64,000 nt of DNA from an uncultured Lachnospiraceae bacterium (GCA_964490165.1 CAZBAR010000001.1:156213-220212); one strand, 5' to 3'. Numbered from the stretch's first letter, positions 1 to 64,000 are shown. Translations and numbers: made by a program. The notes: generated by a model not told the origin, from the letters alone.

Positions 1-186
1 CTGCCTGTTTATACAGGTCTTAATAATGTAAAATTCCGTTCGCCGGTAAGACCCGGCGATACGGTTGAGACACAGTGCAGTATCGAAAGAGCAAAGCATC
101 CCTTTTATTTCGCCAAAGGTACTGTTACAGTAGACGGAAGACTTTGTGTATCAGCTGAATTTTCCTTTGCAATCACAGGAGCGTAA
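1..186 (+). CDS. fabZ: 3-hydroxyacyl-ACP dehydratase FabZ, C-terminal 61 codons (5' end outside the window)
   Basis: Frame 1 is open from base 1 to TAA at 184-186. The translation ...VKFRSPVRPGDTVETQC...GTVTVDGRLCVSAEFSFAI matches the hot-dog fold C-terminus of FabZ. It sits directly upstream of accCDA, as in clostridial fab clusters. Confidence 0.8.
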   Translation: MPVYTGLNNVKFRSPVRPGDTVETQCSIERAKHPFYFAKGTVTVDGRLCVSAEFSFAITGA

Positions 187-332
187 TGTCTGAAAATAAA
201 AGTGCGTCGGGAGACGTATATCTGCTGTTTTCAGATCCGATTTGTTTCTTTTTGTTCTGAGGAACAAAATTTTCTTATGCCACGGGGCAGAAGAAAAACA
301 AAACAAATTCAAAGAAAGAGATGGTCATAACT

Positions 333-1640
333 ATGTTTTCAAAAATACTGATTGCCAACCGCGGCGAGATCGCTGTCCGCATTATCCGTGCCTGTAAGGA
401 AATGGGCGTGGCTACAGTTGCTGTATATTCCGAAGCGGATAAAAATGCTCTGCACGTGGCACTTGCCGATCAAAGCTATTGCATCGGCGGTCCCGAAGCC
501 TCGGAAAGCTATCTGAATGAAAATCAAATTATCAGCACTGCCATTTTGTCGGGTGCTCAGGCAATTCATCCGGGCTATGGCTTTCTTTCTGAAAACGCGC
601 ATTTTGCAAGGCTTTGCAGAAAAAACGGTCTTGTATTTATCGGCCCCGATCCCGAAAGTATGGAGCGCCTGAGTGATAAAGCGATTTTGAAAGAGCTTAT
701 CCGTTCTACAGGTCTTTCCGTGATCCCCGGCACAAAAGCCGTGGCATCTGTTGAAGAAGCAAAAAAAGCCGCAGGAAGGATAGGTTATCCCGTTATGCTG
801 AAGGCCTGTGCAGGCGGCGGCGGACGCGGTATCCGACTGATAAGGGCTGAGGACGAGCTGGAGGAGGCGTATCTGCAGGCGACAAGCGAAGCTGTCAGTG
901 CTTTTGGCGACGGCAGTGTATATATAGAAAAATACATCTTCCCGGCAAGGCACGTTGAACTTCAGATCCTCGCTGATGAACACGGAAACGCCGTGTGCCT
1001 AGGAGACAGAGACTGCTCATTACAGCGAAGAAATCAAAAGCTTCTTGAAGAAACTCCGTCTCCCGCGGTAAATAATGAGCAAAGAAAGTATATTATCGAC
1101 CTTGCGGTAGATGCAGTAAAAAAGATCGGATATGTAGGAGCCGGAACGCTCGAATTTTTGCTGGATCAGGACGGCAATTTCTGGTTTATGGAAATGAATG
1201 TCCGCTTGCAGGTGGAGCACTGCGTTACGGAAATGCTGACGGGATATGATCTCGTAAAATGGCAGATCCGCATTGCCGCGGGCATACCCTTGAATTTTAC
1301 GCAAAAAGATATTCGGATGAACGGATCTGCAATTGAATGCCGTATCAACGCGGGAAGCTGCGGAACACTGAAGTCACTCCATGTTCCGGGAGGTCCTTCA
1401 GTCCGATTCGATACCTGCCTGATAGAAGGCACGGTAGTTTCTCCGTATTACGATTCACTGCTCGGAAAGCTCATCGTGTTTGCCAAAACACGGGAAGAAA
1501 CACTGCGAAAGATGCGGGCGTCCTTGTGTGAATTGCTGATCGAAGGCATACCGACAAATATTGAGGAACAGCTTAAAATCGTGGAGGATGAGCGTTTCAC
1601 CTCCGGAAATTATGATCTAACATTTATGGGAAACAGGTGA
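333..1640 (+). CDS. accC: Acetyl-CoA carboxylase, biotin carboxylase subunit
   Basis: MFSKILIANRGEIAVRIIRACKEMG..., an ATP-grasp domain and ...EMNVRLQVEH. The start was moved to the ATG at 333, which gives the canonical N-terminus (the ORF track starts at 321). Confidence 0.95.
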   Translation: MFSKILIANRGEIAVRIIRACKEMGVATVAVYSEADKNALHVALADQSYCIGGPEASESYLNENQIISTAILSGAQAIHPGYGFLSENAHFARLCRKNGLVFIGPDPESMERLSDKAILKELIRSTGLSVIPGTKAVASVEEAKKAAGRIGYPVMLKACAGGGGRGIRLIRAEDELEEAYLQATSEAVSAFGDGSVYIEKYIFPARHVELQILADEHGNAVCLGDRDCSLQRRNQKLLEETPSPAVNNEQRKYIIDLAVDAVKKIGYVGAGTLEFLLDQDGNFWFMEMNVRLQVEHCVTEMLTGYDLVKWQIRIAAGIPLNFTQKDIRMNGSAIECRINAGSCGTLKSLHVPGGPSVRFDTCLIEGTVVSPYYDSLLGKLIVFAKTREETLRKMRASLCELLIEGIPTNIEEQLKIVEDERFTSGNYDLTFMGNR

Positions 1641-1644
1641 TAGA

Positions 1645-2505
1645 ATGGCAGCGATAAATTTTTTGAAACCGAAAAACCTGTTAGAGGAAGGCGGACGCAC
1701 TTCCGCTCCGGTGCATCGGGACGATGGCGAACCGGAAAAGAATTGCCCTAATTGCCACAAGGATATTCCTCTCAGCCGCCTTTGGGCAAACAATCTTGTT
1801 TGTCCCTGTGGATACCATTTTCGTATGAAAGCCCGTCAGCGTATTCAGATGATCACCGATAAAAACAGCTTTCATGAGCTGTATTCGGGAATGAAAGCCG
1901 GCAATCCTCTGAACTTTCCGGGATATAAGGACAAAGTGGAAACTGTACGCGTGGCAAGCGGGGAAGAGGAAGCCGTTGTTTGCGGTACAGCTATGATAGG
2001 AAAGAAAAAGTGCTGTCTGTTTGTGATGGAATCTTATTTCATGATGGGCAGTATGGGAAGTGCTGTCGGTGAAAAGATAACCTCCCTTTTTGAGTATGCC
2101 GTAAAGTACCGCTTGCCGGTGATCGGCTTTACCGTATCAGGAGGTGCACGTATGCAGGAAGGTCTTTTATCCTTAATGCAGATGGCAAAAACGAGTGCCG
2201 CGATCAAACGTCACAGCGACGCAGGACTTTTATATATCGCCGTGCTTACCGATCCTACAACCGGCGGAGTAACTGCCAGCTTTGCTATGGAGGCGGACAT
2301 CATTCTGGCAGAACCTGAAGCCACTGTCGGCTTTGCCGGGGCAAGAGTTATAGAACAAACGACAAAAAAAGCTCTTCCCGATGGATTTCAAAAGTCTGAG
2401 TTTGTTTTGAAGCATGGATTTATAGACAGTATTATTGCCCGTTCCGGCCAAAAGAAATATCTGACAGAGCTTTTGCAAATGCATGATGGGAGGGCGATCT
2501 TATGA
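1645..2505 (+). CDS. accD: Acetyl-CoA carboxylase carboxyltransferase beta subunit
   Basis: N-terminal Zn-ribbon CPNC...CPCG and a carboxyltransferase domain (GGARMQEG, MAKTSAA). Position between accC and accA. Confidence 0.93.
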   Translation: MAAINFLKPKNLLEEGGRTSAPVHRDDGEPEKNCPNCHKDIPLSRLWANNLVCPCGYHFRMKARQRIQMITDKNSFHELYSGMKAGNPLNFPGYKDKVETVRVASGEEEAVVCGTAMIGKKKCCLFVMESYFMMGSMGSAVGEKITSLFEYAVKYRLPVIGFTVSGGARMQEGLLSLMQMAKTSAAIKRHSDAGLLYIAVLTDPTTGGVTASFAMEADIILAEPEATVGFAGARVIEQTTKKALPDGFQKSEFVLKHGFIDSIIARSGQKKYLTELLQMHDGRAIL

Positions 2506-3293
2506 ATGAATCAGCTTATGAACGGGTAAAGCTTGCCCGTGATAACAACAGACCGACCGGGCTTGACTATATCCGGAACATATTCAACGGATTTATTGAG
2601 TTTCACGGTGATCGCTGCTATGCGGATGATACGGCGATCGTCGGAGGCATTGCGAAGCTGAACGGCAATCCTGTTACTGTTATAGCAATCGAAAAAGGTC
2701 ATACTGCAAAGGAGCGGACCTATCGCAACTTCGGCGCGCCGCATCCGGAGGGTTATCGCAAGGCACTGCGCCTGATGAAACAAGCGGAAAAGTTCGGCAG
2801 ACCTATTATCTGTTTTATTGATACCTCAGGTGCTTACTGCGGCATCGGCGCGGAAGAGCGCGGACAGGGGCAGGCAATTGCCGAAAATCTGGTGGAAATG
2901 TCGACGCTGTGTGTTCCGATCATATCTGTTCTTATCGGCGAAGGCGGCAGCGGCGGCGCTTTGGCGCTGGCGGTAGCCGACAGGGTCTGGATGCTGCAAA
3001 ACGCTGTTTATTCGGTCATTTCTCCAGAAGGCTGCGCAAGCATTCTTTGGAAAGACTCATCAAAAGCAGAAATGGCAGCGGCGAGCCTGAAGCTGACTGC
3101 GGAGGATGCGAAGAGTCTCGGTATAATTGAGCGCATTCTCTCAGAAAAAGAAATCGGCAAAAAAGAGTTTTATGATCGCATTCGCGGATTATTGGTTGAA
3201 GAAGTCAAAGAACTGTCAGGCGATCTTGACCTTGTAGGAAACCGCTATGACAGATTTCGTGGTATCGGTGTCAGTGCGGTTGTGAAGGAGTAA
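2502..3293 (+). CDS. accA: Acetyl-CoA carboxylase carboxyltransferase alpha subunit
   Basis: RPTGLDYI..., FIDTSGAYCGIGAEERGQG and GEGGSGGALA motifs. It has a 4-nt overlap with accD. Confidence 0.93.
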   Translation: MNESAYERVKLARDNNRPTGLDYIRNIFNGFIEFHGDRCYADDTAIVGGIAKLNGNPVTVIAIEKGHTAKERTYRNFGAPHPEGYRKALRLMKQAEKFGRPIICFIDTSGAYCGIGAEERGQGQAIAENLVEMSTLCVPIISVLIGEGGSGGALALAVADRVWMLQNAVYSVISPEGCASILWKDSSKAEMAAASLKLTAEDAKSLGIIERILSEKEIGKKEFYDRIRGLLVEEVKELSGDLDLVGNRYDRFRGIGVSAVVKE

Positions 3294-3429
3294 GTCTGAA
3301 AATAAAGTTAAACATAAATCGACAGTATAGCGTTTTCAGACACGATTTGTGCCTTTTGCCCGGACAGCACGGGCGAATTCCGCTTACAGCGGAGCCGACA
3401 CAAATCCAAAGAAAGGTGTGGTCATAATA

Positions 3430-5064
3430 ATGAGTATATATAAAAAATATTGCCATGAAGTTACCGATGAACACGGGAACTTGAAAAAGCTTACCCTGGA
3501 CTATCCAGATAATTTCAACTTCGGTTATGATGTTGTCGATCAGATAGCAGATGAAACGCCGCATAAGAGGGCGCTGGTATGGTGTAATGTGGAAGGCGAA
3601 GAACACATCTTTACTTTCGCGGACATTAAGAAATACAGCAATCAGATGGCAAACGTGTTCCGTGCTTCCGGTATCGGCAGCGGCGACCGTGTTATGCTGA
3701 TTTTGAAGCGCCACTATGAATATTGGTTTGCGGCGGTAGCATTGCATAAGCTGGGAGCTGTTATGATCCCTGCAACACATATGCTGACGGTAAGTGATCT
3801 TGTATACCGTATCAGGACCTCCAAGGTCAAAGCGATCGTATGTACTTCTCAGAATGAGGTTCCGGATAAAGTTTCGGCAGCCTTGAAGGAGTCGGAAATG
3901 TCAGCAAAGCTTTGGTGCGTGCAGGCAGATGCGGACGGTTTTGAAAACATCACTTCTGCAATGGAAAAAGCAAGCGGCGAATTTGACCGTATTCCCACAT
4001 CGGCAGCAGATCCTATGATCTTGTATTTTACCTCCGGCACTACAGGTTATCCAAAAGGCGTGATACACGATCATACGTATCCTCTTGCTCACATTGCAAC
4101 GGCGAAGTATTGGCAGCAGGCGGAAGATAACGGACTTCACTTCACTGTAGCGGAAACCGGCTGGGCAAAAGCGTCATGGGGAAAGATCTACGGTCAATGG
4201 CTTATCGGCAGTGCGGTTATGGTTTATGATTTTGATAATTTTGAACCCAAGCAGCTTACCCATGTCATCAACCGTTACGGTGTAACCTCTTTCTGCGCTC
4301 CTCCTACGGTCTATCGTTATCTTGTTCGCAAAGGCATTCCGGATATGCCCATGCTGAAGCACGCTTCAACTGCGGGCGAGATGCTGGCGCCTGAAGTTTT
4401 TCGCAAGTTTACCGAGCGCACGGGAATTCCCCTTTGCGAGGGATACGGACAGACTGAAACGGCACTTCTTATGGCAAACTTTAAGGGAAATGAGGCGGTT
4501 GAAGGCTCAATGGGAACTCCTTCGCCCTTCTATAATATTGAGCTTCGCGGAAAGGACGGAAAGCCTGTTGCTGCCGGACAGATCGGTGAGATAGTCATTG
4601 TGCCGCCGAAGGACGGAAAACAGACGGGAGTTTTTACCGCTTATCTTGATAATGAAGAACAGTATAACTATGTATGGCGCGGCGGCGTGTATCATACGGG
4701 CGACGCGGCATATATGGATGAAAACGGACGCTATTGGTTCCACGGCCGTTTTGATGATATCATTAAAACCGGCGGGTTCCGTGTAGGTCCTTATGAAGTG
4801 GAAAATGTTCTGATGGAGCACCCTGCTGTAGTGGAGTGCAGTGTGATCGGAGTGCCTGATCCTCTCAGAGGTCAATCGATAAAAGCAGTTGTCGTGCTCG
4901 GTCAGGGATATGATCCCACAAAGGAGCTTGAATTTGAGGTAAAAGAATTCTGCAATCAAAGACTTGCGGAATATAAGTGGATCCGAACTATTGAATTTGT
5001 GGACGAAATGCCGAAAACCATCAGCGGAAAAATACAAAAGACTGTTCTGCGCAGTCAGAATTAG
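3430..5064 (+). CDS. AMP-dependent acyl-CoA synthetase/ligase (medium-chain type)
   Basis: AMP-binding motifs YFTSGTTGYPKGV, GYGQTE, YHTGD and a C-terminal ...SGKIQK. ATG at 3430 is preceded by AAAGGTG. The ORF-track N-terminal extension looks non-native. Confidence 0.85.
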   Translation: MSIYKKYCHEVTDEHGNLKKLTLDYPDNFNFGYDVVDQIADETPHKRALVWCNVEGEEHIFTFADIKKYSNQMANVFRASGIGSGDRVMLILKRHYEYWFAAVALHKLGAVMIPATHMLTVSDLVYRIRTSKVKAIVCTSQNEVPDKVSAALKESEMSAKLWCVQADADGFENITSAMEKASGEFDRIPTSAADPMILYFTSGTTGYPKGVIHDHTYPLAHIATAKYWQQAEDNGLHFTVAETGWAKASWGKIYGQWLIGSAVMVYDFDNFEPKQLTHVINRYGVTSFCAPPTVYRYLVRKGIPDMPMLKHASTAGEMLAPEVFRKFTERTGIPLCEGYGQTETALLMANFKGNEAVEGSMGTPSPFYNIELRGKDGKPVAAGQIGEIVIVPPKDGKQTGVFTAYLDNEEQYNYVWRGGVYHTGDAAYMDENGRYWFHGRFDDIIKTGGFRVGPYEVENVLMEHPAVVECSVIGVPDPLRGQSIKAVVVLGQGYDPTKELEFEVKEFCNQRLAEYKWIRTIEFVDEMPKTISGKIQKTVLRSQN

Positions 5065-5076
5065 ACGGATAAAACG

Positions 5077-6084
5077 ATGCGTATCCTTATTGATGTAATG
5101 GGCGGCGATCACGCGCCCGACGAAATATTAAAAGGAGCTTTTTCCGCCTCCGGCAAATGCGATGCGGATATCACTCTTGTCGGCGACAGGGAAGCTATCC
5201 TGAGAGGAATAGAGCAAAATAGTGCCGATGCTGACCGATTTGATATCGTTGGCACGGATTGTGTTGTCACAATGGAGGACGATCCGATGTGGGCAGTTCA
5301 TAAAAAGAAAAATTCCTCTATGATGGTGGCGTTGAGGCTTCTTGCTGAAGAAAAGGGCGATGCCGTTGTCAGCGCCGGAAATACGGGAGCTCTCTTTTCA
5401 GGTGCGCACCTGATAGTGAAGCGCTCAGAGGGCGTGAAGCGCGCGGCGATCGGTACACTTCTGCCCGGGACAAAACCGTGCTTGCTGTTGGATGCAGGTG
5501 CAAATGTAACTGTCACGGAAGAATATCTGGAACAGTTTGCGGTGATAGGGTCTGCCTATATGCATAAGGTGTACGGCATTGAAGAGCCTGAGGTGGGAAT
5601 CCTGAATAACGGCAGCGAGGAATGCAAAGGAACAAGCTTGCAGATCGAGACGGGTAAAAGGCTGAGAGCCAATCAGGCAATTCGTTTTATCGGGAATGTA
5701 GAAGCTTCGTCTGTTATGGACGGGGCTTGCGATGTTGTCGTGTGTGATGGGTTTACGGGTAATATCTTTCTGAAATCGGCGGAAGGTATGGGCATAAAAA
5801 TGCTGAGATCCCTGAAAGAGGTGTATTCCGAAGACTTTTTATCGAAGCTGTCCTACCTTATAATACGTAAAAAGCTGCATAAGCTCAAAAGGCAGTTTGA
5901 CCCGCATGAGTACGGCGGCTCTCCGATACTCGGAATTGCAAAGCCGGTTGTAAAAGCACACGGCTCTTCCAATGCTCTTGCTTTTGAAAATGCTGTTCTT
6001 CAGACTGTACGCTATGCCGACAGTCACGTGATAGAAGAAATAAGCAATCGTGCAACGGAAGCTGCCGCCGGCGATGGCACATAA
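5077..6084 (+). CDS. plsX: Phosphate acyltransferase PlsX
   Basis: MRILIDVMGGDHAP..., ...DGFTGNIFLK... and ...YGGSPILG are typical PlsX motifs. Confidence 0.92.
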   Translation: MRILIDVMGGDHAPDEILKGAFSASGKCDADITLVGDREAILRGIEQNSADADRFDIVGTDCVVTMEDDPMWAVHKKKNSSMMVALRLLAEEKGDAVVSAGNTGALFSGAHLIVKRSEGVKRAAIGTLLPGTKPCLLLDAGANVTVTEEYLEQFAVIGSAYMHKVYGIEEPEVGILNNGSEECKGTSLQIETGKRLRANQAIRFIGNVEASSVMDGACDVVVCDGFTGNIFLKSAEGMGIKMLRSLKEVYSEDFLSKLSYLIIRKKLHKLKRQFDPHEYGGSPILGIAKPVVKAHGSSNALAFENAVLQTVRYADSHVIEEISNRATEAAAGDGT

Positions 6085-6225
6085 GCTGACGTCCGTAATG
6101 GGCAGTAGGTAATAATAAAAAAATTTGTAAAAAAGTCAAAATTCTGATATAATTATTTTGTATAATAATTTTAACTTTTTTTATCCCATCGGCAGAGAAC
6201 GCGATCTCTGCAAAAAGGAGTTAGC

Positions 6226-8340
6226 GTGAAAATGCGGAAATCTGTAACCGCTGTATACTTTTTCACGCCGTATTACGCCGTAAGGCGTACATACGTTTGT
6301 GCCCGCGGCGCAAATGCAAGGAAAGGCATGAAGATTTTTATGAACAATATGCTAACCAATACGGAGGATATACTTGATCGGCAGATCAGCGGCTTTCATC
6401 AGTACATATTAAGCGATCCTGTTCATTTGAGCTATGTGAGCCGGAATTTTTGTGAGATGGTAAACATCCCAAAAGATGAATTGCTTCACGAAAGCAAGGA
6501 TCTTTATATGCTGCTGGTCCATCCCGCCGACCGTGAAAAGTATTCCGATTTCCTACACAGTCTTTCAGGTAAGGAGCAAACGCTTACCGCAGAGTACCGC
6601 CTGATAAAAAAGGACGGCTCTGTGATCTGTGTAAGGGATACTGTTACGTCTGAACGGTTGGACGACGGCACGCTCGTCGGCTCTTCTGTTCTTACCGAAA
6701 TAACAGACATTAACGCTGAAAACAACAATCTGCAGTTTTTGAACGAAACTATTCCATGCGGATTTTTGAAATATACCTGTGAGAAGCAGCCAAAGATCAC
6801 ATATATCAATCAGACGATGATCGATCTGTTTCGTTTTCCGAAAGCGGCGGACGGAGAGCTGGATTATCTTGAGATGTATAAAAGCAATATCTTCCTGATG
6901 ATACCCATGGAGGAGCGCCGCAGATTTTCCAAGTATCTGAACCGTGTTTATTCCGCTGACGCTCCCATTGCAGGAGAAATGACATTGCTCCGTTGCGACG
7001 GAACACGTGTATACGTGTTTGGATGGGTAACAAAGTGTGTAAACGAGCAGGGCGTGGAGGAGTTTCAAAGTGTCTGTATGGACATTACCGAACGGCACCA
7101 TACACGAAAGGCGACTGAGACTAAGCGTTATCTGAAGGCGCTTGCCGATGTTTACGATAAGATATTTGAGTTTGATCTTGATGCCAATACCGTAAAATGT
7201 CTGCATTGCGGTGATACGTCAACATTCAAAGTTTTTGAAAATATCACAATGCAGATCGATGAAGCATTGGAAAAATGGATCATAGGCGCCGTTCATACGG
7301 AGTATCGTGACAGAGTACGCGCATTTTTCAAGGATTTCTGTCAGAGAAAGCCTTGCGAGCCTGATACTCCACCGCAGATAACCTATGTGGCAAAGGCGTC
7401 TGACGGCGAAGGCAAGCAATATAACGGTATCTTTATTAAGATGGACGAGTCCGTCAGCTTTTTCTGCTGCCGATGTGTTCAGAGAACGGAAGAGACTGAA
7501 ATGCTGCGCACGGAGAACGTCCAGTTAAAAGAGAATATGAAAGAGCTTGTTATGCGTTTTTCTGACGGCATAGCAGCTTTTGAGGTAACGGCAAGCGGAT
7601 CGGTGAAGCCTTTGTATGCAAGTGAAAACGTATATGAGTTTTTTGGGTACACAAAGGAAGAATGGCTTCTCTTGACCGAAAAATACACCCCGGTAGAAAA
7701 CTTTGTTGCGTACAGTGAAGCGGCTTACGAAGATTTTGCAGAGCTTCTCAGAACCGGCGAGGCTGAATTTACCTACTTTGACTATAAGACTGAAACAGAG
7801 CATCGAATTAAGGCAATATGCTCTCAGAGAGAACCCAGCGTGAATTCTTCAAGATATGTTATGCTGTATTCTGTTGATGATGCTGAATTGGGCGAGAAGA
7901 AGGGTTTGACCGAAAACCGCACCGTTTTTATCCGGACTTTCGGATACTTCGATGTGTTTGTAGGGGATAAGCCTATAGCTTTCAGAAACAAGAAATCAAA
8001 AGAATTGTTTGCGCTTCTTGTTGACCGAAAAGGCGGATATGTTACCTCGGAAGAGGCAATAGGATTTCTCTGGGAAGATGAACCTGCTAATACCGTAACG
8101 CTGTCAAGATACAGAAAGGTGGCACTTCGACTGAAGAACACTCTGGAGGAATACGGTATTACTGATGTAATCGAGACTGTTGACGGCAAAAGACGAATCG
8201 TAACGGGAAAGGTTGAATGCGATCTGTATAACTATCTGTCCGGTAAGGAAGAGTATTCGCAGCTCTTTAAGGGCAGCTATCTGACAAATTACAGCTGGGC
8301 GGAAACGACCTTGGGTGAGCTGACGAATAATCAGGAATAG
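6226..8340 (+). CDS. Multi-PAS one-component regulator with a C-terminal OmpR/SARP-type winged-helix DNA-binding domain
   Basis: Repeated PAS-like segments (e.g. YRLIKKDGSVICVRD, LLRCDGTRVYVFGW). The C-terminus FIRTFGYFDVFVGDKPIAFRNKKSKELFALLVDRKG...SRYRKVALRLKNTLEEYG is typical of winged-helix trans_reg_C/BTAD-associated domains. The start is uncertain: GTG 6226 has an AAAGGAG SD, and an alternative ATG lies at 6328. Confidence 0.7.
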   Translation: MKMRKSVTAVYFFTPYYAVRRTYVCARGANARKGMKIFMNNMLTNTEDILDRQISGFHQYILSDPVHLSYVSRNFCEMVNIPKDELLHESKDLYMLLVHPADREKYSDFLHSLSGKEQTLTAEYRLIKKDGSVICVRDTVTSERLDDGTLVGSSVLTEITDINAENNNLQFLNETIPCGFLKYTCEKQPKITYINQTMIDLFRFPKAADGELDYLEMYKSNIFLMIPMEERRRFSKYLNRVYSADAPIAGEMTLLRCDGTRVYVFGWVTKCVNEQGVEEFQSVCMDITERHHTRKATETKRYLKALADVYDKIFEFDLDANTVKCLHCGDTSTFKVFENITMQIDEALEKWIIGAVHTEYRDRVRAFFKDFCQRKPCEPDTPPQITYVAKASDGEGKQYNGIFIKMDESVSFFCCRCVQRTEETEMLRTENVQLKENMKELVMRFSDGIAAFEVTASGSVKPLYASENVYEFFGYTKEEWLLLTEKYTPVENFVAYSEAAYEDFAELLRTGEAEFTYFDYKTETEHRIKAICSQREPSVNSSRYVMLYSVDDAELGEKKGLTENRTVFIRTFGYFDVFVGDKPIAFRNKKSKELFALLVDRKGGYVTSEEAIGFLWEDEPANTVTLSRYRKVALRLKNTLEEYGITDVIETVDGKRRIVTGKVECDLYNYLSGKEEYSQLFKGSYLTNYSWAETTLGELTNNQE

Positions 8341-8349
8341 AGGCACGGT

Positions 8350-8757
8350 ATGATCAGATATACACACAAGGTAAATTATTACGAGACCGATAAAATGGGC
8401 ATCACCCACCATTCAAATTATATTCGTTTTATGGAAGAAGCGAGAATGTGCTTTCTTGAAAAGATCGGTTATCCAATGACCCGATTGGAAGCGGAGGGCA
8501 TTGCTTCCCCTGTGGTGTCGGTCAGCTGTGAGTACAAGCATCCGACCACATACGACGATAATATCGAAATTGAGATAAGCCTTGAGCGATATACCGGAGT
8601 AAAGCTGACATTTGCGTATACTATGAGAAATGCTGATACAGGTGACATAGTGGCACTTGCGGCTTCTTCCCACTGTTTTATTGACAAAGAAGGCAGACCT
8701 ATCGCCGTTAAAAAGCGCTTTCCTGAAATCGATCAGGTATTAAGAGAGGGACTCTGA
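8350..8757 (+). CDS. Acyl-CoA thioesterase, 4HBT/YbgC family
   Basis: VNYYETDKMGITHHSNYIRFMEEAR is the classic hot-dog thioesterase N-terminus. Length is 135 aa. Confidence 0.8.
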   Translation: MIRYTHKVNYYETDKMGITHHSNYIRFMEEARMCFLEKIGYPMTRLEAEGIASPVVSVSCEYKHPTTYDDNIEIEISLERYTGVKLTFAYTMRNADTGDIVALAASSHCFIDKEGRPIAVKKRFPEIDQVLREGL

Positions 8758-8961
8758 TACCGCAGCGGTTATCGCTTAGTTAATAACGAGCTCTGAATTG
8801 TTTTCAGTAATGAGAACGGTATTAAAGAACTATAAACCTGAAAATGCAAAAGTCAAGTTGTTTCACCAGCTTGGCTTTTGCTTATTTTTATGATATAATT
8901 GATATGATAAAACGAGATTTGTTGCAAAGAAGACTGAGCCTGTTATTTGGGGATAATAAGT

Positions 8962-9432
8962 ATGAAGTATGATTGGATTGATTATACATCCTCATACAAG
9001 AATGTAGTTGATTCTTGGATTGATGAGGATGCAAAGAGATTCACTGGTTGTGATGAAGGATTTGATGAGTATTATCAATACTGGGCAAACGATACCGAAA
9101 CAAAACTCGGTGAGAACTTTTGGGCAAAAATTATTATTGTTGATAATGACCCGGTAGGGATTATTGCGATTGGATTATGGGATAGTGTTTTTACTATATC
9201 AGAGTTCATTATCCGACCGGACAGACGAGGCGAGGGGCTAGGTTCATCGGCTCTTGCACAATTGCTCGCTCAGTCGAAAAATATCATTGGAGTTGAAATT
9301 AAAGACGCGAATGCGGTGATTTTTCCAAACAATGCCTTATCACAAAAAGCATTTGAAAAAGCAGGATTTATATTTTATTCGGAACACCCCAACGGAGATG
9401 CTTGGAATTATTGTTATCACAACAATACTTGA
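8962..9432 (+). CDS. GNAT-family N-acetyltransferase
   Basis: ...IRPDRRGEGLGSSALAQLL...AFEKAGF matches the acetyl-CoA binding motif (R-x-x-G-x-G/A). I prefer the ATG at 8962 over the upstream TTG. Confidence 0.65.
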   Translation: MKYDWIDYTSSYKNVVDSWIDEDAKRFTGCDEGFDEYYQYWANDTETKLGENFWAKIIIVDNDPVGIIAIGLWDSVFTISEFIIRPDRRGEGLGSSALAQLLAQSKNIIGVEIKDANAVIFPNNALSQKAFEKAGFIFYSEHPNGDAWNYCYHNNT

Positions 9433-9504
9433 TTTTTTGGGCAGTGCGTTACATAGCAAAGTATGTAAACAAATGTAATCAAATGAGGCTATAGGGACAT
9501 TGTT

Positions 9505-10419
9505 ATGAAAACAGACAGATTATATGCGATCACGGTATATCTCCTTAATCACGGAAAGTCGTCGGCTAATGAGCTTGCACGCAGATTTGAAGTTTCGACC
9601 AGAACAATACAACGTGATATTGATGCCTTGAGCAGAGCCGGTATCCCTGTCATTGCCGAAATGGGAACAAACGGAGGTTACTACCTGTCGGAAAGCTTCA
9701 AGATGGATTCTCACACGGTAACTAATGAGGATTATTCGTATATTTTAACGGCGCTTAAAGGCTATGCAACGGCTATGGATAATCAAAAAATTAAAGACAC
9801 AGTTGAAAAAGTTTCTACTCTTGTCCATGAACGGAACGACAGTATCATTCTCGATTTTTCCGTTCTGCGTGAAGGTGATAATCAGCTTTTTCAGATACTT
9901 CAGGATGCTGTTCGCTCAAAGCATCCTGTTAGCTTTGAGTACACAAACGCAGAAAATGTTAACCGTATTCATACGGTTGAACCGATTGCGGTTATTTATC
10001 GTTGGTATGCATGGTATCTGCTCGCCTACTCTACCGTCAAATGCGATTATCGAACCTATAAGCTCGTCCGTATGCGAAATGCGGAGATCGTCAACGCAGA
10101 GTTTTCAAAGGAACATAAGAGCGCAGAGGAAATACTGAACAGCAGTGACAGTATATCGACATACAGCTTCACAGAGGTCACAATACGGTGTCATGCCGAA
10201 GCGCGTGCAAAAGCTATTGAATATCTGAATGGCATGATAACCTGTGAATATGAAAACGGCGACTGTGATATGGTCCTGCACGTTATTGAAAAGGAACATT
10301 TTTGGTTTGGAACGCTGCTATCGTTGGGTGATAGCGTTAAAATACTTTCTCCGGAGCATATTAGAGAGCGTGTGCTGAAGTCGGCGAAAAAAATTGTTTC
10401 ACTGTACGAAAAACTATGA
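9505..10419 (+). CDS. YafY-like transcriptional regulator (HTH + WYL domain)
   Basis: N-terminal HTH RLYAITVYLLNHGKSSANELARRFEVSTRTIQRDIDAL. The central region HTVEPIAVIYRWYAWYLLAYSTVKCDYRTYKLVRM is the WYL signature. Confidence 0.8.
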   Translation: MKTDRLYAITVYLLNHGKSSANELARRFEVSTRTIQRDIDALSRAGIPVIAEMGTNGGYYLSESFKMDSHTVTNEDYSYILTALKGYATAMDNQKIKDTVEKVSTLVHERNDSIILDFSVLREGDNQLFQILQDAVRSKHPVSFEYTNAENVNRIHTVEPIAVIYRWYAWYLLAYSTVKCDYRTYKLVRMRNAEIVNAEFSKEHKSAEEILNSSDSISTYSFTEVTIRCHAEARAKAIEYLNGMITCEYENGDCDMVLHVIEKEHFWFGTLLSLGDSVKILSPEHIRERVLKSAKKIVSLYEKL

Positions 10420-10476
10420 CATACTGTTGTCGTAATTGTTCTGATATAATGGCAGTAAAAACGGAGGTACTTTACC

Positions 10477-10857
10477 ATGGAACAAAGAAGCATTAAAAGA
10501 CTGCCGACACACTGCGGTGACAACACTTGTCCTTCCTGCGTAATAGCAGGAGATTATATCTATCTTGCGCATCATGCCGGAGGATTTGAGAAAAGGGACA
10601 TTAGGTATCAGATGAGAGCGGTTTTTGAAAGTGTGAAAAATACACTTGCCGCAGTCGGTGCGACACTGAACGATATGGTGCAAATTCATTTATATCTATA
10701 TGATCTGTCAGATTTTGACGGAGCAACAGAGGTGTTCAATGAATATTTTGATGAGGACTGCTTCCCGGCGAGAATGACGTCCACAAGCGAATTCCTTGAT
10801 GAAGAATGTTTATGTATGATTGACGGCGTAGCGTATAAAAAGAAAGAGCAGTGTTAA
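10477..10857 (+). CDS. RidA/YjgF/L-PSP family protein
   Basis: Size of 126 aa and pattern ...GDYIYLAHHAG...VKNTLAAVGATLNDMVQIHLYL...ARMTS. Confidence 0.6.
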   Translation: MEQRSIKRLPTHCGDNTCPSCVIAGDYIYLAHHAGGFEKRDIRYQMRAVFESVKNTLAAVGATLNDMVQIHLYLYDLSDFDGATEVFNEYFDEDCFPARMTSTSEFLDEECLCMIDGVAYKKKEQC

Positions 10858-10858
10858 T

Positions 10859-12052
10859 ATGAAACTTACAACAGAACAAGCCCGACGATTTATTCTTTTG
10901 AAGCAGGGTCTGCTTGGAGATTACAGATTTACAGGTAAGCAGGGTGCACTCGACTATATACGGCAGGCCGGATGCATTCAGTTTGATCCGGTTGATGTCT
11001 GTGGAAAAATGGCTGAGCTCACGCTGCAATCACGGGTAAAAGGCTTTACAAAAAAACTATTGGATGACCTGCTGTATAAAAACAGAATGTTGTTTGATTA
11101 TCCGGACAAGCAGCTTTCAATTATCCCGATCGAAAACTGGGCGTATTACAGCCGCTACCGAAATGCAGCCCGCGAAGGTGGAAAAAAGTTTGAGGGACTC
11201 TGTGAGCTTGAAGTACAGGCGCTGGAGTATATTAAGGAAAACGGTCCTGTCAGTTCCAACGACCTGCCGATTTCGGGAAAAATGCATTGGCATTCGCATA
11301 TTCATTGGAGCGGAGATTGGAGCGGTAAATCGAACATATCGCGTTCGGTACTTGAACAGCTCTATTCCACCGGAGAACTTATCATTCACCATAAAAAGGG
11401 CTCTCGTAAATATTACGATCTGTCAGAAAAATACATCCCGACTGAGATATTGAATGCTCCCGAACCTTTCCCCGATGATTTCTTACATCAGAAATGGCGT
11501 ATTATGCACAGAATCGGTGCAGCAGGTCTGATATGGGATCGGCCGTCCGGCTTTTGGAACAATGTTTGGGGGCTGACAACTGAAATTCGCCATCGGATAT
11601 TCCAAACGCTAAAAGAAGAAGGGACAATATCCGAGCTGACAGTCGATAACTTAAGGTACACCTTCTATTATCTTACAGAAGATGCGCCGATACTGAATCA
11701 AATACTGTCAGATGAAGTTTTCAAGCCACGGTGTGAATTTATTGCACCGCTTGACCCGTTTTTATGGGACAAGCAGTTTGTCAGAACTATTTTCGGTTTT
11801 GATTACAGCTGGGAGATTTATACGCCTGATGAAAAGCGTAAATACGGTGCGTATGTTTTGCCGATACTTTACGGCGATAGATTTATAGGCCGCATAGAAA
11901 CCATAAACGACCGCAAGACGAAAACGCTCGCAGTGAAAAACATATGGTATGAAGACGGGCTCAGGAAGACTAAAAAGCTGTCTGCGGCAGTGGATAAATG
12001 CGTGAAACGTTTTGCAAGCTTCAATGAGTGTGAGACTATAAGCTATTTATAA
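10859..12052 (+). CDS. Winged-helix DNA-binding protein of the YcaQ/AlkZ (HTH_42) DNA glycosylase family
   Basis: N-terminus LTTEQARRFILLKQGL...GALDYIRQAGCIQFDP and C-terminus ...YGAYVLPILYGDRFIGRIE resemble the YcaQ/AlkZ family. It starts 1 nt after the RidA stop. Confidence 0.65.
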   Translation: MKLTTEQARRFILLKQGLLGDYRFTGKQGALDYIRQAGCIQFDPVDVCGKMAELTLQSRVKGFTKKLLDDLLYKNRMLFDYPDKQLSIIPIENWAYYSRYRNAAREGGKKFEGLCELEVQALEYIKENGPVSSNDLPISGKMHWHSHIHWSGDWSGKSNISRSVLEQLYSTGELIIHHKKGSRKYYDLSEKYIPTEILNAPEPFPDDFLHQKWRIMHRIGAAGLIWDRPSGFWNNVWGLTTEIRHRIFQTLKEEGTISELTVDNLRYTFYYLTEDAPILNQILSDEVFKPRCEFIAPLDPFLWDKQFVRTIFGFDYSWEIYTPDEKRKYGAYVLPILYGDRFIGRIETINDRKTKTLAVKNIWYEDGLRKTKKLSAAVDKCVKRFASFNECETISYL

Positions 12053-12115
12053 TTATTTTTATGTCGTCAAGGATGTTTAACAGAGCGAGGATTCATAACT
12101 TTTTGGAGGTGCAAT

Positions 12116-12202
12116 ATGAAATTTGTTATGTCATACAGCTGCGGTAAAGACAGGATATTGGATCGTCATAAAATGATAGTCTTCAGCAAAATTTACAGGT
12201 GA
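12116..12202 (+). pseudogene. Remnant 5' end of a PP-loop (Dph6/MJ0570-like) ATP pyrophosphatase gene
   Basis: A GGAGG SD then MKFVMSYSCGKDRILDRHKMI..., which resembles the MKFV.S.SGGKDS PP-loop N-terminus. The reading frame stops after 28 codons. Confidence 0.35.
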
Positions 12203-12269
12203 ATCGTTGAGGATGAATTACCGAAAAAATAGTAAAAATAAACCTCCGGCTATGCCGGAGGTTTATCTC

Positions 12270-12458
12270 TTAATTCTTTGTAATAACAGACACGGGGCAG
12301 TTTTCCATTGCTTCGTCGGCGCTGTGCTCCTCGTCGTTGGTAGTAGGATTTGCAAACGCCTCAGCAGTACCGTTATCAGTCAGTCTGAAAACGGCAGGGC
12401 AGGTGTTTTCACAGAGCCCGCAGCCGATGCAGCCCTCAATTACCTTGTATTCCATCAT
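12270..12458 (-). CDS. 4Fe-4S ferredoxin
   Basis: MEYKVIEGCIGCGLCENTCP...ENCPVSVI shows a CxxCxxCxxxCP cluster motif. The ORF track extends to 12470 and the exact start is uncertain. Confidence 0.8.
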   Translation of the reverse strand: MMEYKVIEGCIGCGLCENTCPAVFRLTDNGTAEAFANPTTNDEEHSADEAMENCPVSVITKN

Positions 12459-12524
12459 AATAGATACCATTCCTTTCCTTTTATCCTTTTAGGTTAAACG
12501 TATTATACCCGGAAAAGGATGTAT

Positions 12525-13385
12525 CTATACTTTTGTATTGAACTTGAACCACGGTCTGCTGCTCGGTCGGCGGACCTTATGCTTCTTTCTCTTTGTCCGT
12601 GCGATGCAAACAGGGAACACTGATACGGCGCCTTCCTTTTTCAAAAGCTCCGCGCACGCGTTGACCGTCGCGCCTGTTGTGATAATATCATCGATCAAAA
12701 TATACTTTTTACCGTTTGGCGATGCTGCTTTTCTGATAGCATATGCGCTTTCGGCGTTTTGCTTGCGTTCTACGGAATTCAGCTTTTTCTGCGTCTTTTT
12801 GCCCTTGTTTACAAAGCATTCTTCCATAGGGATTCCTGTGTATTTTGACAGTAGCCGAGCCATATCCCGTCCCTGATCAAAGCCGTATTCCCGACGGCGG
12901 GCAGCGGTTCGCGGCGGATATGTAAGAGTCCATTCGGTTATATTTTCCCGGCTTTTGGCGAAGTGGCGCAAAATGTCACCTGCAAGCTCTCTTGCTGCAA
13001 AGCGCGCAGCCGTTCTGTTTGAGGATGTTTTTATAGACCACACCGTTTTTGACACGACTTTGTCTCTGACGGGAATATCCTTGTCGGAAAATGCAGAATA
13101 AAATGCAAGAGAGATCATACATCTCTCTCCGATGCTGTCTGTCTGAAACATCGAATACGGGCGGCAGGAGCAAGCACGTGCAGTCTTTTGACAGATCGGG
13201 CATTTTTCACGTCTTGCACTGTCCCAAAGCATTAAGCAATCGGGACACATTTCTCCGCCGTCCGCGATCAGCTCGCCGCATATTACGCATTTCGGCGGAA
13301 ACAAAAGATTCAATATATACGACGCAGCCATCGCAGCTATATCGGCGGGCGGAATTCTGTCCTCTTTATTATTTTTATTATTCAT
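12525..13385 (-). CDS. comFC: ComF family protein (ComFC-like phosphoribosyltransferase)
   Basis: N-terminal Cys4 LFPPKCVICGE...CPDC and a C-terminal PRTase motif YILIDDIITTGATV. The chosen start overlaps the recD2 stop by 8 nt. Confidence 0.8.
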   Translation of the reverse strand: MNNKNNKEDRIPPADIAAMAASYILNLLFPPKCVICGELIADGGEMCPDCLMLWDSARREKCPICQKTARACSCRPYSMFQTDSIGERCMISLAFYSAFSDKDIPVRDKVVSKTVWSIKTSSNRTAARFAARELAGDILRHFAKSRENITEWTLTYPPRTAARRREYGFDQGRDMARLLSKYTGIPMEECFVNKGKKTQKKLNSVERKQNAESAYAIRKAASPNGKKYILIDDIITTGATVNACAELLKKEGAVSVFPVCIARTKRKKHKVRRPSSRPWFKFNTKV

Positions 13386-15585
13386 TATTGCAAAGAAGCT
13401 CGCGCAGTCCTGTGTGGCGGACGACGCTTTTGTTATTCTCGACCATAGCGGAAAGGATCTCCGTCTTGCCGACAAGTATTACCATACGCGACGCACGTGT
13501 TACGGCGGTATAAAGCAGATTTCTAGTAAGAAGCATGGGAGCGCAGCTGTACAGCGGGATTATGACAACGGGATACTCGCTGCCCTGACTTTTATGTACG
13601 GTTATTGCGTAAGCGTGCTCAAGCTCGTCCAGCTGAGAAAAGTCGTAGGTGCAGCTTCTGCCGTCAAAGCTAAGCTCCAGAGACTCAGAGGGGAAGTCGA
13701 TCGATGATACGGTGCCGATATCGCCGTTGAAAATACCAAGCCCCTCGTATCCGTCCTTTTCCCATTCAATATCGTAGTTGTTTCTGTTCTGCATAACACG
13801 GTCGCAGTCTCTGATAATTATGCCGTGGGCGCCTCTCTCCTTCTTTTTCGGGGAAGGGGGATTAAGCTGCGATTGCAGCAGCGCATTCAGCTCGTCAGTT
13901 CCCACGGCGCCCTTTCGGGATGGGGTTATTACCTGTATTTCCTCGGAAATACTTTCGCCGTATGCTTTGGGCAGTCTGTTTTTGCAAAGATCTGCAACGG
14001 TTGCGGCTATAGCTCTGTCATCGCTTCTTCTGAGAAAGAAAAAATCGGGAGAACGGTTGTCCGTAATAGGCAATTTACCTTCGTTTATAAGGTGGGCGTT
14101 TACTATTATGCGGCTTTCTCTTGCCTGACGAAATACTTCTGTAAGGCACACGGTAACAAAAGCCTTACTGTCGATAATATCGGCAAGAATGTTGCCTGCG
14201 CCTACTGATGGAAGCTGATCGCGGTCGCCGATGAATATAAGACGGCATCCGGGCTTTGCCGCTTTAAGCAGCGCCTCCAGCAGTATTATATCTACCATAG
14301 AGGTCTCGTCTACTATAACGGCATCCTCATCAAGATAGCAGCTCTGATTGCGAAAAAACTTTGGCTCCTCGTCGTCGTTGTGCTCCATTTCAAGCAGTCT
14401 GTGCACGGTCTTTGCCTCGCAGCCGCACGCTTCACTCATACGTTTGGCTGCTCTGCCTGTGGGGGCTGCCAGTGCAACGTCAAGTCCCATTGAGCTGAAT
14501 ATGGAAAGCAGTCCTTTTATTACTGTGGTCTTACCGGTACCGGGACCACCCGTGAGGATCATTACGCCGCCGCTCAGTGCTGCGGCTACTGCGTCCCGCT
14601 GCAGTGCGGCATATTTTATGCCGGATTCTTTCTCAACTCTCTCAATAAAGCCGCCGATGTCGCCGGGGTCTATTTTCGGACAGGTACGGTTAAGCTGGCG
14701 CAGCTTGTCCGCGCAGTAGACCTCCGCGCTTCTGTAGCGCGACAGATATATATAATCTTGTCCTTCGCGTGAAGAGCAGACAAGCTTTGCAGTAGCGCAC
14801 TGCCTGTCAACAACGGGAGACAGCTTATCCTCACTTACCGATAACAGATCAGCGGCGATCCGTATGAGCTGTTCCCTTGGCAGGCAGGTATGCCCTCCGC
14901 TTTGTGCGGCAGTTTTCAGCGTGTGTATTATTCCGGCTTCCAGCCTTTCGTCGCTGTCATTGGGAAGTCCGCATGAGGTCGCTATTGCATCGGCACGGCG
15001 AAAGCCTATGCCGGTAAAATCCTCACACAGCCGATATGGATTGGCACGGATCATATCCACCGCCTTGCCGCCCCATTTGCGGTATATCTTCATAGATGTG
15101 GCGCTGCCGAAGTAGTCAGCGCAAAACATCATTACATTGCGCGCACCGGACATTTCTATAAACGCAGAGCAGATATCGTCTGCTTTGCGGCGCGTTATAC
15201 CCGGCAGCTCGGCAAGCCAGTCGGGGTGGTTTTCAATAACGTCAAAACTGTCCTCGCCGTATTTTGAAACAATTTTTTCGGCGGTTTTTGGTCCTATACC
15301 CTTAACCGCTCCGGAGGCGAGATAGCGCAGGATCTCCGCTGAGGAGGAGGGCAGAGTCTTTTCGTACATATCCACCTTAAACTGCTTGCCGTATGTTGCG
15401 TGATGCGTCCAGCGGCCTACGGCTGTGACGGTGTCTCCCTCGGATATGTACGGCATCGTACCTACGAGCACTACGGGCAGGCCGTTTTCGTCCTCTATTT
15501 CGCAAACGGTGTAGCCTGTTTCATCTGATGAGTAAATAACAGAATCAACAGTACCGCTGACGGTGATCTTTTCATCGTTTACCAT
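13378..15585 (-). CDS. recD2: ATP-dependent RecD2-like DNA helicase
   Basis: Walker A LTGGPGTGKTT, IFIGDRDQLPSVGAG and a C-terminal AITVHKSQGSEY. ATG at 15585 is preceded by GAGGGGAGG (the ORF track starts at an upstream TTG). Confidence 0.9.
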   Translation of the reverse strand: MVNDEKITVSGTVDSVIYSSDETGYTVCEIEDENGLPVVLVGTMPYISEGDTVTAVGRWTHHATYGKQFKVDMYEKTLPSSSAEILRYLASGAVKGIGPKTAEKIVSKYGEDSFDVIENHPDWLAELPGITRRKADDICSAFIEMSGARNVMMFCADYFGSATSMKIYRKWGGKAVDMIRANPYRLCEDFTGIGFRRADAIATSCGLPNDSDERLEAGIIHTLKTAAQSGGHTCLPREQLIRIAADLLSVSEDKLSPVVDRQCATAKLVCSSREGQDYIYLSRYRSAEVYCADKLRQLNRTCPKIDPGDIGGFIERVEKESGIKYAALQRDAVAAALSGGVMILTGGPGTGKTTVIKGLLSIFSSMGLDVALAAPTGRAAKRMSEACGCEAKTVHRLLEMEHNDDEEPKFFRNQSCYLDEDAVIVDETSMVDIILLEALLKAAKPGCRLIFIGDRDQLPSVGAGNILADIIDSKAFVTVCLTEVFRQARESRIIVNAHLINEGKLPITDNRSPDFFFLRRSDDRAIAATVADLCKNRLPKAYGESISEEIQVITPSRKGAVGTDELNALLQSQLNPPSPKKKERGAHGIIIRDCDRVMQNRNNYDIEWEKDGYEGLGIFNGDIGTVSSIDFPSESLELSFDGRSCTYDFSQLDELEHAYAITVHKSQGSEYPVVIIPLYSCAPMLLTRNLLYTAVTRASRMVILVGKTEILSAMVENNKSVVRHTGLRELLCNNE

Positions 15586-15615
15586 ACTGACAGTGCCTCC
15601 CCTCAAAACAAAAGT

Positions 15616-15789
15616 TTACTCTATGTTATTATATCCCTTTTTGTCCTGCCTGTCAATCGTGCCGCCGTGTCTTTTATGTCTTTTATGCCGTAAAATGCGA
15701 AGTACGAGCCGACCTGTCTCGCAGGCGGCGCAGTAGAGCCCGAATATGAAAAATACCGAAATAAACACACCAATTACTGTTTCCAGCAT
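15616..15789 (-). CDS. Possible small membrane protein (57 aa)
   Basis: Hand translation gives MLETVIGVFISVFFIFGLYCAACETGRLVLRILRHKRHKRHGG.... That is one hydrophobic helix plus a basic tail, ending 10 nt upstream of the recD2 ORF. It is below the ORF-track cutoff and no homology was recognised. Confidence 0.25.
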   Translation of the reverse strand: MLETVIGVFISVFFIFGLYCAACETGRLVLRILRHKRHKRHGGTIDRQDKKGYNNIE

Positions 15790-16156
15790 ATCACTATACC
15801 TCTGAATCGTATTATGTTATATTATATGCTGCGGGGAGCGCAGTGGGTATTGCGTGAAAATGCTGCAAAACAGGCATAACAGTGGAAAATTTGGGCATAA
15901 TTTCAAAGAGAAAAGACACAGCCTCGCGGGTAAAGTGTAAATAGCCGCTATGATTATATAATTTATATATTATATAATTTATATAATGAAAATTTTCGAT
16001 CGACCATCGCAGAGAGCAAAATTTATTTGTCAGAGTCACTTTTTTGAACTTTTTCCGTGGAATATCATACTTATTTGCATACAGTCGGCTAAATAACGTA
16101 TTTAGCAAAACAAATTTGTGCAAAACAGAGAAAATAGCGCATTTGGAATGTCAGTA

Positions 16157-16185
16157 TTGACAATTCCTGCCTTATATGCTACAAT
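16157..16185 (+). promoter_or_regulatory. Sigma-A-type promoter of the str operon
   Basis: TTGACA (16157-16162), a 17-nt spacer, then TACAAT (16180-16185), about 120 nt upstream of rpsL. Confidence 0.5.
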
Positions 16186-16302
16186 AATTTTACGCGCGAT
16201 GTCGGGATAGCTGTAGCTATGCCTAAATCACGCCGTAATCCGTGTATAACTGACGGCGTCAGTTGTATATAAACATTTATCACCGAAGAAAGGAGAAATA
16301 AG

Positions 16303-16719
16303 ATGCCTACCTTTAACCAGCTTGTAAAACAGGGCAGAAAGGACAAGACCTACAAGTCAAAGTCTCCTGTTATGCAGCAGGGCTTCAACACCATTAAGAA
16401 CAAGCCCATTGATCAGCACTCTCCTCAGAAGCGCGGAGTTTGCACAAAGGTATCCACCACCACACCTAAGAAGCCTAACTCAGCTCTCCGTAAGGTTGCC
16501 AGAGTAAGATTCACAAACGGTATGGAGGCTTGGACCTACATTCCCGGTATCGGTCATAACCTTCAGGAGCACTCCGTGGTTCTTATCCGCGGCGGCCGTG
16601 TTCGTGACCTGCCCGGTGTACGTTACCACATCATTCGCGGTACTCTTGATACTCAGGGCGTTGCAAACCGCAACCAGTCCCGTTCAAAGTACGGTGTAAA
16701 GCGCGCAAAGAAGAAGTAA
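16303..16719 (+). CDS. rpsL: 30S ribosomal protein S12
   Basis: [13 protein letters not shown]...[15 protein letters not shown]...[13 protein letters not shown]. Confidence 0.97.
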
Positions 16720-16888
16720 TTCTGCTATATAACTTTGCATCTTAAGCGGCAATGCCCGCATTTTCCTCGATTTTATTTTCAGCAATGCTGAGGGTGACAG
16801 ATGTTTATATACCTCTGACCCCTGGGGCACAACGGAAATTATTTTCGAGTACCTATGATAACATTATTTGATGAAGGAGGGAAGTAAA

Positions 16889-17359
16889 GTGTCGAGAAGA
16901 GGTCAGATTTCCAAGAGAGACGTTCTGCCGGATCCTTTGTATAATTCCAAGCTTGTTACAAAGCTTATCAACAATATTATGCTGGACGGCAAAAAGGGTG
17001 TTGCTCAGAAGATCGTTTACGAGGCATTCGCTATCGTAGAGGACAAGACAGGCAACAATCCCCTTGAAGTCTTTACAGAGGCTCTCGATAATATAATGCC
17101 GGTTCTGGAGGTAAAGGCTCGCCGTATAGGCGGTTCCAACTACCAGGTTCCTATGGAAGTAAGAGCTGAGAGAAGATTAACTCTCGGTCTTCGCTGGATG
17201 ACTAACTTTGCAAGAAACCGCGGTGAGAAGACCATGGCGGAGCGTCTTGCAGGAGAGATCATGGACGCGAAGAACAGCACCGGCGGTGCTTTCAAGAAGA
17301 AAGAAGAAACACACAGAATGGCAGAAGCAAACAAGGCGTTCGCTCACTACAGATATTGA
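16889..17359 (+). CDS. rpsG: 30S ribosomal protein S7
   Basis: (V)[19 protein letters not shown]... with a GTG start 7 nt after GGAGGG. The C-terminus is ...[11 protein letters not shown]. Confidence 0.95.
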
Positions 17360-17422
17360 TTTCAGGATCAGATCTGTTGAGACGTTTGTTTGTACTGAAC
17401 CAACAAGGAGATTTATTAGTAT

Positions 17423-19504
17423 ATGCCGAGAGAATATTCGCTTGAGCACACCCGAAACATCGGTATCATGGCTCACATCGACGCCGGCAAGACCACCACT
17501 ACTGAGCGTATCCTGTACTACACAGGTAAAACTCATAAGATCGGTGAGACACATGACGGTGCTGCTACCATGGACTGGATGGAGCAGGAGCAGGAAAGAG
17601 GTATTACAATTACCTCCGCTGCTACTACCTGCTACTGGAAGGGTAACAGAATAAATATTATAGATACTCCCGGACACGTTGACTTTACTGTTGAAGTTGA
17701 GCGTTCTCTGAGAGTTCTTGACGGCTCCGTCACAGTGCTTTGCGCTAAGGGCGGCGTTGAGCCTCAGTCTGAGACCGTTTGGCGTCAGGCAGATAAGTAC
17801 GGCGTTCCCCGTATGGCTTATGTAAATAAGATGGACATTATGGGCGCTGACTTCTACCACGTTGTAGATATGATGCACGAAAGACTGAAGGCAAATGCAG
17901 TTCCGATTCAGCTGCCTATCGGCGCTGAAGACACTTTCAAAGGCATTATCGACCTCATCAATATGGAAGCAGATATCTATTATGATGAGATGGGTAAGGA
18001 TATGAGAGTTGAGCCTATTCCCGCTGATATGATGGACAAGGCTCAGGAATACCACACCGCTCTGGTCGAGGCTGTTGCCGAGACTGACGAGGAGCTGTTC
18101 GAAAAGTACTGCGAGGAGGGTGATCTTACTCCTGATGAGATCAAGAAGGCTCTTCGCGTTGCTACTATCGCTAACAAGATAGTTCCCGTAACCTGCGGTA
18201 CATCCTACAGAAACAAGGGCGTACAGAAGCTGCTTGACGCTATCGTTGACTATATGCCTGCTCCTACCGACGTACCTCACATCAAGGGCGTTAACCCCGA
18301 TACCGGTGAGGAAGAGGAGCGCGTATCTTCTGATGAAGGTCCTTTCGCAGCTCTTGCGTTCAAGATCATGACCGACCCCTTTGTGGGCAAGCTCTGCTTC
18401 TTCAGAGTATACTCCGGCGTTGTAAACGCAGGTGAGTATACCTACAACTCTGTAAAGGGTGCAAAGGAGCGTATGGGTCGTCTTATTCAGATGCACTCTA
18501 ACGAGCGTTCCGATATCAGCTCCTGCTATGCAGGCGATATCGCTGCTGTCGTTGGTCTTAAAAACACCACTACAGGTGATACTCTTTGTGATGACAAGGC
18601 TCCTATTATCCTTGAGTCCATGGAGTTCCCTGAACCCGTTATCCGCGTAGCCATCGAGCCTAAGACCAAAGCAGGTCAGGAAAAGATGGGTATTGCTCTT
18701 GCAAAGCTTGCAGAGGAAGACCCCACCTTCCGTACCTACACCGATGAGGAGACAGGTCAGACTCTTATCGCAGGTATGGGTGAGCTTCACCTTGAGATTA
18801 TCGTTGACAGACTTCTGCGCGAGTTTAAGGTAGAGGCTAACATCGGCCGTCCTCAGGTTGCATACAAGGAGACTATCCGCCGTGCAGCTGAGTCTGATAC
18901 CAAGTATGCCCGTCAGTCAGGCGGTAAGGGTCAGTACGGTCACGTTAAGATCAAAATGGAACCCGGCGAGCCCGGATCCGGCTATGTGTTTGAGAACACT
19001 GTTGTCGGCGGTGCTATTCCTAAGGAATACATTCCCGCAGTTGACGCAGGTATCAAGAGCGCTATGGAGACCGGTGTACTTGCTGGCTATAACGTAGTTG
19101 ACGTAAAGGTCAACCTTTACGACGGCTCATACCATGAGGTCGACTCTTCCGAAATGGCATTTAAGATCGCCGGTTCTATGGCGTTCAAGGATGCTATGAG
19201 AAAGGCAGACCCCGTATTGACAGAGCCTATTATGAAGGTAGTAGTTATTACTCCCGACGATTACATGGGCGATGTTATCGGTGACGTAAACTCTCGCCGC
19301 GGTCAGATCCAGTCTATGGAGCCTGTAAGCGGTGCACAGCAGATCACCGCAATGATTCCTCTTTCCGAGATGTTCGGCTACGCTACCGACCTCCGTTCCA
19401 AGACACAGGGACGCGGTCAGTATTCAATGGAGCCCGATCACTTCGCAGAGGTTCCCAAGAGCATCCTTGAAAAGGTTGCAAGCAGCCGCAATCAGAACAA
19501 CTGA
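17423..19504 (+). CDS. fusA: Elongation factor G
   Basis: [24 protein letters not shown]..., 693 aa. Confidence 0.97.
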
Positions 19505-19555
19505 TCAGCTGCTGGTATATTAACAAGTTAACTATATTTTTTGGAGGAAATTAAA

Positions 19556-20758
19556 ATGGCAAAGGAAAAATTCGAAAGAACAAAACCCCATGTCAACATT
19601 GGTACTATAGGCCACGTTGACCACGGTAAGACCACTCTTACTGCTGCTATCACCAAGTACCTTTCTCTCGGCGATGACAAGATCGAGTTCATGGCATATG
19701 ACCAGATCGACAACGCTCCCGAGGAAAGAGCTCGTGGTATCACGATCAACACAAGACACGTTGAGTACGAGACCGCAAACCGTCACTATGCGCACGTTGA
19801 CTGCCCCGGACACGCTGACTATGTAAAGAACATGATCACCGGTGCTGCTCAGATGGACGGCGCTATCCTCGTTGTTGCTGCTTCCGACGGTCCTATGCAG
19901 CAGACTCGTGAGCACATCCTGCTCGCTCGTCAGGTTGGCGTTCCTGCAATCGTTGTTTACATGAACAAGACTGACCTCGTTGATGACGAGGAGCTTCTTG
20001 AGCTTGTAGAGATGGAGATCCGTGAGCTTCTCAGCGAGTACGACTTCCCCGGTGACGATATTCCGATCATCAGAGGTTCTGCTCGTGTTGCTCTTGAGGC
20101 TGGCACTGATGCTGCTGATCCCGCATACGCTTCTATTAAGGAGCTTATGGATGCTGTTGACGAGTACATTCCTACTCCCGACAGAAAGGCAGACCTTCCT
20201 TTCCTTATGCCCGTCGAGGACGTATTCTCGATCTCCGGCCGTGGTACTGTTGCTACCGGTAGAGTTGAGAGAGGTACCGTTAAGGTTGGTGACGTTGTAG
20301 AGATCATCGGTCTGTCTGATGAGAGAAAGTCTACAACCGTTACCGGTGTTGAGATGTTCCACAAGCTTCTTGACGAGGCTCAGGCTGGTGATAACATCGG
20401 CGCTCTGCTTCGTGGTGTTGCTAAGAACGAGATCGAGAGAGGTCAGGTTCTTTGTAAGCCCGGCTCCGTAAACCCCCACACCAAGTTCGTTGGTCAGGTT
20501 TACGTTCTTACTGAGAAAGAGGGCGGACGTCAGAAGCCCTTCTTCGCAGGCTACAGACCCCAGTTCTACTTCAGAACTACAGACGTTACAGGTACAATCG
20601 GCCTTCCTGATGATGTTGACATGTGCCGCCCCGGCGACCACGTTGATATGACCGTTGAGCTGATCACTCCTATCGCTATCGAGAAGGGTCTTCGTTTCGC
20701 TATTCGTGAGGGCGGTAGAACTGTTGGTTCCGGCGTCGTTTCCGAAATTCTCGCGTAA
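19556..20758 (+). CDS. tuf: Elongation factor Tu
   Basis: [33 protein letters not shown]..., 400 aa from the ATG at 19556. Confidence 0.97.
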
Positions 20759-20772
20759 GCTTAACTTTTCTT

Positions 20773-20797
20773 CGCAGGGGCGCAAAGCGCCCCTGCG
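20773..20797 (+). terminator. Hairpin after tuf
   Basis: CGCAGGGGCG-caaa-GCGCCCCTGCG forms a perfect GC-rich stem. The U-tract is weak. Confidence 0.5.
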
Positions 20798-20820
20798 ATA
20801 CCATTAAATTTTAATATTTT

Positions 20821-20937
20821 ATATCTTTGGGGAATGGTGAAAATCCATACCGGCGGTTAAAGTCCGCGAGTCCTTTATGAGGATCGAACAGGTGAAATTC
20901 CTGCACCGACGGTTAAAGTCCGGATGAGAAAAGATAT
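20821..20937 (+). promoter_or_regulatory. FMN riboswitch (RFN element)
   Basis: The sequence ...CTTTGGGGAATGGTGAAAATCCATACCGGCGGTTAAAGTCCGCGAGTC...GATCGAACAGGTGAAATTCCTGCACCGACGGTTAAAGTCCGGATGAGAAAAGATAT matches the conserved RFN core. P1 pairs ATATCTT with AAGATAT. Confidence 0.85.
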
Positions 20938-20952
20938 GTCGCAGCTGTCGTT

Positions 20953-20977
20953 CCCTGCCTATTTGCAGGGATTTTTT
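20953..20977 (+). terminator. Riboswitch expression-platform terminator
   Basis: CCCTGC-ctattt-GCAGGG followed by ATTTTTT, located immediately 3' of the RFN aptamer. Confidence 0.7.
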
Positions 20978-21009
20978 GTTTGCGGCGTTCCCCCTGAAAG
21001 GGATCAATT

Positions 21010-21705
21010 ATGAATAAAATCAATATTTCCGAAAAGATTAAAAGACTTTGCGGTATGGCGCTGTTTTGCGCATTGGCGTATGTGGCGGTTCTCATAGCTC
21101 CCATTAAGGTAAGCTTTCTGACATTTGACTGTAAAGATGCTGTTATGGGGCTTTGCGCTATGCTGTACGGACCTGTTTCCGGCATAGTTTTGTCTCTTGT
21201 AACCAGTCTTGTTGAGATGGTCACTGTCAGTACTACAGGCCCTTGGGGTATGCTGATGAACTTTATTTCCAGCACCGTTTTCGTTGTGTGCGCTTCTGCT
21301 ATATATAAATATAAGCGTTCAATGTTCGGCGCAATACTGGGACTTTTGGTGTCGGTATTTGCGACAACAGGCGTTATGATGCTTGCAAATCTGTTTATTA
21401 CTCCGTTGTATCTCGGCGTGCCCCGTTCAGATGTGGCAGCACTTATACCTAAACTGTTGTTTCCCTTTAATCTGACAAAATATCTGCTGAACGCAGCGAT
21501 TGTCCTGCTTCTCTATAAACCTTTGATAAAGGCACTGCGTCGAGCGGGATTTATAAGGGAAAGCGGCGATGTGAAGCCGAATTCACGCGCACTGAAATAC
21601 CAGTCATTGATAGTAACAGCGGCAGCTCTTGTCATAATAGCTGTTTGCGTTGTAGTTTTTGTAGTTGTATTGGGCGGTCGCGTCTCATTCGGCGTAGAAG
21701 GGTAA
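21010..21705 (+). CDS. ribU: ECF-transporter S component, probable riboflavin transporter RibU
   Basis: A multi-TM 231-aa protein directly downstream of the FMN riboswitch. The assignment rests on context plus membrane topology. Confidence 0.65.
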   Translation: MNKINISEKIKRLCGMALFCALAYVAVLIAPIKVSFLTFDCKDAVMGLCAMLYGPVSGIVLSLVTSLVEMVTVSTTGPWGMLMNFISSTVFVVCASAIYKYKRSMFGAILGLLVSVFATTGVMMLANLFITPLYLGVPRSDVAALIPKLLFPFNLTKYLLNAAIVLLLYKPLIKALRRAGFIRESGDVKPNSRALKYQSLIVTAAALVIIAVCVVVFVVVLGGRVSFGVEG

Positions 21706-21786
21706 CTTGTAAAAAGCCTGTGAATTTACTTGACTTTATGTGCAATATAAGGTAGAATGTAGGGGATCAGTTTTTAAGGGGAGCGT

Positions 21787-22254
21787 ATGAATATTAAAAA
21801 TATCCTATATGTGTTTTTTTGCTCCATGCTGCCGATAATTGAGCTTCGTGGTTCAATAATTATGGGTGCCGGGCTTGGACTTGACCCTATTGTAAACTAC
21901 GCCGTAAGCGTTATCGGAAATTTAATACCCATTCCATTTATTCTGCTTTTTATAAGAAAAATTCTGCACTGGATGAAAAACGTCAGGTATCTTTCTAAAA
22001 TTGCAATTTTTATTGAAAACAAAGCTCATAAGCATTCCGCAAAGGTACTGAAATATGCCAGATTGGGACTGTTTCTGTTTGTTGCAATACCCGTGCCCGG
22101 AACCGGCGCATGGACAGGTGCACTTATTGCGGCGCTTCTTGATATGAGAATGAAATACTCACTGCTGTCAATTTTTCTTGGAGTGCTTTTCGCAGGTGTA
22201 ATAATGATCCTGGCAAGCTACGGGCTTATATCATGCTTTTCGATTTTTGCATAA
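21787..22254 (+). CDS. Small membrane protein, COG2426 / small multidrug export-like family
   Basis: SMLPIIELRGSIIMG...PVPGTGAWTGALIAALL, four TM segments. Confidence 0.55.
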   Translation: MNIKNILYVFFCSMLPIIELRGSIIMGAGLGLDPIVNYAVSVIGNLIPIPFILLFIRKILHWMKNVRYLSKIAIFIENKAHKHSAKVLKYARLGLFLFVAIPVPGTGAWTGALIAALLDMRMKYSLLSIFLGVLFAGVIMILASYGLISCFSIFA

Positions 22255-22258
22255 TACG

Positions 22259-22295
22259 GACTGTCTCACAACTGAGTTTGTGAGACAGTCTTTTT
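22259..22295 (+). terminator. Rho-independent terminator
   Basis: GACTGTCTCACAA-ctgagt-TTGTGAGACAGTC followed by TTTTT. Confidence 0.85.
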
Positions 22296-22472
22296 GTATA
22301 TTATTCAAAATGTTCTTTTTCTGTTGCATATTTGCTGATTTTATGATAAAGTATATGTAAGATATATAGATTGACTGAAAAGATGCAGCTGTTGTGGTCG
22401 TATTTGTATTTAGTGACGGTGACACATTTGATTTGGTCTTTCTATTGCAATAAATTGAAAGGACAGTATTAT

Positions 22473-24773
22473 ATGAAAAGACTGATAGCATTCACATTAT
22501 GTGTGATCATGCTGGTTTCTGCTCTCGGTATTGTATCCAATGCACAAACGTTTATCAAAGACGAAAGTTATGTGCTCGGAAATGCCGACCGCAGCAAGGA
22601 TTCTGATCAGAATCCTGTTAATATGAAGGACTCAAACCTGATGAAGTCCTATATTCTCGGTGTATCAGGAGCCGAGGAGGCTATAGACATAGCTGCCGCC
22701 GACCTTAACGCCGACGGAGTGATAAACTCTAAGGATCTGTTTTATCTCAAGCAGTATTTGGTTGGAGATAATGATTTCAGTGAGCTTGAAAGCGGCAGCC
22801 AGCTTTACCGCTTTTTGATCGGCGGTACTGATATCCGTGAATTCTCCATCCTTCTTGCAGAGGGCACTGACAGTATGTCAAGCGCTTATACGGCTGCTAC
22901 TACCTTGCAGAAGTATATTGAGGTCGCAACAGGCTTTAAGCCTGCGATAGTTTACGGTGAGAACGTCGACGGGCACGCCATAGTTATTAACGCTGTTGAA
23001 CGTTTCAGCGAGCTCGGTGAGTATCTTGAGAATGAAAACTACATATATGAGGTTGCAGACGGTAATCTGCAGCTTTACGGAACGTACAGAGGTAATATTT
23101 ACGCTGCATACGAGATAATAGAGAAGTATCTCGGCTTCCGTTTCTATGACGGCGAGTATACATTTCTTTACAAGCAGCGCTATGTAGATATTCCCGAGGG
23201 TACACGAATAGAGGTAAAGCCTGAATTGAAGATGCGTCATACAGGTCAGAATGTCGGATCGTTGAATACATATTATTTGCCTGCAAGACAGAACCAGACC
23301 AGATCTGATATGGCAACTGCACAGCCTGAATACGGAACATTCTACGGTCCTCAGTTCTGCAACGCCCATTCTTACGGCCTGTACTGGAGAATGGCTACAG
23401 GTACTATGCCTGACGAAAGCTTCGGAACACTTGCTCAGAGATACGATCAGCAATATAATTCCGGTTATCAGCAGGATGAGCTTGCATGGCAGCCCTGTGC
23501 ATCTACTAATTCATCCTACAATACGCTCTTTAAGGGCATGATCGATACTATTGCAAGAATCCAGAGCTGGTCGGGATATGCATGGAGCTATAAGTTTATG
23601 GAGGACGGTGAGCCTACTGATTATCTGAAGTCAGGTCAGCCTACTATGTCTTTCTCGCTTTGCGATAACGAGTGCTATTGTACCTGTTCTAAATGCAGAG
23701 TAAAGTCGGCAACCGAGGGATATTCCGGTCTTTATATCGATCTGGCCAACAGAGCTGTAAGGGATCTTCAGAATTATTATCCGGGTTTCCGTGTACACTG
23801 CATACTGTACAATCACGCTATACCTCAAAATGTAAGACCGGACAAAAACCTTATAGTTTATTATTGCGGTCAGGGGTGTAACAACCACTATTTGGGCAGT
23901 GACGAATGCGGAACCTGTATGGGTCAGCTCAAAAAAGAGAATAATGTAATAACCAACGAATCTCTCAAAGCATGGGGCGAATTCTGCGAAGAGACAGGCG
24001 CTGAAATGTGGTATTGGTACTACGGTGTTCAGTATCATTACACCCTTACCGATCTGCCTAACGTTATGAATATTTACTATGACTATAAGTTCCTTGTTGA
24101 GAAGTGCCACTGTAAGGGTATCAACTATGAAGGCGGAGGACGTCCGTACAGCTTTGCCACATTGAAAGCATATCTTTCTACAAGAATGATGTGGGATCCT
24201 CATATGTCCCTTGATGATTTCATAGGTCATATGAAAGAATATCTGTATATGTACTACGGCGACGGATATGAAAAGGTATATGAGTTCGTAATGATGATGG
24301 ATGAATGCGGAGATCAGTGCGGAACTTGCTTTATCTCCAACTTTGACGCACCGGGTGATATGTATTCTATCGACTATATGTGCGAGAATTACGAATATAT
24401 GAGAAGTCTGCTTACCGAAGCTATAGAGCTTGCTGACAGACCTGAGTACAGAACACGACTTGAAACAATGCGCTGCTGCTTCGATTTCCTCGGACTTTCT
24501 TATGTGTACTATGATATGTACAGAGACGGCGACATTGATCAGCAGAAGCTGTATATGCAAAGGTATACTGCTATGTGCAATTATATGCAGAGCAATAATT
24601 TGTCTGCCGGATCTTCATATTCGCTGCCGGATAGAACGAAGTTTGACGTAAATCCTATGCTTCAGGTTTACGGTCATGTTGACAATAAAGGCGTTTACCG
24701 TTCAGACGGAAGCCGCCGTGCAGAGATCAACAATTTCTTTGAGACCGGCGAAAAGCCATCCGCAGCAAACTGA
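22473..24773 (+). CDS. Secreted dockerin-containing protein with a DUF4838-like (GH20b-like N-terminal) domain
   Basis: Signal peptide MKRLIAFTLCVIMLVSALGIVSNAQ. There is a duplicated Ca-binding dockerin segment (GNADRSKDSDQNPVNMKDSNLMKSYILG / DLNADGVINSKDLFYLKQYLVG). A large Cys/Tyr/Trp-rich domain resembles DUF4838. ATG at 22473 follows GAAAGGA. Confidence 0.7.
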   Translation: MKRLIAFTLCVIMLVSALGIVSNAQTFIKDESYVLGNADRSKDSDQNPVNMKDSNLMKSYILGVSGAEEAIDIAAADLNADGVINSKDLFYLKQYLVGDNDFSELESGSQLYRFLIGGTDIREFSILLAEGTDSMSSAYTAATTLQKYIEVATGFKPAIVYGENVDGHAIVINAVERFSELGEYLENENYIYEVADGNLQLYGTYRGNIYAAYEIIEKYLGFRFYDGEYTFLYKQRYVDIPEGTRIEVKPELKMRHTGQNVGSLNTYYLPARQNQTRSDMATAQPEYGTFYGPQFCNAHSYGLYWRMATGTMPDESFGTLAQRYDQQYNSGYQQDELAWQPCASTNSSYNTLFKGMIDTIARIQSWSGYAWSYKFMEDGEPTDYLKSGQPTMSFSLCDNECYCTCSKCRVKSATEGYSGLYIDLANRAVRDLQNYYPGFRVHCILYNHAIPQNVRPDKNLIVYYCGQGCNNHYLGSDECGTCMGQLKKENNVITNESLKAWGEFCEETGAEMWYWYYGVQYHYTLTDLPNVMNIYYDYKFLVEKCHCKGINYEGGGRPYSFATLKAYLSTRMMWDPHMSLDDFIGHMKEYLYMYYGDGYEKVYEFVMMMDECGDQCGTCFISNFDAPGDMYSIDYMCENYEYMRSLLTEAIELADRPEYRTRLETMRCCFDFLGLSYVYYDMYRDGDIDQQKLYMQRYTAMCNYMQSNNLSAGSSYSLPDRTKFDVNPMLQVYGHVDNKGVYRSDGSRRAEINNFFETGEKPSAAN

Positions 24774-24780
24774 ATAAATA

Positions 24781-24809
24781 AAAAGGGACACATACAGTGC
24801 CCCTTTTTT
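24781..24809 (+). terminator. Probable terminator
   Basis: AAAAGGGACAC-atacag-TGCCCCTTTTTT forms an imperfect stem. Confidence 0.55.
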
Positions 24810-25009
24810 ATTATTGTATATACTATAAAAAACTTTGGCTGATATTTAGAAATTTGCAATTGCATTTTGTCATTAGTCACAATTGATATTTACTGTGATT
24901 ATGATACAATATGTGTAACAAAAATTCACGGCGATTTGGTATATAAATACAATAAAATGATCATCACCTGTATTATAAGGTGTCTGAGATCGCCGGAATG
25001 GAGGTTCTT

Positions 25010-26137
25010 ATGGTTAAAGTAGGACTTGTAGGTGCAAGAAGCTATTCAGTGGCGGCAGGCATTAAGGCAATGCCTGAAGAGGCGGTCATAACCGCAGTTT
25101 GCGACCTGAGTCAGGAAGCCCTCGACATAATGAAGCAAAATGCAGGGCTGGACGACAGCCAGTGCTACCGCGTTTATGAGGATATGCTTGAAAAAGCCGA
25201 CATAGACGCAGTCGTAATTTCTTCACCGATGCAGTGTCACGTTCCGCAGGCAATACTTGCCTTGCATGCAGGCAAGCACGTTATGTGTGAGGTAACTGCC
25301 GCTGTCACTATGGACGAGCTGTGGTGGCTTATTGAGAACGTTGAGAAATCCGGCAAAATATATATGTATGCTGAGAACTACTGCTATATGCCCGACAACC
25401 AGCTCATACGTGAAATGACTAAAAGAGGACTTTTCGGTGAGCTGTACTACGGTGAGGGAGAATACACTCACGACTGTACCGAGCTTCGCAATTACAACGG
25501 TAAAACAGGCTGGCGCTCTTACTGGCAGATGGGCACAAGAGGCGCATTTTATCCGACTCATTCTCTCGGCCCGATCATGCAGTGCTTTGATGACGACCGT
25601 ATAGTGTCTATAGCAAGCTTTTCAAGCGGAAATCACAATCCTTACGGGCTCCGCGGAGACGATCTTACTCAAACTATATGTCAGCTGGAGAGCGGCAAGC
25701 TTGTAAAGATCAGAGTAGATACTATATCGCCGCGTCCTCATAATATGACGTATTATCAGCTTCAGGGAACAAAGGGCTGCTATGAGGCGGCAAGAGGACT
25801 GGGCGACGTTGCAAAGGTAGCGATAGCTACAGATGATAAACCCGACGGATATAAGGAATGGCGTCCGCTTTCTGATTTTAACGATCTACTACCTGAACGC
25901 TATAAAAAGGGTGAGGGCGAGGGCGCAGGCCACGGCGGCGGTGACTTCTATATAGTTGCCGATTTTATCGAGGCAGTAAAAACAGGCGTACAGCCGGAAC
26001 TGAACGTATATAAAGCGGCAGAGTGGACATCAGTTGCATTGCTCAGTCAGCTTTCAGTAACCAATAAGGGCAAAATTCTTGAGGTTCCTAATTTCAGACC
26101 CAATATGCCTTACGGCGAAAAGATCATAAAACTGTAA
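25010..26137 (+). CDS. Gfo/Idh/MocA-family NAD(P)-dependent oxidoreductase
   Basis: MVKVGLVGARS... Rossmann N-terminus and an ...EVTAAVTMDE... region. ATG at 25010 follows GGAGG. Confidence 0.85.
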   Translation: MVKVGLVGARSYSVAAGIKAMPEEAVITAVCDLSQEALDIMKQNAGLDDSQCYRVYEDMLEKADIDAVVISSPMQCHVPQAILALHAGKHVMCEVTAAVTMDELWWLIENVEKSGKIYMYAENYCYMPDNQLIREMTKRGLFGELYYGEGEYTHDCTELRNYNGKTGWRSYWQMGTRGAFYPTHSLGPIMQCFDDDRIVSIASFSSGNHNPYGLRGDDLTQTICQLESGKLVKIRVDTISPRPHNMTYYQLQGTKGCYEAARGLGDVAKVAIATDDKPDGYKEWRPLSDFNDLLPERYKKGEGEGAGHGGGDFYIVADFIEAVKTGVQPELNVYKAAEWTSVALLSQLSVTNKGKILEVPNFRPNMPYGEKIIKL

Positions 26138-26152
26138 ATATCGAATTAGTAT

Positions 26153-26183
26153 AAAACCGACCGCATTTTGCGGTCGGTTTTTT
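26153..26183. terminator. Bidirectional terminator between convergent genes
   Basis: AAAACCGACCGC-atttt-GCGGTCGGTTTTTT. Confidence 0.75.
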
Positions 26184-26199
26184 ATCAGATCTTATCAGA

Positions 26200-27039
26200 T
26201 CAGTTGCAATTGCACTTTTTAGGTAAAGAGCAGGTGTCCTGACAGGCGAGATTGCCCGCGGAGGGAGGACAAAATTCGTTAATGGGGAACGCCATTTGCT
26301 TAAAAATGCGGCAGGGATCAGTATCATTTGCGTCACGGCATTCTTTTTCAGGTACGCAGTATTCCATAGCGTTAATGAGATATTGAGCGGGGCGCTCTAT
26401 GCGTATTACGGAGAATATGCCGAGAGTTACGATAAGCTTGTTGCCATCATCTCCCTCTGTCAGCTCGCCGCCGTTTATGCTTCTGAGCACTCCGTCAGGT
26501 ATATCGTTGCATGAGCAGCAACAGCAGTGATGCACTGTGGGGGAAACAACATTTGACGCAAGTATTACGGGGTCTACTGTCTCCAGAACGGCAACAGGCA
26601 GATTTGTAGACATTGAGCATCCGTTTCTGTCTCTTGAGGGGCAGAAGCCGGAGCAGCCTGTTTCGCTTTTGAAGACGGACACGTTACCCTCGCTGCCGAA
26701 AAGTATTACCTTCTTTTCAATAACGGCGATGCCCTCTATTTCCTGAACATTTCCGGGAGAAACGCAAGCTTCACATATAATACGTACGTACATTCTGACA
26801 GTCAGCTGATAAAATCCCCTGTTAAAGGGTACGGGATCGATATCGATATAAGCCCATACCGTTCTGGCGCATTTTGCGCGAACAGCCGCACCGCGGTCTA
26901 CCAGCTCCTGCCCGTAGCAGGTCAGATATACTCTGACGTCCTCAAAGCAGTCCTTGTCGCGGCAGGAGTCCAGAACACGGTATGTATCGATACATACCAT
27001 TTCCTTAGGGGAGGGCTGACACTGTCTGTTATCAGACAT
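26200..27039 (-). CDS. Cysteine-rich hypothetical protein (279 aa)
   Basis: An intact ORF with a GGAAGG SD. The protein has many Cys, including a CCCCSC run, and ends CSLPKKCNCN. I recognised no family. Confidence 0.65.
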   Translation of the reverse strand: MSDNRQCQPSPKEMVCIDTYRVLDSCRDKDCFEDVRVYLTCYGQELVDRGAAVRAKCARTVWAYIDIDPVPFNRGFYQLTVRMYVRIICEACVSPGNVQEIEGIAVIEKKVILFGSEGNVSVFKSETGCSGFCPSRDRNGCSMSTNLPVAVLETVDPVILASNVVSPTVHHCCCCSCNDIPDGVLRSINGGELTEGDDGNKLIVTLGIFSVIRIERPAQYLINAMEYCVPEKECRDANDTDPCRIFKQMAFPINEFCPPSAGNLACQDTCSLPKKCNCN

Positions 27040-27146
27040 ATTTGTAACCTTCCTTTCATTTTCAGGCTTTTGTTAAAGCCCTCTTATCAAGGCGCGCTTT
27101 TTGCGTCGCCTTTGATAATATTATATGTGAAGCTCCTTGTTTTGAC

Positions 27147-27470
27147 TCAAATACAGACGCTGATATATTCAGGATAGTTATCGCCGAGAAGGCGAAATCC
27201 GCCGAGCAGGGCGCAGACTGCTTCAAGAAGGGAAGTGTCATCGTCACTTGCTGTGCGGAATTCTATTATGGCCGTGCCGCCGCGGAGGTCGCAAATAAGG
27301 TCAGATATGCGTCCGTCGGCTTCCATATCCTCCAAAAAGTCTTTCAGCGTGTAGCAAAGAATAGATACTGCTGAGCAGAGAATATCGCTTCCGCTTGCAG
27401 AGAAGCCTGTGTGCCCGACACACTCAAAAATATATGTGTCACCGCATAGGTCAAAGGATATTTCCGTCAT
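27147..27470 (-). CDS. Prp-like (DUF464, ribosomal-processing cysteine protease family) protein, phage-associated copy
   Basis: ...FECVGHTGFSASGSDILCSAVSILC... carries the His/Cys dyad pattern (GHxG...G.DI.C.AVS) of Prp/YsxB. ATG at 27470 has GGAG 8 nt upstream and overlaps the portal gene end by 20 nt. Confidence 0.7.
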   Translation of the reverse strand: MTEISFDLCGDTYIFECVGHTGFSASGSDILCSAVSILCYTLKDFLEDMEADGRISDLICDLRGGTAIIEFRTASDDDTSLLEAVCALLGGFRLLGDNYPEYISVCI

Positions 27471-29061
27471 AGTAATATCTCCGTGGTGCATTTGCTCTTG
27501 TGCTTTGACCGTCGCGAATCCTGCGAAGTATCTCATCCTTGCCCTCAAATTCCATCATTTCAAGGCAAATGATCGCCTTCTCTCGGTTGTCAGGGTCAAA
27601 GATCCCCATATTATACAGATCACACGCCAGCTCATTCATAGATGCTCTGGAGAATGCGGATTTTTTGTGCGCTCTTATTTTGATGTCAAATATAGGCTCG
27701 CCTCCGAAGCGGGAGCTTATATTGTCGCTGCCGCAATACTTAAAGGAGGTGCTTCCGCCCTCTCCGGTTATTCTGAAGCAACGGGGAACCGTATAGAATT
27801 GATGCATAAGCTTTATAACTGTTGCGGCGATCTCCTCGAAGGTTCTGTAGCCGGCGGATATAACATCGCGTGAGGTCTTGCTTCCCGCCTCCTGCAAGGC
27901 TTCTATTGCCGCTGCTGCCGTAACGCCTCCTGTCACCGTCCCCTGTGAAAAATCTCTGTTTCCGCTTGTTTCTTTAAGCTCATTGATCTTGCTGTTTAAG
28001 ATATCCACATAAATACCTGACAAAACGGGAGACTCTATAGACATTATGGACTCAGAAGGATCGCCTGAGCCGCTGTAGTGTACAAAGGGAAGCCGCCAGT
28101 CGGCAAACTCCTTTTCGTTTATACTTCCGTCAGAGCGAATAAAAAATCTGCGTGTCGCTGCCATTCGCGCGTTGCGGACTATAGCCGTGCTGAGCGCATC
28201 TATTTGTGCCTGTGTTCCCTTCATTGCATCTATAATACCAAATCCGCACGGTGAATCCTGAATAGGGTACAGTCTGTCAATAAAAAAGGGATATTTGCCG
28301 TGGTCATAAAAACCGCGGTTTTCGTATATGGGATCGTTTTCCGATGCATAAAGCAGCACGCCGTTACAGAATTTAGCGTAGTGCAGCACCTCTTTGCCGT
28401 TTTGCATTTTTTTATAGTACCAGTCTACAACGCAGGATTTGTCAGATGTGTCTACAGATTCATCATATACATACCTGGACGTATCAGTGCTATCAGATGC
28501 TATGGCGTCTGCAAGAAAGGGATATTTTTCCCTCAGCACCTCGTTGTCGCTGCTTGCAATATGAAAAATATTGCGCGAGTGCTGTATATCTGAGATCCCG
28601 GGCTCCCAATACAGATTGAGTACGTCAACGCGGCGGATATCAATATTTCCCAAGCCTCCGTCAAGAGCCGGGTTCCAAAATACACCGTAGCAGGCAGTGC
28701 CGCTTTTCAGCTTGTCAAACCAGCAGGTGGAATATGTTTCTTCAAATTTGTTTTCTTCAAGAATAACAGGAAGCACCTCTGTCAGAAGCGCGGCTGCCTC
28801 TACATCGTTCTTTTCTCTTGCAAGGCAACTGATGTCAGGCAGGTTGTCCATTGCATCGGCGTGCTTGTTGATTATTGAATTAAACAGCCAGCATGACGCT
28901 ACGGTGTTGGTCTTAGCATTTGAATAAGGGCGAAGCCGCCACCATTCCTCATTTTCTATTATACGGTTGTCGTGCTGCGCTTTTGATGCCTTGTAGCGTT
29001 CCAGCACTTCATTTGCACGGCGTACATCATCGTTCGTTATTTTTTGTTGTTTGTGTTTCAC
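27451..29061 (-). CDS. Phage portal protein
   Basis: A 536-aa protein immediately downstream of the large terminase. Size and position are typical of a portal, with an N-terminus ...RYKASKAQHDNRIIENEEWWRLR.... The call rests mainly on synteny. Confidence 0.6.
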   Translation of the reverse strand: MKHKQQKITNDDVRRANEVLERYKASKAQHDNRIIENEEWWRLRPYSNAKTNTVASCWLFNSIINKHADAMDNLPDISCLAREKNDVEAAALLTEVLPVILEENKFEETYSTCWFDKLKSGTACYGVFWNPALDGGLGNIDIRRVDVLNLYWEPGISDIQHSRNIFHIASSDNEVLREKYPFLADAIASDSTDTSRYVYDESVDTSDKSCVVDWYYKKMQNGKEVLHYAKFCNGVLLYASENDPIYENRGFYDHGKYPFFIDRLYPIQDSPCGFGIIDAMKGTQAQIDALSTAIVRNARMAATRRFFIRSDGSINEKEFADWRLPFVHYSGSGDPSESIMSIESPVLSGIYVDILNSKINELKETSGNRDFSQGTVTGGVTAAAAIEALQEAGSKTSRDVISAGYRTFEEIAATVIKLMHQFYTVPRCFRITGEGGSTSFKYCGSDNISSRFGGEPIFDIKIRAHKKSAFSRASMNELACDLYNMGIFDPDNREKAIICLEMMEFEGKDEILRRIRDGQSTRANAPRRYYYDGNIL

Positions 29062-29078
29062 GGTATTGCTCCTTTGCT

Positions 29079-30467
29079 TTAATAAGAATAATGTCTGTAG
29101 TGAGTCTTGTCAGCCAACAGATCAAGAGGATCGTCTTTGACAGCATCGGATTTCATTGCGACAGTGGGCTTTATAGGTCTTGCCATACAAAAGTACCGAA
29201 AGCTGTCTGCAAAATGGTCTTCGTCGGTGGTGTCAAGATCTTCAGGATCACTTTCGCTGTAGCATAACAGCGGCAGTGTGCGTATGGCGTCGCGGCAGGT
29301 GTTGAAAAAATAGACCATAGGCTTTTTTTCTGCGTCAAAAGCGAGCCTGTAGTGGCATTGCATCCAGCCCGGAAGCCGTTTGTTATCTCCGCGCCGGAAA
29401 AATACGCAGTGTCTGTCTGCTGCATTGATTATTGCTTCTCCGCGGGATGCGTCCCATATAGAGGGATCGGCAACGCCGGAGATCTGCTTGCCTGCCAGCC
29501 AACGGTGCTCTGCTTCAATTTGATGTATCTTTGAAAATATGCGGTCGGGGTCCCATTTTACTCCTTCATTCGGCTGCCCCGAGCAGCCGTAAAGCTGCAA
29601 TATCAGATACGCCCGTCCCTCATAGTCGATTGCCCACCAGTCGCAGGAGAAGGGCTTTGAGTATCCGAAGTCAAAGCTGCGGTATATTCTCCAGTCGCGC
29701 GGTATTTCAAACGGGTCGATAACATGAGTTGCCAAGCGGTCCTTGTAGTGCTCCGGCGCATCTGTAAATTCTTCGAAAAACTGCCCCTCAAAAACATTCC
29801 AGTCACCGTCAAGCCAGGCACGGCGCAGCTTTTCGGGCAGCGCTTCAAGTTTTTTTACATATGTAGGGTCAGAGCTGCTCAGCGCTTTGTTGTCGCTTAC
29901 CAAAGACTGAATAAAGAAATATTCGTCTCCGCTTTCCGCCGATGTGTATGCCTTGTCAATAAACAGACGCTTTACCCAGCCATGGCCTCTGCCTCCGGGA
30001 TTGCAGGTCAGATATATTCGCTTTGGAAACTTGTTCACACCTCTGACGCAGGCACTCATCATTTTATACATTTCCTCTGTAAACTGCGTTGCTTCATCAA
30101 TAAACAGTACATCGCATTCCGTTCCCTGAAATTTGTCAAGGTCGGAGACATTGCGGCAGTATCGGAATGTCACTGTAGAGCCGTTAAAAAACCGCATTTC
30201 TCTTGCGCTTTCGACGTATACGGCAACTCCCTCCAAAAGAGCCTTCATAGGTATGATGTGGTTTTGCCGCAGCTCGCCGTAGGTGCGGCGCACAACGGTG
30301 ATCTTTATTCCGGGATAGTTCAGGCACATCAGAGCTGCTTTTATTCGCACCGCCCAGCTCTTTCCGCCGCCCCTCGCTCCGCCGAAGGCTATGTATTTGT
30401 GAGTATCTGAAAGAAATTGCTTCTGTCTCTCGCTGGGAGAGGGAATATTCATTTCTATTTTGCCCAC
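29079..30467 (-). CDS. Phage terminase large subunit
   Basis: Walker A FGGARGGGKSW, Walker B VLFIDEATQF, and a C-terminal RNaseH-like nuclease region (DWWAIDYEGRAYLILQ..., ...DEDHFADSFRY). Confidence 0.88.
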   Translation of the reverse strand: MGKIEMNIPSPSERQKQFLSDTHKYIAFGGARGGGKSWAVRIKAALMCLNYPGIKITVVRRTYGELRQNHIIPMKALLEGVAVYVESAREMRFFNGSTVTFRYCRNVSDLDKFQGTECDVLFIDEATQFTEEMYKMMSACVRGVNKFPKRIYLTCNPGGRGHGWVKRLFIDKAYTSAESGDEYFFIQSLVSDNKALSSSDPTYVKKLEALPEKLRRAWLDGDWNVFEGQFFEEFTDAPEHYKDRLATHVIDPFEIPRDWRIYRSFDFGYSKPFSCDWWAIDYEGRAYLILQLYGCSGQPNEGVKWDPDRIFSKIHQIEAEHRWLAGKQISGVADPSIWDASRGEAIINAADRHCVFFRRGDNKRLPGWMQCHYRLAFDAEKKPMVYFFNTCRDAIRTLPLLCYSESDPEDLDTTDEDHFADSFRYFCMARPIKPTVAMKSDAVKDDPLDLLADKTHYRHYSY

Positions 30468-30706
30468 TTCAAGCCCTCGTTTTCAAACCGTACCGATACC
30501 TCTGTTGTGCTGTCGGTATCGTCCATAGACCGTATCACTGCCGAAAGCTCTTTTGCCGTGGCTGTCAGCTCCTTCAGCTGCTTCACCTTGGCAGGGTCTA
30601 TAAGACCGTCTTCGATCTGCATTTCATCTGCAAGCTGCATTATCTTGTCTGCTACCTTGTCAAATGTCTGCTTCATTGTTGTTTTTTTCTTTTTCTTCTT
30701 GCCCAA
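30455..30706 (-). CDS. Small phage-module protein with an N-terminal hexa-lysine tract (in the terminase small-subunit position)
   Basis: A TTG start 8 nt after AAAGGAG. The stop overlaps the terminase start by 13 nt. The sequence M-GKKKKKKTT... is followed by a helical, acidic body. I recognised no family. Confidence 0.5.
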   Translation of the reverse strand: MGKKKKKKTTMKQTFDKVADKIMQLADEMQIEDGLIDPAKVKQLKELTATAKELSAVIRSMDDTDSTTEVSVRFENEGLKWAK

Positions 30707-30849
30707 TATTCAAACTCCTTTCCGGCATTTCAATAATAGCAGAGGACATTTATCATTTCTCCCTTTATCTGAATACTATGTAATATGTGTAAGGTGCTCC
30801 CGGACGGGGCTCCGCAAAAAATATAGCCGTAAGGGGAAAAATAAAAACT

Positions 30850-31068
30850 ATGATGTGTATTGCTTCTATAAAAAGTGCTACAGCAGCAGAGAAAGCAAAG
30901 CGCGCCCTTGTGAGAAACGGAATAGGCTGCACTGTAGTCAGCCTTGATCCGATGCTTACCAAAAGGGGCTGCGCCTGGGGAATTGAATTCAGATGCCTTA
31001 GCGAATACGATGCAAAAGGGATTCTGCGATCAGCTCACGTGGCATACGGGGAATTGATAATAAGATAA
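30850..31068 (+). CDS. DUF3343-like small protein (putative Se/S carrier-like)
   Basis: A 72-aa protein, ...ATAAEKAKRALVRNGIGCTVVSLDP...GCAWGIEF.... Size, pattern and adjacency to a class-V aminotransferase/cysteine desulfurase fit DUF3343. Confidence 0.55.
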   Translation: MMCIASIKSATAAEKAKRALVRNGIGCTVVSLDPMLTKRGCAWGIEFRCLSEYDAKGILRSAHVAYGELIIR

Positions 31069-31101
31069 AGCTTAAGTCAGAGCAGCTTGGTGGAAATAAA
31101 A

Positions 31102-32238
31102 ATGACAGTTTATTTGGATAATGCGGCTACATCTTTTCCGAAGCCGCGGGCAGTAGTTGACGCCGCAACAGACTGTATGGCAAACTGGTGCGGTAATCCG
31201 GGCAGAGGCGCGCATATATTTTCTGCAAAAAGTGCTGCTGTGCTTTACGATTGCAGGGAAGAGGCAGCAGAGCTTTTCGGGCTTGGCAATCCTGAGGGCG
31301 TAGTGTTTACAATGAACGCCACTCACGCCTTAAACGGAGCTATATTCGGGCTTCTGAATGAGGGAGATCATGTGCTGATATCGGATCTTGAGCATAACAG
31401 TGTGCTCAGACCCGTAGAATATTTGCGGCAAAGGGGTATGATAGAATATGATATCTTCCAGACAGCCGGAAATACGGCGGCAAATATCTCCCGTCTTATA
31501 CGCCCTGACACGGCTGCCGTGATTTGCCTGCACGCATCAAATATCATAAACCGGGTACTGCCCGTCGGGGAGATCGGCAGATTGTGCAGACGCCACGGAC
31601 TGCTGTTTATTCTCGATGCTTCCCAAAGCGCGGGAAGTATCGATATCAATATGAAAAGAGACAATATAAGCGTCCTTTGCACAGCGGGGCATAAGGGACT
31701 TATGGGACCTGCGGGAAGCGGACTTGCGCTGTACTCAGACGGAGTAGTTCCGCGCGCATTTATGCACGGAGGCAGCGGAGTAAACTCAAAGGATGCCTTT
31801 ATGCCGGAATTTTTGCCTGACAGATTGGAGGCAGGTACTCTTGCCGTTCCGGCCATTGCCGGACTTCTGGAGGGCATCAGATATGTAAAGGAGCGCGGAG
31901 CGCGAAATATCCGTGAGCATGAATGCGGACTTTCTGATATTGTCCACAGGCGCTTTTTGAGGGACGATCGCTTTGAGATCTATTCAAGACAGGGCGGCAG
32001 CTTATTTTTGTTTAATATTCGGGGCTTGAGCAGTCAAGCAGTGGGAGAGGGATTGAATTCTCACGGTATTTGTACAAGAGCGGGTATGCACTGTGCACCT
32101 CTTGCTCATAAAACAGTAGGAACCCCCGAGGGCGGCGCTGTCCGCGTAGGTATAGGTGCTTTCAACACCGAGAGCGATATAAGATCGCTTTGCTCGGTTC
32201 TTGACGAGCTTGCCGATAAAGCGCAAAAAAACAGTTGA
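31102..32238 (+). CDS. Cysteine desulfurase-family aminotransferase (class V)
   Basis: MTVYLDNAATSFPKP..., a PLP lysine region ...CTAGHKGLMGP..., and a C-terminal ...RAGMHCAP... active-site Cys loop. Confidence 0.85.
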   Translation: MTVYLDNAATSFPKPRAVVDAATDCMANWCGNPGRGAHIFSAKSAAVLYDCREEAAELFGLGNPEGVVFTMNATHALNGAIFGLLNEGDHVLISDLEHNSVLRPVEYLRQRGMIEYDIFQTAGNTAANISRLIRPDTAAVICLHASNIINRVLPVGEIGRLCRRHGLLFILDASQSAGSIDINMKRDNISVLCTAGHKGLMGPAGSGLALYSDGVVPRAFMHGGSGVNSKDAFMPEFLPDRLEAGTLAVPAIAGLLEGIRYVKERGARNIREHECGLSDIVHRRFLRDDRFEIYSRQGGSLFLFNIRGLSSQAVGEGLNSHGICTRAGMHCAPLAHKTVGTPEGGAVRVGIGAFNTESDIRSLCSVLDELADKAQKNS

Positions 32239-32263
32239 CAAAGCAAAATCATAGTGTTATAAT
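32235..32263 (+). promoter_or_regulatory. Consensus sigma-A promoter for the ileS leader
   Basis: TTGACA (32235-32240), a 17-nt spacer, then TATAAT (32258-32263). Confidence 0.65.
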
Positions 32264-32269
32264 TACCTT

Positions 32270-32512
32270 GTAAAAGCTGTGACGGAGACAGTAGCACGGT
32301 AATTATGCTAAAGCGAGCCGACGTTGGTGCAAGGTCGGTGCAGAGTTCCGATGTGAATATCACTCCAGAGCTGTAGGGTGACAGTATTTTGACTGTAAGC
32401 GAAATACCGGTAGCCTTCACCGGTGCTCCACCGTTATCGGGAGCGCATATGACTGTATGCAGGTGGTATATCAAAGGGATCCCTTTGTCCTAGCGGCAAA
32501 GGGATATTTTTA
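32270..32512 (+). promoter_or_regulatory. T-box leader, Ile specifier (AUC)
   Basis: Stem I elements are present (AGCGAGCC...GGTGCAAGG...). The specifier-loop context is GAATATCACTCC (AUC followed by A). A T-box-like AGGTGGTA is followed by alternative pairings of CAAAGGGA/TCCCTTTG/CAAAGGGA and a T-run at 32506-32511. It lies upstream of ileS. Confidence 0.8.
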
Positions 32513-32553
32513 TTATAAATTATTTGCCGCTTTGCGGCATGGAGGTAAATGCT

Positions 32554-35500
32554 ATGTATAAGAAGGTTCCAACCGACCTGAACTTTGTCGGCCGCGAGGC
32601 TGAAACACTGAAGTTCTGGAACGAAAACAAGATCTTCGAGCGCAGTCTCGAAATGCACAAGGGAGACAGAAAGTATACTTTCTATGACGGTCCTCCTACT
32701 GCTAACGGAAAGCCGCATATCGGTCACGTGCTTACCCGTGTTATTAAGGATATGATCCCCCGTTACCACGCTATGAAGGGCTGCGATGTGCCCCGCAAGG
32801 CAGGTTGGGATACTCACGGTCTGCCTGTTGAGCTTGAGGTAGAGAAGCTGCTCGGTATCAACGGAAAAGAGCAGATAGAAGAATACGGCATTGCTCCTTT
32901 TATTGATAAGTGCAAAGAGTCTGTATGGAAATATAAGGGTATGTGGGAGTCTTTCTCCGATACAGTCGGCTTCTGGGCTGATATGGACGATCCTTATGTT
33001 ACATATGATAATAATTATATCGAGTCCGAATGGTGGGCACTGAAGCAGATATGGGATAAGGGTCTGCTTTATAAAAGCTTTAAGGTAGTGCCGTACTGCC
33101 CCCGCTGCGGAACACCTCTTTCCGCACAGGAAGTAGCGCAGGGATATAAAAGCGTTAAAGAGCGCTCTGCGGTAGTTCGTTTCAAGGTAGTCGGCGAGGA
33201 CGCGTATTTCCTCGCGTGGACAACAACTCCCTGGACTCTGCCCTCAAACGTGGCTCTCTGTGTAAACCCCGAAGATACCTACTGCAAGCTTAAAGCCTCC
33301 GACGGTTACACTTATTATATGGCAGAAGCACTTATGGAAAAGGTGCTCGGCTCAAGGGAGATAACGTGGGAGATCCTTGACAGCTTCAAGGGCACTGCTC
33401 TTGAGGGCAGGGAATATGAGCCTCTGTTTGAATGTGCAGCTGAAAAAGCTGTAGCACAGAAGAAAAAAGCTCACTTTGTCACCTGTGACAGCTATGTAAC
33501 AATGTCAGACGGTACAGGTATCGTTCATATTGCTCCCGCATTCGGTGAAGACGACAGCCGTATCGGCAAAAAATATGACCTGCCCTTTGTACAGTTCGTT
33601 GACGGCAAGGGTAACCTGACAGAGGAAACACCTTTTGCAGGACTCTTCGTAAAGGACGCTGATCCCAAGGTACTGGTTGATCTTGAGAGCAGAGGACTCC
33701 TTTTCGACGCTCCTAAGTTCGAGCACGATTATCCCTTCTGCTGGCGCTGTGACACTCCTCTTGTGTACTATGCAAGAGAGTCATGGTATATAAAAGAGAC
33801 CGCAGTAAGAGACGATCTTATAAGAAACAACAATACTGTAAACTGGATACCCGACAGCATAGGTAAGGGACGTTTCGGCAACTGGCTTGAGAATATTCAG
33901 GACTGGGCTATCAGCCGTAACCGTTACTGGGGCACACCTCTTAATATATGGGAATGCTCCTGCGGTCACAGACATTCAATAGGCTCTATTGCAGAGCTGA
34001 AGGAAATGTCCGACAACTGCCCCGATGAAATAGAGCTGCACCGCCCCTATATTGATGCAGTAACTATCAAATGCCCCGAGTGCGGCGGTGAGATGAAGCG
34101 TGTCAGCGAGGTTATCGACTGCTGGTTTGACTCCGGCGCAATGCCTTTCGCACAGCACCACTATCCTTTTGAAAATCACGATCTGTTTGAGGCTCAGTTC
34201 CCGGCAGACTTTATATCTGAGGCTGTTGACCAGACAAGAGGATGGTTCCATTCTCTTATGGCTATATCAACTATCCTGTTCAATAAAGCGCCTTACCGCA
34301 ATGTAATAGTGCTCGGCCATGTGCAGGATAAGAACGGTCAGAAGATGTCAAAGTCAAAGGGCAACGCAGTAGATCCCTTTGAGGCTCTTGCAACACACGG
34401 CGCCGACGCTATCCGTTGGTATTTCTATACTAACTCCGCTCCGTGGCTGCCCTCACGCTTCAGCGACAAGGCTGTTACCGAAGGTCAGCGTAAGTTTATG
34501 GGCACGCTTCAGAATACATACGCGTTTTGGGTGCTGTATGCAAATATCGACAAGTTTGACCCCACAAAGTATAAGCTTTCAGACTGCGCGCTTACCGTTA
34601 TGGATAAATTTATCCTTTCAAGACTTAATACAATGGTCGAGGGCGTTGATAAAAACCTTGCTGCGTATAAGGTACCCGAGGCTGCAAAGTGCCTTTCTAC
34701 TTTTGTTGACGAGCTTTCGAACTGGTACGTCCGCCGCTGCCGCGAGCGTTTCTGGGCTTCCGATATGACAGAGGATAAGATCGCTGCATATATGACCTTG
34801 TATACCGCGCTTGTAACTACTGCAAAAGCAGGCGCACCTATGATACCCTTTATGGCAGAGGATATCTATCGCAATCTTGTTTGCACTGTTGATGCCGGCG
34901 CACCCGAAAGCGTTCACTTCTGCTCATTCCCCGAGGTTGACGCTTCTATGATAGACAAGCAGCTTGAGGACGATATGGAATTTATTCTTGAAGCAGTTGT
35001 TCTCGGCAGAGCAGCAAGAAACGGTGCTAATATCAAGAACCGTCAGCCCCTTTCCGAGATCTGCGTAAAGACTGACAGGGAAGTAAGCGACTACTATCGC
35101 GAGATCGTCGAGGACGAGCTTAACGTTAAGAAGGCCACCTTCGCAGCCGATGTTTCACAGATATCCTCTTACAGCTTCAAGCCTCAGCTCAGAACTGTAG
35201 GACCGAAATACGGCAAGCTTCTGGGCGGTATAAACAAGTATCTTGCCGAGGTAGACGGAAACGCTGCAATGGCAAGCCTTGAAGCAGACGGCGCGCTGAA
35301 CTTTGAGGTGGGCGGCGAACCTGTAAGCCTTACAAAGGACGACCTGCTTATCAGCGTATCTCAGAAGGAAGGATGGTATTCCGTTGCTGAAAACGGCATT
35401 ACCGTTGCACTTTGCACGATTCTTACCGAAGAGCTTGTTGAGGAGGGCTTTATAAGAGAGCTTACCTCCAAGGTTCAGACAATGCGTAAGGACTCAGACT

Positions 35501-35694
35501 TCAATGTAATGGATCATATCTCCGTTACGGTTGAGGGCAGCGATAAGCTTCGTGCTGTTCTTGAAAAGGATAGCTCTGAGTTTGAAAAGGCAGTTTTGTG
35601 CGACAGCCTCAGCTTTGAAGGCGCACCCGCAGACGGAATTGCCAAGGAATGGACTATCAACGGCGAAAAGGTCGTTATAACCATTAAGAGATAA
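32554..35694 (+). CDS. ileS: Isoleucine--tRNA ligase (long, type-2-like form, 1046 aa)
   Basis: ...PPTANGKPHIGHV... (HIGH) and ...KMSKSKGN... (KMSKS). ATG at 32554 follows GGAGG. Confidence 0.96.
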   Translation: MYKKVPTDLNFVGREAETLKFWNENKIFERSLEMHKGDRKYTFYDGPPTANGKPHIGHVLTRVIKDMIPRYHAMKGCDVPRKAGWDTHGLPVELEVEKLLGINGKEQIEEYGIAPFIDKCKESVWKYKGMWESFSDTVGFWADMDDPYVTYDNNYIESEWWALKQIWDKGLLYKSFKVVPYCPRCGTPLSAQEVAQGYKSVKERSAVVRFKVVGEDAYFLAWTTTPWTLPSNVALCVNPEDTYCKLKASDGYTYYMAEALMEKVLGSREITWEILDSFKGTALEGREYEPLFECAAEKAVAQKKKAHFVTCDSYVTMSDGTGIVHIAPAFGEDDSRIGKKYDLPFVQFVDGKGNLTEETPFAGLFVKDADPKVLVDLESRGLLFDAPKFEHDYPFCWRCDTPLVYYARESWYIKETAVRDDLIRNNNTVNWIPDSIGKGRFGNWLENIQDWAISRNRYWGTPLNIWECSCGHRHSIGSIAELKEMSDNCPDEIELHRPYIDAVTIKCPECGGEMKRVSEVIDCWFDSGAMPFAQHHYPFENHDLFEAQFPADFISEAVDQTRGWFHSLMAISTILFNKAPYRNVIVLGHVQDKNGQKMSKSKGNAVDPFEALATHGADAIRWYFYTNSAPWLPSRFSDKAVTEGQRKFMGTLQNTYAFWVLYANIDKFDPTKYKLSDCALTVMDKFILSRLNTMVEGVDKNLAAYKVPEAAKCLSTFVDELSNWYVRRCRERFWASDMTEDKIAAYMTLYTALVTTAKAGAPMIPFMAEDIYRNLVCTVDAGAPESVHFCSFPEVDASMIDKQLEDDMEFILEAVVLGRAARNGANIKNRQPLSEICVKTDREVSDYYREIVEDELNVKKATFAADVSQISSYSFKPQLRTVGPKYGKLLGGINKYLAEVDGNAAMASLEADGALNFEVGGEPVSLTKDDLLISVSQKEGWYSVAENGITVALCTILTEELVEEGFIRELTSKVQTMRKDSDFNVMDHISVTVEGSDKLRAVLEKDSSEFEKAVLCDSLSFEGAPADGIAKEWTINGEKVVITIKR

Positions 35695-35700
35695 AGAATA

Positions 35701-35753
35701 AATACTCCCTTGATACGGTGGAACAGTCCGCACGTTTCAAGGGAGTATTTTTG
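35701..35753 (+). terminator. Terminator after ileS
   Basis: AATACTCCCTTGA...TCAAGGGAGTATT followed by TTT. The loop is long. Confidence 0.6.
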
Positions 35754-35872
35754 CGTTTTTTGGTACCGATGTTATTCGACATATTGCAGCTATTGACAAA
35801 GGAGCTAAAATATAGTACAATATAAAGTAACATTCTGATGTGTATAAATTACTTTGAAAGGTAGGTATAAAA

Positions 35873-36193
35873 ATGAGCGAGGAAATGACTGAGATACTTA
35901 AGACAGCTACCGTCAACGGAAAATTTCTTATGTATAAGGGACGTCCCTTGGTGCGCGAGGGCAATATCATTATATACGGCAATATGGAGGATGAATATAT
36001 TCTTCAGCTTGTTATTATGACAGAGAAGGAGTATAAGGGCAAAAGTGTTCCCGATAAAATACTCATTCAGGTGATGAAGACCGACGCCGGACTTTCCGAC
36101 GGCGAGAGAATAGTTAAGCAGGAGATGAAAAGCGGACTCAACGAGGCTATGTCACTCGGTCTTATCTGGCTTGAGAGACGAATCGGTAACTGA
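35873..36193 (+). CDS. Hypothetical protein (106 aa)
   Basis: An ORF with an upstream AGGTAGG SD-like sequence, ending 2 nt before the next gene. No family was recognised. Confidence 0.5.
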   Translation: MSEEMTEILKTATVNGKFLMYKGRPLVREGNIIIYGNMEDEYILQLVIMTEKEYKGKSVPDKILIQVMKTDAGLSDGERIVKQEMKSGLNEAMSLGLIWLERRIGN

Positions 36194-36195
36194 CG

Positions 36196-37341
36196 ATGAA
36201 AAGCTTCAAATGTTTGCTGGCGCTTGTGCTGTGCGCTATTGCTATCGGCACTGTGGGATGCCAGAAGGCGTCTGAGGATGCTGTTACCTCAGATGAAACA
36301 TTATCAACTGTCAGCACAGTTAATCCTGATACTACTGAAAGCTCAGTCGGTATTGAATATCCTGAATTTACAAATCCTCTTACAGGTCTTGGCAGCGAGA
36401 CTGACCTTTCTGCAAAGCGTCCTGTCTCCATAATGGTAAATAATATCAGCATAAGCCTTCCTCAGGAGGGAATATGCGGAGCTGACATTATGTATGAGTG
36501 TCTCGCCGAGGGCGGTATAACCCGACTGATGATGATAACCACTGAGTATGAAAAGCTTCCTCAGGTGGGAAGCGTAAGAAGTGCCAGAGATTATTATATC
36601 GACTTTGCCGAGAGCTATGACTGCATTTTTGTTCACGCAGGCGGCAGCGAGTATGCCTACGATACTATGGCTGAACGCGGTACGGAGCATCTTGACGGTG
36701 TTCTGGGCTCTTCCGCTCTGTGGGATCAGACGAATACCTTTTGGCGTGATACCGAGAGGCTGAAACGCTACAGCAGAGAGCATACACTTATGGCAAAAAG
36801 CGGAGAGGGTATTGCTGAGGGCATAAAGTATATGGGCATCCGGACTGAAAAAAGCGCCGGATATGAAGAGCCTATGCATTTTGCAGAATTCGGCAAGAGC
36901 GTTTCTCTTGAAAACGGTGCAGCTCACGCTAAAGTCAGAATGTCATCCTATCAGACGGTCGACTATGTGTACTCTGAAGCCGAGGGCGGCTATCTGAGAT
37001 TTCAGTACGACGGAGACGCACATATGGACTCAACTGCAAACAAGCAGCTTTGCTTTGAAAATGTTATAGTAATGTTTGCGGATATGGGCGATATTCCGGG
37101 AGACGAAAAGGCGCGTATCTGGATGCAGACTACAGGAGAGGGCAGCGGATATTATATTACCGACGGCACATACCAGAGTATTAAATGGAAAAAGCCGGAG
37201 CACTCGTCTCCTATAAAGTATTATTTTGAGAATGGCAGCGAAGTTGAGCTGAACCGCGGAAAAACTATGATAAATGTTGTCCCGAATGTTATGAACAACG
37301 AAAATGTCACTTTTGATAATGATACATCTCTTTTAGGATAA
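36196..37341 (+). CDS. DUF3048-domain lipoprotein
   Basis: Lipobox ...IGTVGC. The segment RPVSIMVNNISISLPQEGICGADIMYECLAEGGITRLMMI matches the DUF3048 core. Confidence 0.75.
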   Translation: MKSFKCLLALVLCAIAIGTVGCQKASEDAVTSDETLSTVSTVNPDTTESSVGIEYPEFTNPLTGLGSETDLSAKRPVSIMVNNISISLPQEGICGADIMYECLAEGGITRLMMITTEYEKLPQVGSVRSARDYYIDFAESYDCIFVHAGGSEYAYDTMAERGTEHLDGVLGSSALWDQTNTFWRDTERLKRYSREHTLMAKSGEGIAEGIKYMGIRTEKSAGYEEPMHFAEFGKSVSLENGAAHAKVRMSSYQTVDYVYSEAEGGYLRFQYDGDAHMDSTANKQLCFENVIVMFADMGDIPGDEKARIWMQTTGEGSGYYITDGTYQSIKWKKPEHSSPIKYYFENGSEVELNRGKTMINVVPNVMNNENVTFDNDTSLLG

Positions 37342-37353
37342 GATTTTACAGAG

Positions 37354-37381
37354 AGAGCAGCCTAAACGGCTGCTCTTTTTA
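37354..37381 (+). terminator. Rho-independent terminator
   Basis: GAGCAGCC-taaac-GGCTGCTC followed by TTTTT. Confidence 0.8.
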
Positions 37382-37497
37382 TCTATATTTGCTATAGCAA
37401 AATAGTCCGGATAGTGCTATAATTTTAGTTGTAAAATGTATTTTTTATATAAAACAGGATACTGTTTGCGCTTAGCAAAAAAGGACAACAAGGTCAG

Positions 37498-38859
37498 GTG
37501 AGTTTAGTGACAAAGGATCTTACGGTAGGTAAGCCGGGCAAAGTGGTTTTTAAGTTCACACTTCCGCTGCTGATAAGCGTAATATTTCAGCAGATATACA
37601 ATATAGCCGACAGTATGATAGTAGGCAATTTTGCGTCAGACGGCGAGTCGGCTCTTGCGGCAGTGGGCGCTTCATATTCAATAACCATGATATTTGTAGC
37701 GGTTGCTATCGGCGTAAATTCAGGCTGCTCTGTTGTAATATCGCAGCTTTTCGGAAGCAAGAGAAACGAAAGTCTGAAGTGCGCCGTATCAACCTCAGTA
37801 ATCGCAACAGCGGTGCTGTCGGTGATCATGAGCGCAGTGGGACTTGCTTTCTCCGCTCCGCTGCTCAGACTTATCAATACCCCCGAAAATATAATGTCTG
37901 ACAGCAGTTTGTATCTTAATATCTATATTGCAGGCTTCATTTTTCTGTTCCTTTATAATGTCGGAAACGGAATATTTACAGCCCTCGGCGATTCAGTAAC
38001 TCCGCTTGTCTTTCTGATAGCTTCTTCGCTCATCAATATAATTCTGGATCTTGTGTTTGTCTGCTGCTATCATTGGGATGTAGCAGGCGTTGCATGGGCA
38101 ACATTTATAACTCAGGGTGTTGCGGGTGTTTTGTCTATTGCTGCGGCGCTCAGGCGCGTTGCTAAAATAAAAACTGGAAAATATCAGTTATTTTCTTTTA
38201 AGATGCTGGGAACTATAAGCGCTTACGCTGTGCCAAGTGTTTTGCAGCAAAGCTTTATTTCCGTAGGAAATATATTCGTACAAAACCTTGTAAACGGTTT
38301 CGGATCATCTGTTGTTGCGGGATATGCGGCTGCTGTCAAGCTTAACACTTTTTGCCTGACCTGTGTAACCACCTTGGGTAACGGTATTTCAAGCTTCACC
38401 GCACAAAATATCGGAGCAGCCAAGCTTGACAGAGTGCGCAAGGGTGCCTTCAGCGCGGTGACTATGGCGTCGGCAGTTGCTTTGGTATTTGCGGCAGCGT
38501 ATGTGATATTCCCCGAGGGGATGATATCTATGTTTGTGCCCAAAGAGGATATGACGGCAGCGGCTCTTGAAGCCGGCAGAAGATTCCTTGTTATAGTAGC
38601 TCCGTTTTATATAGTTATCGGATGCAAGATCGTCGGCGACGGTGTTTTGCGAGGCGGCGGCGCTATGAAATACTTTATGATAACTACATTTCTTGATCTT
38701 ATACTGCGTGTTGCTCTTGCGTATATTCTTTGCGCCGGACTTCATATGGGATATGTAAGCATATGGGCGTCATGGCCTGTAGGATGGGTAGTCTCGTCAG
38801 CTGTTTCTATCGTGTTCTATTTAACAGGTGCATGGAAGCACGGCAGAGTAGTTGGATAA
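37498..38859 (+). CDS. MATE-family efflux transporter
   Basis: A 12-TM protein of 453 aa with N-terminal ...FTLPLLISVIFQQIYNIADSMIVGNF.... Confidence 0.88.
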   Translation: MSLVTKDLTVGKPGKVVFKFTLPLLISVIFQQIYNIADSMIVGNFASDGESALAAVGASYSITMIFVAVAIGVNSGCSVVISQLFGSKRNESLKCAVSTSVIATAVLSVIMSAVGLAFSAPLLRLINTPENIMSDSSLYLNIYIAGFIFLFLYNVGNGIFTALGDSVTPLVFLIASSLINIILDLVFVCCYHWDVAGVAWATFITQGVAGVLSIAAALRRVAKIKTGKYQLFSFKMLGTISAYAVPSVLQQSFISVGNIFVQNLVNGFGSSVVAGYAAAVKLNTFCLTCVTTLGNGISSFTAQNIGAAKLDRVRKGAFSAVTMASAVALVFAAAYVIFPEGMISMFVPKEDMTAAALEAGRRFLVIVAPFYIVIGCKIVGDGVLRGGGAMKYFMITTFLDLILRVALAYILCAGLHMGYVSIWASWPVGWVVSSAVSIVFYLTGAWKHGRVVG

Positions 38860-38953
38860 GATGTTCACATATTATTTACCGACTGCATATTGACTTGATA
38901 TGTTGCAATATGTTATGATTTTTTTATAAATATTTTGTAGGTAGGTCTCGGAT

Positions 38954-39703
38954 ATGGTCGCAAAAAAAATCGTAGGCATAACGCTGCTCTCGCTTGCGTG
39001 CTCGCTTCTTTTTGCTTGTAAAGGCTCTGAAAATAATATTGCGGGAACTGACATAGGTAAGGATCCTGTGTTAGCAGAGCACCCGTTTAAGGACGGATAT
39101 TATATCAGCGATAACTATACCTTGCAATTTGTGTATATCGGCAACCATACAGAAAATTCATATGGCATCTCCGTTTTAGATAACAATACAGGCTCTGAAG
39201 AATTTTTCGGAGTTGTGTATAACGTGTCACCCACAGCAGTTTGTGTCACGGTACCCGGATACAGCGATCCGTCAGCTATGCTGTTTGCCGATATGACGGT
39301 AAATGAGGACGAACGCTGCGTTATAAAGCTTTCTGATCTCTCAGACAACGGTGTAAGCGCGGCTCTGTGCGGTGAGTATGAATACGGGGGGACCGAGTGG
39401 CAGCCTGAGGCTGCCAAGGAAGCGGGAATATTCACCTCCGGCGTTTATTCAAAGGATAATTTCACTTTGAAGATAGATCGTCAAAATAATGAGATCAGTT
39501 TCAGTATATGTAATGAAAAAGGCAGCGAGGTATTCAACGGTTCATCTTATGTCGGAAATCAGGACACTGTAATGATAGGCAGCGAGAATAACTATTGCCG
39601 TTTTGTAAAGTGCCAGAACGGAGACGGAGTGTACATAGATGTTTCGGCGGTTGGATATTATAAGGATTGTGACTATTTCGGTAAATATGTTCCCACAGAG
39701 TAA
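38954..39703 (+). CDS. Hypothetical lipoprotein
   Basis: Signal peptide with lipobox LLFAC. No family was recognised. Confidence 0.6.
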   Translation: MVAKKIVGITLLSLACSLLFACKGSENNIAGTDIGKDPVLAEHPFKDGYYISDNYTLQFVYIGNHTENSYGISVLDNNTGSEEFFGVVYNVSPTAVCVTVPGYSDPSAMLFADMTVNEDERCVIKLSDLSDNGVSAALCGEYEYGGTEWQPEAAKEAGIFTSGVYSKDNFTLKIDRQNNEISFSICNEKGSEVFNGSSYVGNQDTVMIGSENNYCRFVKCQNGDGVYIDVSAVGYYKDCDYFGKYVPTE

Positions 39704-39751
39704 ATAATTATTTTGCACATTGCGGTGCAAATTTGAAGAGAGGTAAATGAT

Positions 39752-40594
39752 ATGCAAACCTTAGGATACTATAACGGAAAATTCGACGAGCTTGAAAATA
39801 TGACAGTCCCCATGCTGGATCGCGGCTGCTATTTCGGCGACGGTGTGTATGATGCGACTTATGCAAGAAATCATAAGATATTTGCTCTTGAAGAGCACGT
39901 AGACCGCTTTTTCAGAAGCGCCGCTATGCTTGATATTAAAATAACTCAGTCGAAGGAAGAGCTGTGTGAACTGCTACGCCAGATGGTGAAAAAGGTGGAC
40001 AGCCCAGATCAGTTTGTGTATTGGCAGGCAACCAGAGGTACTGCACCTAGAAATCACATATATGATGATTCTATGACGGCAAACATATGGATCATGCTGA
40101 AGCCCGGAACAATCAAGGATAATTATAAAACAGTTTCTCTCAGAACAGCAGAGGATACAAGATTTTATCACTGTAATGTAAAGACCTTAAATCTTATTCC
40201 CAGCGTAATGGCGGCAACTGCTGCGAAGCGCGACAACTGCCAGGAGACCGTGCTTCACAGAGGGGACAGAGTTACCGAATGCTCTCATTGTAATGTTCAT
40301 ATTATAAAGGACGGAGTTTTCCGTACAGCGCCCACAGACTGTCTGATTCTGCCGGGCATAGCAAGAGCGCATCTTATAGGCATCTGCAAAAGAAATGATA
40401 TACCTGTAGACGAAACGGCTTTTACAATTGCCGAAATGATGGACGCCGACGAAGTTATACTGTCAAGTGTAACAGGTATGTGTCTGGCGGCTGATACTGT
40501 TGACGGAAAGAGCGTAGGCGGAAAATCGCCTGAGATACTTGAACTTTTACGCAGGGAAACGCTGGCGGAGTGGTACGCTGCGACGGATATTTGA
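39752..40594 (+). CDS. dat: D-amino-acid (D-alanine) aminotransferase, class IV
   Basis: ...DRGCYFGDGVYD..., ...HCNVKTLNLIPSVMA... and ...ILPGIAR... are class-IV PLP aminotransferase motifs. Confidence 0.85.
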   Translation: MQTLGYYNGKFDELENMTVPMLDRGCYFGDGVYDATYARNHKIFALEEHVDRFFRSAAMLDIKITQSKEELCELLRQMVKKVDSPDQFVYWQATRGTAPRNHIYDDSMTANIWIMLKPGTIKDNYKTVSLRTAEDTRFYHCNVKTLNLIPSVMAATAAKRDNCQETVLHRGDRVTECSHCNVHIIKDGVFRTAPTDCLILPGIARAHLIGICKRNDIPVDETAFTIAEMMDADEVILSSVTGMCLAADTVDGKSVGGKSPEILELLRRETLAEWYAATDI

Positions 40595-40642
40595 GTATAA
40601 ATCATATTCGTCATTTGACAACTTTGAGACGAGGTGTGCTAT

Positions 40643-41794
40643 ATGGAATATCAAAGAGTATATGCTAAAATAGATATTTCGGCAATTGAAAAAAATATAG
40701 CCGGGGTACGGAGAAGAATCTCCGATTCAACTAAAATAATGGCTATAGTAAAAGCGGATGCTTACGGTCACGGCTCGGCAGTGTTGGCTTCCGAGATAGA
40801 AAGAGCGGTAGATTGGTTCGGTGTCTCAAACGTCAGCGAAGCTGTTGAACTCAGAAGAGCAGGCGTTGCCTCACCCATCCTTGTGCTGGGTCATGTAGAT
40901 CCATGTGAATTTTCTACATCTGTAAAAAATAATGTAACGCTGGCAATGTTCGATTATACGGATGCAAAAAAACTGTCGGAGACAGCGGCGAAGTTTGGTA
41001 AAACTGTTGATATACATATAAAGGTAGATACCGGAATGTCGCGTATCGGCTACAGTGTTTGCGAGAGAAGTGCTGATGAGGTTGCTCGGATAGTATCGCT
41101 TCCCAATCTGTCTGTAACAGGCATATTTACCCATTTTGCCCGTGCCGACGAGAGCGATAAAAGCTCTGCTGAAACGCAGATAAACGCTTTTGAATTATTT
41201 AACAAAATGCTTGCAGATCGCGGCGTTACCATACCGATCAGACATACTATGAACAGCGCGGGAATAATGGAGCTTGATACACCGTATGAGATGGTGCGTA
41301 TGGGAATAATGCTGTACGGTCAGTATCCCTCAGATGAAATGGACAGATCGTATAAGCTGTATCCGGCAATGCAGCTTATCAGCAGCGTTTCTATGGTGAA
41401 AAGCCTTGATGCCGGAGTTGGCATCAGCTACGGACATACTTATGTAACTGACAAACCTACAAAGGTTGCAACTGTTCCTGTTGGATATGCTGACGGATAT
41501 CCGCGGTGCCTTTCAAATAAGGGCCATGTGCTTATCGGTGGTAAGAGATGTCCTGTAGTCGGCCGCGTTTGTATGGATCAAATGATGGTAGATGTGTCTG
41601 AGTTGAATAACGTATCAGTCGGTGATGAGGTTGTCCTGTTCGGAGAGCAGAACGGCGAATATTTGTCTTGCGACGAGGTCGCTGCGGCAGCAAATACTAT
41701 CAGCTATGAGCTTTTGTGCAGTATTTCGAGGCGTGTTCCGCGTGTTTATTATAAGAACGGTGAATCCGTAAAAACAGTTTCCTACATTATTTAA
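40643..41794 (+). CDS. alr: Alanine racemase
   Basis: ...MAIVKADAYGHG... (PLP Lys) and ...VGYADGYPR.... ATG at 40643. Confidence 0.93.
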   Translation: MEYQRVYAKIDISAIEKNIAGVRRRISDSTKIMAIVKADAYGHGSAVLASEIERAVDWFGVSNVSEAVELRRAGVASPILVLGHVDPCEFSTSVKNNVTLAMFDYTDAKKLSETAAKFGKTVDIHIKVDTGMSRIGYSVCERSADEVARIVSLPNLSVTGIFTHFARADESDKSSAETQINAFELFNKMLADRGVTIPIRHTMNSAGIMELDTPYEMVRMGIMLYGQYPSDEMDRSYKLYPAMQLISSVSMVKSLDAGVGISYGHTYVTDKPTKVATVPVGYADGYPRCLSNKGHVLIGGKRCPVVGRVCMDQMMVDVSELNNVSVGDEVVLFGEQNGEYLSCDEVAAAANTISYELLCSISRRVPRVYYKNGESVKTVSYII

Positions 41795-41921
41795 TATGGT
41801 ATATTGTCGTCAGTACCCAAAATATTGCGGTATTAGCGGCTCATATAATCAACATATATAGTTTCAGGGAAAAATATTCATGATTTTTTGTAAATTTCCT
41901 AAAGATATTGTATAAATCCAC

Positions 41922-41950
41922 TTGACATTTCATCAATTTTGGTTTATACT
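41922..41950 (+). promoter_or_regulatory. Sigma-A-type promoter
   Basis: TTGACA, a 17-nt spacer, then TATACT, upstream of the cohesin-like gene. Confidence 0.5.
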
Positions 41951-41986
41951 CTGTGTGTATAAGAAATTTAACATGGAGGTTAAATC

Positions 41987-43162
41987 ATGAAGAAAATTCT
42001 TTCAGTTCTTCTCCTTGCTGCAATGATGGTCGGCTGTATAATGCCTACTCTCGTAAGCGCGGCAGGTGATCAGCTGACCGTGGTCGTTAAGGGTCCTGCA
42101 GAAGTTGCAGTTTGGGATGAGAGCGTAGATCTCGACATCCAGTTGATCAACAATGACGACTCCGGTATTTGGGGTATGACACTTGTAGTTGCATACACCA
42201 GCGGATGGAGTGTTGACAGTATCGTAAACGGCACTCTTTGGGATGACGGTGAGTTCGGTGCCAACGCTGCTCCTGCTCCCAGTGCATATGCCAAGGCTCT
42301 TGCAGACTTCGGTTTTGATGCAAACGGCTATGACTTCGCTATTATCGATCTTCAGAAAGCAAACGCAAATGACGCATTGGTTACTGAAGACGGTGTTGTT
42401 GCAAGCATAAAGCTTAATGCACCCGCGGCTCTTAATGAGGGCGATACCCTTGACGTAAAGATAATTTACGACAAGAACGGTCCTATGACTGTTGTAGACG
42501 GTAAGCCTGTAGACGTAGCACCTGCTGTTGGAAACTACGCTACTACAGTTTGCATCCCCGAGGGTGTTCCCGCAACTTTAGTAGCTAGTACAGAAGCAAA
42601 TGTAAACGATGGTATCCTTGCTGTTGAAGTTAACGCAGCTAATCTGCCCGCAGTAACAGCTATGGGTGTAACGGGTATTACATATGATAAGTCAGTCCTT
42701 ACATTTACAGGCGGCGTTTGGGCAGTAGAAGATCCTACCATCGGCGACTTCAATGTTGAAGATGAGACTGCTGCTATTATGTTTACTGAAGCTACTGATG
42801 TGAATGATACCGTATGTGTTCTTTTCTTTGCAATTAACCCTGAGATTACTGAAGTAGTAACTACTACTGTGAAGGTTGACTTTACAGCAAGAGCGGTTAA
42901 TGCAGAGGGCACTGAAGAGAATGTTGAAGTTAAGTCTGTTGCCGGCGTTGTTACCATTACAACTACTAAACCCGGTGATATAGACGGTGACGGCGTTCCG
43001 GGAACCTTTGACGATCTGTTTGAGTTCTTGGATGCTATTATGGATGACGTGTATGAGGATAACTATGATTCCAGCGTTGACTTCGATGGCAACGGCGTAA
43101 TAAACTTCGACGATGTATATGAGTTCCTTGATGGAATTATGGCAGGCGATTACGAAGAATAA
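41987..43162 (+). CDS. Secreted protein with cohesin-like modules and a C-terminal dockerin-like duplicated Ca-binding segment
   Basis: A signal peptide, and beta-rich modules (VVVKGPAEVAVWDESVDLDIQLINNDDSGIWGMTLVVAY...). The C-terminus is PGDIDGDGVPGTFDDLFEFLD...VDFDGNGVINFDDVYEFLDG. Confidence 0.6.
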   Translation: MKKILSVLLLAAMMVGCIMPTLVSAAGDQLTVVVKGPAEVAVWDESVDLDIQLINNDDSGIWGMTLVVAYTSGWSVDSIVNGTLWDDGEFGANAAPAPSAYAKALADFGFDANGYDFAIIDLQKANANDALVTEDGVVASIKLNAPAALNEGDTLDVKIIYDKNGPMTVVDGKPVDVAPAVGNYATTVCIPEGVPATLVASTEANVNDGILAVEVNAANLPAVTAMGVTGITYDKSVLTFTGGVWAVEDPTIGDFNVEDETAAIMFTEATDVNDTVCVLFFAINPEITEVVTTTVKVDFTARAVNAEGTEENVEVKSVAGVVTITTTKPGDIDGDGVPGTFDDLFEFLDAIMDDVYEDNYDSSVDFDGNGVINFDDVYEFLDGIMAGDYEE

Positions 43163-43238
43163 TCAAATATTGGATCGTATAAATCTGGTTGATTGATTTG
43201 TTTTTCGTGATTATAAATTTTAGAAAGAGGATAAAAAA

Positions 43239-44402
43239 ATGAAAAAGTGTTTAGCTTTTCTTCTGTGCGCACTTATGGTAATTTGTGCGTCAGTTTCGGT
43301 GTTTGCAGCTAACGAAGCTGCTACAGTGACCTATACAGCTGATAAAGCTGAGGTTAAGCGTGGTGAAACAGTTACCGTGACTGTTTCTATCAGCGGATTT
43401 GATGTTGTACAGGCTGCAGGCCTCAACTTCAATGATTTCCTTGCTGAATACGGTGATACATTTGAAATAGCAAATGCTGATGATGTAAATGCCGTTGGTG
43501 TGTTGGCTACCGGTACCGGTAACTATAATCCTACCAAGCAGACTGTAAACTATGCGCTGAGATCTAATACCAGCCTTGAAGGCGCTATCTATACTGTTGT
43601 TCTTACTGCAAAAGCTGATGCAAAGCTTGATCAGATAAACATCCAGTTTGTATCTACAGTTAAGTACACTGATGAGAACAAGAAGACTCCCTCTATCGAG
43701 CATGCTGTTGTACCTGTAGCTGTAAAGGTTGTTTGCGCTGAGCACACACCCGGTGAGGCAGTTGTAACTGACGCTACTTGCACAGAAGCTGGTAGCAAGG
43801 TTGTTACCTGCGTAGATTGCGGCACAGTTATTGTTAATGAAGTTATTCCTGCAAAGGGTCACACTCCCGCTGCTGCTGAAGTAACTAAGGCTCCTACCTG
43901 CACTGAGACTGGTGTTTCTACTGTTAAGTGCTCAGTATGCGATGCAGTAGTCAGCACAGAGACTATTCCTGCTCTCGGCCACACTGTTGAAGAGTGGACT
44001 GTAGATGCTGAGCCTACCTGCACTGAGGAAGGTAGCAAGACCGGCGTATGCTCCGTTTGCGGCGCTGAGGTTGTTGAGGCTATCCCCGCTCTTGGTCATG
44101 ACTGGGTTGCAGGCGAGACTGTAGAGCCTACTGAGGATGCTGAAGGCTACACCGAGTACACCTGCTCTGTATGCGGCGAGACAAAGAAGGACGACATCGT
44201 TCCTGCTCTCGGTGCTGCTCAGACTCCTGCTGACTCCGATAAGCCCGCTGATTCCAATAAGCCTGCTGACTCCAGCAAGCCTGCTGATTCCAGCAAGCCT
44301 GCAATGGGCGATGATATGATCTTCGCAGTAGTTGTTCTTGCTGTTGTAGCTTGCGCTTCTGCTTCCGTTATCGTTATCAGACGTAGAAAGGCTAGCAAGT
44401 AA
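43239..44402 (+). CDS. Membrane-anchored surface protein: cohesin-like module, five Cys-containing repeats, a PADSxK linker and a C-terminal TM anchor
   Basis: A signal peptide and the module TVTYTADKAEVKRGETVTVTVSISGFDVVQAAGLNF. There are five repeats of roughly 37 aa with the pattern GHT-x8-10-(P/A)TCTE-x-G-x5-C-x2-C. These are followed by (PADSxK)x4 and the C-terminal MIFAVVVLAVVACASASVIVIRRRK. Confidence 0.6.
   Translation: MKKCLAFLLCALMVICASVSVFAANEAATVTYTADKAEVKRGETVTVTVSISGFDVVQAAGLNFNDFLAEYGDTFEIANADDVNAVGVLATGTGNYNPTKQTVNYALRSNTSLEGAIYTVVLTAKADAKLDQINIQFVSTVKYTDENKKTPSIEHAVVPVAVKVVCAEHTPGEAVVTDATCTEAGSKVVTCVDCGTVIVNEVIPAKGHTPAAAEVTKAPTCTETGVSTVKCSVCDAVVSTETIPALGHTVEEWTVDAEPTCTEEGSKTGVCSVCGAEVVEAIPALGHDWVAGETVEPTEDAEGYTEYTCSVCGETKKDDIVPALGAAQTPADSDKPADSNKPADSSKPADSSKPAMGDDMIFAVVVLAVVACASASVIVIRRRKASK
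44226..44297 (+). repeat. 18-bp in-frame tandem repeat x4 (PADS[D/N/S]K)
   Basis: CCTGCTGACTCCGATAAG / CCCGCTGATTCCAATAAG / CCTGCTGACTCCAGCAAG / CCTGCTGATTCCAGCAAG. Confidence 0.9.
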
Positions 44403-44427
44403 TTTTACTTGTAAAACTAATACTTAA

Positions 44428-44461
44428 AAGAAAGCGAGCCGCTTTGCGGCTCGCTTTCTTG
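44428..44461 (+). terminator. Rho-independent terminator
   Basis: AAGAAAGCGAGCCGC-ttt-GCGGCTCGCTTTCTT. Confidence 0.8.
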
Positions 44462-44518
44462 TTGATCTTTTGGAAGCTATATGCTATAATTCATAGTAGA
44501 ATTTTGGGAGGCGATAAT

Positions 44519-45319
44519 ATGATAATCGATTTTCACACACATGTATTTCCTGATAAGGTGGCTGAGCGTGCCGTATCTTCAATGGTTGCAAACGGTAATT
44601 TTACTCCTCACACCAACGGCACTGTATCAGGACTTCGCAGTTCAATGGCAGACGGTGGTGTAGATGCATCTGTTGTTCTCCCTGTTGTGACTAGTCCCAG
44701 ACAGTTTGACAGTGTAAATCGCTTTGCTGCCGAGATCAACGGAGTCGGGGGACTTTATTCTTTCGGCGGTATACACCCGGACAATGACAATATAGAGCAG
44801 CGCCTTGATTATATAAAGTCTCTCGGGCTTCGCGGAATTAAGATTCACCCTGATTTTCAGGATACATATATTGATGATGACCGCTATGTGAGGATTATTT
44901 CACACTGTGTTAAGATAGGCCTGTATGTATGTACTCATTCCGGATTTGACGGTTGCTATCTTAATAATGTTCATTGTACCCCCGACAGAATTCTTTCCCT
45001 GCTGTCAAAGCTTCCCGCGCACAGTGAACCCAGACTCATACTTGCTCATATAGGTGCTGTGGGAATGTTTGATGAGGTCGAGGAAAAGCTTGTGGGAACG
45101 AATGTGTATTTTGATACAGCTTATTGCCTTGATATGATAGACAGATCACAGCTTATGCGAATTATCGAAAACCACGGCAGTGACAGGATCCTGTTTGCTA
45201 CAGACTCTCCGTGGAAATCACAGAAAAGTTTCTTTGAAATATTCAATTCCCTTGAATTATCAGATTGTGATCGCGAAAAAATAGCGCATATAAACGCCGA
45301 AAAAATATTGGGCATTTGA
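44519..45319 (+). CDS. Amidohydrolase-family (TIM-barrel metal-dependent hydrolase) protein
   Basis: MIIDFHTHVFP... with later H/D metal ligands (...ILAHIG..., ...FATDSPW). ATG at 44519 follows GGGAGG. Confidence 0.75.
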   Translation: MIIDFHTHVFPDKVAERAVSSMVANGNFTPHTNGTVSGLRSSMADGGVDASVVLPVVTSPRQFDSVNRFAAEINGVGGLYSFGGIHPDNDNIEQRLDYIKSLGLRGIKIHPDFQDTYIDDDRYVRIISHCVKIGLYVCTHSGFDGCYLNNVHCTPDRILSLLSKLPAHSEPRLILAHIGAVGMFDEVEEKLVGTNVYFDTAYCLDMIDRSQLMRIIENHGSDRILFATDSPWKSQKSFFEIFNSLELSDCDREKIAHINAEKILGI

Positions 45320-45386
45320 ATGGTTGTGTGACAGTTTTCCTTTGGCATCATATAATGTGTATGAAACTACATATTTGGAGAGTTTT

Positions 45387-46022
45387 ATGGAAAACGAATA
45401 CTATCCTTTTGTTAATCTGCCACTTGATTATGCTTACAATGCGCTTGAACCTTATATCGATGAAAAAACCATGATGCTTCACCATGACAGGCATTTGCAG
45501 AAGTATATTGATGAATTGAATTCTGTTCTTGCGGAAAATCCGCGGCTGGCGGAACTGTCTCTTGAAGAACTTGTGCGTGTTGCACCGATGCTGCCCCTAA
45601 CAGTCAGAAAAGCCGTGCGCGATAACGCAGGTGGTGTGTATAATCACAGAATGTTTTTTGACGGCCTTGCTCCCGCGGATAGCTTTGAAACTACCGGGGC
45701 TCTCGGTGAGGCTATTGTTAAAAAATACGGTAGCTTTGAGGGCTTTTATAAGGCGGTAAGCGATGCGGCGCTGTCAGTATTCGGCTCAGGCTATGCTTGG
45801 CTTGTAAACGGTAGAGACGGCCTTGAGATAATAACTACTGCAAATCAGGATACACCGCTTACACGGGATCTTTGTCCTATAATTCCGCTTGACGTGTGGG
45901 AGCACGCATATTACTTAAAGCACTATAATGATCGCGCTGATTATATTGACGACTTTTTCAAGGTCATCAATTGGAACGCGGCAAATAAGAGATATACTGA
46001 ATGTAAGAGCGTAAACAGATAG
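45387..46022 (+). CDS. sodA: Fe/Mn superoxide dismutase
   Basis: ...LPLDYAYNALEPYIDEKTMMLHHDRHLQKYI... and ...DVWEHAYYLKHYNDRADYI. Confidence 0.92.
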   Translation: MENEYYPFVNLPLDYAYNALEPYIDEKTMMLHHDRHLQKYIDELNSVLAENPRLAELSLEELVRVAPMLPLTVRKAVRDNAGGVYNHRMFFDGLAPADSFETTGALGEAIVKKYGSFEGFYKAVSDAALSVFGSGYAWLVNGRDGLEIITTANQDTPLTRDLCPIIPLDVWEHAYYLKHYNDRADYIDDFFKVINWNAANKRYTECKSVNR

Positions 46023-46029
46023 TGAAAAG

Positions 46030-46056
46030 CCTCCGACTTTTGTCGGAGGTTTTTTA
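46030..46056. terminator. Bidirectional terminator
   Basis: CCTCCGAC-tttt-GTCGGAGG followed by TTTTTT, between convergent genes. Confidence 0.85.
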
Positions 46057-46077
46057 TACACACGCTATAATTTTACT

Positions 46078-47688
46078 TCAAGCTTTATTTATTTTTTTCA
46101 TAATACTTTCAATAGATAGCCCGTACTTTTCGGCAATGTCGCGTGCGTAGCTCTTTCCGTCGGGGGTCTTTCTGACTATCCTGAAGCTGCGCTTGCCGCC
46201 TGTTACCTCAGCTACCATATTGTCTATGGCAACTCCGCCGCGTGGCAGACATTCATTGTTTATCTTGTCAACGGATGCCGCAAGATCGTGCAGATGAGTA
46301 GAGAATATGCCGCGAAGCCGCGCCATACTAAAGCCCTGCAAAACCTCTGCCGCAATATATGCACCTTCATATGACCCTGTGGAGGACAGCGACTCATCAA
46401 GCAGCACAAGACTTTTTTCTGTTACACTGTCAAAAATTCTGCAAAGCCTTGCACATTCCTCGCCCAGTCTGCCTTTTTCAACAGTGTCCTCACTTCCCGT
46501 AGGGAAGTGAGTAAGTATTTTATCACAGGGAGAGATAACAACGTTCTCGGCAACTACGGGCAGTCCCATCTGTGCCATAGCAAAGGCATGACCCACAGCG
46601 CAGGTCAGAACGCTTTTTCCGCCGCGGTTAGGACCTGTTATAACATATATCATTGCACTGTCGTCAAAGGTTATGTCATTCGCCACAAGCTCTGCGTCTG
46701 TTTTTAATGCTATAACAGGATTGCAAAGCCCCTTAGCCATAAAATAATTGCTGCTGTTCTCTGTGATCTCAGGCGTACACATCGGGCAGCCGCGTTCCCT
46801 GAGCTTTTTTATAAGAGTCGCACCGTGCGTCACGAATTCTATCTCAGGTATCATACGGATAAGAAAATCCGTGTTGTCAAGCACATATCCGCGAATGACC
46901 TTTTTCCACGACTTTACCGATGCCTTGAATACATCGGATATGGCGTTATTTGCAGCGTTTATCATTGCCAGCCGCTGATTTTCGGGCTGAACTCTTGAAT
47001 ACGGTATCAGCTCTGCCATACAGGTCATATCATCTTTCTTGAAATCAAGTCGGCGCACCTTGTCGAAAAATTCGCCGCTTTTGAATTTTTCGCTGTTTAT
47101 GCTGATAACTCCGCAGGACTCGGGAGACATAGCTCCGTCAAGATTTATTCCCACAGTAATACTTCTTATATCGCGGACTCGTGACGCAAGGGTGCCCAGA
47201 TTTTCGCAGAGATCCTTGAAATACTCACTGCCGGTAAGTACCCGTATTTTTTCACAAAGCGTTTTCAGGGCAGGGGAGGTCACTTTATCGGAATACGGCA
47301 AAAGCTCTTCACTCAGCATCTGCATAAGTGAAACATATATTTCTATCTCTGAAATACTGTATAAATAGTCGTCGCTGATGCTGCCTCCGCTGAGTCTGCG
47401 CAACTCGGTAATGTCAGTAAGAAAAGGCAGCATATCAGTGAGAATTTTTGATATCTCCGGGTTTTCTTCAATATCCCTGAAGGTTTTTTGACGGTAACGT
47501 ATTACCTCGGGTTCAGCGGTGAAAAATGAGCCGATGCGTCTTTCATTAAGGTCAAGCAGGGTGTAAAGTCCCAGCTGCTCTGCGTCATCGTCTGATATAC
47601 CCATAATATCGGTCTCATATTTCTCAGCCGGGAAAAGAAGACTTATATATTCTCTGTTTTCCGTATCGGTATGCAGCGTTTTTTCCAT
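46078..47688 (-). CDS. MutS-family ATPase (domain V only) paralogue
   Basis: ITGPNRGGKSVLTCAVG (Walker A), LVLLDESLSSTGSYEG (Walker B) and STHLHDL. No mismatch-recognition N-terminal domain is apparent. Confidence 0.8.
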   Translation of the reverse strand: MEKTLHTDTENREYISLLFPAEKYETDIMGISDDDAEQLGLYTLLDLNERRIGSFFTAEPEVIRYRQKTFRDIEENPEISKILTDMLPFLTDITELRRLSGGSISDDYLYSISEIEIYVSLMQMLSEELLPYSDKVTSPALKTLCEKIRVLTGSEYFKDLCENLGTLASRVRDIRSITVGINLDGAMSPESCGVISINSEKFKSGEFFDKVRRLDFKKDDMTCMAELIPYSRVQPENQRLAMINAANNAISDVFKASVKSWKKVIRGYVLDNTDFLIRMIPEIEFVTHGATLIKKLRERGCPMCTPEITENSSNYFMAKGLCNPVIALKTDAELVANDITFDDSAMIYVITGPNRGGKSVLTCAVGHAFAMAQMGLPVVAENVVISPCDKILTHFPTGSEDTVEKGRLGEECARLCRIFDSVTEKSLVLLDESLSSTGSYEGAYIAAEVLQGFSMARLRGIFSTHLHDLAASVDKINNECLPRGGVAIDNMVAEVTGGKRSFRIVRKTPDGKSYARDIAEKYGLSIESIMKKINKA

Positions 47689-47805
47689 ATAAATGTCACC
47701 TCAAATCTGTATTAAGTTTACCACAAGATTTATATTGAGAAAAGACGCTTTTGACAATGTTCATAAAAAGTATACATTTCATCGACACAAAAAGCAAAGC
47801 AATTG

Positions 47806-47834
47806 TTGCAATATACATATTAAGGTGGTATAAT
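47806..47834 (+). promoter_or_regulatory. Sigma-A-type promoter
   Basis: TTGCAA, a 17-nt spacer, then TATAAT, about 105 nt upstream of the ATG at 47942. Confidence 0.5.
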
Positions 47835-47941
47835 AGTCACACGCGTATGCACTTTTACGGAAATTATGTACGTGCGTGCTGTTAAATTTTAAGAATGTTT
47901 GAATTGTTCAAACCAGGCTAACCCAGGGAAAGGAAATTTTA

Positions 47942-49468
47942 ATGAAAAGATCACTGGCACTGTTTTTGGCGGTAATTATTCTGATGTGCTCAGCGCTCTC
48001 TGCTTGTAAGAGCAGCGAAGAAAAGCCCGCAGATGATACCACAAAAAAGGTAGAGGAAACTACCGATAAGAAAGACGACACCACAGAGGAAGAAACCACA
48101 GCGGAAGAGAAAACAACTGCTCCGGAAACTACTGCAGCAGAGACCCAGCCTGAAACTACAGCTGCTGAGACAACTTCGGCTTCCGCATCAGATCCTGCTC
48201 CTGACGGTACAGGAAGCACCTCCGGCTCTTCGAGCGGAGGATCAAGCATTATAGGCGGTTATGAGGGCGGCAGCAGCGGAGGAAGCAGCAATGTCTCCGG
48301 CGGTCAGACGAATAACAGCTCTCAGGCATGGGATATAGTGGTTCCCGTTCTGTCTGACGCGAAGGATGCATACCCTGCAACAGTTGTAACAAAAAGCGGA
48401 AAAAAGCTTGTACATACATATTCTGACAGAGCAGTCGGGTATGAGGATAACTCCACCACCTTGTCCTATATGCCTATGCTCAGTACAACTGCATATCATG
48501 ACCCCAACGCTGCGTATAATGCAGGTAAGGTTCTTTTGAAGGACATTAAGCCCGGATTTGTAAGCTATAGCGTTATTGTAGGATATGACGGCTATATGTT
48601 TTACGAGGATACAATCGATGACTTTACAGGTCAGGGCTTTTTGCATGACGAGATATACAATCGTACTGTTAATATGCTTCGTGAAAGAAACAATTGGGCA
48701 GAGAAGAACGGTAAAAAGTTTTACTTTGTAATAGCACCCAATAAAAATACAGTATATCCTGACTATATGCCTGAAGGCTATACTATGGCAAGCTATCGCC
48801 GCTATGACCAGTTTGTTTCTCTTGTAAACAGCGCGGGTCTTACTGCGGTCGATCTGAGGTCAACTATGAGTGCCGCAGTAAAGGCCGATCCCGAGCGTAA
48901 TCTTTACTACAAATATGACACTCACTGGAATAATCACGCAGGGTATCTGGCTTATCAGACTACTATGAATATGATAAAAAAAGATTTTCCCAATGTTATT
49001 ATACATGATAAGAGCGAGTATCAAATAAACTATTGTGAGAGCTATATGAAGGACCAGGCGTATTATCTTGGTTACTATGACCATTTTAAGGAATACGGCC
49101 CTGTATATACCCTGAAAAGCGGAAAAACAGCTAATCTCACTTGGTATTTGCCCAAAGAAAACGGCGGACAGTTCGCATTTGCCTATGAAGCTACATCCGG
49201 ACCTAATAAAGGATTTAACGACGGACTTTACCGTTTGCAGTATACAAACAGTAACAATACATCTTGTCCCAATCTTTATGTTATGCGTGACTCATACAGT
49301 ATAGCAATGATACCTTTCCTGAAGGACAGCTTCTATATGAGTACATATAACTGGACATTTGTGTTCAGTGAGGCTGAGATATTGGAATCAAAAGCGGATG
49401 CTATTCTTGTTATTGTAGCTGAAAGAAACCTCTCAAACTATGTAAATCACAGGGCTGTTGCTGACTGA
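47942..49468 (+). CDS. Lipoprotein with a Thr/Glu-rich linker and a DHHW/AlgX-AlgJ-like (SGNH-type) domain
   Basis: Lipobox LSAC, a low-complexity T/E/S/G region, and YYKYDTHWNNHAGYLAY (the D-x-H-W motif of DHHW/AlgJ-like O-acyltransferase partners). Confidence 0.6.
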   Translation: MKRSLALFLAVIILMCSALSACKSSEEKPADDTTKKVEETTDKKDDTTEEETTAEEKTTAPETTAAETQPETTAAETTSASASDPAPDGTGSTSGSSSGGSSIIGGYEGGSSGGSSNVSGGQTNNSSQAWDIVVPVLSDAKDAYPATVVTKSGKKLVHTYSDRAVGYEDNSTTLSYMPMLSTTAYHDPNAAYNAGKVLLKDIKPGFVSYSVIVGYDGYMFYEDTIDDFTGQGFLHDEIYNRTVNMLRERNNWAEKNGKKFYFVIAPNKNTVYPDYMPEGYTMASYRRYDQFVSLVNSAGLTAVDLRSTMSAAVKADPERNLYYKYDTHWNNHAGYLAYQTTMNMIKKDFPNVIIHDKSEYQINYCESYMKDQAYYLGYYDHFKEYGPVYTLKSGKTANLTWYLPKENGGQFAFAYEATSGPNKGFNDGLYRLQYTNSNNTSCPNLYVMRDSYSIAMIPFLKDSFYMSTYNWTFVFSEAEILESKADAILVIVAERNLSNYVNHRAVAD

Positions 49469-49491
49469 GTCTTGAAAGGATGGATCTGACA

Positions 49492-50079
49492 ATGAAAAAA
49501 GTATTATGTTTAGTTTTGGCGTTGCTTACCGTATGCGGCAGCATTATGCTGGCTTCCTGCTCAAAGGATGCAGAAACTAATTCCCCGGCTGATGATACAA
49601 AGGCAGAAGCGCCTGCCAAAAAGCTTTCTGACTTTGATATGCAGGATATTTTTAACGCAGTAAATGAGAAATTGCCCTTTGACGGCCTTGTAAGTGAGGT
49701 TTGCTATAAGGAAACCGATGCGGATGAAATGATCTTCTGGACGTACGGTCTTATCGAAGCATCATGTTATGAAAAGTTAGAGAACTATGTTATTACTCTG
49801 CCGTCAGACTACAATCAGTCATTTGCTGTGATCGTATTTGATGAAAGCATTACCGACGATGAGATACAGGAAGTAAAGGATGTTGTGTCTAAGCAATATA
49901 TCAAGGCGCGTGCTTCCTCGTTGCAGATGTATATGCCCGAAGAGTACGACATTGTATCATGGCAGCTGAATAATCCCGACGCTATTTGGAGACAGTACGA
50001 TAACACTCTTGTGCTTCTGATGTATGGAGCTGAAGAGGCAACAGAGGGCTGGGCGGCAATCGACGCTTTGCTGAAATAA
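49492..50079 (+). CDS. Hypothetical lipoprotein (possibly DUF4358-like)
   Basis: MKKVLCLVLALLTVCGS... lipobox. It lies immediately downstream of the DHHW-type gene. The family assignment is tentative. Confidence 0.55.
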   Translation: MKKVLCLVLALLTVCGSIMLASCSKDAETNSPADDTKAEAPAKKLSDFDMQDIFNAVNEKLPFDGLVSEVCYKETDADEMIFWTYGLIEASCYEKLENYVITLPSDYNQSFAVIVFDESITDDEIQEVKDVVSKQYIKARASSLQMYMPEEYDIVSWQLNNPDAIWRQYDNTLVLLMYGAEEATEGWAAIDALLK

Positions 50080-50092
50080 TGAGATCAAACAG

Positions 50093-50119
50093 AAAATCCC
50101 CGCTAAAGCGGGGATTTTT
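50093..50119 (+). terminator. Rho-independent terminator
   Basis: AAAATCCCCGC-taaa-GCGGGGATTTTT. Confidence 0.85.
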
Positions 50120-50276
50120 GCTTGCTGTATCTTATAGTTTTATCTGCACAAAAAGGAATACGAAATAGAGCTCGTATGGAAACACTTATTTCTTGGGCTT
50201 TATAAAAGTATTGCCTGAAAAATTTTTAATTGTTGCTTTTTTTGATAGCCTATGATATAATAACTATAATAGCAAT

Positions 50277-50575
50277 GACGAGAAAGAGTAAGCAACTGAA
50301 GCTTTTCAGAGAATCCCATCATCTTTTGATGCGCTGTGAATGGGTAAAGTGAATTTTGCCGAACATGGTCTCCGAGCTGCGTACCGAGCCGTTTGGTTAG
50401 GCTGCGCCGGGATCGCCCGTAACAGCGACAGAGTTTCGACAGATCATTTCCTGTCCGAACTTGATAAGGCTTGTTATCGTGAGAAACAGGCGAATTAGGG
50501 TGGTAACACGTGAGTAGACAGCAGTAGGCAGCTCTCGTCCCTTATACTTATGTATGGGGGTGAGAGCGTTTTTAT
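50277..50575 (+). promoter_or_regulatory. T-box leader, Met specifier (AUG)
   Basis: A promoter TTGCTT-17-TATAAT (50233-50261) with a TGA extended -10. Specifier context is CCGAACATGGTCTCC and the conserved T-box is AATTAGGGTGGTAACACG. The terminator is GCTCTCGTCCC...GGGGGTGAGAGC followed by TTTTT. It lies upstream of metG. Confidence 0.8.
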
Positions 50576-50636
50576 TTTGCAGATTTGTCTGCACCGCAGC
50601 TCAAGTGTTACAACTATAAGAAATGAGGTTTGAATT

Positions 50637-52220
50637 ATGGAAAATATCATTATAGGCGGAGCATGGCCATACGCAAACGGCTCGCTTCACATAGGGCATA
50701 TAGCTGCCCTTCTTCCGGGTGATGTTCTGGCCCGTTATTTCAGAGCAAAGGGAGACCGCGTGTTTTATGTGTCCGGCAGTGACTGCCACGGTACGCCGAT
50801 TACCATCAGAGCTAAACAGGAAGATCTACCTCCTGATGTGATCAGCGAGCATTATCATAAAGAATTCTGCGAAGTATTTGACAAACTCGGTTTCTCGTAT
50901 GACCTTTATACCAAAACATCGGATCCAAGGCATAAGGCATTTGTTACAGAATTTCACAAGAAGCTTTACAACGGTGACTATATTGAAGAAAGAACGGTAA
51001 AGCAGGCTTTCTGTCCTTCGTGTAATAAGGTGCTTACAGACAGGCTGGTGATAGGTGTTTGTCCTGCGTGCGGTTCCGCAACCCGCGGAGATCAGTGTGA
51101 CATATGCGGGGAAGTATTAGAAGTGGATACCATTATTGATTCTAAGTGCGCTGATTGCGGCACGCCCCTGTCTTTCAGGGAAACGACACAGTTGTTTTTG
51201 CAAATAACTAAGCTTAAAAGTGAACTGACGGAGTTTCTCAATACTCATCCGTATTGGCGGAAAAATGCTGTTGCATTTACAAAACGGTATATCGATGAAG
51301 GACTGCGTGACCGTGCGATAACGCGTGATCTTGATTGGGGAATTGATGTTCCAAAGCCCGGCTATGAGGACAAGAAAATCTATATCTGGGCAGAAAATGT
51401 TCTCGGATATTTGTCGGCTGTTTCTGTTCTTTGCGATGAAAGAGGTATTGATTTCAAAGAAGTGTATGGAGATAACAGTCACCATTACTATATACACGGC
51501 AAGGATAATATACCTTTCCATACGATAATTTTACCTTCGCTATTGTTAGCTCAGGGTGAAGGCCTTCATTTGCCTGACAATATTATCTCAAGCGAATATA
51601 TAACTCTTGAAGGACGGAAGATATCGACCAGTCAGGATTGGGCTGTATGGGCTAAGGATCTTGTAGCGGAATACGATCCGGATTCCATCAGATATTTCTT
51701 TATCGCAAACGGACCGGAAAAACGGGATACAGATTTCTCTTGGAGAGAATTCAAAAAGCAGACCAACTCAGAGCTTGTAGGAGCGTGGGGGAATTTTGTA
51801 AACCGTACGCTTGCTTTTTCTGTTAAGTATCTCGATTGCCGAATTCCGTCTGTCACTGTTGACAGTGAGATTGAGGAGCGGGTACAGCTGTTGTTCAAAT
51901 CAGTCGGAACAAAAATAGAAAAGGGAGCATTTCGTGAGGCTCTTGAAGAAATATTTGAAACAGTTCGCTTCGGAAACACATATTATGATGCGAAACAGCC
52001 GTGGAAAGCAAGATCTGACGATCCTGAAGAATGTGGAAACACAATTGGTAACTGTGCGTACCTGATTGCTAATATCTCACTCCTCTTATATCCGTTTTTA
52101 CCTTTTTCCTCATCAAAGATATCGGAATGGCTCGGCATTAAGCTCAAATGGGAAGCGCAGAATATCGGCGTAAAAGCTATTCCTGAGGATATATCTATAC
52201 TCTTTTCTAAAATTGATTGA
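50637..52220 (+). CDS. metG: Methionine--tRNA ligase (short form)
   Basis: ...PYANGSLHIGH... (HIGH), Zn knuckles CPSC...CPAC...CDIC...CADC, and ...KISTSQ (KMSKS-like). Confidence 0.95.
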   Translation: MENIIIGGAWPYANGSLHIGHIAALLPGDVLARYFRAKGDRVFYVSGSDCHGTPITIRAKQEDLPPDVISEHYHKEFCEVFDKLGFSYDLYTKTSDPRHKAFVTEFHKKLYNGDYIEERTVKQAFCPSCNKVLTDRLVIGVCPACGSATRGDQCDICGEVLEVDTIIDSKCADCGTPLSFRETTQLFLQITKLKSELTEFLNTHPYWRKNAVAFTKRYIDEGLRDRAITRDLDWGIDVPKPGYEDKKIYIWAENVLGYLSAVSVLCDERGIDFKEVYGDNSHHYYIHGKDNIPFHTIILPSLLLAQGEGLHLPDNIISSEYITLEGRKISTSQDWAVWAKDLVAEYDPDSIRYFFIANGPEKRDTDFSWREFKKQTNSELVGAWGNFVNRTLAFSVKYLDCRIPSVTVDSEIEERVQLLFKSVGTKIEKGAFREALEEIFETVRFGNTYYDAKQPWKARSDDPEECGNTIGNCAYLIANISLLLYPFLPFSSSKISEWLGIKLKWEAQNIGVKAIPEDISILFSKID

Positions 52221-52264
52221 TCTTCACAGATGCAGCGAGCGTTGGGGCATGTTGCAAAAATCCA

Positions 52265-52294
52265 AAGTCCGCACCCCTTTCAGGGTGCGGACTT
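52265..52294. terminator. Bidirectional terminator
   Basis: AAGTCCGCACCC-ctttca-GGGTGCGGACTT between convergent genes. Confidence 0.75.
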
Positions 52295-52332
52295 CATTTA
52301 TATATTTACTTACAGAGAGTGACTCAGTAGAG

Positions 52333-53496
52333 CTATTTGTTCAGCTCTTTAGAGTTGATGGTCGTTATATCCTCACGCACATTAGCTTGATCGGCTATCC
52401 AGTCTTTAGCATATGAGAAGCGGATGTCTTCGCGAACACTCTCTATGCCGTAATAATAATCGAGAAATTCTTCTGCGTCTCCGACATCGGTAATCTGATA
52501 ATCTTTTACCTTTTCCAAAAGTGCGTCGTCATAATAGTTGTCGTCATAGTTCAGATTTTCGCATCTTATAATGTAATATATCAGCATATCCTCATAGCAG
52601 CAATCCTCGGCAAACTCTTTAAGAAAATCATAATATTCATCAAGATCCTCATAACCAATACTCTGCACATATTCAAGCAGGGTCATTTCTTCTTCCTGTG
52701 CTTCGGATCTTGTTTTATTTAAGGCTGCATTGTAAAATTCTTCGTATTCTTTTTCGGGAACCTTTTTCAGCTTTGAATTCTCGTATATATATCTCCACGC
52801 AAGGTCGGACTTGTAGTTTTCGATCATACCGTTTTTGTCGGTCGTTATCTTGCTTTCGGCAACCAGACGGAAATTCTCTTTTGTGTATTCGCAAAAGCTT
52901 AAGTATTTTTCGTCGGTCGCGTCTTCATAGTTTATTTCGTCGATATAGTTAAGATAAATTTCAATTTCGATCTCGCGTCCGGAGTTCATATAGTCTTTGT
53001 AGAAAGGGTCAGGCAGGTTAAGCGTAACGGTTTTTGTTTCGCCGACGGACATCCCCTCAACTACCTCGTCCAGAGCGGGAAAGCCGAAGTAATTCGCTCC
53101 GAGAGTAAAGGATTGACCGTAGCCGATGTCATTTTCAGTAAAATAAAAATATCCGTAGGGTTTTCCCGTGTCTGTAAATTTGCAGGTGGTGATAATATCT
53201 ACGATATCGCCGCGGCGGCACGGACGGTCGGGATTATGAGTAAAGGAACACATGAGCGATTCCATATACATTACATAATTGTCAACATCCTCTTTTGTAG
53301 GCGTAAAGGTCAGATCAGGCAGTTCAATGCCTGTATAATCGCAGACCTCTACGTAATCGGGCAGGTAGTAATCGTATCTCTCACCTGTAGAATCGTACGC
53401 AGAGTATTTTGTGTCTGTTGAGGAGCAGCCGGATGCACTTGCCAGCAGCATAGACAGCGCCAGAATTCCCGTGACGGCTTTTGCAAATCTTTTCAT
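52333..53496 (-). CDS. Lipoprotein with a trigger-factor/PPIase-like central segment
   Basis: MKRFAKAVTGILALSMLLASASGCSS lipobox. The segment ...VGETKTVTLNLPDPFYKDYMNSGREIEIEIYLNYI resembles the FKBP-like module of trigger factor. The assignment is tentative. Confidence 0.6.
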   Translation of the reverse strand: MKRFAKAVTGILALSMLLASASGCSSTDTKYSAYDSTGERYDYYLPDYVEVCDYTGIELPDLTFTPTKEDVDNYVMYMESLMCSFTHNPDRPCRRGDIVDIITTCKFTDTGKPYGYFYFTENDIGYGQSFTLGANYFGFPALDEVVEGMSVGETKTVTLNLPDPFYKDYMNSGREIEIEIYLNYIDEINYEDATDEKYLSFCEYTKENFRLVAESKITTDKNGMIENYKSDLAWRYIYENSKLKKVPEKEYEEFYNAALNKTRSEAQEEEMTLLEYVQSIGYEDLDEYYDFLKEFAEDCCYEDMLIYYIIRCENLNYDDNYYDDALLEKVKDYQITDVGDAEEFLDYYYGIESVREDIRFSYAKDWIADQANVREDITTINSKELNK

Positions 53497-53497
53497 A

Positions 53498-54241
53498 TCA
53501 GTTTTCCTTTTCTTTAATCTTAGTTTGGCTTTTCGGCACAAGCGCGCCGGTTATTTTTTTATAGATCATTACGGAAAGCAGGGTAAGTACGATCGGAAGA
53601 ATGCCATATACCGCGGTGTAGTAAATATAATCTCCGATCATAACACGGATATCAGAGGCGATAACCGTGTTATTCAATATAAAGGGCAGAACGGCAGAAA
53701 AAGTAAGATCTGCCAGACGAATTATCATCATAAGCACGCCTACCAATACAGACGGCGCGACAAGTGTGATGTTTTTGCCTTTCTTTGTACAGCGGTTCAG
53801 GTATACCGCGCAAATTATCCACGCAGCCGCAAGGGTCGCGGCAAAATAAGCAACGTCGATCAGCAGAGTAAGCGCTACAGCCAATATTCTGGCAAGACTC
53901 ATTTCATTGCTGATGACCGCATATGTAAAAGACACGGCAACGCCGACAAAATAGCACAAAATTGCCGTAAGTGATATTCGGCGGGCGGTCTTTCTGCCGA
54001 AGTATGTAAGTGCATAAAAAACGGACGCTATGGAAAAAGCAACGGCGGCTGCCGAGAAAAAGATGCCGAGATAATTTGCGCCGCTCGGTAAAAACCTTAC
54101 TGCGGCAGAGCCTGATCCGGAGATCATAATATCTGATGACAGCAGCCCGCCGATAATTGAAAATATATTTGAAAGCAGAACAGCAGACAAAACCGATATC
54201 AGTGAGGAAAGCTTGAATTTTTTAGTTATAGTTTTAGCCAT
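53498..54241 (-). CDS. Polytopic membrane protein (about 7 TM), unknown function
   Basis: A hydrophobic 247-aa ORF whose stop abuts the start of the downstream lipoprotein gene. Confidence 0.6.
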   Translation of the reverse strand: MAKTITKKFKLSSLISVLSAVLLSNIFSIIGGLLSSDIMISGSGSAAVRFLPSGANYLGIFFSAAAVAFSIASVFYALTYFGRKTARRISLTAILCYFVGVAVSFTYAVISNEMSLARILAVALTLLIDVAYFAATLAAAWIICAVYLNRCTKKGKNITLVAPSVLVGVLMMIIRLADLTFSAVLPFILNNTVIASDIRVMIGDYIYYTAVYGILPIVLTLLSVMIYKKITGALVPKSQTKIKEKEN

Positions 54242-54394
54242 TTATATGATATCCCGTTTCTTTATTTTAACATATGTTATTCTATCACAGTTTAAGCGCT
54301 AATACAAGTCAGTTGTTTGTAAATATTTCTGCAAGTCAACATATATTCCTGTAATTGATAATATATTTTCAAAAAACGGGAAAGGATCAGAGGT

Positions 54395-55342
54395 ATGTCA
54401 CAGCAATTCAGAAGACAAATAGATGCAAGCCGTCCGCTTTTGGATTTTTCTCTTCCGTGTGATTACAGCACTATGGAAGAATTTATCGAAATAATGTCAG
54501 CAAGATATGATTTTATGTCAGTTACGAGTATCGGAGAGACAATTCTCGGACGGCGGATATATATGATCACACTGGGTGAGGGAAGCGCGGAAAAGGGCGC
54601 GCTGTACGTCGGCGCGCACCACGGTATGGAATGGATAACTACTCTTGTTCTGCTTAGATTTATAAACGAATATTGCGAGTATTATAAATCGGGAAAGCAG
54701 GTGTTCGGCATAAGTGTTCAAAGCCTGTTTGCAAAAAGGGAGATAAATATAATTCCAATGCTCAATGCCGACGGAGTAGATATGCAGATAAACGGCGTAG
54801 AAAAGGATAATCCTTTATATGAGCGGATAATGAAAATGAGCGGGGGAGATCTTTCGCATTGGCAGGCAAACGCAAGGGGAGTTGATCTGAACCATAACTA
54901 CGATGCGGGATTTTACGAGTATAAAAAGCTGGAGGCAGAGGCGGGAATCCTTCCGGGTGCTACAAGATATTCGGGAGAGTGCCCTGAGTCCGAGCCTGAA
55001 ACAGGAGCGCTGTGTAATTTTATACGGTTCAGTGATAAGGTCAATATGATACTTACGCTTCATTCTCAGGGGGAGGAAATATATTATACCTCAGGTGGCG
55101 CTGTGCCGAAGGGGGCAGGGCAGATCGCTGCAAGACTTGCGGATATGTCAGGCTATAAAGTCTCTGTTCCAGAGGGGCTGGCGTCATACGGTGGGCTTAC
55201 AGACTGGTTTATCAGAGAATTTGACAGACCGTCATTTACCGTGGAATGCGGCAAGGGCGAAAATCCTATCCGTGAAAATAAGTATTTTCCTATCTATGCG
55301 GCTATTCGCGAAATGCTGTTCTGCGCACCGCTTTTGATATAG
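54395..55342 (+). CDS. M14-family zinc carboxypeptidase / gamma-D-glutamyl-diamino-acid peptidase-like
   Basis: ...YVGAHHGMEWIT... (HxxE Zn ligands), ...GVDLNHNY... and ...LTLHSQGEEIYY.... Confidence 0.8.
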   Translation: MSQQFRRQIDASRPLLDFSLPCDYSTMEEFIEIMSARYDFMSVTSIGETILGRRIYMITLGEGSAEKGALYVGAHHGMEWITTLVLLRFINEYCEYYKSGKQVFGISVQSLFAKREINIIPMLNADGVDMQINGVEKDNPLYERIMKMSGGDLSHWQANARGVDLNHNYDAGFYEYKKLEAEAGILPGATRYSGECPESEPETGALCNFIRFSDKVNMILTLHSQGEEIYYTSGGAVPKGAGQIAARLADMSGYKVSVPEGLASYGGLTDWFIREFDRPSFTVECGKGENPIRENKYFPIYAAIREMLFCAPLLI

Positions 55343-55359
55343 AATCAGATATTTATTAT

Positions 55360-55646
55360 AGTCAGGACCTCCGGCTTAGCCGGAGATCCTGAGGTTGTCG
55401 AAAAAGTCCTCAGAAATAGCAAAATGCACAAAAGGGATTTCGCTCTCTGAGGAGAGCGACCAGAGGTTCCCTCTGGACTCCGGTGCGGCTTAGGCTTTTC
55501 GCCCTCTGCGGAGGGCGATTTAGGGCGTTGCCCTAAAAACCCACAAGCTTTTGAAAAAGCTTGACCAAAACTTTTAGTCATTTTGCTACAGACATTTAGT
55601 TTTTCGACAGTCTGAGGACCTCCGGCTAAGCTGGAGGTCCTGACTT
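55360..55646. repeat. MITE-like / REP-like structured element: roughly 46-bp terminal inverted repeats enclosing five consecutive short GC-rich hairpins
   Basis: The left end AGTCAGGACCTCCGGCTTAGCCGGAGATCCTGAGGTTGTCGAAAAA (55360-55405) is approximately the reverse complement of the right end TTTTTCGACAGTCTGAGGACCTCCGGCTAAGCTGGAGGTCCTGACT (55601-55646). Internal hairpins lie at 55441-58, 55460-76, 55499-518, 55521-35 and 55544-63. Confidence 0.6.
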
Positions 55647-55766
55647 TTATGTGTATATATGATACAATTTGGAGTGTGATGTTTTCAGTACCCGGATGGG
55701 GTAATTTTGTTCTATCGCTTCGTGTATAATAGATCCGAAAAAACGACAATCCGGAGAAATTATAAA

Positions 55767-56654
55767 ATGAACGAATCACTGAATGAAAAGGAATTATTTA
55801 CAAACATAAATGATGCCTTGATTCAAATATATGCAGATTTAGCCTATATTTATTGTAGTAATGAAGAAGCATCTGAAATCGGGACGGGATTTTCTGATCT
55901 TGACCGAATGATCGGAGGTATGAAGAAGTATGATCTTATCGTGATCGGAGGACGCCCCGGTATGGGAAAAACTGTATTCGCACTGAATATTGCATTATCT
56001 GCTGCAAAGAAATATAAAAAGAAAGTTTGTATATTCTCTTTGGAAATTGCTGCAAAACATATTGTTTCCCGTATGCTTACACGCGAGGCTATGGTTGACA
56101 GCTATTCGTTACGCAATGGTGATCTAAGAGACGACGACTGGGCGCGAATGGCATACGCGTCAGGCGAACTTGCAGACTGCGATATATTGATCGACGATAC
56201 CCCCAATATTTCCGTAAATGAAATGAGAACAAAGCTCAGAAAGATAAGAAATCCTGGACTTATAGTTATCGACTATTTACAGCTGATATCCGGTGGCGAA
56301 AAATTCAGAAAAAATAGAAATAAAGAGATCAGAGACATCGCTTACAGGCTCAAACTTCTGGCGCAAGAATTTCATGTACCCGTTATATGCTGCACACAGT
56401 TACCGCGAATAATAGAACACCGAGAGAATAATCGACCGAGGCTGTCGGATCTGCGCTTCATGGGAAACATAGACCGATATGCCGATACGGTCATGCTTCT
56501 ATACCGTGATAACTACTATCATTATGATTATGATAATGTGAAAGATACAGCAGAGATCATAGTAGCAAAAAACAGTCACGGAGATACCGGAACGGTTGAA
56601 ATTGGCTGGGACGGACAACATCTCAGATTTTATGACAAGATCGACACCGAATGA
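55767..56654 (+). CDS. DnaB-like helicase, C-terminal RecA-type domain only (295 aa)
   Basis: GTGFSDLDRMIGGMKKYDLIVIGGRPGMGKT (linker plus Walker A), LIVIDYLQLI (Walker B) and ...VPVICCTQLPR.... It lacks the roughly 150-aa N-terminal DnaB domain. It has its own TGTATAAT -10 and GGAG SD. Confidence 0.8.
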   Translation: MNESLNEKELFTNINDALIQIYADLAYIYCSNEEASEIGTGFSDLDRMIGGMKKYDLIVIGGRPGMGKTVFALNIALSAAKKYKKKVCIFSLEIAAKHIVSRMLTREAMVDSYSLRNGDLRDDDWARMAYASGELADCDILIDDTPNISVNEMRTKLRKIRNPGLIVIDYLQLISGGEKFRKNRNKEIRDIAYRLKLLAQEFHVPVICCTQLPRIIEHRENNRPRLSDLRFMGNIDRYADTVMLLYRDNYYHYDYDNVKDTAEIIVAKNSHGDTGTVEIGWDGQHLRFYDKIDTE

Positions 56655-56680
56655 GCCGTGGGACAAAAAAATCCCACGGC
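56655..56680 (+). terminator. Hairpin terminator after the dnaB-like gene
   Basis: GCCGTGGGA-caaaaaaa-TCCCACGGC. Confidence 0.55.
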
Positions 56681-56683
56681 GTA

Positions 56684-56712
56684 TTGTATTATATTAACAG
56701 ATATGATACAAT
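56684..56712 (+). promoter_or_regulatory. Sigma-A-type promoter for the WYL regulator gene
   Basis: TTGTAT, a 17-nt spacer, then TACAAT with an upstream TG. It is followed by an approximately 108-nt leader. Confidence 0.5.
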
Positions 56713-56820
56713 TACTATAGGTGCACGGCGTGAAGCATATGTGGCTCTGTAAAACAATTATAGCTTTTTCATGCCTCGTTTGCACCTTCCGGCTCAAATG
56801 CGAAGAAAGGGTTAGAAGCT

Positions 56821-57879
56821 ATGAAGTACGCAAAGCAACCGAAAAAACTTCTTATCATAAACATTCTCGATATCCTGCGCAAGTACACGGACGAGGATCA
56901 CCGCCTCAGCCAAAAGGATATCGTTGATATTCTGGAAAAAGAATATAATATGTCAGCTGACAGAAAATCGGTGCGGCGCAATATCCTGAATCTGATCGAT
57001 TTTGGTTATGAGATAGAGTACAGCGAATCGAAGCGAATGATACCGGACGCAAAGACAGGCGAGCTGGAGGAGAGCTATATCCTTTCGGATTTCTACCTTG
57101 TGCGTGATTTTACGGATGGCGAGCTTCGCCTTCTTATTGACAGTATGCTTTTCTCGAAGCACATTCCGTACAGCCAGCGCAAGGAGCTTGTGGAAAAGCT
57201 GGAGGGGCTGTCAAATCAGTATTTCAGGGCAAGAGTAAAGCATATCAGCACTATGCCCGATAATGCGCCGCAAAACAAGCAGCTTTTTTATACGATCGAT
57301 GTCCTGGATGAAGCGATCAGCCATTCAAAGCAGGTTTCATTTACATACAATAGCTTCGGCATTGATAAAAAGCTGCATCCGAGACTTTCTTCAAGCGGAA
57401 AGCCGAGAGAATATATCGTAAATCCGTACCAGATCGCCGCAGCGAACGGTCGGTACTATCTTATATGCAACTATGATAAATACGACGATGTCGGTAACTA
57501 CCGCCTCGACCGCATAAGCGATATCAAGCTGCTTGACTCTCCCGCAAAGCCCATGAAAAAGGTTAAGGGACTTGAAAACGGCTTTGATCTGCCTCGCCAC
57601 ATGGCGGAGCACGTGTATATGTTTTCAGGCGAGAGCGGGACGGTCACATTCCGTATGAAAAAATATTTCATCAATGATGTAGTGGACTGGTTCGGCAAGG
57701 AAGTGGAGTTCTTTGACGAGTCGGAGGACGAGATCAGCGCAAGGGTGTATGTGAACCTTGCCGCTATGAGAAAATGGGCAATGCAATATGCAGTGCATAT
57801 GTGGGTGCTGTCGCCGCAGAGCCTTGCAGATGAGGTGAGAGCGGATATCAAAACGGCGATGGAGAATTACGAGCGATAA
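56821..57879 (+). CDS. WYL-domain transcriptional regulator (wHTH + WYL + C-terminal extension)
   Basis: N-terminus LLIINILDILRKYTDEDHRLSQKDIVDILEKEYNMSADRKSVRRNI. The WYL core is REYIVNPYQIAAANGRYYLICNYDKYDDVGNYRLDRISDIKLL. Confidence 0.85.
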   Translation: MKYAKQPKKLLIINILDILRKYTDEDHRLSQKDIVDILEKEYNMSADRKSVRRNILNLIDFGYEIEYSESKRMIPDAKTGELEESYILSDFYLVRDFTDGELRLLIDSMLFSKHIPYSQRKELVEKLEGLSNQYFRARVKHISTMPDNAPQNKQLFYTIDVLDEAISHSKQVSFTYNSFGIDKKLHPRLSSSGKPREYIVNPYQIAAANGRYYLICNYDKYDDVGNYRLDRISDIKLLDSPAKPMKKVKGLENGFDLPRHMAEHVYMFSGESGTVTFRMKKYFINDVVDWFGKEVEFFDESEDEISARVYVNLAAMRKWAMQYAVHMWVLSPQSLADEVRADIKTAMENYER

Positions 57880-57910
57880 AAAGTTTCAAAAAATTATAGG
57901 AGAGATTAAA

Positions 57911-59206
57911 ATGGACAACGAGAAAGATTTTGTGATCGAAAACGGCGTGTTGAAAAAATATAACGGTACCGACACCTCTGTTCAGATACCCGATGGAGTA
58001 ACAGAAATCGGGGAATGCGCATTTGGGGCATATAAAAATCTTACAAGCATTTACATTCCTGACAGCGTAATAGTAATTGGAGATGGCGCATTTGAGGGAT
58101 GTACCAAACTCACAGGCATCAATATTCCCGAAAGTGTTACGGAAATAGGCTGGTTCGCATTTGAGGGATGTACCGGTCTTACAAGTATCAATATTCCTGA
58201 CAGTGTAGCAGTAATCGAGGGTGGCACATTTGATGGTTGCACCGGTCTCACAAGCATCAATATACCTAATAACGTAACAGAAATCGGTAATTGCGCATTT
58301 TTAGCATGTGAAAATCTCACAAGCATCACCATCTCCGACAGTGTAACAGTAATCGGGTATAGAGCATTTTGGGGATGTAAAAGCTTAGCAGATACTAATG
58401 GTTTTGTAATCGTTCGTGATTGCCTATATCATTATGTCGGTAATTGCGAAACTGTAACGATTCCTGACAGTGTAACTAAAATCGGTAAAAAAGCATTTTG
58501 GAGATGTGAAAATCTCACAAGTATCAGCATCCCCGACAGTGTAACAGTAATCGAAGATGGCGCATTTAAGGAGTGTACAGGTTTAGCAGATACTCAGGGA
58601 TTTGTTATCGTTCGTGATTGCCTATATCATTATGCCGGCAATGACGAAACTGTAACGATTCTCGACAGCGTAACTAAAATCAGTGAAGACGCATTTAGGG
58701 AATGTAAAAATCTCACGAGCATCAATATTCCCGACAGTGTAACACTAATCGGCGATTACGCATTTTATCGATGTACAAGTCTCACAAACGTTAATATTCC
58801 CGACAGTGTAACAGCAATCGGGGAGTATGCATTTTTAGGATGTGAAAATCTCACAAGCATTACCATCCCCAGTAGTGTAACAGTAATCGAGGAAAGAGCA
58901 TTTGGGGAATGTGAAAATCTTATAACCGTCAATATACCCGATAGTGTAACCGAAATCGGCAGAGAAGCATTCATATTTTGTACCGCTCTCACAAACATCA
59001 ATATTCCTGATGGTGTAACTAAAATCGGGGATGATGCATTTTGTGATTGTACCAATCTCACAAGCATCAATATTCCCGACGGCGTTACGAAAATCGGCGA
59101 GCGCGCTTTTGAAGGATGTGAAAGTCTCACGATCCACGCGCCGTCCGGAAGCTATGCAGAACAGTACGCGAAGGAAAATGGTATCAGGTTTGAAGCGGCA
59201 GATTGA
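57911..59206 (+). CDS. BspA-type leucine-rich-repeat (LRR_5) protein with no signal peptide
   Basis: About 15 repeats of roughly 23 aa (IPDSVTxIGxxAFxxCxxLTSIx). The N-terminus MDNEKDFVIENGVLKKYNG has no hydrophobic leader. Confidence 0.85.
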   Translation: MDNEKDFVIENGVLKKYNGTDTSVQIPDGVTEIGECAFGAYKNLTSIYIPDSVIVIGDGAFEGCTKLTGINIPESVTEIGWFAFEGCTGLTSINIPDSVAVIEGGTFDGCTGLTSINIPNNVTEIGNCAFLACENLTSITISDSVTVIGYRAFWGCKSLADTNGFVIVRDCLYHYVGNCETVTIPDSVTKIGKKAFWRCENLTSISIPDSVTVIEDGAFKECTGLADTQGFVIVRDCLYHYAGNDETVTILDSVTKISEDAFRECKNLTSINIPDSVTLIGDYAFYRCTSLTNVNIPDSVTAIGEYAFLGCENLTSITIPSSVTVIEERAFGECENLITVNIPDSVTEIGREAFIFCTALTNINIPDGVTKIGDDAFCDCTNLTSINIPDGVTKIGERAFEGCESLTIHAPSGSYAEQYAKENGIRFEAAD

Positions 59207-59319
59207 TTTGCTGTAAGTGACTTCGAAATTGAGGACAATATCGCCACAAAAACTTGGCAATGAGCCCAAAACGAATTAGCACTAGTAAAAATTATTATTT
59301 ACTGAGAGGAGTATAACTA

Positions 59320-60417
59320 ATGAATGATGTAAACAGTATAAAAAAACTTTTAGAGAAAATTACCGACGTTCACATAAATGATATCAGCGAAAGAAAAAAC
59401 GAATACAATATATTTCATGTTTTGGGAATTGAGCATAGAGAAGTTTTGATTTGCCGATTTCTCGGTAATCTGCTTGATCCTAAAGGTTCTCACGGCATGG
59501 GAATTATTCCGTTAAAAGCTTTTATCGGTGGTGTCATAGGTGAAGAAGTTGCGGATAAGGAGTTGTCCAATGCTGTAATACTGCTCGAAGAGCATATAGA
59601 CGATGACCGGAGAGTAGACATTGTAATACATTTAAGTAATAAAATTTACCCGATCGAAGTCAAAATATGGGCAGGCGATCAAGAGTGCCAGTTACAAGAT
59701 TATTACAAATATTTTTTCGGTAATGACGAGAATCACAAGATATATTATCTTACGCCGTTCGGCAGTTTCACGTCTGAAAAAAGCAGAGGCAAGCTAAAAA
59801 AAGATGAACAAATTGTTTGCTTGTCTTTTAAAGAAAACATTCATGACTGGTTAAATGAGATAAATAAGATAAATAATGAAGCCGGCAGCAGCGAAGTTAA
59901 GTTTGTTATTAAAAACTTTATGGAGGTAATCGAAAATATGTGTGCAAGTAATAAGGAAGAAAACGATATTTTGAGAGCATTATCACTGGATAACGAATAC
60001 CAAGAATCCGATTTGATAAAAAGCGCTATCATTTTGATGAAGCACAGTGATAATATCTGGGCTGTAATCAGAAAGAAGTATCTCTTGTCAAAACTCGATT
60101 GCTGGGGTGATAAGTATGACTGGAAAGAATGTGATGATAATGATAAAAAAATAGATAAGCATGCATTATTCAGAATCATAGAAAAATCGGATGAAAAAAA
60201 GACTCCGATTGCATGGATTTGTGTTGATACAAATTTGTATATAACCGCAGCCGGAAAAGCATCGGATTGGAGTGATTATCCAGGCGGAAATTATAGATGG
60301 AAATACATAATACCTAAGGGATATAAAGGAAATAAATTTGCGTTAAACAAGCCAACTACCTTGCCTGAAAATAAAATATGTATTAAAGATATCTTAGACG
60401 AAATATCAAATGCATAA
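59320..60417 (+). CDS. PD-(D/E)XK nuclease-family protein (PDDEXK_4-like) with an uncharacterised C-terminal half
   Basis: YNIFHVLGIEHREVLICRFLGNLLDPKGSHG..., then RRVDIVIHL...YPIEVKIWA (D...E-x-K). The gene is markedly AT-rich compared with its neighbours. Confidence 0.7.
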   Translation: MNDVNSIKKLLEKITDVHINDISERKNEYNIFHVLGIEHREVLICRFLGNLLDPKGSHGMGIIPLKAFIGGVIGEEVADKELSNAVILLEEHIDDDRRVDIVIHLSNKIYPIEVKIWAGDQECQLQDYYKYFFGNDENHKIYYLTPFGSFTSEKSRGKLKKDEQIVCLSFKENIHDWLNEINKINNEAGSSEVKFVIKNFMEVIENMCASNKEENDILRALSLDNEYQESDLIKSAIILMKHSDNIWAVIRKKYLLSKLDCWGDKYDWKECDDNDKKIDKHALFRIIEKSDEKKTPIAWICVDTNLYITAAGKASDWSDYPGGNYRWKYIIPKGYKGNKFALNKPTTLPENKICIKDILDEISNA

Positions 60418-60475
60418 TTTTGATATCCACCGTTTGACCTCACAAATAAGCCACCATGGAAAAACTATATAATGC

Positions 60476-60709
60476 TTGAAAGAATATGATAAACCGCTGA
60501 TTATAACAATAAAAACAATACAAGGTTTTTCAAAAGAGTTAACAGACTTTCTGCATCGGTATACCGTTCTTCCGTTGCACTCAAACGAATGCAGTATTCT
60601 TTCTTATTTAGAAAAAATGATGAAAAAATATTTACCCGATATCGCCGCAGAGCCTTGCAGATGAGGTGAGAGCGGATATAGAAACGGCGATGGCGAATTA
60701 CGAGCAATG
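60476..60709 (+). pseudogene. Remnant 3' end of a second WYL-regulator gene (frameshifted)
   Basis: Positions 60642-60709 are near-identical to 57811-57879 and encode SPQSLADEVRADIETAMANYEQ* (the intact gene reads ...SPQSLADEVRADIKTAMENYER*). That frame is closed by a TGA at 60621. The adjacent ORF 60476-60664, in another frame (...SILSYLEKMMKKY), weakly parallels ...SARVYVNLAAMRKW of the intact gene. Confidence 0.6.
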
Positions 60710-60719
60710 AAGCAGATCT

Positions 60720-60860
60720 TAAAAATAAGAGGAGCGATTAAAATATAAGCAATGGAGTAAATTTGTAATCGAAAACGTCGTTTTGAAAGAATACCATCTT
60801 TCAGAACTCCAAATTCCGGAAGGAGTAACAAAAATCAGTCGGGGCGCATTTATGGGAAGT
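60720..60860 (+). pseudogene. Remnant 5' end of a second LRR gene
   Basis: This segment aligns by eye with 57890-58030 (RBS region, ...GTAATCGAAAACG.CG.TTTGAAA..., ...GGAGTAACA.AAATC.G.GGG..GCATTT.GGG). The ATG is lost and a stop follows (ATG GAG TAA). Confidence 0.6.
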
Positions 60861-61073
60861 ACCAAACATAACGGGACCGCTCCGGTTACCTGAATTACGG
60901 GTGGCCGGAGCTGCTTTTTTGTTGGCGCCGATTCTTTTTTTGATGTACCAAAAATGTCCCTTGACGGGTGGTATTATATTACCGTAAAGTATTATAAATA
61001 TCGGCATGGATGTGGCAAAAACGGGACACGGACTTTCGTATAATTATGCCGAGGACAGACGGAGGTTTTGAAA

Positions 61074-64000
61074 ATGAAAAATCAGGAGAAAAAGGAACTG
61101 AACGGACAACTTTCACTGGATGAGCTGTTTGAGCGCGTAGGGAACAATTTAGAAAAAATGCCCTCAACCGATATTTCTGCTATAATAAAGCGTTTGCAAG
61201 AGCTGGAGCTGAATGCAAAGAAAGCAGAGAGAGAAGAGCGACTTCGTAAAGAACGTGAGGAGAAGGAGCGGGCGGAGCAGGAAGAAAAGGAGCGCAAAGA
61301 GGCTCATATCCGCGAGGTCACATCTATGGATCTGCCCATGGACTGGAGCAACGTTTTTGATACGTCAGACATCACCCGCGGTGTTCATACAGACAGCATT
61401 TCAGATGCACTTGTCCTTTGTCTGTCAGATCTCGGTCGGGTCGACATTGAATATATTTCCGCAGTTACTGGCGAGAGCTGTAAAAATGTTATCTGCGCCT
61501 TAAAGGGCGCAATATATCAAAATCCTGAAACATGGAACGAATGCTTTTACAAAGGCTGGGAGTCAGCAGAGGAATATCTCTCCGGAAATCTTATACGCAA
61601 ATTTAAGGCAGCCAAGGCGGCAGATGAAAAGTACAGGGGCTATTTTGCCGATAATATTTCTGCAATAGAAAAAGTGCTGCCGAAGTCTGCTGCGGCAGGG
61701 GATATATATATTACCATAGGATCGCCGTGGGTGCCTGCCGATATAATAGATGATTTTATTTTTGATTTGTTCGGAGATCCCCTTGAAGGCTACAGATATC
61801 CCGACGTTACGAGAATCGCTATAATGAACAACTTCAAAACGAAGCACGACGAGCTTACGGGAACGTGGGAGATACCTGAAAAAACAAGATACCGCAGAAC
61901 CAACGTAAAGATCAACCGTACATACGGAACTGAAAAAATGGGAGCGCTGTATATACTTGAAAAAACGCTTAATATGAAAACGGTTTCCGTGACGGAAGAA
62001 GTAAACAGTCCTACGAATGCGTCGGGCGTAAAGCGCGTGATAAATAAGGAGGAAACTTTAGCTGTTCTTGAAAAACAGAAAAAGCTTATAAATAAATTTG
62101 AAAAGTGGGTATGGAGCGACGACAGCCGAAAAGAGCGTCTGGAAGCGATATTTGAAGAAAACTTCGGCTGTGTTCGCCGCAGGATATTTGACGGCTCTTT
62201 TCTGAAATTTCCTACAATGTCTCCCGATGTAAGTCTTTATCCTTATCAGAAGGACGCTGTGGCGAGAATGATCTTTTCACCCAATACGCTTTTGGCGCAT
62301 GATGTAGGCTCAGGCAAGACCTATGCTATGATAGCGGCAGGTCAGGAGCTTCGGCGTATGGGACTGTCGAAAAAGAATATGTACGTTGTGCCCAATAATA
62401 TTGTAGGGCAGTGGAAAAGCATTTTTTATACAATGTACCCCGAAGCAGATATTATATGTGTTGAGCCCCGAAGCTTTACGCCTGCAAAACGGGAATCTGT
62501 GCTTGAAAAAATACGGGACAGCGATTTTGACGCCGTTATTATCGCATACAGCTGCTTTGAGCAGATACCGCTGTCAAAGGCGTATTACAGAAAAGAGCTG
62601 GAAGATAAAAAAAGCCGTGTGGAAGAGCTGCTGGCGCAAAAAAGCAAGGCAACGTCAAGGCTGAAAAAGAAGCAGGAGTCTCTCGCCAAAGCGCTGTCAG
62701 AGCTTGCGGCTGCAATTGACGATATGTATAACGGTGTATATTTTGACGAGCTGGGAATAACCAGACTGTTTGTTGACGAGGCGCACAACTTCAAAAATGT
62801 TCCTATCGAGACAAAGGTAGGCACGGTGTCCGGTATAAGCAGCGGCGGTTCAAAAAAGTGCCGTGATATGATGGACAAGGTTCATATGGTGCAGTCTCAG
62901 AACAGTGGAGGCGGAGTAGTTTTTGCAACAGGCACGCCTATTACAAACTCGGTAACGGATGCATATATAATGCAAAAGTATCTGCAAAGCGGAGAGCTTG
63001 CCATGCTTGATCTTGAAAGCTTTGACAGCTGGATAGGAATGTTTGCCGAAAAGGTGGAGAATTTTGAGATAGATGTTGATACAAGCAACTACAGACTGGT
63101 AACCAGATTTTCAAAGTTTCACAACTTGCCTGAGCTTACCTCGCTTTTATCCTCTATTGCGGATTTTCACCGTGTTGACACCTCCGCAGGAGTTCCAGAT
63201 ACTGACGGATATATTGACTCGCTTATTTCAAAGACCGTCGATTTTGCACGTTATCTCAGTGATATATCGCAAAGAGCCGACGCTGTAAGAAACGGGCAGA
63301 TCAGCCGTACTGACGACAATATGCTTAAAATAACGACCGACGGCAGAAAAGCGGCGCTGGATATGCGGCTTGTAGACCCCGGTGCAGCGTTTACATATCA
63401 GTCAAAGGCGGCAAGATGTGCTGAAAATGTTGCTGATATATATTTCAAAACAATGCAGGACAGAAGCACGCAGCTTATTTTTTGCGATACCTCTACACCC
63501 AAGTCGGGCTTTAATATGTATGACGAGCTGAAAACAAGGCTTGTAGCTGCCGGTGTAGCGGGGGATCAGATCGAATTTATACATGATGCCGGCACTGTGG
63601 CAAAGCGTGAGGCGCTTTTTTCAAGGGTGCGCCGTGGAGAGACCCGTATTCTGATCGGCTCTACCTTTAAGCTGGGCATCGGCGTCAACATACAGAATAA
63701 ATTAACAGCACTGCATCACCTTGACGTGCCGTGGAGGCCTGCCGATATGACCCAAAGGGAGGGGCGCATACTCCGTCAGGGAAATGAAAACTCAAAGGTA
63801 TTTATTTACAGGTATATTACAGAGGGCAGCTTTGACGCATATTCATGGCAGCTTCTGGAGACAAAGCAGCGGTTTATAAGCGAATTGCTGTCAGGCTCGC
63901 TGTCCCGCCGCAGCAGCGAGGATATTGAAAGCACTGTTCTGGATTACGCTGAGGTAAAGGCGCTTGCCGTAGGCAATCCGCTCATAAAGGAGAGGGTAGA
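61074..64000 (+). CDS. Large SNF2/DEAD-like superfamily-2 helicase (N-terminal 975 codons; continues beyond the window)
   Basis: I translated this frame by hand and it is open from the ATG at 61074 (GGAGG SD) to the window end. It is absent from the ORF track because it has no stop. Motifs: I HDVGSGKT, II VDEAHNFKN, III ATGTPITNS, VI QREGRILRQG. A K/E-rich coiled coil lies near the N-terminus. It resembles the helicase part of the giant methylase/helicase proteins of Firmicute ICEs and phages. Confidence 0.85.
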   Translation, partial: MKNQEKKELNGQLSLDELFERVGNNLEKMPSTDISAIIKRLQELELNAKKAEREERLRKEREEKERAEQEEKERKEAHIREVTSMDLPMDWSNVFDTSDITRGVHTDSISDALVLCLSDLGRVDIEYISAVTGESCKNVICALKGAIYQNPETWNECFYKGWESAEEYLSGNLIRKFKAAKAADEKYRGYFADNISAIEKVLPKSAAAGDIYITIGSPWVPADIIDDFIFDLFGDPLEGYRYPDVTRIAIMNNFKTKHDELTGTWEIPEKTRYRRTNVKINRTYGTEKMGALYILEKTLNMKTVSVTEEVNSPTNASGVKRVINKEETLAVLEKQKKLINKFEKWVWSDDSRKERLEAIFEENFGCVRRRIFDGSFLKFPTMSPDVSLYPYQKDAVARMIFSPNTLLAHDVGSGKTYAMIAAGQELRRMGLSKKNMYVVPNNIVGQWKSIFYTMYPEADIICVEPRSFTPAKRESVLEKIRDSDFDAVIIAYSCFEQIPLSKAYYRKELEDKKSRVEELLAQKSKATSRLKKKQESLAKALSELAAAIDDMYNGVYFDELGITRLFVDEAHNFKNVPIETKVGTVSGISSGGSKKCRDMMDKVHMVQSQNSGGGVVFATGTPITNSVTDAYIMQKYLQSGELAMLDLESFDSWIGMFAEKVENFEIDVDTSNYRLVTRFSKFHNLPELTSLLSSIADFHRVDTSAGVPDTDGYIDSLISKTVDFARYLSDISQRADAVRNGQISRTDDNMLKITTDGRKAALDMRLVDPGAAFTYQSKAARCAENVADIYFKTMQDRSTQLIFCDTSTPKSGFNMYDELKTRLVAAGVAGDQIEFIHDAGTVAKREALFSRVRRGETRILIGSTFKLGIGVNIQNKLTALHHLDVPWRPADMTQREGRILRQGNENSKVFIYRYITEGSFDAYSWQLLETKQRFISELLSGSLSRRSSEDIESTVLDYAEVKALAVGNPLIKERV

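What the first reader, a model, noticed from the sequence alone, without database searches (positions are those of the whole stretch)
56821..60417. WYL regulator + cytoplasmic LRR protein + PD-(D/E)XK nuclease: candidate regulator/sensor/effector (defence-like) module
Three co-oriented genes sit inside an accessory or mobile region. The first is a wHTH-WYL regulator. WYL regulators such as BrxR and CapW are established as switches placed upstream of BREX and CBASS defence operons. The second is a BspA-type LRR protein with no signal peptide or anchor, so it is probably intracellular, which is unusual because these repeats are normally annotated as surface proteins. The third is a PD-(D/E)XK nuclease-fold protein with an unknown roughly 200-aa C-terminal half. 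A repeat-based binding scaffold next to a nuclease and under a WYL switch looks like a sensor/effector architecture. I do not recognise this combination as a named defence system. The unit appears to have existed in two copies here (see the repeat finding), which suggests WYL-LRR is a conserved pair.
Basis: partly seen in the sequence, partly recalled or inferred. Interest (0 to 1): 0.75.

Follow-up and report, generated by a model that had tools for sequence, protein, structure and literature searches.

The report
WYL-switched swappable nuclease cassette
A DNA-damage-type (WYL) gene switch sits in front of a slot that holds different cargo genes in related gut bacteria; here it holds an intracellular leucine-rich-repeat protein and a candidate anti-phage nuclease, so this is a regulated defence-island cassette and not a proven new three-part immune system.

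Summary
The three co-oriented genes exist as described. They are a WYL regulator (56821-57879), a signal-less LRR_5 protein (57911-59206) and a PD-(D/E)XK nuclease (59320-60417). The nuclease has an intact D100/E113/K115 motif and a conserved C-terminal domain with no PDB fold match.

The nuclease is not uncatalogued: it matches PADLOC's single-gene "phage defence candidate" PDC-S26 (E 1.5e-46).

Comparative data change the picture.
- In 19 nuclease-centred genome loci, a ~70%-identical WYL gene lies within one gene of the nuclease in 10.
- In 72 WYL-centred metagenome loci, the gene just downstream (same strand in 66) belongs to 31 different families. PD-(D/E)XK nucleases fill 19 slots and LRR_5 fills 1.
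- WYL genes 95% identical carry nucleases only 40% identical.
- A palindrome (GCCGTGGGAC-A7-TCCCACGGC, 56655-56680) abuts a good promoter. It recurs at a fixed distance from the promoter's -35 element in at least 26 loci.
- In the window, LRR plus nuclease form a 2.8 kb low-GC segment. A 70-nt direct repeat brackets it, and the second copy is followed by a decayed older LRR gene start.

Verdict: this is a WYL-gated, recombinationally swappable cargo slot in a defence-island or mobile context. The WYL-nuclease link is supported. An obligate LRR-nuclease sensor/effector pair is not. Cytoplasmic LRR_5 genes do recur nearby, unexplained.

The parts
55758..56654 (+). DnaB_C-only helicase gene. It is a neighbour and part of the recurrent backbone, not of the cassette. 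The ORF also opens at a TTG at 55707.
   Evidence: Pfam DnaB_C E 2.6e-85; it lacks the DnaB N-terminal domain. DnaB_C genes recur in 16 related loci.
56655..56680 (.). Putative WYL operator. A 26-bp palindrome, GCCGTGGGAC-AAAAAAA-TCCCACGGC, with GC-rich half-sites and an A/T centre. It starts right after the DnaB_C stop codon and ends 3 nt before the -35 element.
   Evidence: It is the only TGGGA-N6-10-YCCCA site in the 64 kb window. The same box sits at a fixed distance from the -35 in at least 26 of 73 WYL loci (17 distinct sequences) that have different upstream genes. The consensus scan also flags it as terminator-like, so it could have a dual role.
56684..56712 (+). Promoter-like site for the WYL operon: -35 TTGTAT (56684-56689), 17-nt spacer, extended -10 TG-n-TACAAT (56704-56712). 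A 108-nt leader runs to the WYL ATG.
   Evidence: Read from the sequence. The TTGTA-17-TAnAAT pattern is conserved in related loci.
56821..57879 (+). WYL-family transcription factor (N-terminal presumed wHTH, then WYL and WCX domains).
   Evidence: Pfam WYL 2e-13 and WCX 22.6 bits. PADLOC WYL 3e-29. The profile hits DriD entries 7u02/7tzv/8tp8 at E ~1e-5 and PafC at 1e-4. Y213 and R228 align with DriD Tyr192 and Arg207 (PMC10853764). There were 371 relatives in metagenomes, and the best 80 are 60-74% identical.
57811..57880 (+). Direct repeat copy 1: the 3' end of the WYL gene and the left recombination joint of the incoming segment.
   Evidence: 93% identical to 60642-60711. Similarity starts abruptly at TCGCCGCAG.
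57911..59206 (+). Cytoplasmic BspA-type LRR_5 protein (431 aa). It has three modules, each opened by an 'F-V-I-x-x-G-x-L-x-x-Y' cap, and an internal 198-nt duplication.
   Evidence: LRR_5 7e-111. Internal repeats D1 and D2. No signal peptide by hydropathy. PDB relatives are BspA-like LRR proteins 4fs7 and 4gt6. No PADLOC hit.
59320..60417 (+). PD-(D/E)XK nuclease of family PDDEXK_4, matching PADLOC PDC-S26. It has an N-terminal nuclease domain, a helical linker and a family-specific C-terminal beta-rich domain.
   Evidence: PDDEXK_4 1e-25. PDC-S26 1.5e-46. E41, E90, R97, R98, D100, E113, K115, D120 and Q124 are invariant in both the 25- and 86-sequence alignments; H58 is invariant in the 25 and nearly so (>=90%) in the 86. 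AF2 pLDDT 91. Foldseek to a phage PD-(D/E)XK protein at E 7.5e-10 and weakly to Can2, AF1548 and Cdn1. GC 0.34 against 0.45 for the window.
60418..60641 (.). AT-rich tail of the incoming segment (GC 0.32), with no convincing gene.
60642..60890 (+). Remnant of an older WYL-LRR junction. It comprises direct repeat copy 2 (60642-60711, the WYL 3' end), the same ribosome-binding spacer, and about 45 decayed codons of a different LRR allele (start codon lost, in-frame stops).
60879..60911 (+). First terminator-like hairpin downstream of the three genes.
   Evidence: 14-bp stem followed by a T-run.
61074..64000 (+). SNF2-family helicase gene that runs off the window. It is a recurrent backbone neighbour and marks the right edge of the cargo slot.
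   Evidence: Pfam SNF2-rel_dom, ResIII and Helicase_C. Homologues lie next to WYL or the nuclease in L004, L007, L020, L088, L113 and L114. It gives only generic helicase hits in PADLOC.

Best explanation
The locus is a WYL-gated cargo slot inside a defence-island-like or mobile accessory region of an Oscillospiraceae-type genome.

Proposed mechanism:
1. A homodimeric WYL transcription factor of the DriD/PafBC/CapW/BrxR kind binds the 26-bp palindrome that abuts its own promoter (inferred).
2. It controls one transcript covering itself and whatever lies downstream, as far as the hairpin at 60879-60911 (inferred).
3. By analogy with characterised WYL regulators, it changes state when its WYL domain binds single-stranded DNA produced by DNA damage or invading-DNA replication, and so raises expression of the cargo (inferred).
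4. The cargo position is exchanged by recombination that uses the conserved WYL gene as one homology arm (shown by comparison).
5. In this genome a 2.8 kb lower-GC segment carrying an LRR_5 gene and a PDC-S26 nuclease gene replaced most of an older LRR cargo (shown from the sequence).
6. The nuclease, with an intact PD-(D/E)XK site, is the likely effector and cuts nucleic acid when induced. Its function as anti-phage or anti-plasmid defence is inferred from family membership and neighbourhood, not shown.
7. The LRR_5 protein is a second, separable cargo of unknown role and not an obligatory partner.
For: Operon layout:
- Gaps between the genes are 31 and 113 nt, with no terminator before 60879.

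Operator and promoter:
- The palindrome is unique in the window.
- It is positionally conserved next to TTGTA-17-TAnAAT in at least 26 of 73 loci with unrelated upstream genes.
- Its architecture (GC half-sites, A/T-rich centre) matches what is described for DriD sites (PMC10853764).

WYL ligand residues:
- Y213 and R228 are at least 90% conserved.
- They align with DriD Tyr192 and Arg207, which contact ssDNA (PMC10853764).
- CapW, DriD and PafBC all sense ssDNA (PMC11662680, PMC9186387, PMC11804915).

WYL-nuclease linkage:
- WYL lies within one gene of the nuclease in 10 of 19 GTDB loci, usually 4-65 nt upstream.

Swappable slot:
- 31 families occupy the position behind WYL in 72 loci, and 66 are co-oriented.
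- 19 of these are PD-(D/E)XK nucleases of four families.
- L022 and L025 have WYL 95% identical but nucleases 40% identical.

Recombination scar and composition:
-.

Defence and mobile context in recurrent neighbours:
- GmrSD, type I R-M, retron-type RT, PD-Lambda-1, SoFic, PDC-S02/S04, Mrr, integrases, resolvases and TnpV.
- McrBC lies beside a plasmid-borne homologue.

Nuclease competence:
-.
Against: - There are no expression or phenotype data.
- PDC-S26 is only a computational candidate, and I found no experimental paper on it.
- Whether the WYL protein activates or represses cannot be told from the operator position.
- The palindrome could also, or instead, terminate the upstream helicase gene.
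- The N-terminal wHTH was not detected by sequence.
- BrxR and CapW structures were not hit at E<=0.01.
- The conserved neighbours are replication/repair-type genes (DnaB_C, PHP/DnaE-like, primase, SNF2). The switch may therefore primarily serve an element's replication or a damage response.
- Signal-less LRR_5 genes recur near these genes more often than a pure passenger model predicts. Three share the window protein's N-terminal cap (L034, L105/L106, L110).
Confidence: 0.55

Rival explanations
1. One reading: a dedicated three-component system. The cytoplasmic LRR_5 protein would be the sensor that recognises an invader molecule and activates or targets the PDDEXK_4 nuclease, with WYL as the transcriptional switch.
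For: - The three genes are probably co-transcribed.
- LRR_5 genes lie within three genes of the four nearest nuclease clades examined: P0019 (L002/L102), P0003 (L105/L106), P0006 (L110) and P0017 (L111).
- LRR_5 is otherwise rare in these neighbourhoods: 1 of 80 WYL loci.
- The same N-terminal cap motif occurs in the window, L034, L105, L110 and L007.
- L007 holds all three families within 9 kb.
- LRR_5 arrays are found fused to TIR, kinase and BRCT domains, so they are used inside cells.
Against: - No other locus has the WYL-LRR-nuclease order.
- Gene order and distance between LRR and nuclease vary: downstream, two genes upstream, or on the opposite strand.
- The L002 LRR is a lipoprotein with a signal peptide.
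- 20 of about 26 distinct nuclease loci lack any LRR.
- PADLOC models the nuclease as a single-gene candidate, and the LRR has no PADLOC hit.
- The LRR also follows WYL without a nuclease (L034 and the remnant in the window).
- The LRR and nuclease differ in GC (0.42 against 0.34).
- The LRR may track the PHP/DnaE-like gene and not the nuclease (L110, L111).
Confidence: 0.13
2. The WYL protein is chiefly the damage-responsive master switch of a mobile element or repair island. It would control the DnaB_C, PHP/DnaE-like, primase and SNF2-MoxR-VWA genes. The LRR and nuclease genes would then be passengers ('morons') or DNA-processing accessories and not immunity genes.
For: - The recurrent backbone consists of replication/repair-type genes around WYL.
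- Integrases, resolvases and TnpV lie nearby.
- By sequence the nearest solved relatives are the DNA-damage activators DriD and PafC.
- In E. eligens a homologue follows an HTH-ImmA/IrrE pair.
- WYL is much more conserved (~70% identity) than its cargo (~40%).
Against: - The operator-promoter directly drives WYL and the variable gene, not the backbone genes. The backbone genes change position and strand between loci.
- No second operator copy exists elsewhere in the window.
- No relatives were found in IMG/VR viral contigs.
- Many slot occupants and neighbours are defence-type.
Confidence: 0.2
3. The adjacency carries no functional meaning. Three unrelated accessory genes would have been juxtaposed by recombination in a plastic region, with the nuclease or LRR possibly inactive.
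For: - The segment is a recent mosaic with a recombination scar and mixed GC.
- The exact nuclease and LRR sequences were retrieved only on two short Logan contigs (nuclease plus LRR on L001, the WYL gene on L101); the 227-kb NCBI contig on record, presumably the source, was not returned.
Against: - WYL-nuclease adjacency recurs in many species-level genomes, with tight spacing and shared orientation.
- All three ORFs are intact and the catalytic residues are conserved.
- A conserved operator-promoter precedes the set.
Confidence: 0.08

Closest known systems
BrxR / CapW family (wHTH-WYL-WCX regulators beside BREX, CBASS and other defence systems; PMC9122601, PMC11662680)
   Same: - A WYL-domain regulator sits immediately upstream of, and co-oriented with, defence-type genes.
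- A palindromic site lies in its own promoter region.
- It associates with many different downstream systems.
- The expected trigger is ssDNA.
   Different: - Sequence searches did not retrieve BrxR or CapW structures at E<=0.01; DriD and PafC were the hits.
- The WCX score is just under the Pfam cut-off.
- The cargo here is typically one small gene and not a multi-gene system.
- Repressor behaviour is not shown.
DriD / PafBC (WYL activators of SOS-independent DNA-damage responses; PMC9186387, PMC10853764, PMC11804915)
   Same: - They are the closest solved relatives by sequence.
- The Tyr of the WYL motif and the Arg of the YRLDR strand are conserved.
- The operator has GC-rich half-sites around an A/T-rich centre, placed at the -35 region.
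   Different: - Similarity is only about E 1e-5 and covers the WYL-WCX part.
- The promoter here has a recognisable -35, whereas DriD promoters lack one (PMC13004042).
- The host phylum differs.
- The controlled genes are variable accessory genes, not a fixed damage regulon.
PADLOC phage defence candidate PDC-S26 (single-gene PDDEXK_4 protein)
   Same: - The nuclease matches 12 PDC-S26 models, the best at E 1.5e-46 over residues 8-274.
- It has the same length class and the same PD-(D/E)XK core.
   Different: - PDC-S26 is defined without a regulator or partner.
- The best model does not cover the last ~90 residues.
- The candidate has no published validation that I could find.
Repeat-sensor immune proteins of bacteria (STAND/Avs and bacterial NLR-like proteins with TPR or LRR sensor arrays)
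   Same: The idea of a cytoplasmic repeat scaffold acting next to a nuclease effector.
   Different: - There is no NTPase (STAND/NACHT) module.
- Sensor and effector are separate genes.
- The LRR is the BspA/LRR_5 type.
- Linkage to the nuclease is loose.
- Nothing was tested functionally.
Defence-island hotspots and cassette platforms (for example variable cargo between conserved core genes of mobile elements; pipolins, PMC11551731)
   Same: - A conserved anchor gene is followed by highly variable cargo that includes defence genes.
- Exchange between near-identical anchors is evident.
   Different: - The anchor is itself the regulator, and the cargo shares its promoter.
- No dedicated integrase or attachment site for the slot was found.
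- Exchange appears to use homology within the WYL gene.

Membership tests
wHTH-WYL-WCX transcription factors (BrxR/CapW/DriD/PafBC class) | WYL (Sm-like) domain present | tested here: met
   Pfam PF13280, E 2e-13, residues 159-236. PADLOC WYL, E 3e-29.
wHTH-WYL-WCX transcription factors (BrxR/CapW/DriD/PafBC class) | C-terminal WCX domain | tested here: inconclusive
   PF25583 scores 22.6 bits against a 23.9 cut-off. The DriD alignment and the PADLOC model both run through residues ~275-346.
wHTH-WYL-WCX transcription factors (BrxR/CapW/DriD/PafBC class) | [quoted passage not shown] | tested here: inconclusive
   No significant Pfam or PDB sequence hit for residues 1-160. The region is conserved in homologues.
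wHTH-WYL-WCX transcription factors (BrxR/CapW/DriD/PafBC class) | ssDNA-contacting residues of the WYL pocket conserved | tested here: met
   Y213 and R228 (at least 90% conserved) align with DriD Tyr192 and Arg207. DriD Arg204 is not matched (PMC10853764). Met in part.
wHTH-WYL-WCX transcription factors (BrxR/CapW/DriD/PafBC class) | Palindromic operator in or next to its own promoter | tested here: met
   The 26-bp palindrome at 56655-56680 abuts the -35. It is conserved in position in at least 26 of 73 loci. Binding itself was not tested.
wHTH-WYL-WCX transcription factors (BrxR/CapW/DriD/PafBC class) | Ligand-dependent change in DNA binding or transcription | not testable with these tools
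   Needs EMSA or a reporter assay with and without ssDNA.
PD-(D/E)XK nuclease superfamily, family PDDEXK_4 (PF14281) | Profile match above the curated threshold | tested here: met
   91.3 bits against a 22.3 cut-off, residues 29-201.
PD-(D/E)XK nuclease superfamily, family PDDEXK_4 (PF14281) | Catalytic D...(D/E)xK residues present and conserved in homologues | tested here: met
   D100, E113 and K115, plus E90 and Q124, are invariant in 25 and in 86 sequences.
PD-(D/E)XK nuclease superfamily, family PDDEXK_4 (PF14281) | Restriction-endonuclease-like fold | tested here: met
   The AF2 model has pLDDT 91. Foldseek gives E 7.5e-10 and TM 0.73 (normalised by target length) to a phage PD-(D/E)XK protein. 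Only weak PDB hits to Can2, AF1548 and Cdn1.
PADLOC PDC-S26 (single-gene phage defence candidate) | Match to the PDC-S26 HMMs | tested here: met
   12 models hit. The best is PDLC04983 at E 1.5e-46, model positions 11-286 of 413.
PADLOC PDC-S26 (single-gene phage defence candidate) | Protection against phage | not testable with these tools
   No experimental report was found. Needs a challenge assay.
BspA-type LRR (LRR_5) proteins | LRR_5 repeats | tested here: met
   E 6.8e-111 with five stretches. Closest PDB relatives are 4fs7 and 4gt6.
BspA-type LRR (LRR_5) surface proteins | Signal peptide, lipobox or cell-wall anchor | tested here: not met
   No hydrophobic N-terminal or TM-like segment by hydropathy. 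The control lipoprotein L002 is clearly positive. No dedicated predictor such as SignalP was available.
   The contiguous trio occurs only in the window (and in fragments of the same sequence, L001/L101). L007 has the three families spread over 9 kb.

The most novel reading that the evidence does not exclude
Signal-less BspA-type LRR_5 proteins with the 'F-[VI]-I-E-N-G-V-L-K-x-Y' cap could be intracellular ligand sensors of a new class of bacterial conflict system. They would work in trans with PDC-S26/PDDEXK_4 nucleases (and perhaps with the neighbouring PHP/DnaE-like and metallophosphatase genes) under a ssDNA-responsive WYL switch. That would be an LRR-based innate-immunity module lacking any STAND NTPase.
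Probability: 0.12. Interest if true: 0.85.

Novelty: new member of a known kind. Interest (0 to 1): 0.4.

Why it matters
If the main reading holds, the locus adds a Firmicute (gut Oscillospiraceae) example to the emerging rule that WYL regulators keep toxic defence effectors silent until single-stranded DNA signals trouble.

It also shows a compact design. One conserved regulator with its operator serves as both the promoter and the homology arm for a cargo position that has been refilled with at least 31 gene families.

That makes this WYL clade a practical handle for finding new effector genes. Many slot occupants have no Pfam or PADLOC match.

It also gives PDC-S26, so far only a computational candidate, a testable regulatory context.

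The recurrent cytoplasmic LRR_5 genes are a loose end that could be more interesting than the operon itself.

Tried and rejected
1. Recovering the source contig beyond the window end. Exact-sequence look-ups of the nuclease and WYL proteins returned only 2-3 kb Logan contigs, and cluster look-up gave no names.
2. A phage origin. Pattern and tblastn scans of IMG/VR with the WYL and nuclease profiles found nothing. GenBank phage records hold only relatives below 30% identity.
3. Function of the nuclease C-terminal domain. There is no Pfam hit and no sequence hit in PDB. A separate AF2 model (pLDDT 90) gave no Foldseek PDB match better than E 0.5.
4. A reciprocal LRR-centred context analysis. The LRR_5 superfamily is too large and repeat-driven: 7682 proteins at E<=1e-30 among the 8000 candidates scored, with none above about 56% local identity. 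Orthologues could not be defined.
5. Detecting the wHTH by sequence.
6. Assigning the SNF2-MoxR-DUF2201 neighbours to a named defence system. Only generic helicase or AAA matches were found.
7. A fixed-spacing palindrome search missed the site because I set the spacer one base too long. The gapped pattern found it.
8. My first greedy ORF picking replaced WYL with an antisense shadow ORF in 10 loci ('c7'). This was corrected with tblastn coordinates.
9. I considered and rejected the idea that the 315-aa helicase is the chromosomal replicative DnaB. It lacks the N-terminal domain, and similar DnaB_C-only genes travel with the WYL neighbourhood.

Full report
**1. Observation.**
The window carries three co-oriented ORFs at exactly the stated coordinates.
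- The first (56821-57879, 352 aa) has a Pfam WYL domain (E 2e-13). Its WCX match falls 1.3 bits under threshold. It matches PADLOC's WYL model over residues 157-346 (E 3e-29).
- The second (57911-59206, 431 aa) is an LRR_5/BspA-type repeat protein (E 7e-111). It has no hydrophobic N-terminus, no membrane-like segment and no anchor. An LRR lipoprotein from locus L002 scored clearly positive in the same hydropathy test.
- The third (59320-60417, 365 aa) has a PDDEXK_4 domain over residues 29-201 (E 1e-25).

**2. The nuclease.**
- It is a full-length member of a family about 350-380 aa long. There were 314 homologues at E<=1e-5, the nearest only about 47-50% identical.
- E41, E90, R97, R98, D100, E113, K115, D120 and Q124 are invariant in both the 25- and 86-sequence alignments, and H58 is invariant in the 25 and nearly so in the 86. 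The PD-(D/E)XK site is therefore intact.
- An AlphaFold2 model is confident (pLDDT 91).
- Its N-terminal half matches a phage PD-(D/E)XK protein (Foldseek E 7.5e-10). It matches the nuclease domains of Can2, AF1548, Cdn1 and Bax1 only weakly.
- The C-terminal ~180 residues are conserved and confidently folded (pLDDT 90). They have no Pfam match, no PDB sequence match and no PDB fold match.
- The protein hits 12 PADLOC PDC-S26 models (best E 1.5e-46). It therefore already belongs to a catalogued single-gene 'phage defence candidate'.
- The only paper in the library that mentions PDC-S26 lists it among defence systems frequent in pipolins. I found no experimental test.

**3. Nuclease-centred neighbourhoods.**
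A scan of one genome per GTDB species found 19 loci, all in Oscillospiraceae, Ruminococcus or Acutalibacteraceae-type MAGs.
- A homologue of the window's WYL gene lies within one gene of the nuclease in 10 loci.
  - Directly upstream: L004, L006, L008, L010, L018.
  - One gene between: L020.
  - Directly downstream: L005, L007, L013.
  - Divergent: L003.
  - It lies 3 kb away in L015.
- Where WYL is upstream, the gap is typically 4-65 nt.
- The WYL proteins are about 70% identical to the window's. The adjacent nucleases are about 40% identical.

**4. WYL-centred neighbourhoods.**
A metagenome scan found 371 relatives, and the best 80 (60-74% identity) were retrieved. After correcting an ORF-picking artefact, 72 loci had an evaluable downstream gene.
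- That gene is on the same strand in 66 loci.
- It belongs to 31 different families.
- The commonest are:
  - an unknown 265-297 aa family (9 loci);
  - a DUF2779/Cas4-like nuclease (9);
  - PDDEXK_4/PDC-S26 (7);
  - a WG-repeat protein (5);
  - another unknown family (5);
  - smaller groups that include a divergent PDC-S26, a third PDDEXK_4, a macro-domain protein and, once (L034), a 639-aa cytoplasmic LRR_5 protein.
- PD-(D/E)XK-type nucleases together fill 19 of the 72 slots.
- L022 and L025 have WYL proteins 95% identical but nucleases only 40% identical. So cargo is exchanged behind an almost unchanged regulator.
- Other genes can sit between WYL and the nuclease: a GNAT acetyltransferase in L113 and an unknown gene in L020.

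**5. Regulatory DNA.**
- Immediately after the upstream helicase stop codon lies a 26-bp palindrome, GCCGTGGGAC-AAAAAAA-TCCCACGGC (56655-56680).
- Three bases later comes TTGTAT, then a 17-nt spacer, then TG-n-TACAAT.
- The palindrome core occurs nowhere else in the 64 kb window.
- When related loci are aligned on their -35 hexamers, the same box appears at the same distance in at least 26 of 73 loci. The box reads cc-ATG[G/T]nC, then 5-7 A/T, then TCCCAt-gg. It is present as 17 distinct sequences, regardless of what gene lies upstream.
- GC-rich half-sites around an A/T-rich centre at the -35 region is the architecture reported for DriD sites (PMC10853764, PMC13004042).
- The consensus scan also scores the window copy as terminator-like, so a dual role cannot be excluded.
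- No terminator-like hairpin lies between the three genes. The LRR-nuclease spacer has an RBS and no stable structure (z = -1.1). The first hairpin with a T-run is at 60879-60911.
- A single WYL-LRR-nuclease transcript is therefore likely, but it is inferred.

**6. Kind of WYL protein.**
- A profile of the clade retrieves the DriD structures 7u02, 7tzv and 8tp8 (E ~1e-5) and PafC (1e-4). It does not retrieve BrxR or CapW at E<=0.01.
- In the DriD alignment, Y213 of the window's 'YYL' motif matches DriD Tyr192. Y227-R228 of 'YRLDR' match DriD Trp206-Arg207.
- Tyr192 and Arg207 contact ssDNA and are needed for activation (PMC10853764).
- Y213 and R228 are at least 90% conserved in the clade.
- DriD, PafBC and CapW have each been shown to sense ssDNA (PMC9186387, PMC11804915, PMC11662680).
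- The N-terminal DNA-binding domain could not be recognised by sequence.

**7. History of the window's cassette.**
- The last 70 nt of the WYL gene (57811-57880) are repeated at 60642-60711 (93%).
- Similarity begins abruptly. It continues through the stop codon, the same AGGAG...ATTAAAAT spacer and about 45 codons of an LRR gene start. That start is only about 70-75% identical to the intact one and has lost its start codon.
- The 2.8 kb between the repeat copies has GC 0.37: LRR 0.42, nuclease 0.34, tail 0.32. WYL is 0.47 and the SNF2 gene 0.46.
- The simplest reading is that a related element's WYL(3')-LRR-nuclease segment recombined in, with one crossover inside the conserved WYL gene, and displaced an older WYL-LRR' arrangement.
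Only the junction is duplicated, but it shows two different LRR alleles directly behind WYL in this lineage, and L034 is a third case.

**8. The LRR question.**
Against an obligatory LRR-nuclease pair:
- The trio is unique to the window.
- Most nuclease loci have no LRR.
- The order and distance of the LRR vary.
- The LRR has no PADLOC hit.
- The LRR beside nuclease P0019 is a lipoprotein.

In favour of some link:
- Signal-less LRR_5 genes lie directly downstream of nuclease P0003 (L105/L106, frameshifted), two genes upstream of P0006 (L110), three genes from P0017 (L111), directly behind WYL (L034), and 6 kb from a nuclease-WYL pair (L007). All except the L111 gene, which has a different N-terminal domain, share the window protein's N-terminal cap.
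- LRR_5 appears in only 1 of 80 WYL-centred loci.
- These loci also share a PHP/DnaE-like gene, so common descent of the neighbourhood, or linkage to that gene, is an alternative.
- The LRR_5 superfamily is huge, and orthologues cannot be defined.
- The same search shows LRR_5 arrays fused to kinase, BRCT and TIR domains. Intracellular use of this repeat is therefore not exceptional.

**9. Wider context.**
- Recurrent backbone genes around WYL are:
  - DnaB_C-only helicases;
  - PHP/DnaE-like polymerases;
  - a DnaG-like primase;
  - an SNF2 helicase followed by MoxR AAA and DUF2201/VWA genes;
  - metallophosphatases;
  - RtcB;
  - FtsH-like AAA proteases.
- Families recurring in at least two loci also include type I R-M subunits, GmrSD, Mrr, a retron-type reverse transcriptase, PD-Lambda-1, SoFic/Fic, PDC-S02/S04, integrases, resolvases and TnpV.
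- A plasmid homologue of WYL in Butyrivibrio sits beside McrBC. One on an E. eligens plasmid follows an HTH-ImmA/IrrE pair.
- This is the signature of a defence-island-like, mobile accessory region. It also leaves open that the switch serves the element's own replication or a damage response.

**10. Verdict.**
- The best-supported model (confidence about 0.55) is a ssDNA-responsive WYL regulator. Its own promoter and operator drive a recombinationally swappable cargo position.
- Here the cargo is a cytoplasmic LRR_5 protein plus a PDC-S26 PD-(D/E)XK nuclease, with the nuclease as the probable effector.
- Shown: gene content, motif conservation, recurrent WYL-nuclease adjacency, slot variability, the conserved operator-promoter, and the recombination scar.
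- Inferred: co-transcription, the ssDNA trigger, the direction of regulation, nuclease activity, and a defence role.
- Relative to known systems, this is a new member of the known kind 'WYL-regulated defence genes'. Two leads are worth following: the slot as a source of unknown effector families, and the recurrent cytoplasmic LRR_5 genes.

Noticed in passing
window 55355-55405 and 55600-55650: A 51-nt inverted repeat (86% complementary) with 194 nt between the arms. Each arm is itself a GC-rich hairpin. It lies between the last housekeeping-type gene (M14 peptidase, 54395-55342) and the DnaB_C helicase. It may mark the left edge of the accessory region or be a small repeat element.
   Followed up: no
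window 55758-56654: A DnaB_C-only helicase (no N-terminal domain, GC 0.40). Similar truncated helicases travel with the WYL neighbourhood in 16 related loci.
   Followed up: partly
L007 1802-7864; L113 1-3928; L114 1-5801; window 61074-64000: A recurring triad of SNF2 helicase (WH_1-DUF8437-SNF2-Helicase_dom), MoxR-type AAA_3 ATPase and DUF2201 (metallopeptidase-VWA) lies next to WYL or the nuclease. PADLOC gives only generic helicase hits. It may be an uncharacterised conflict or replication module.
   Followed up: partly
L046 9028-9825; L088 9031-9930; L030 2876-3625; L078 9053-9907: Four recurrent families occupy the slot directly behind WYL (9, 5, 4 and 3 loci). None has a Pfam or PADLOC match. 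They are candidates for unknown WYL-controlled effectors.
   Followed up: partly
P0212 and other proteins listed: LRR_5 arrays occur fused to TIR (PF01582/PF13676), protein kinase (PF00069) and BRCT (PF00533) domains in metagenome proteins. This suggests that BspA-type repeats are used as intracellular modules, possibly in immune-like proteins.
   Followed up: no
L054 11667-12320 and 6 other loci (L037, L046-L048, L052, L056): A small (about 185-217 aa) LRR_4-type protein recurs two to four genes from WYL in a sub-clade of loci. In that sub-clade the slot holds the unknown 265-297 aa family.
   Followed up: no
window 20819-20939 (+): FMN riboswitch, 109.7 bits, upstream of a + strand ORF. This is an ordinary feature.
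   Followed up: no
window 44373-44558 (-): Rfam STnc540 hit at 39.7 bits against a gathering score of 38. This is an enterobacterial sRNA family in a Clostridia-like sequence and is probably a chance match.
   Followed up: no
window 58262-58657: A tandem 198-nt duplication (81% identity) inside the LRR gene. It duplicates a 'cap + LRR' module, which indicates recent repeat expansion of the LRR protein.
   Followed up: no
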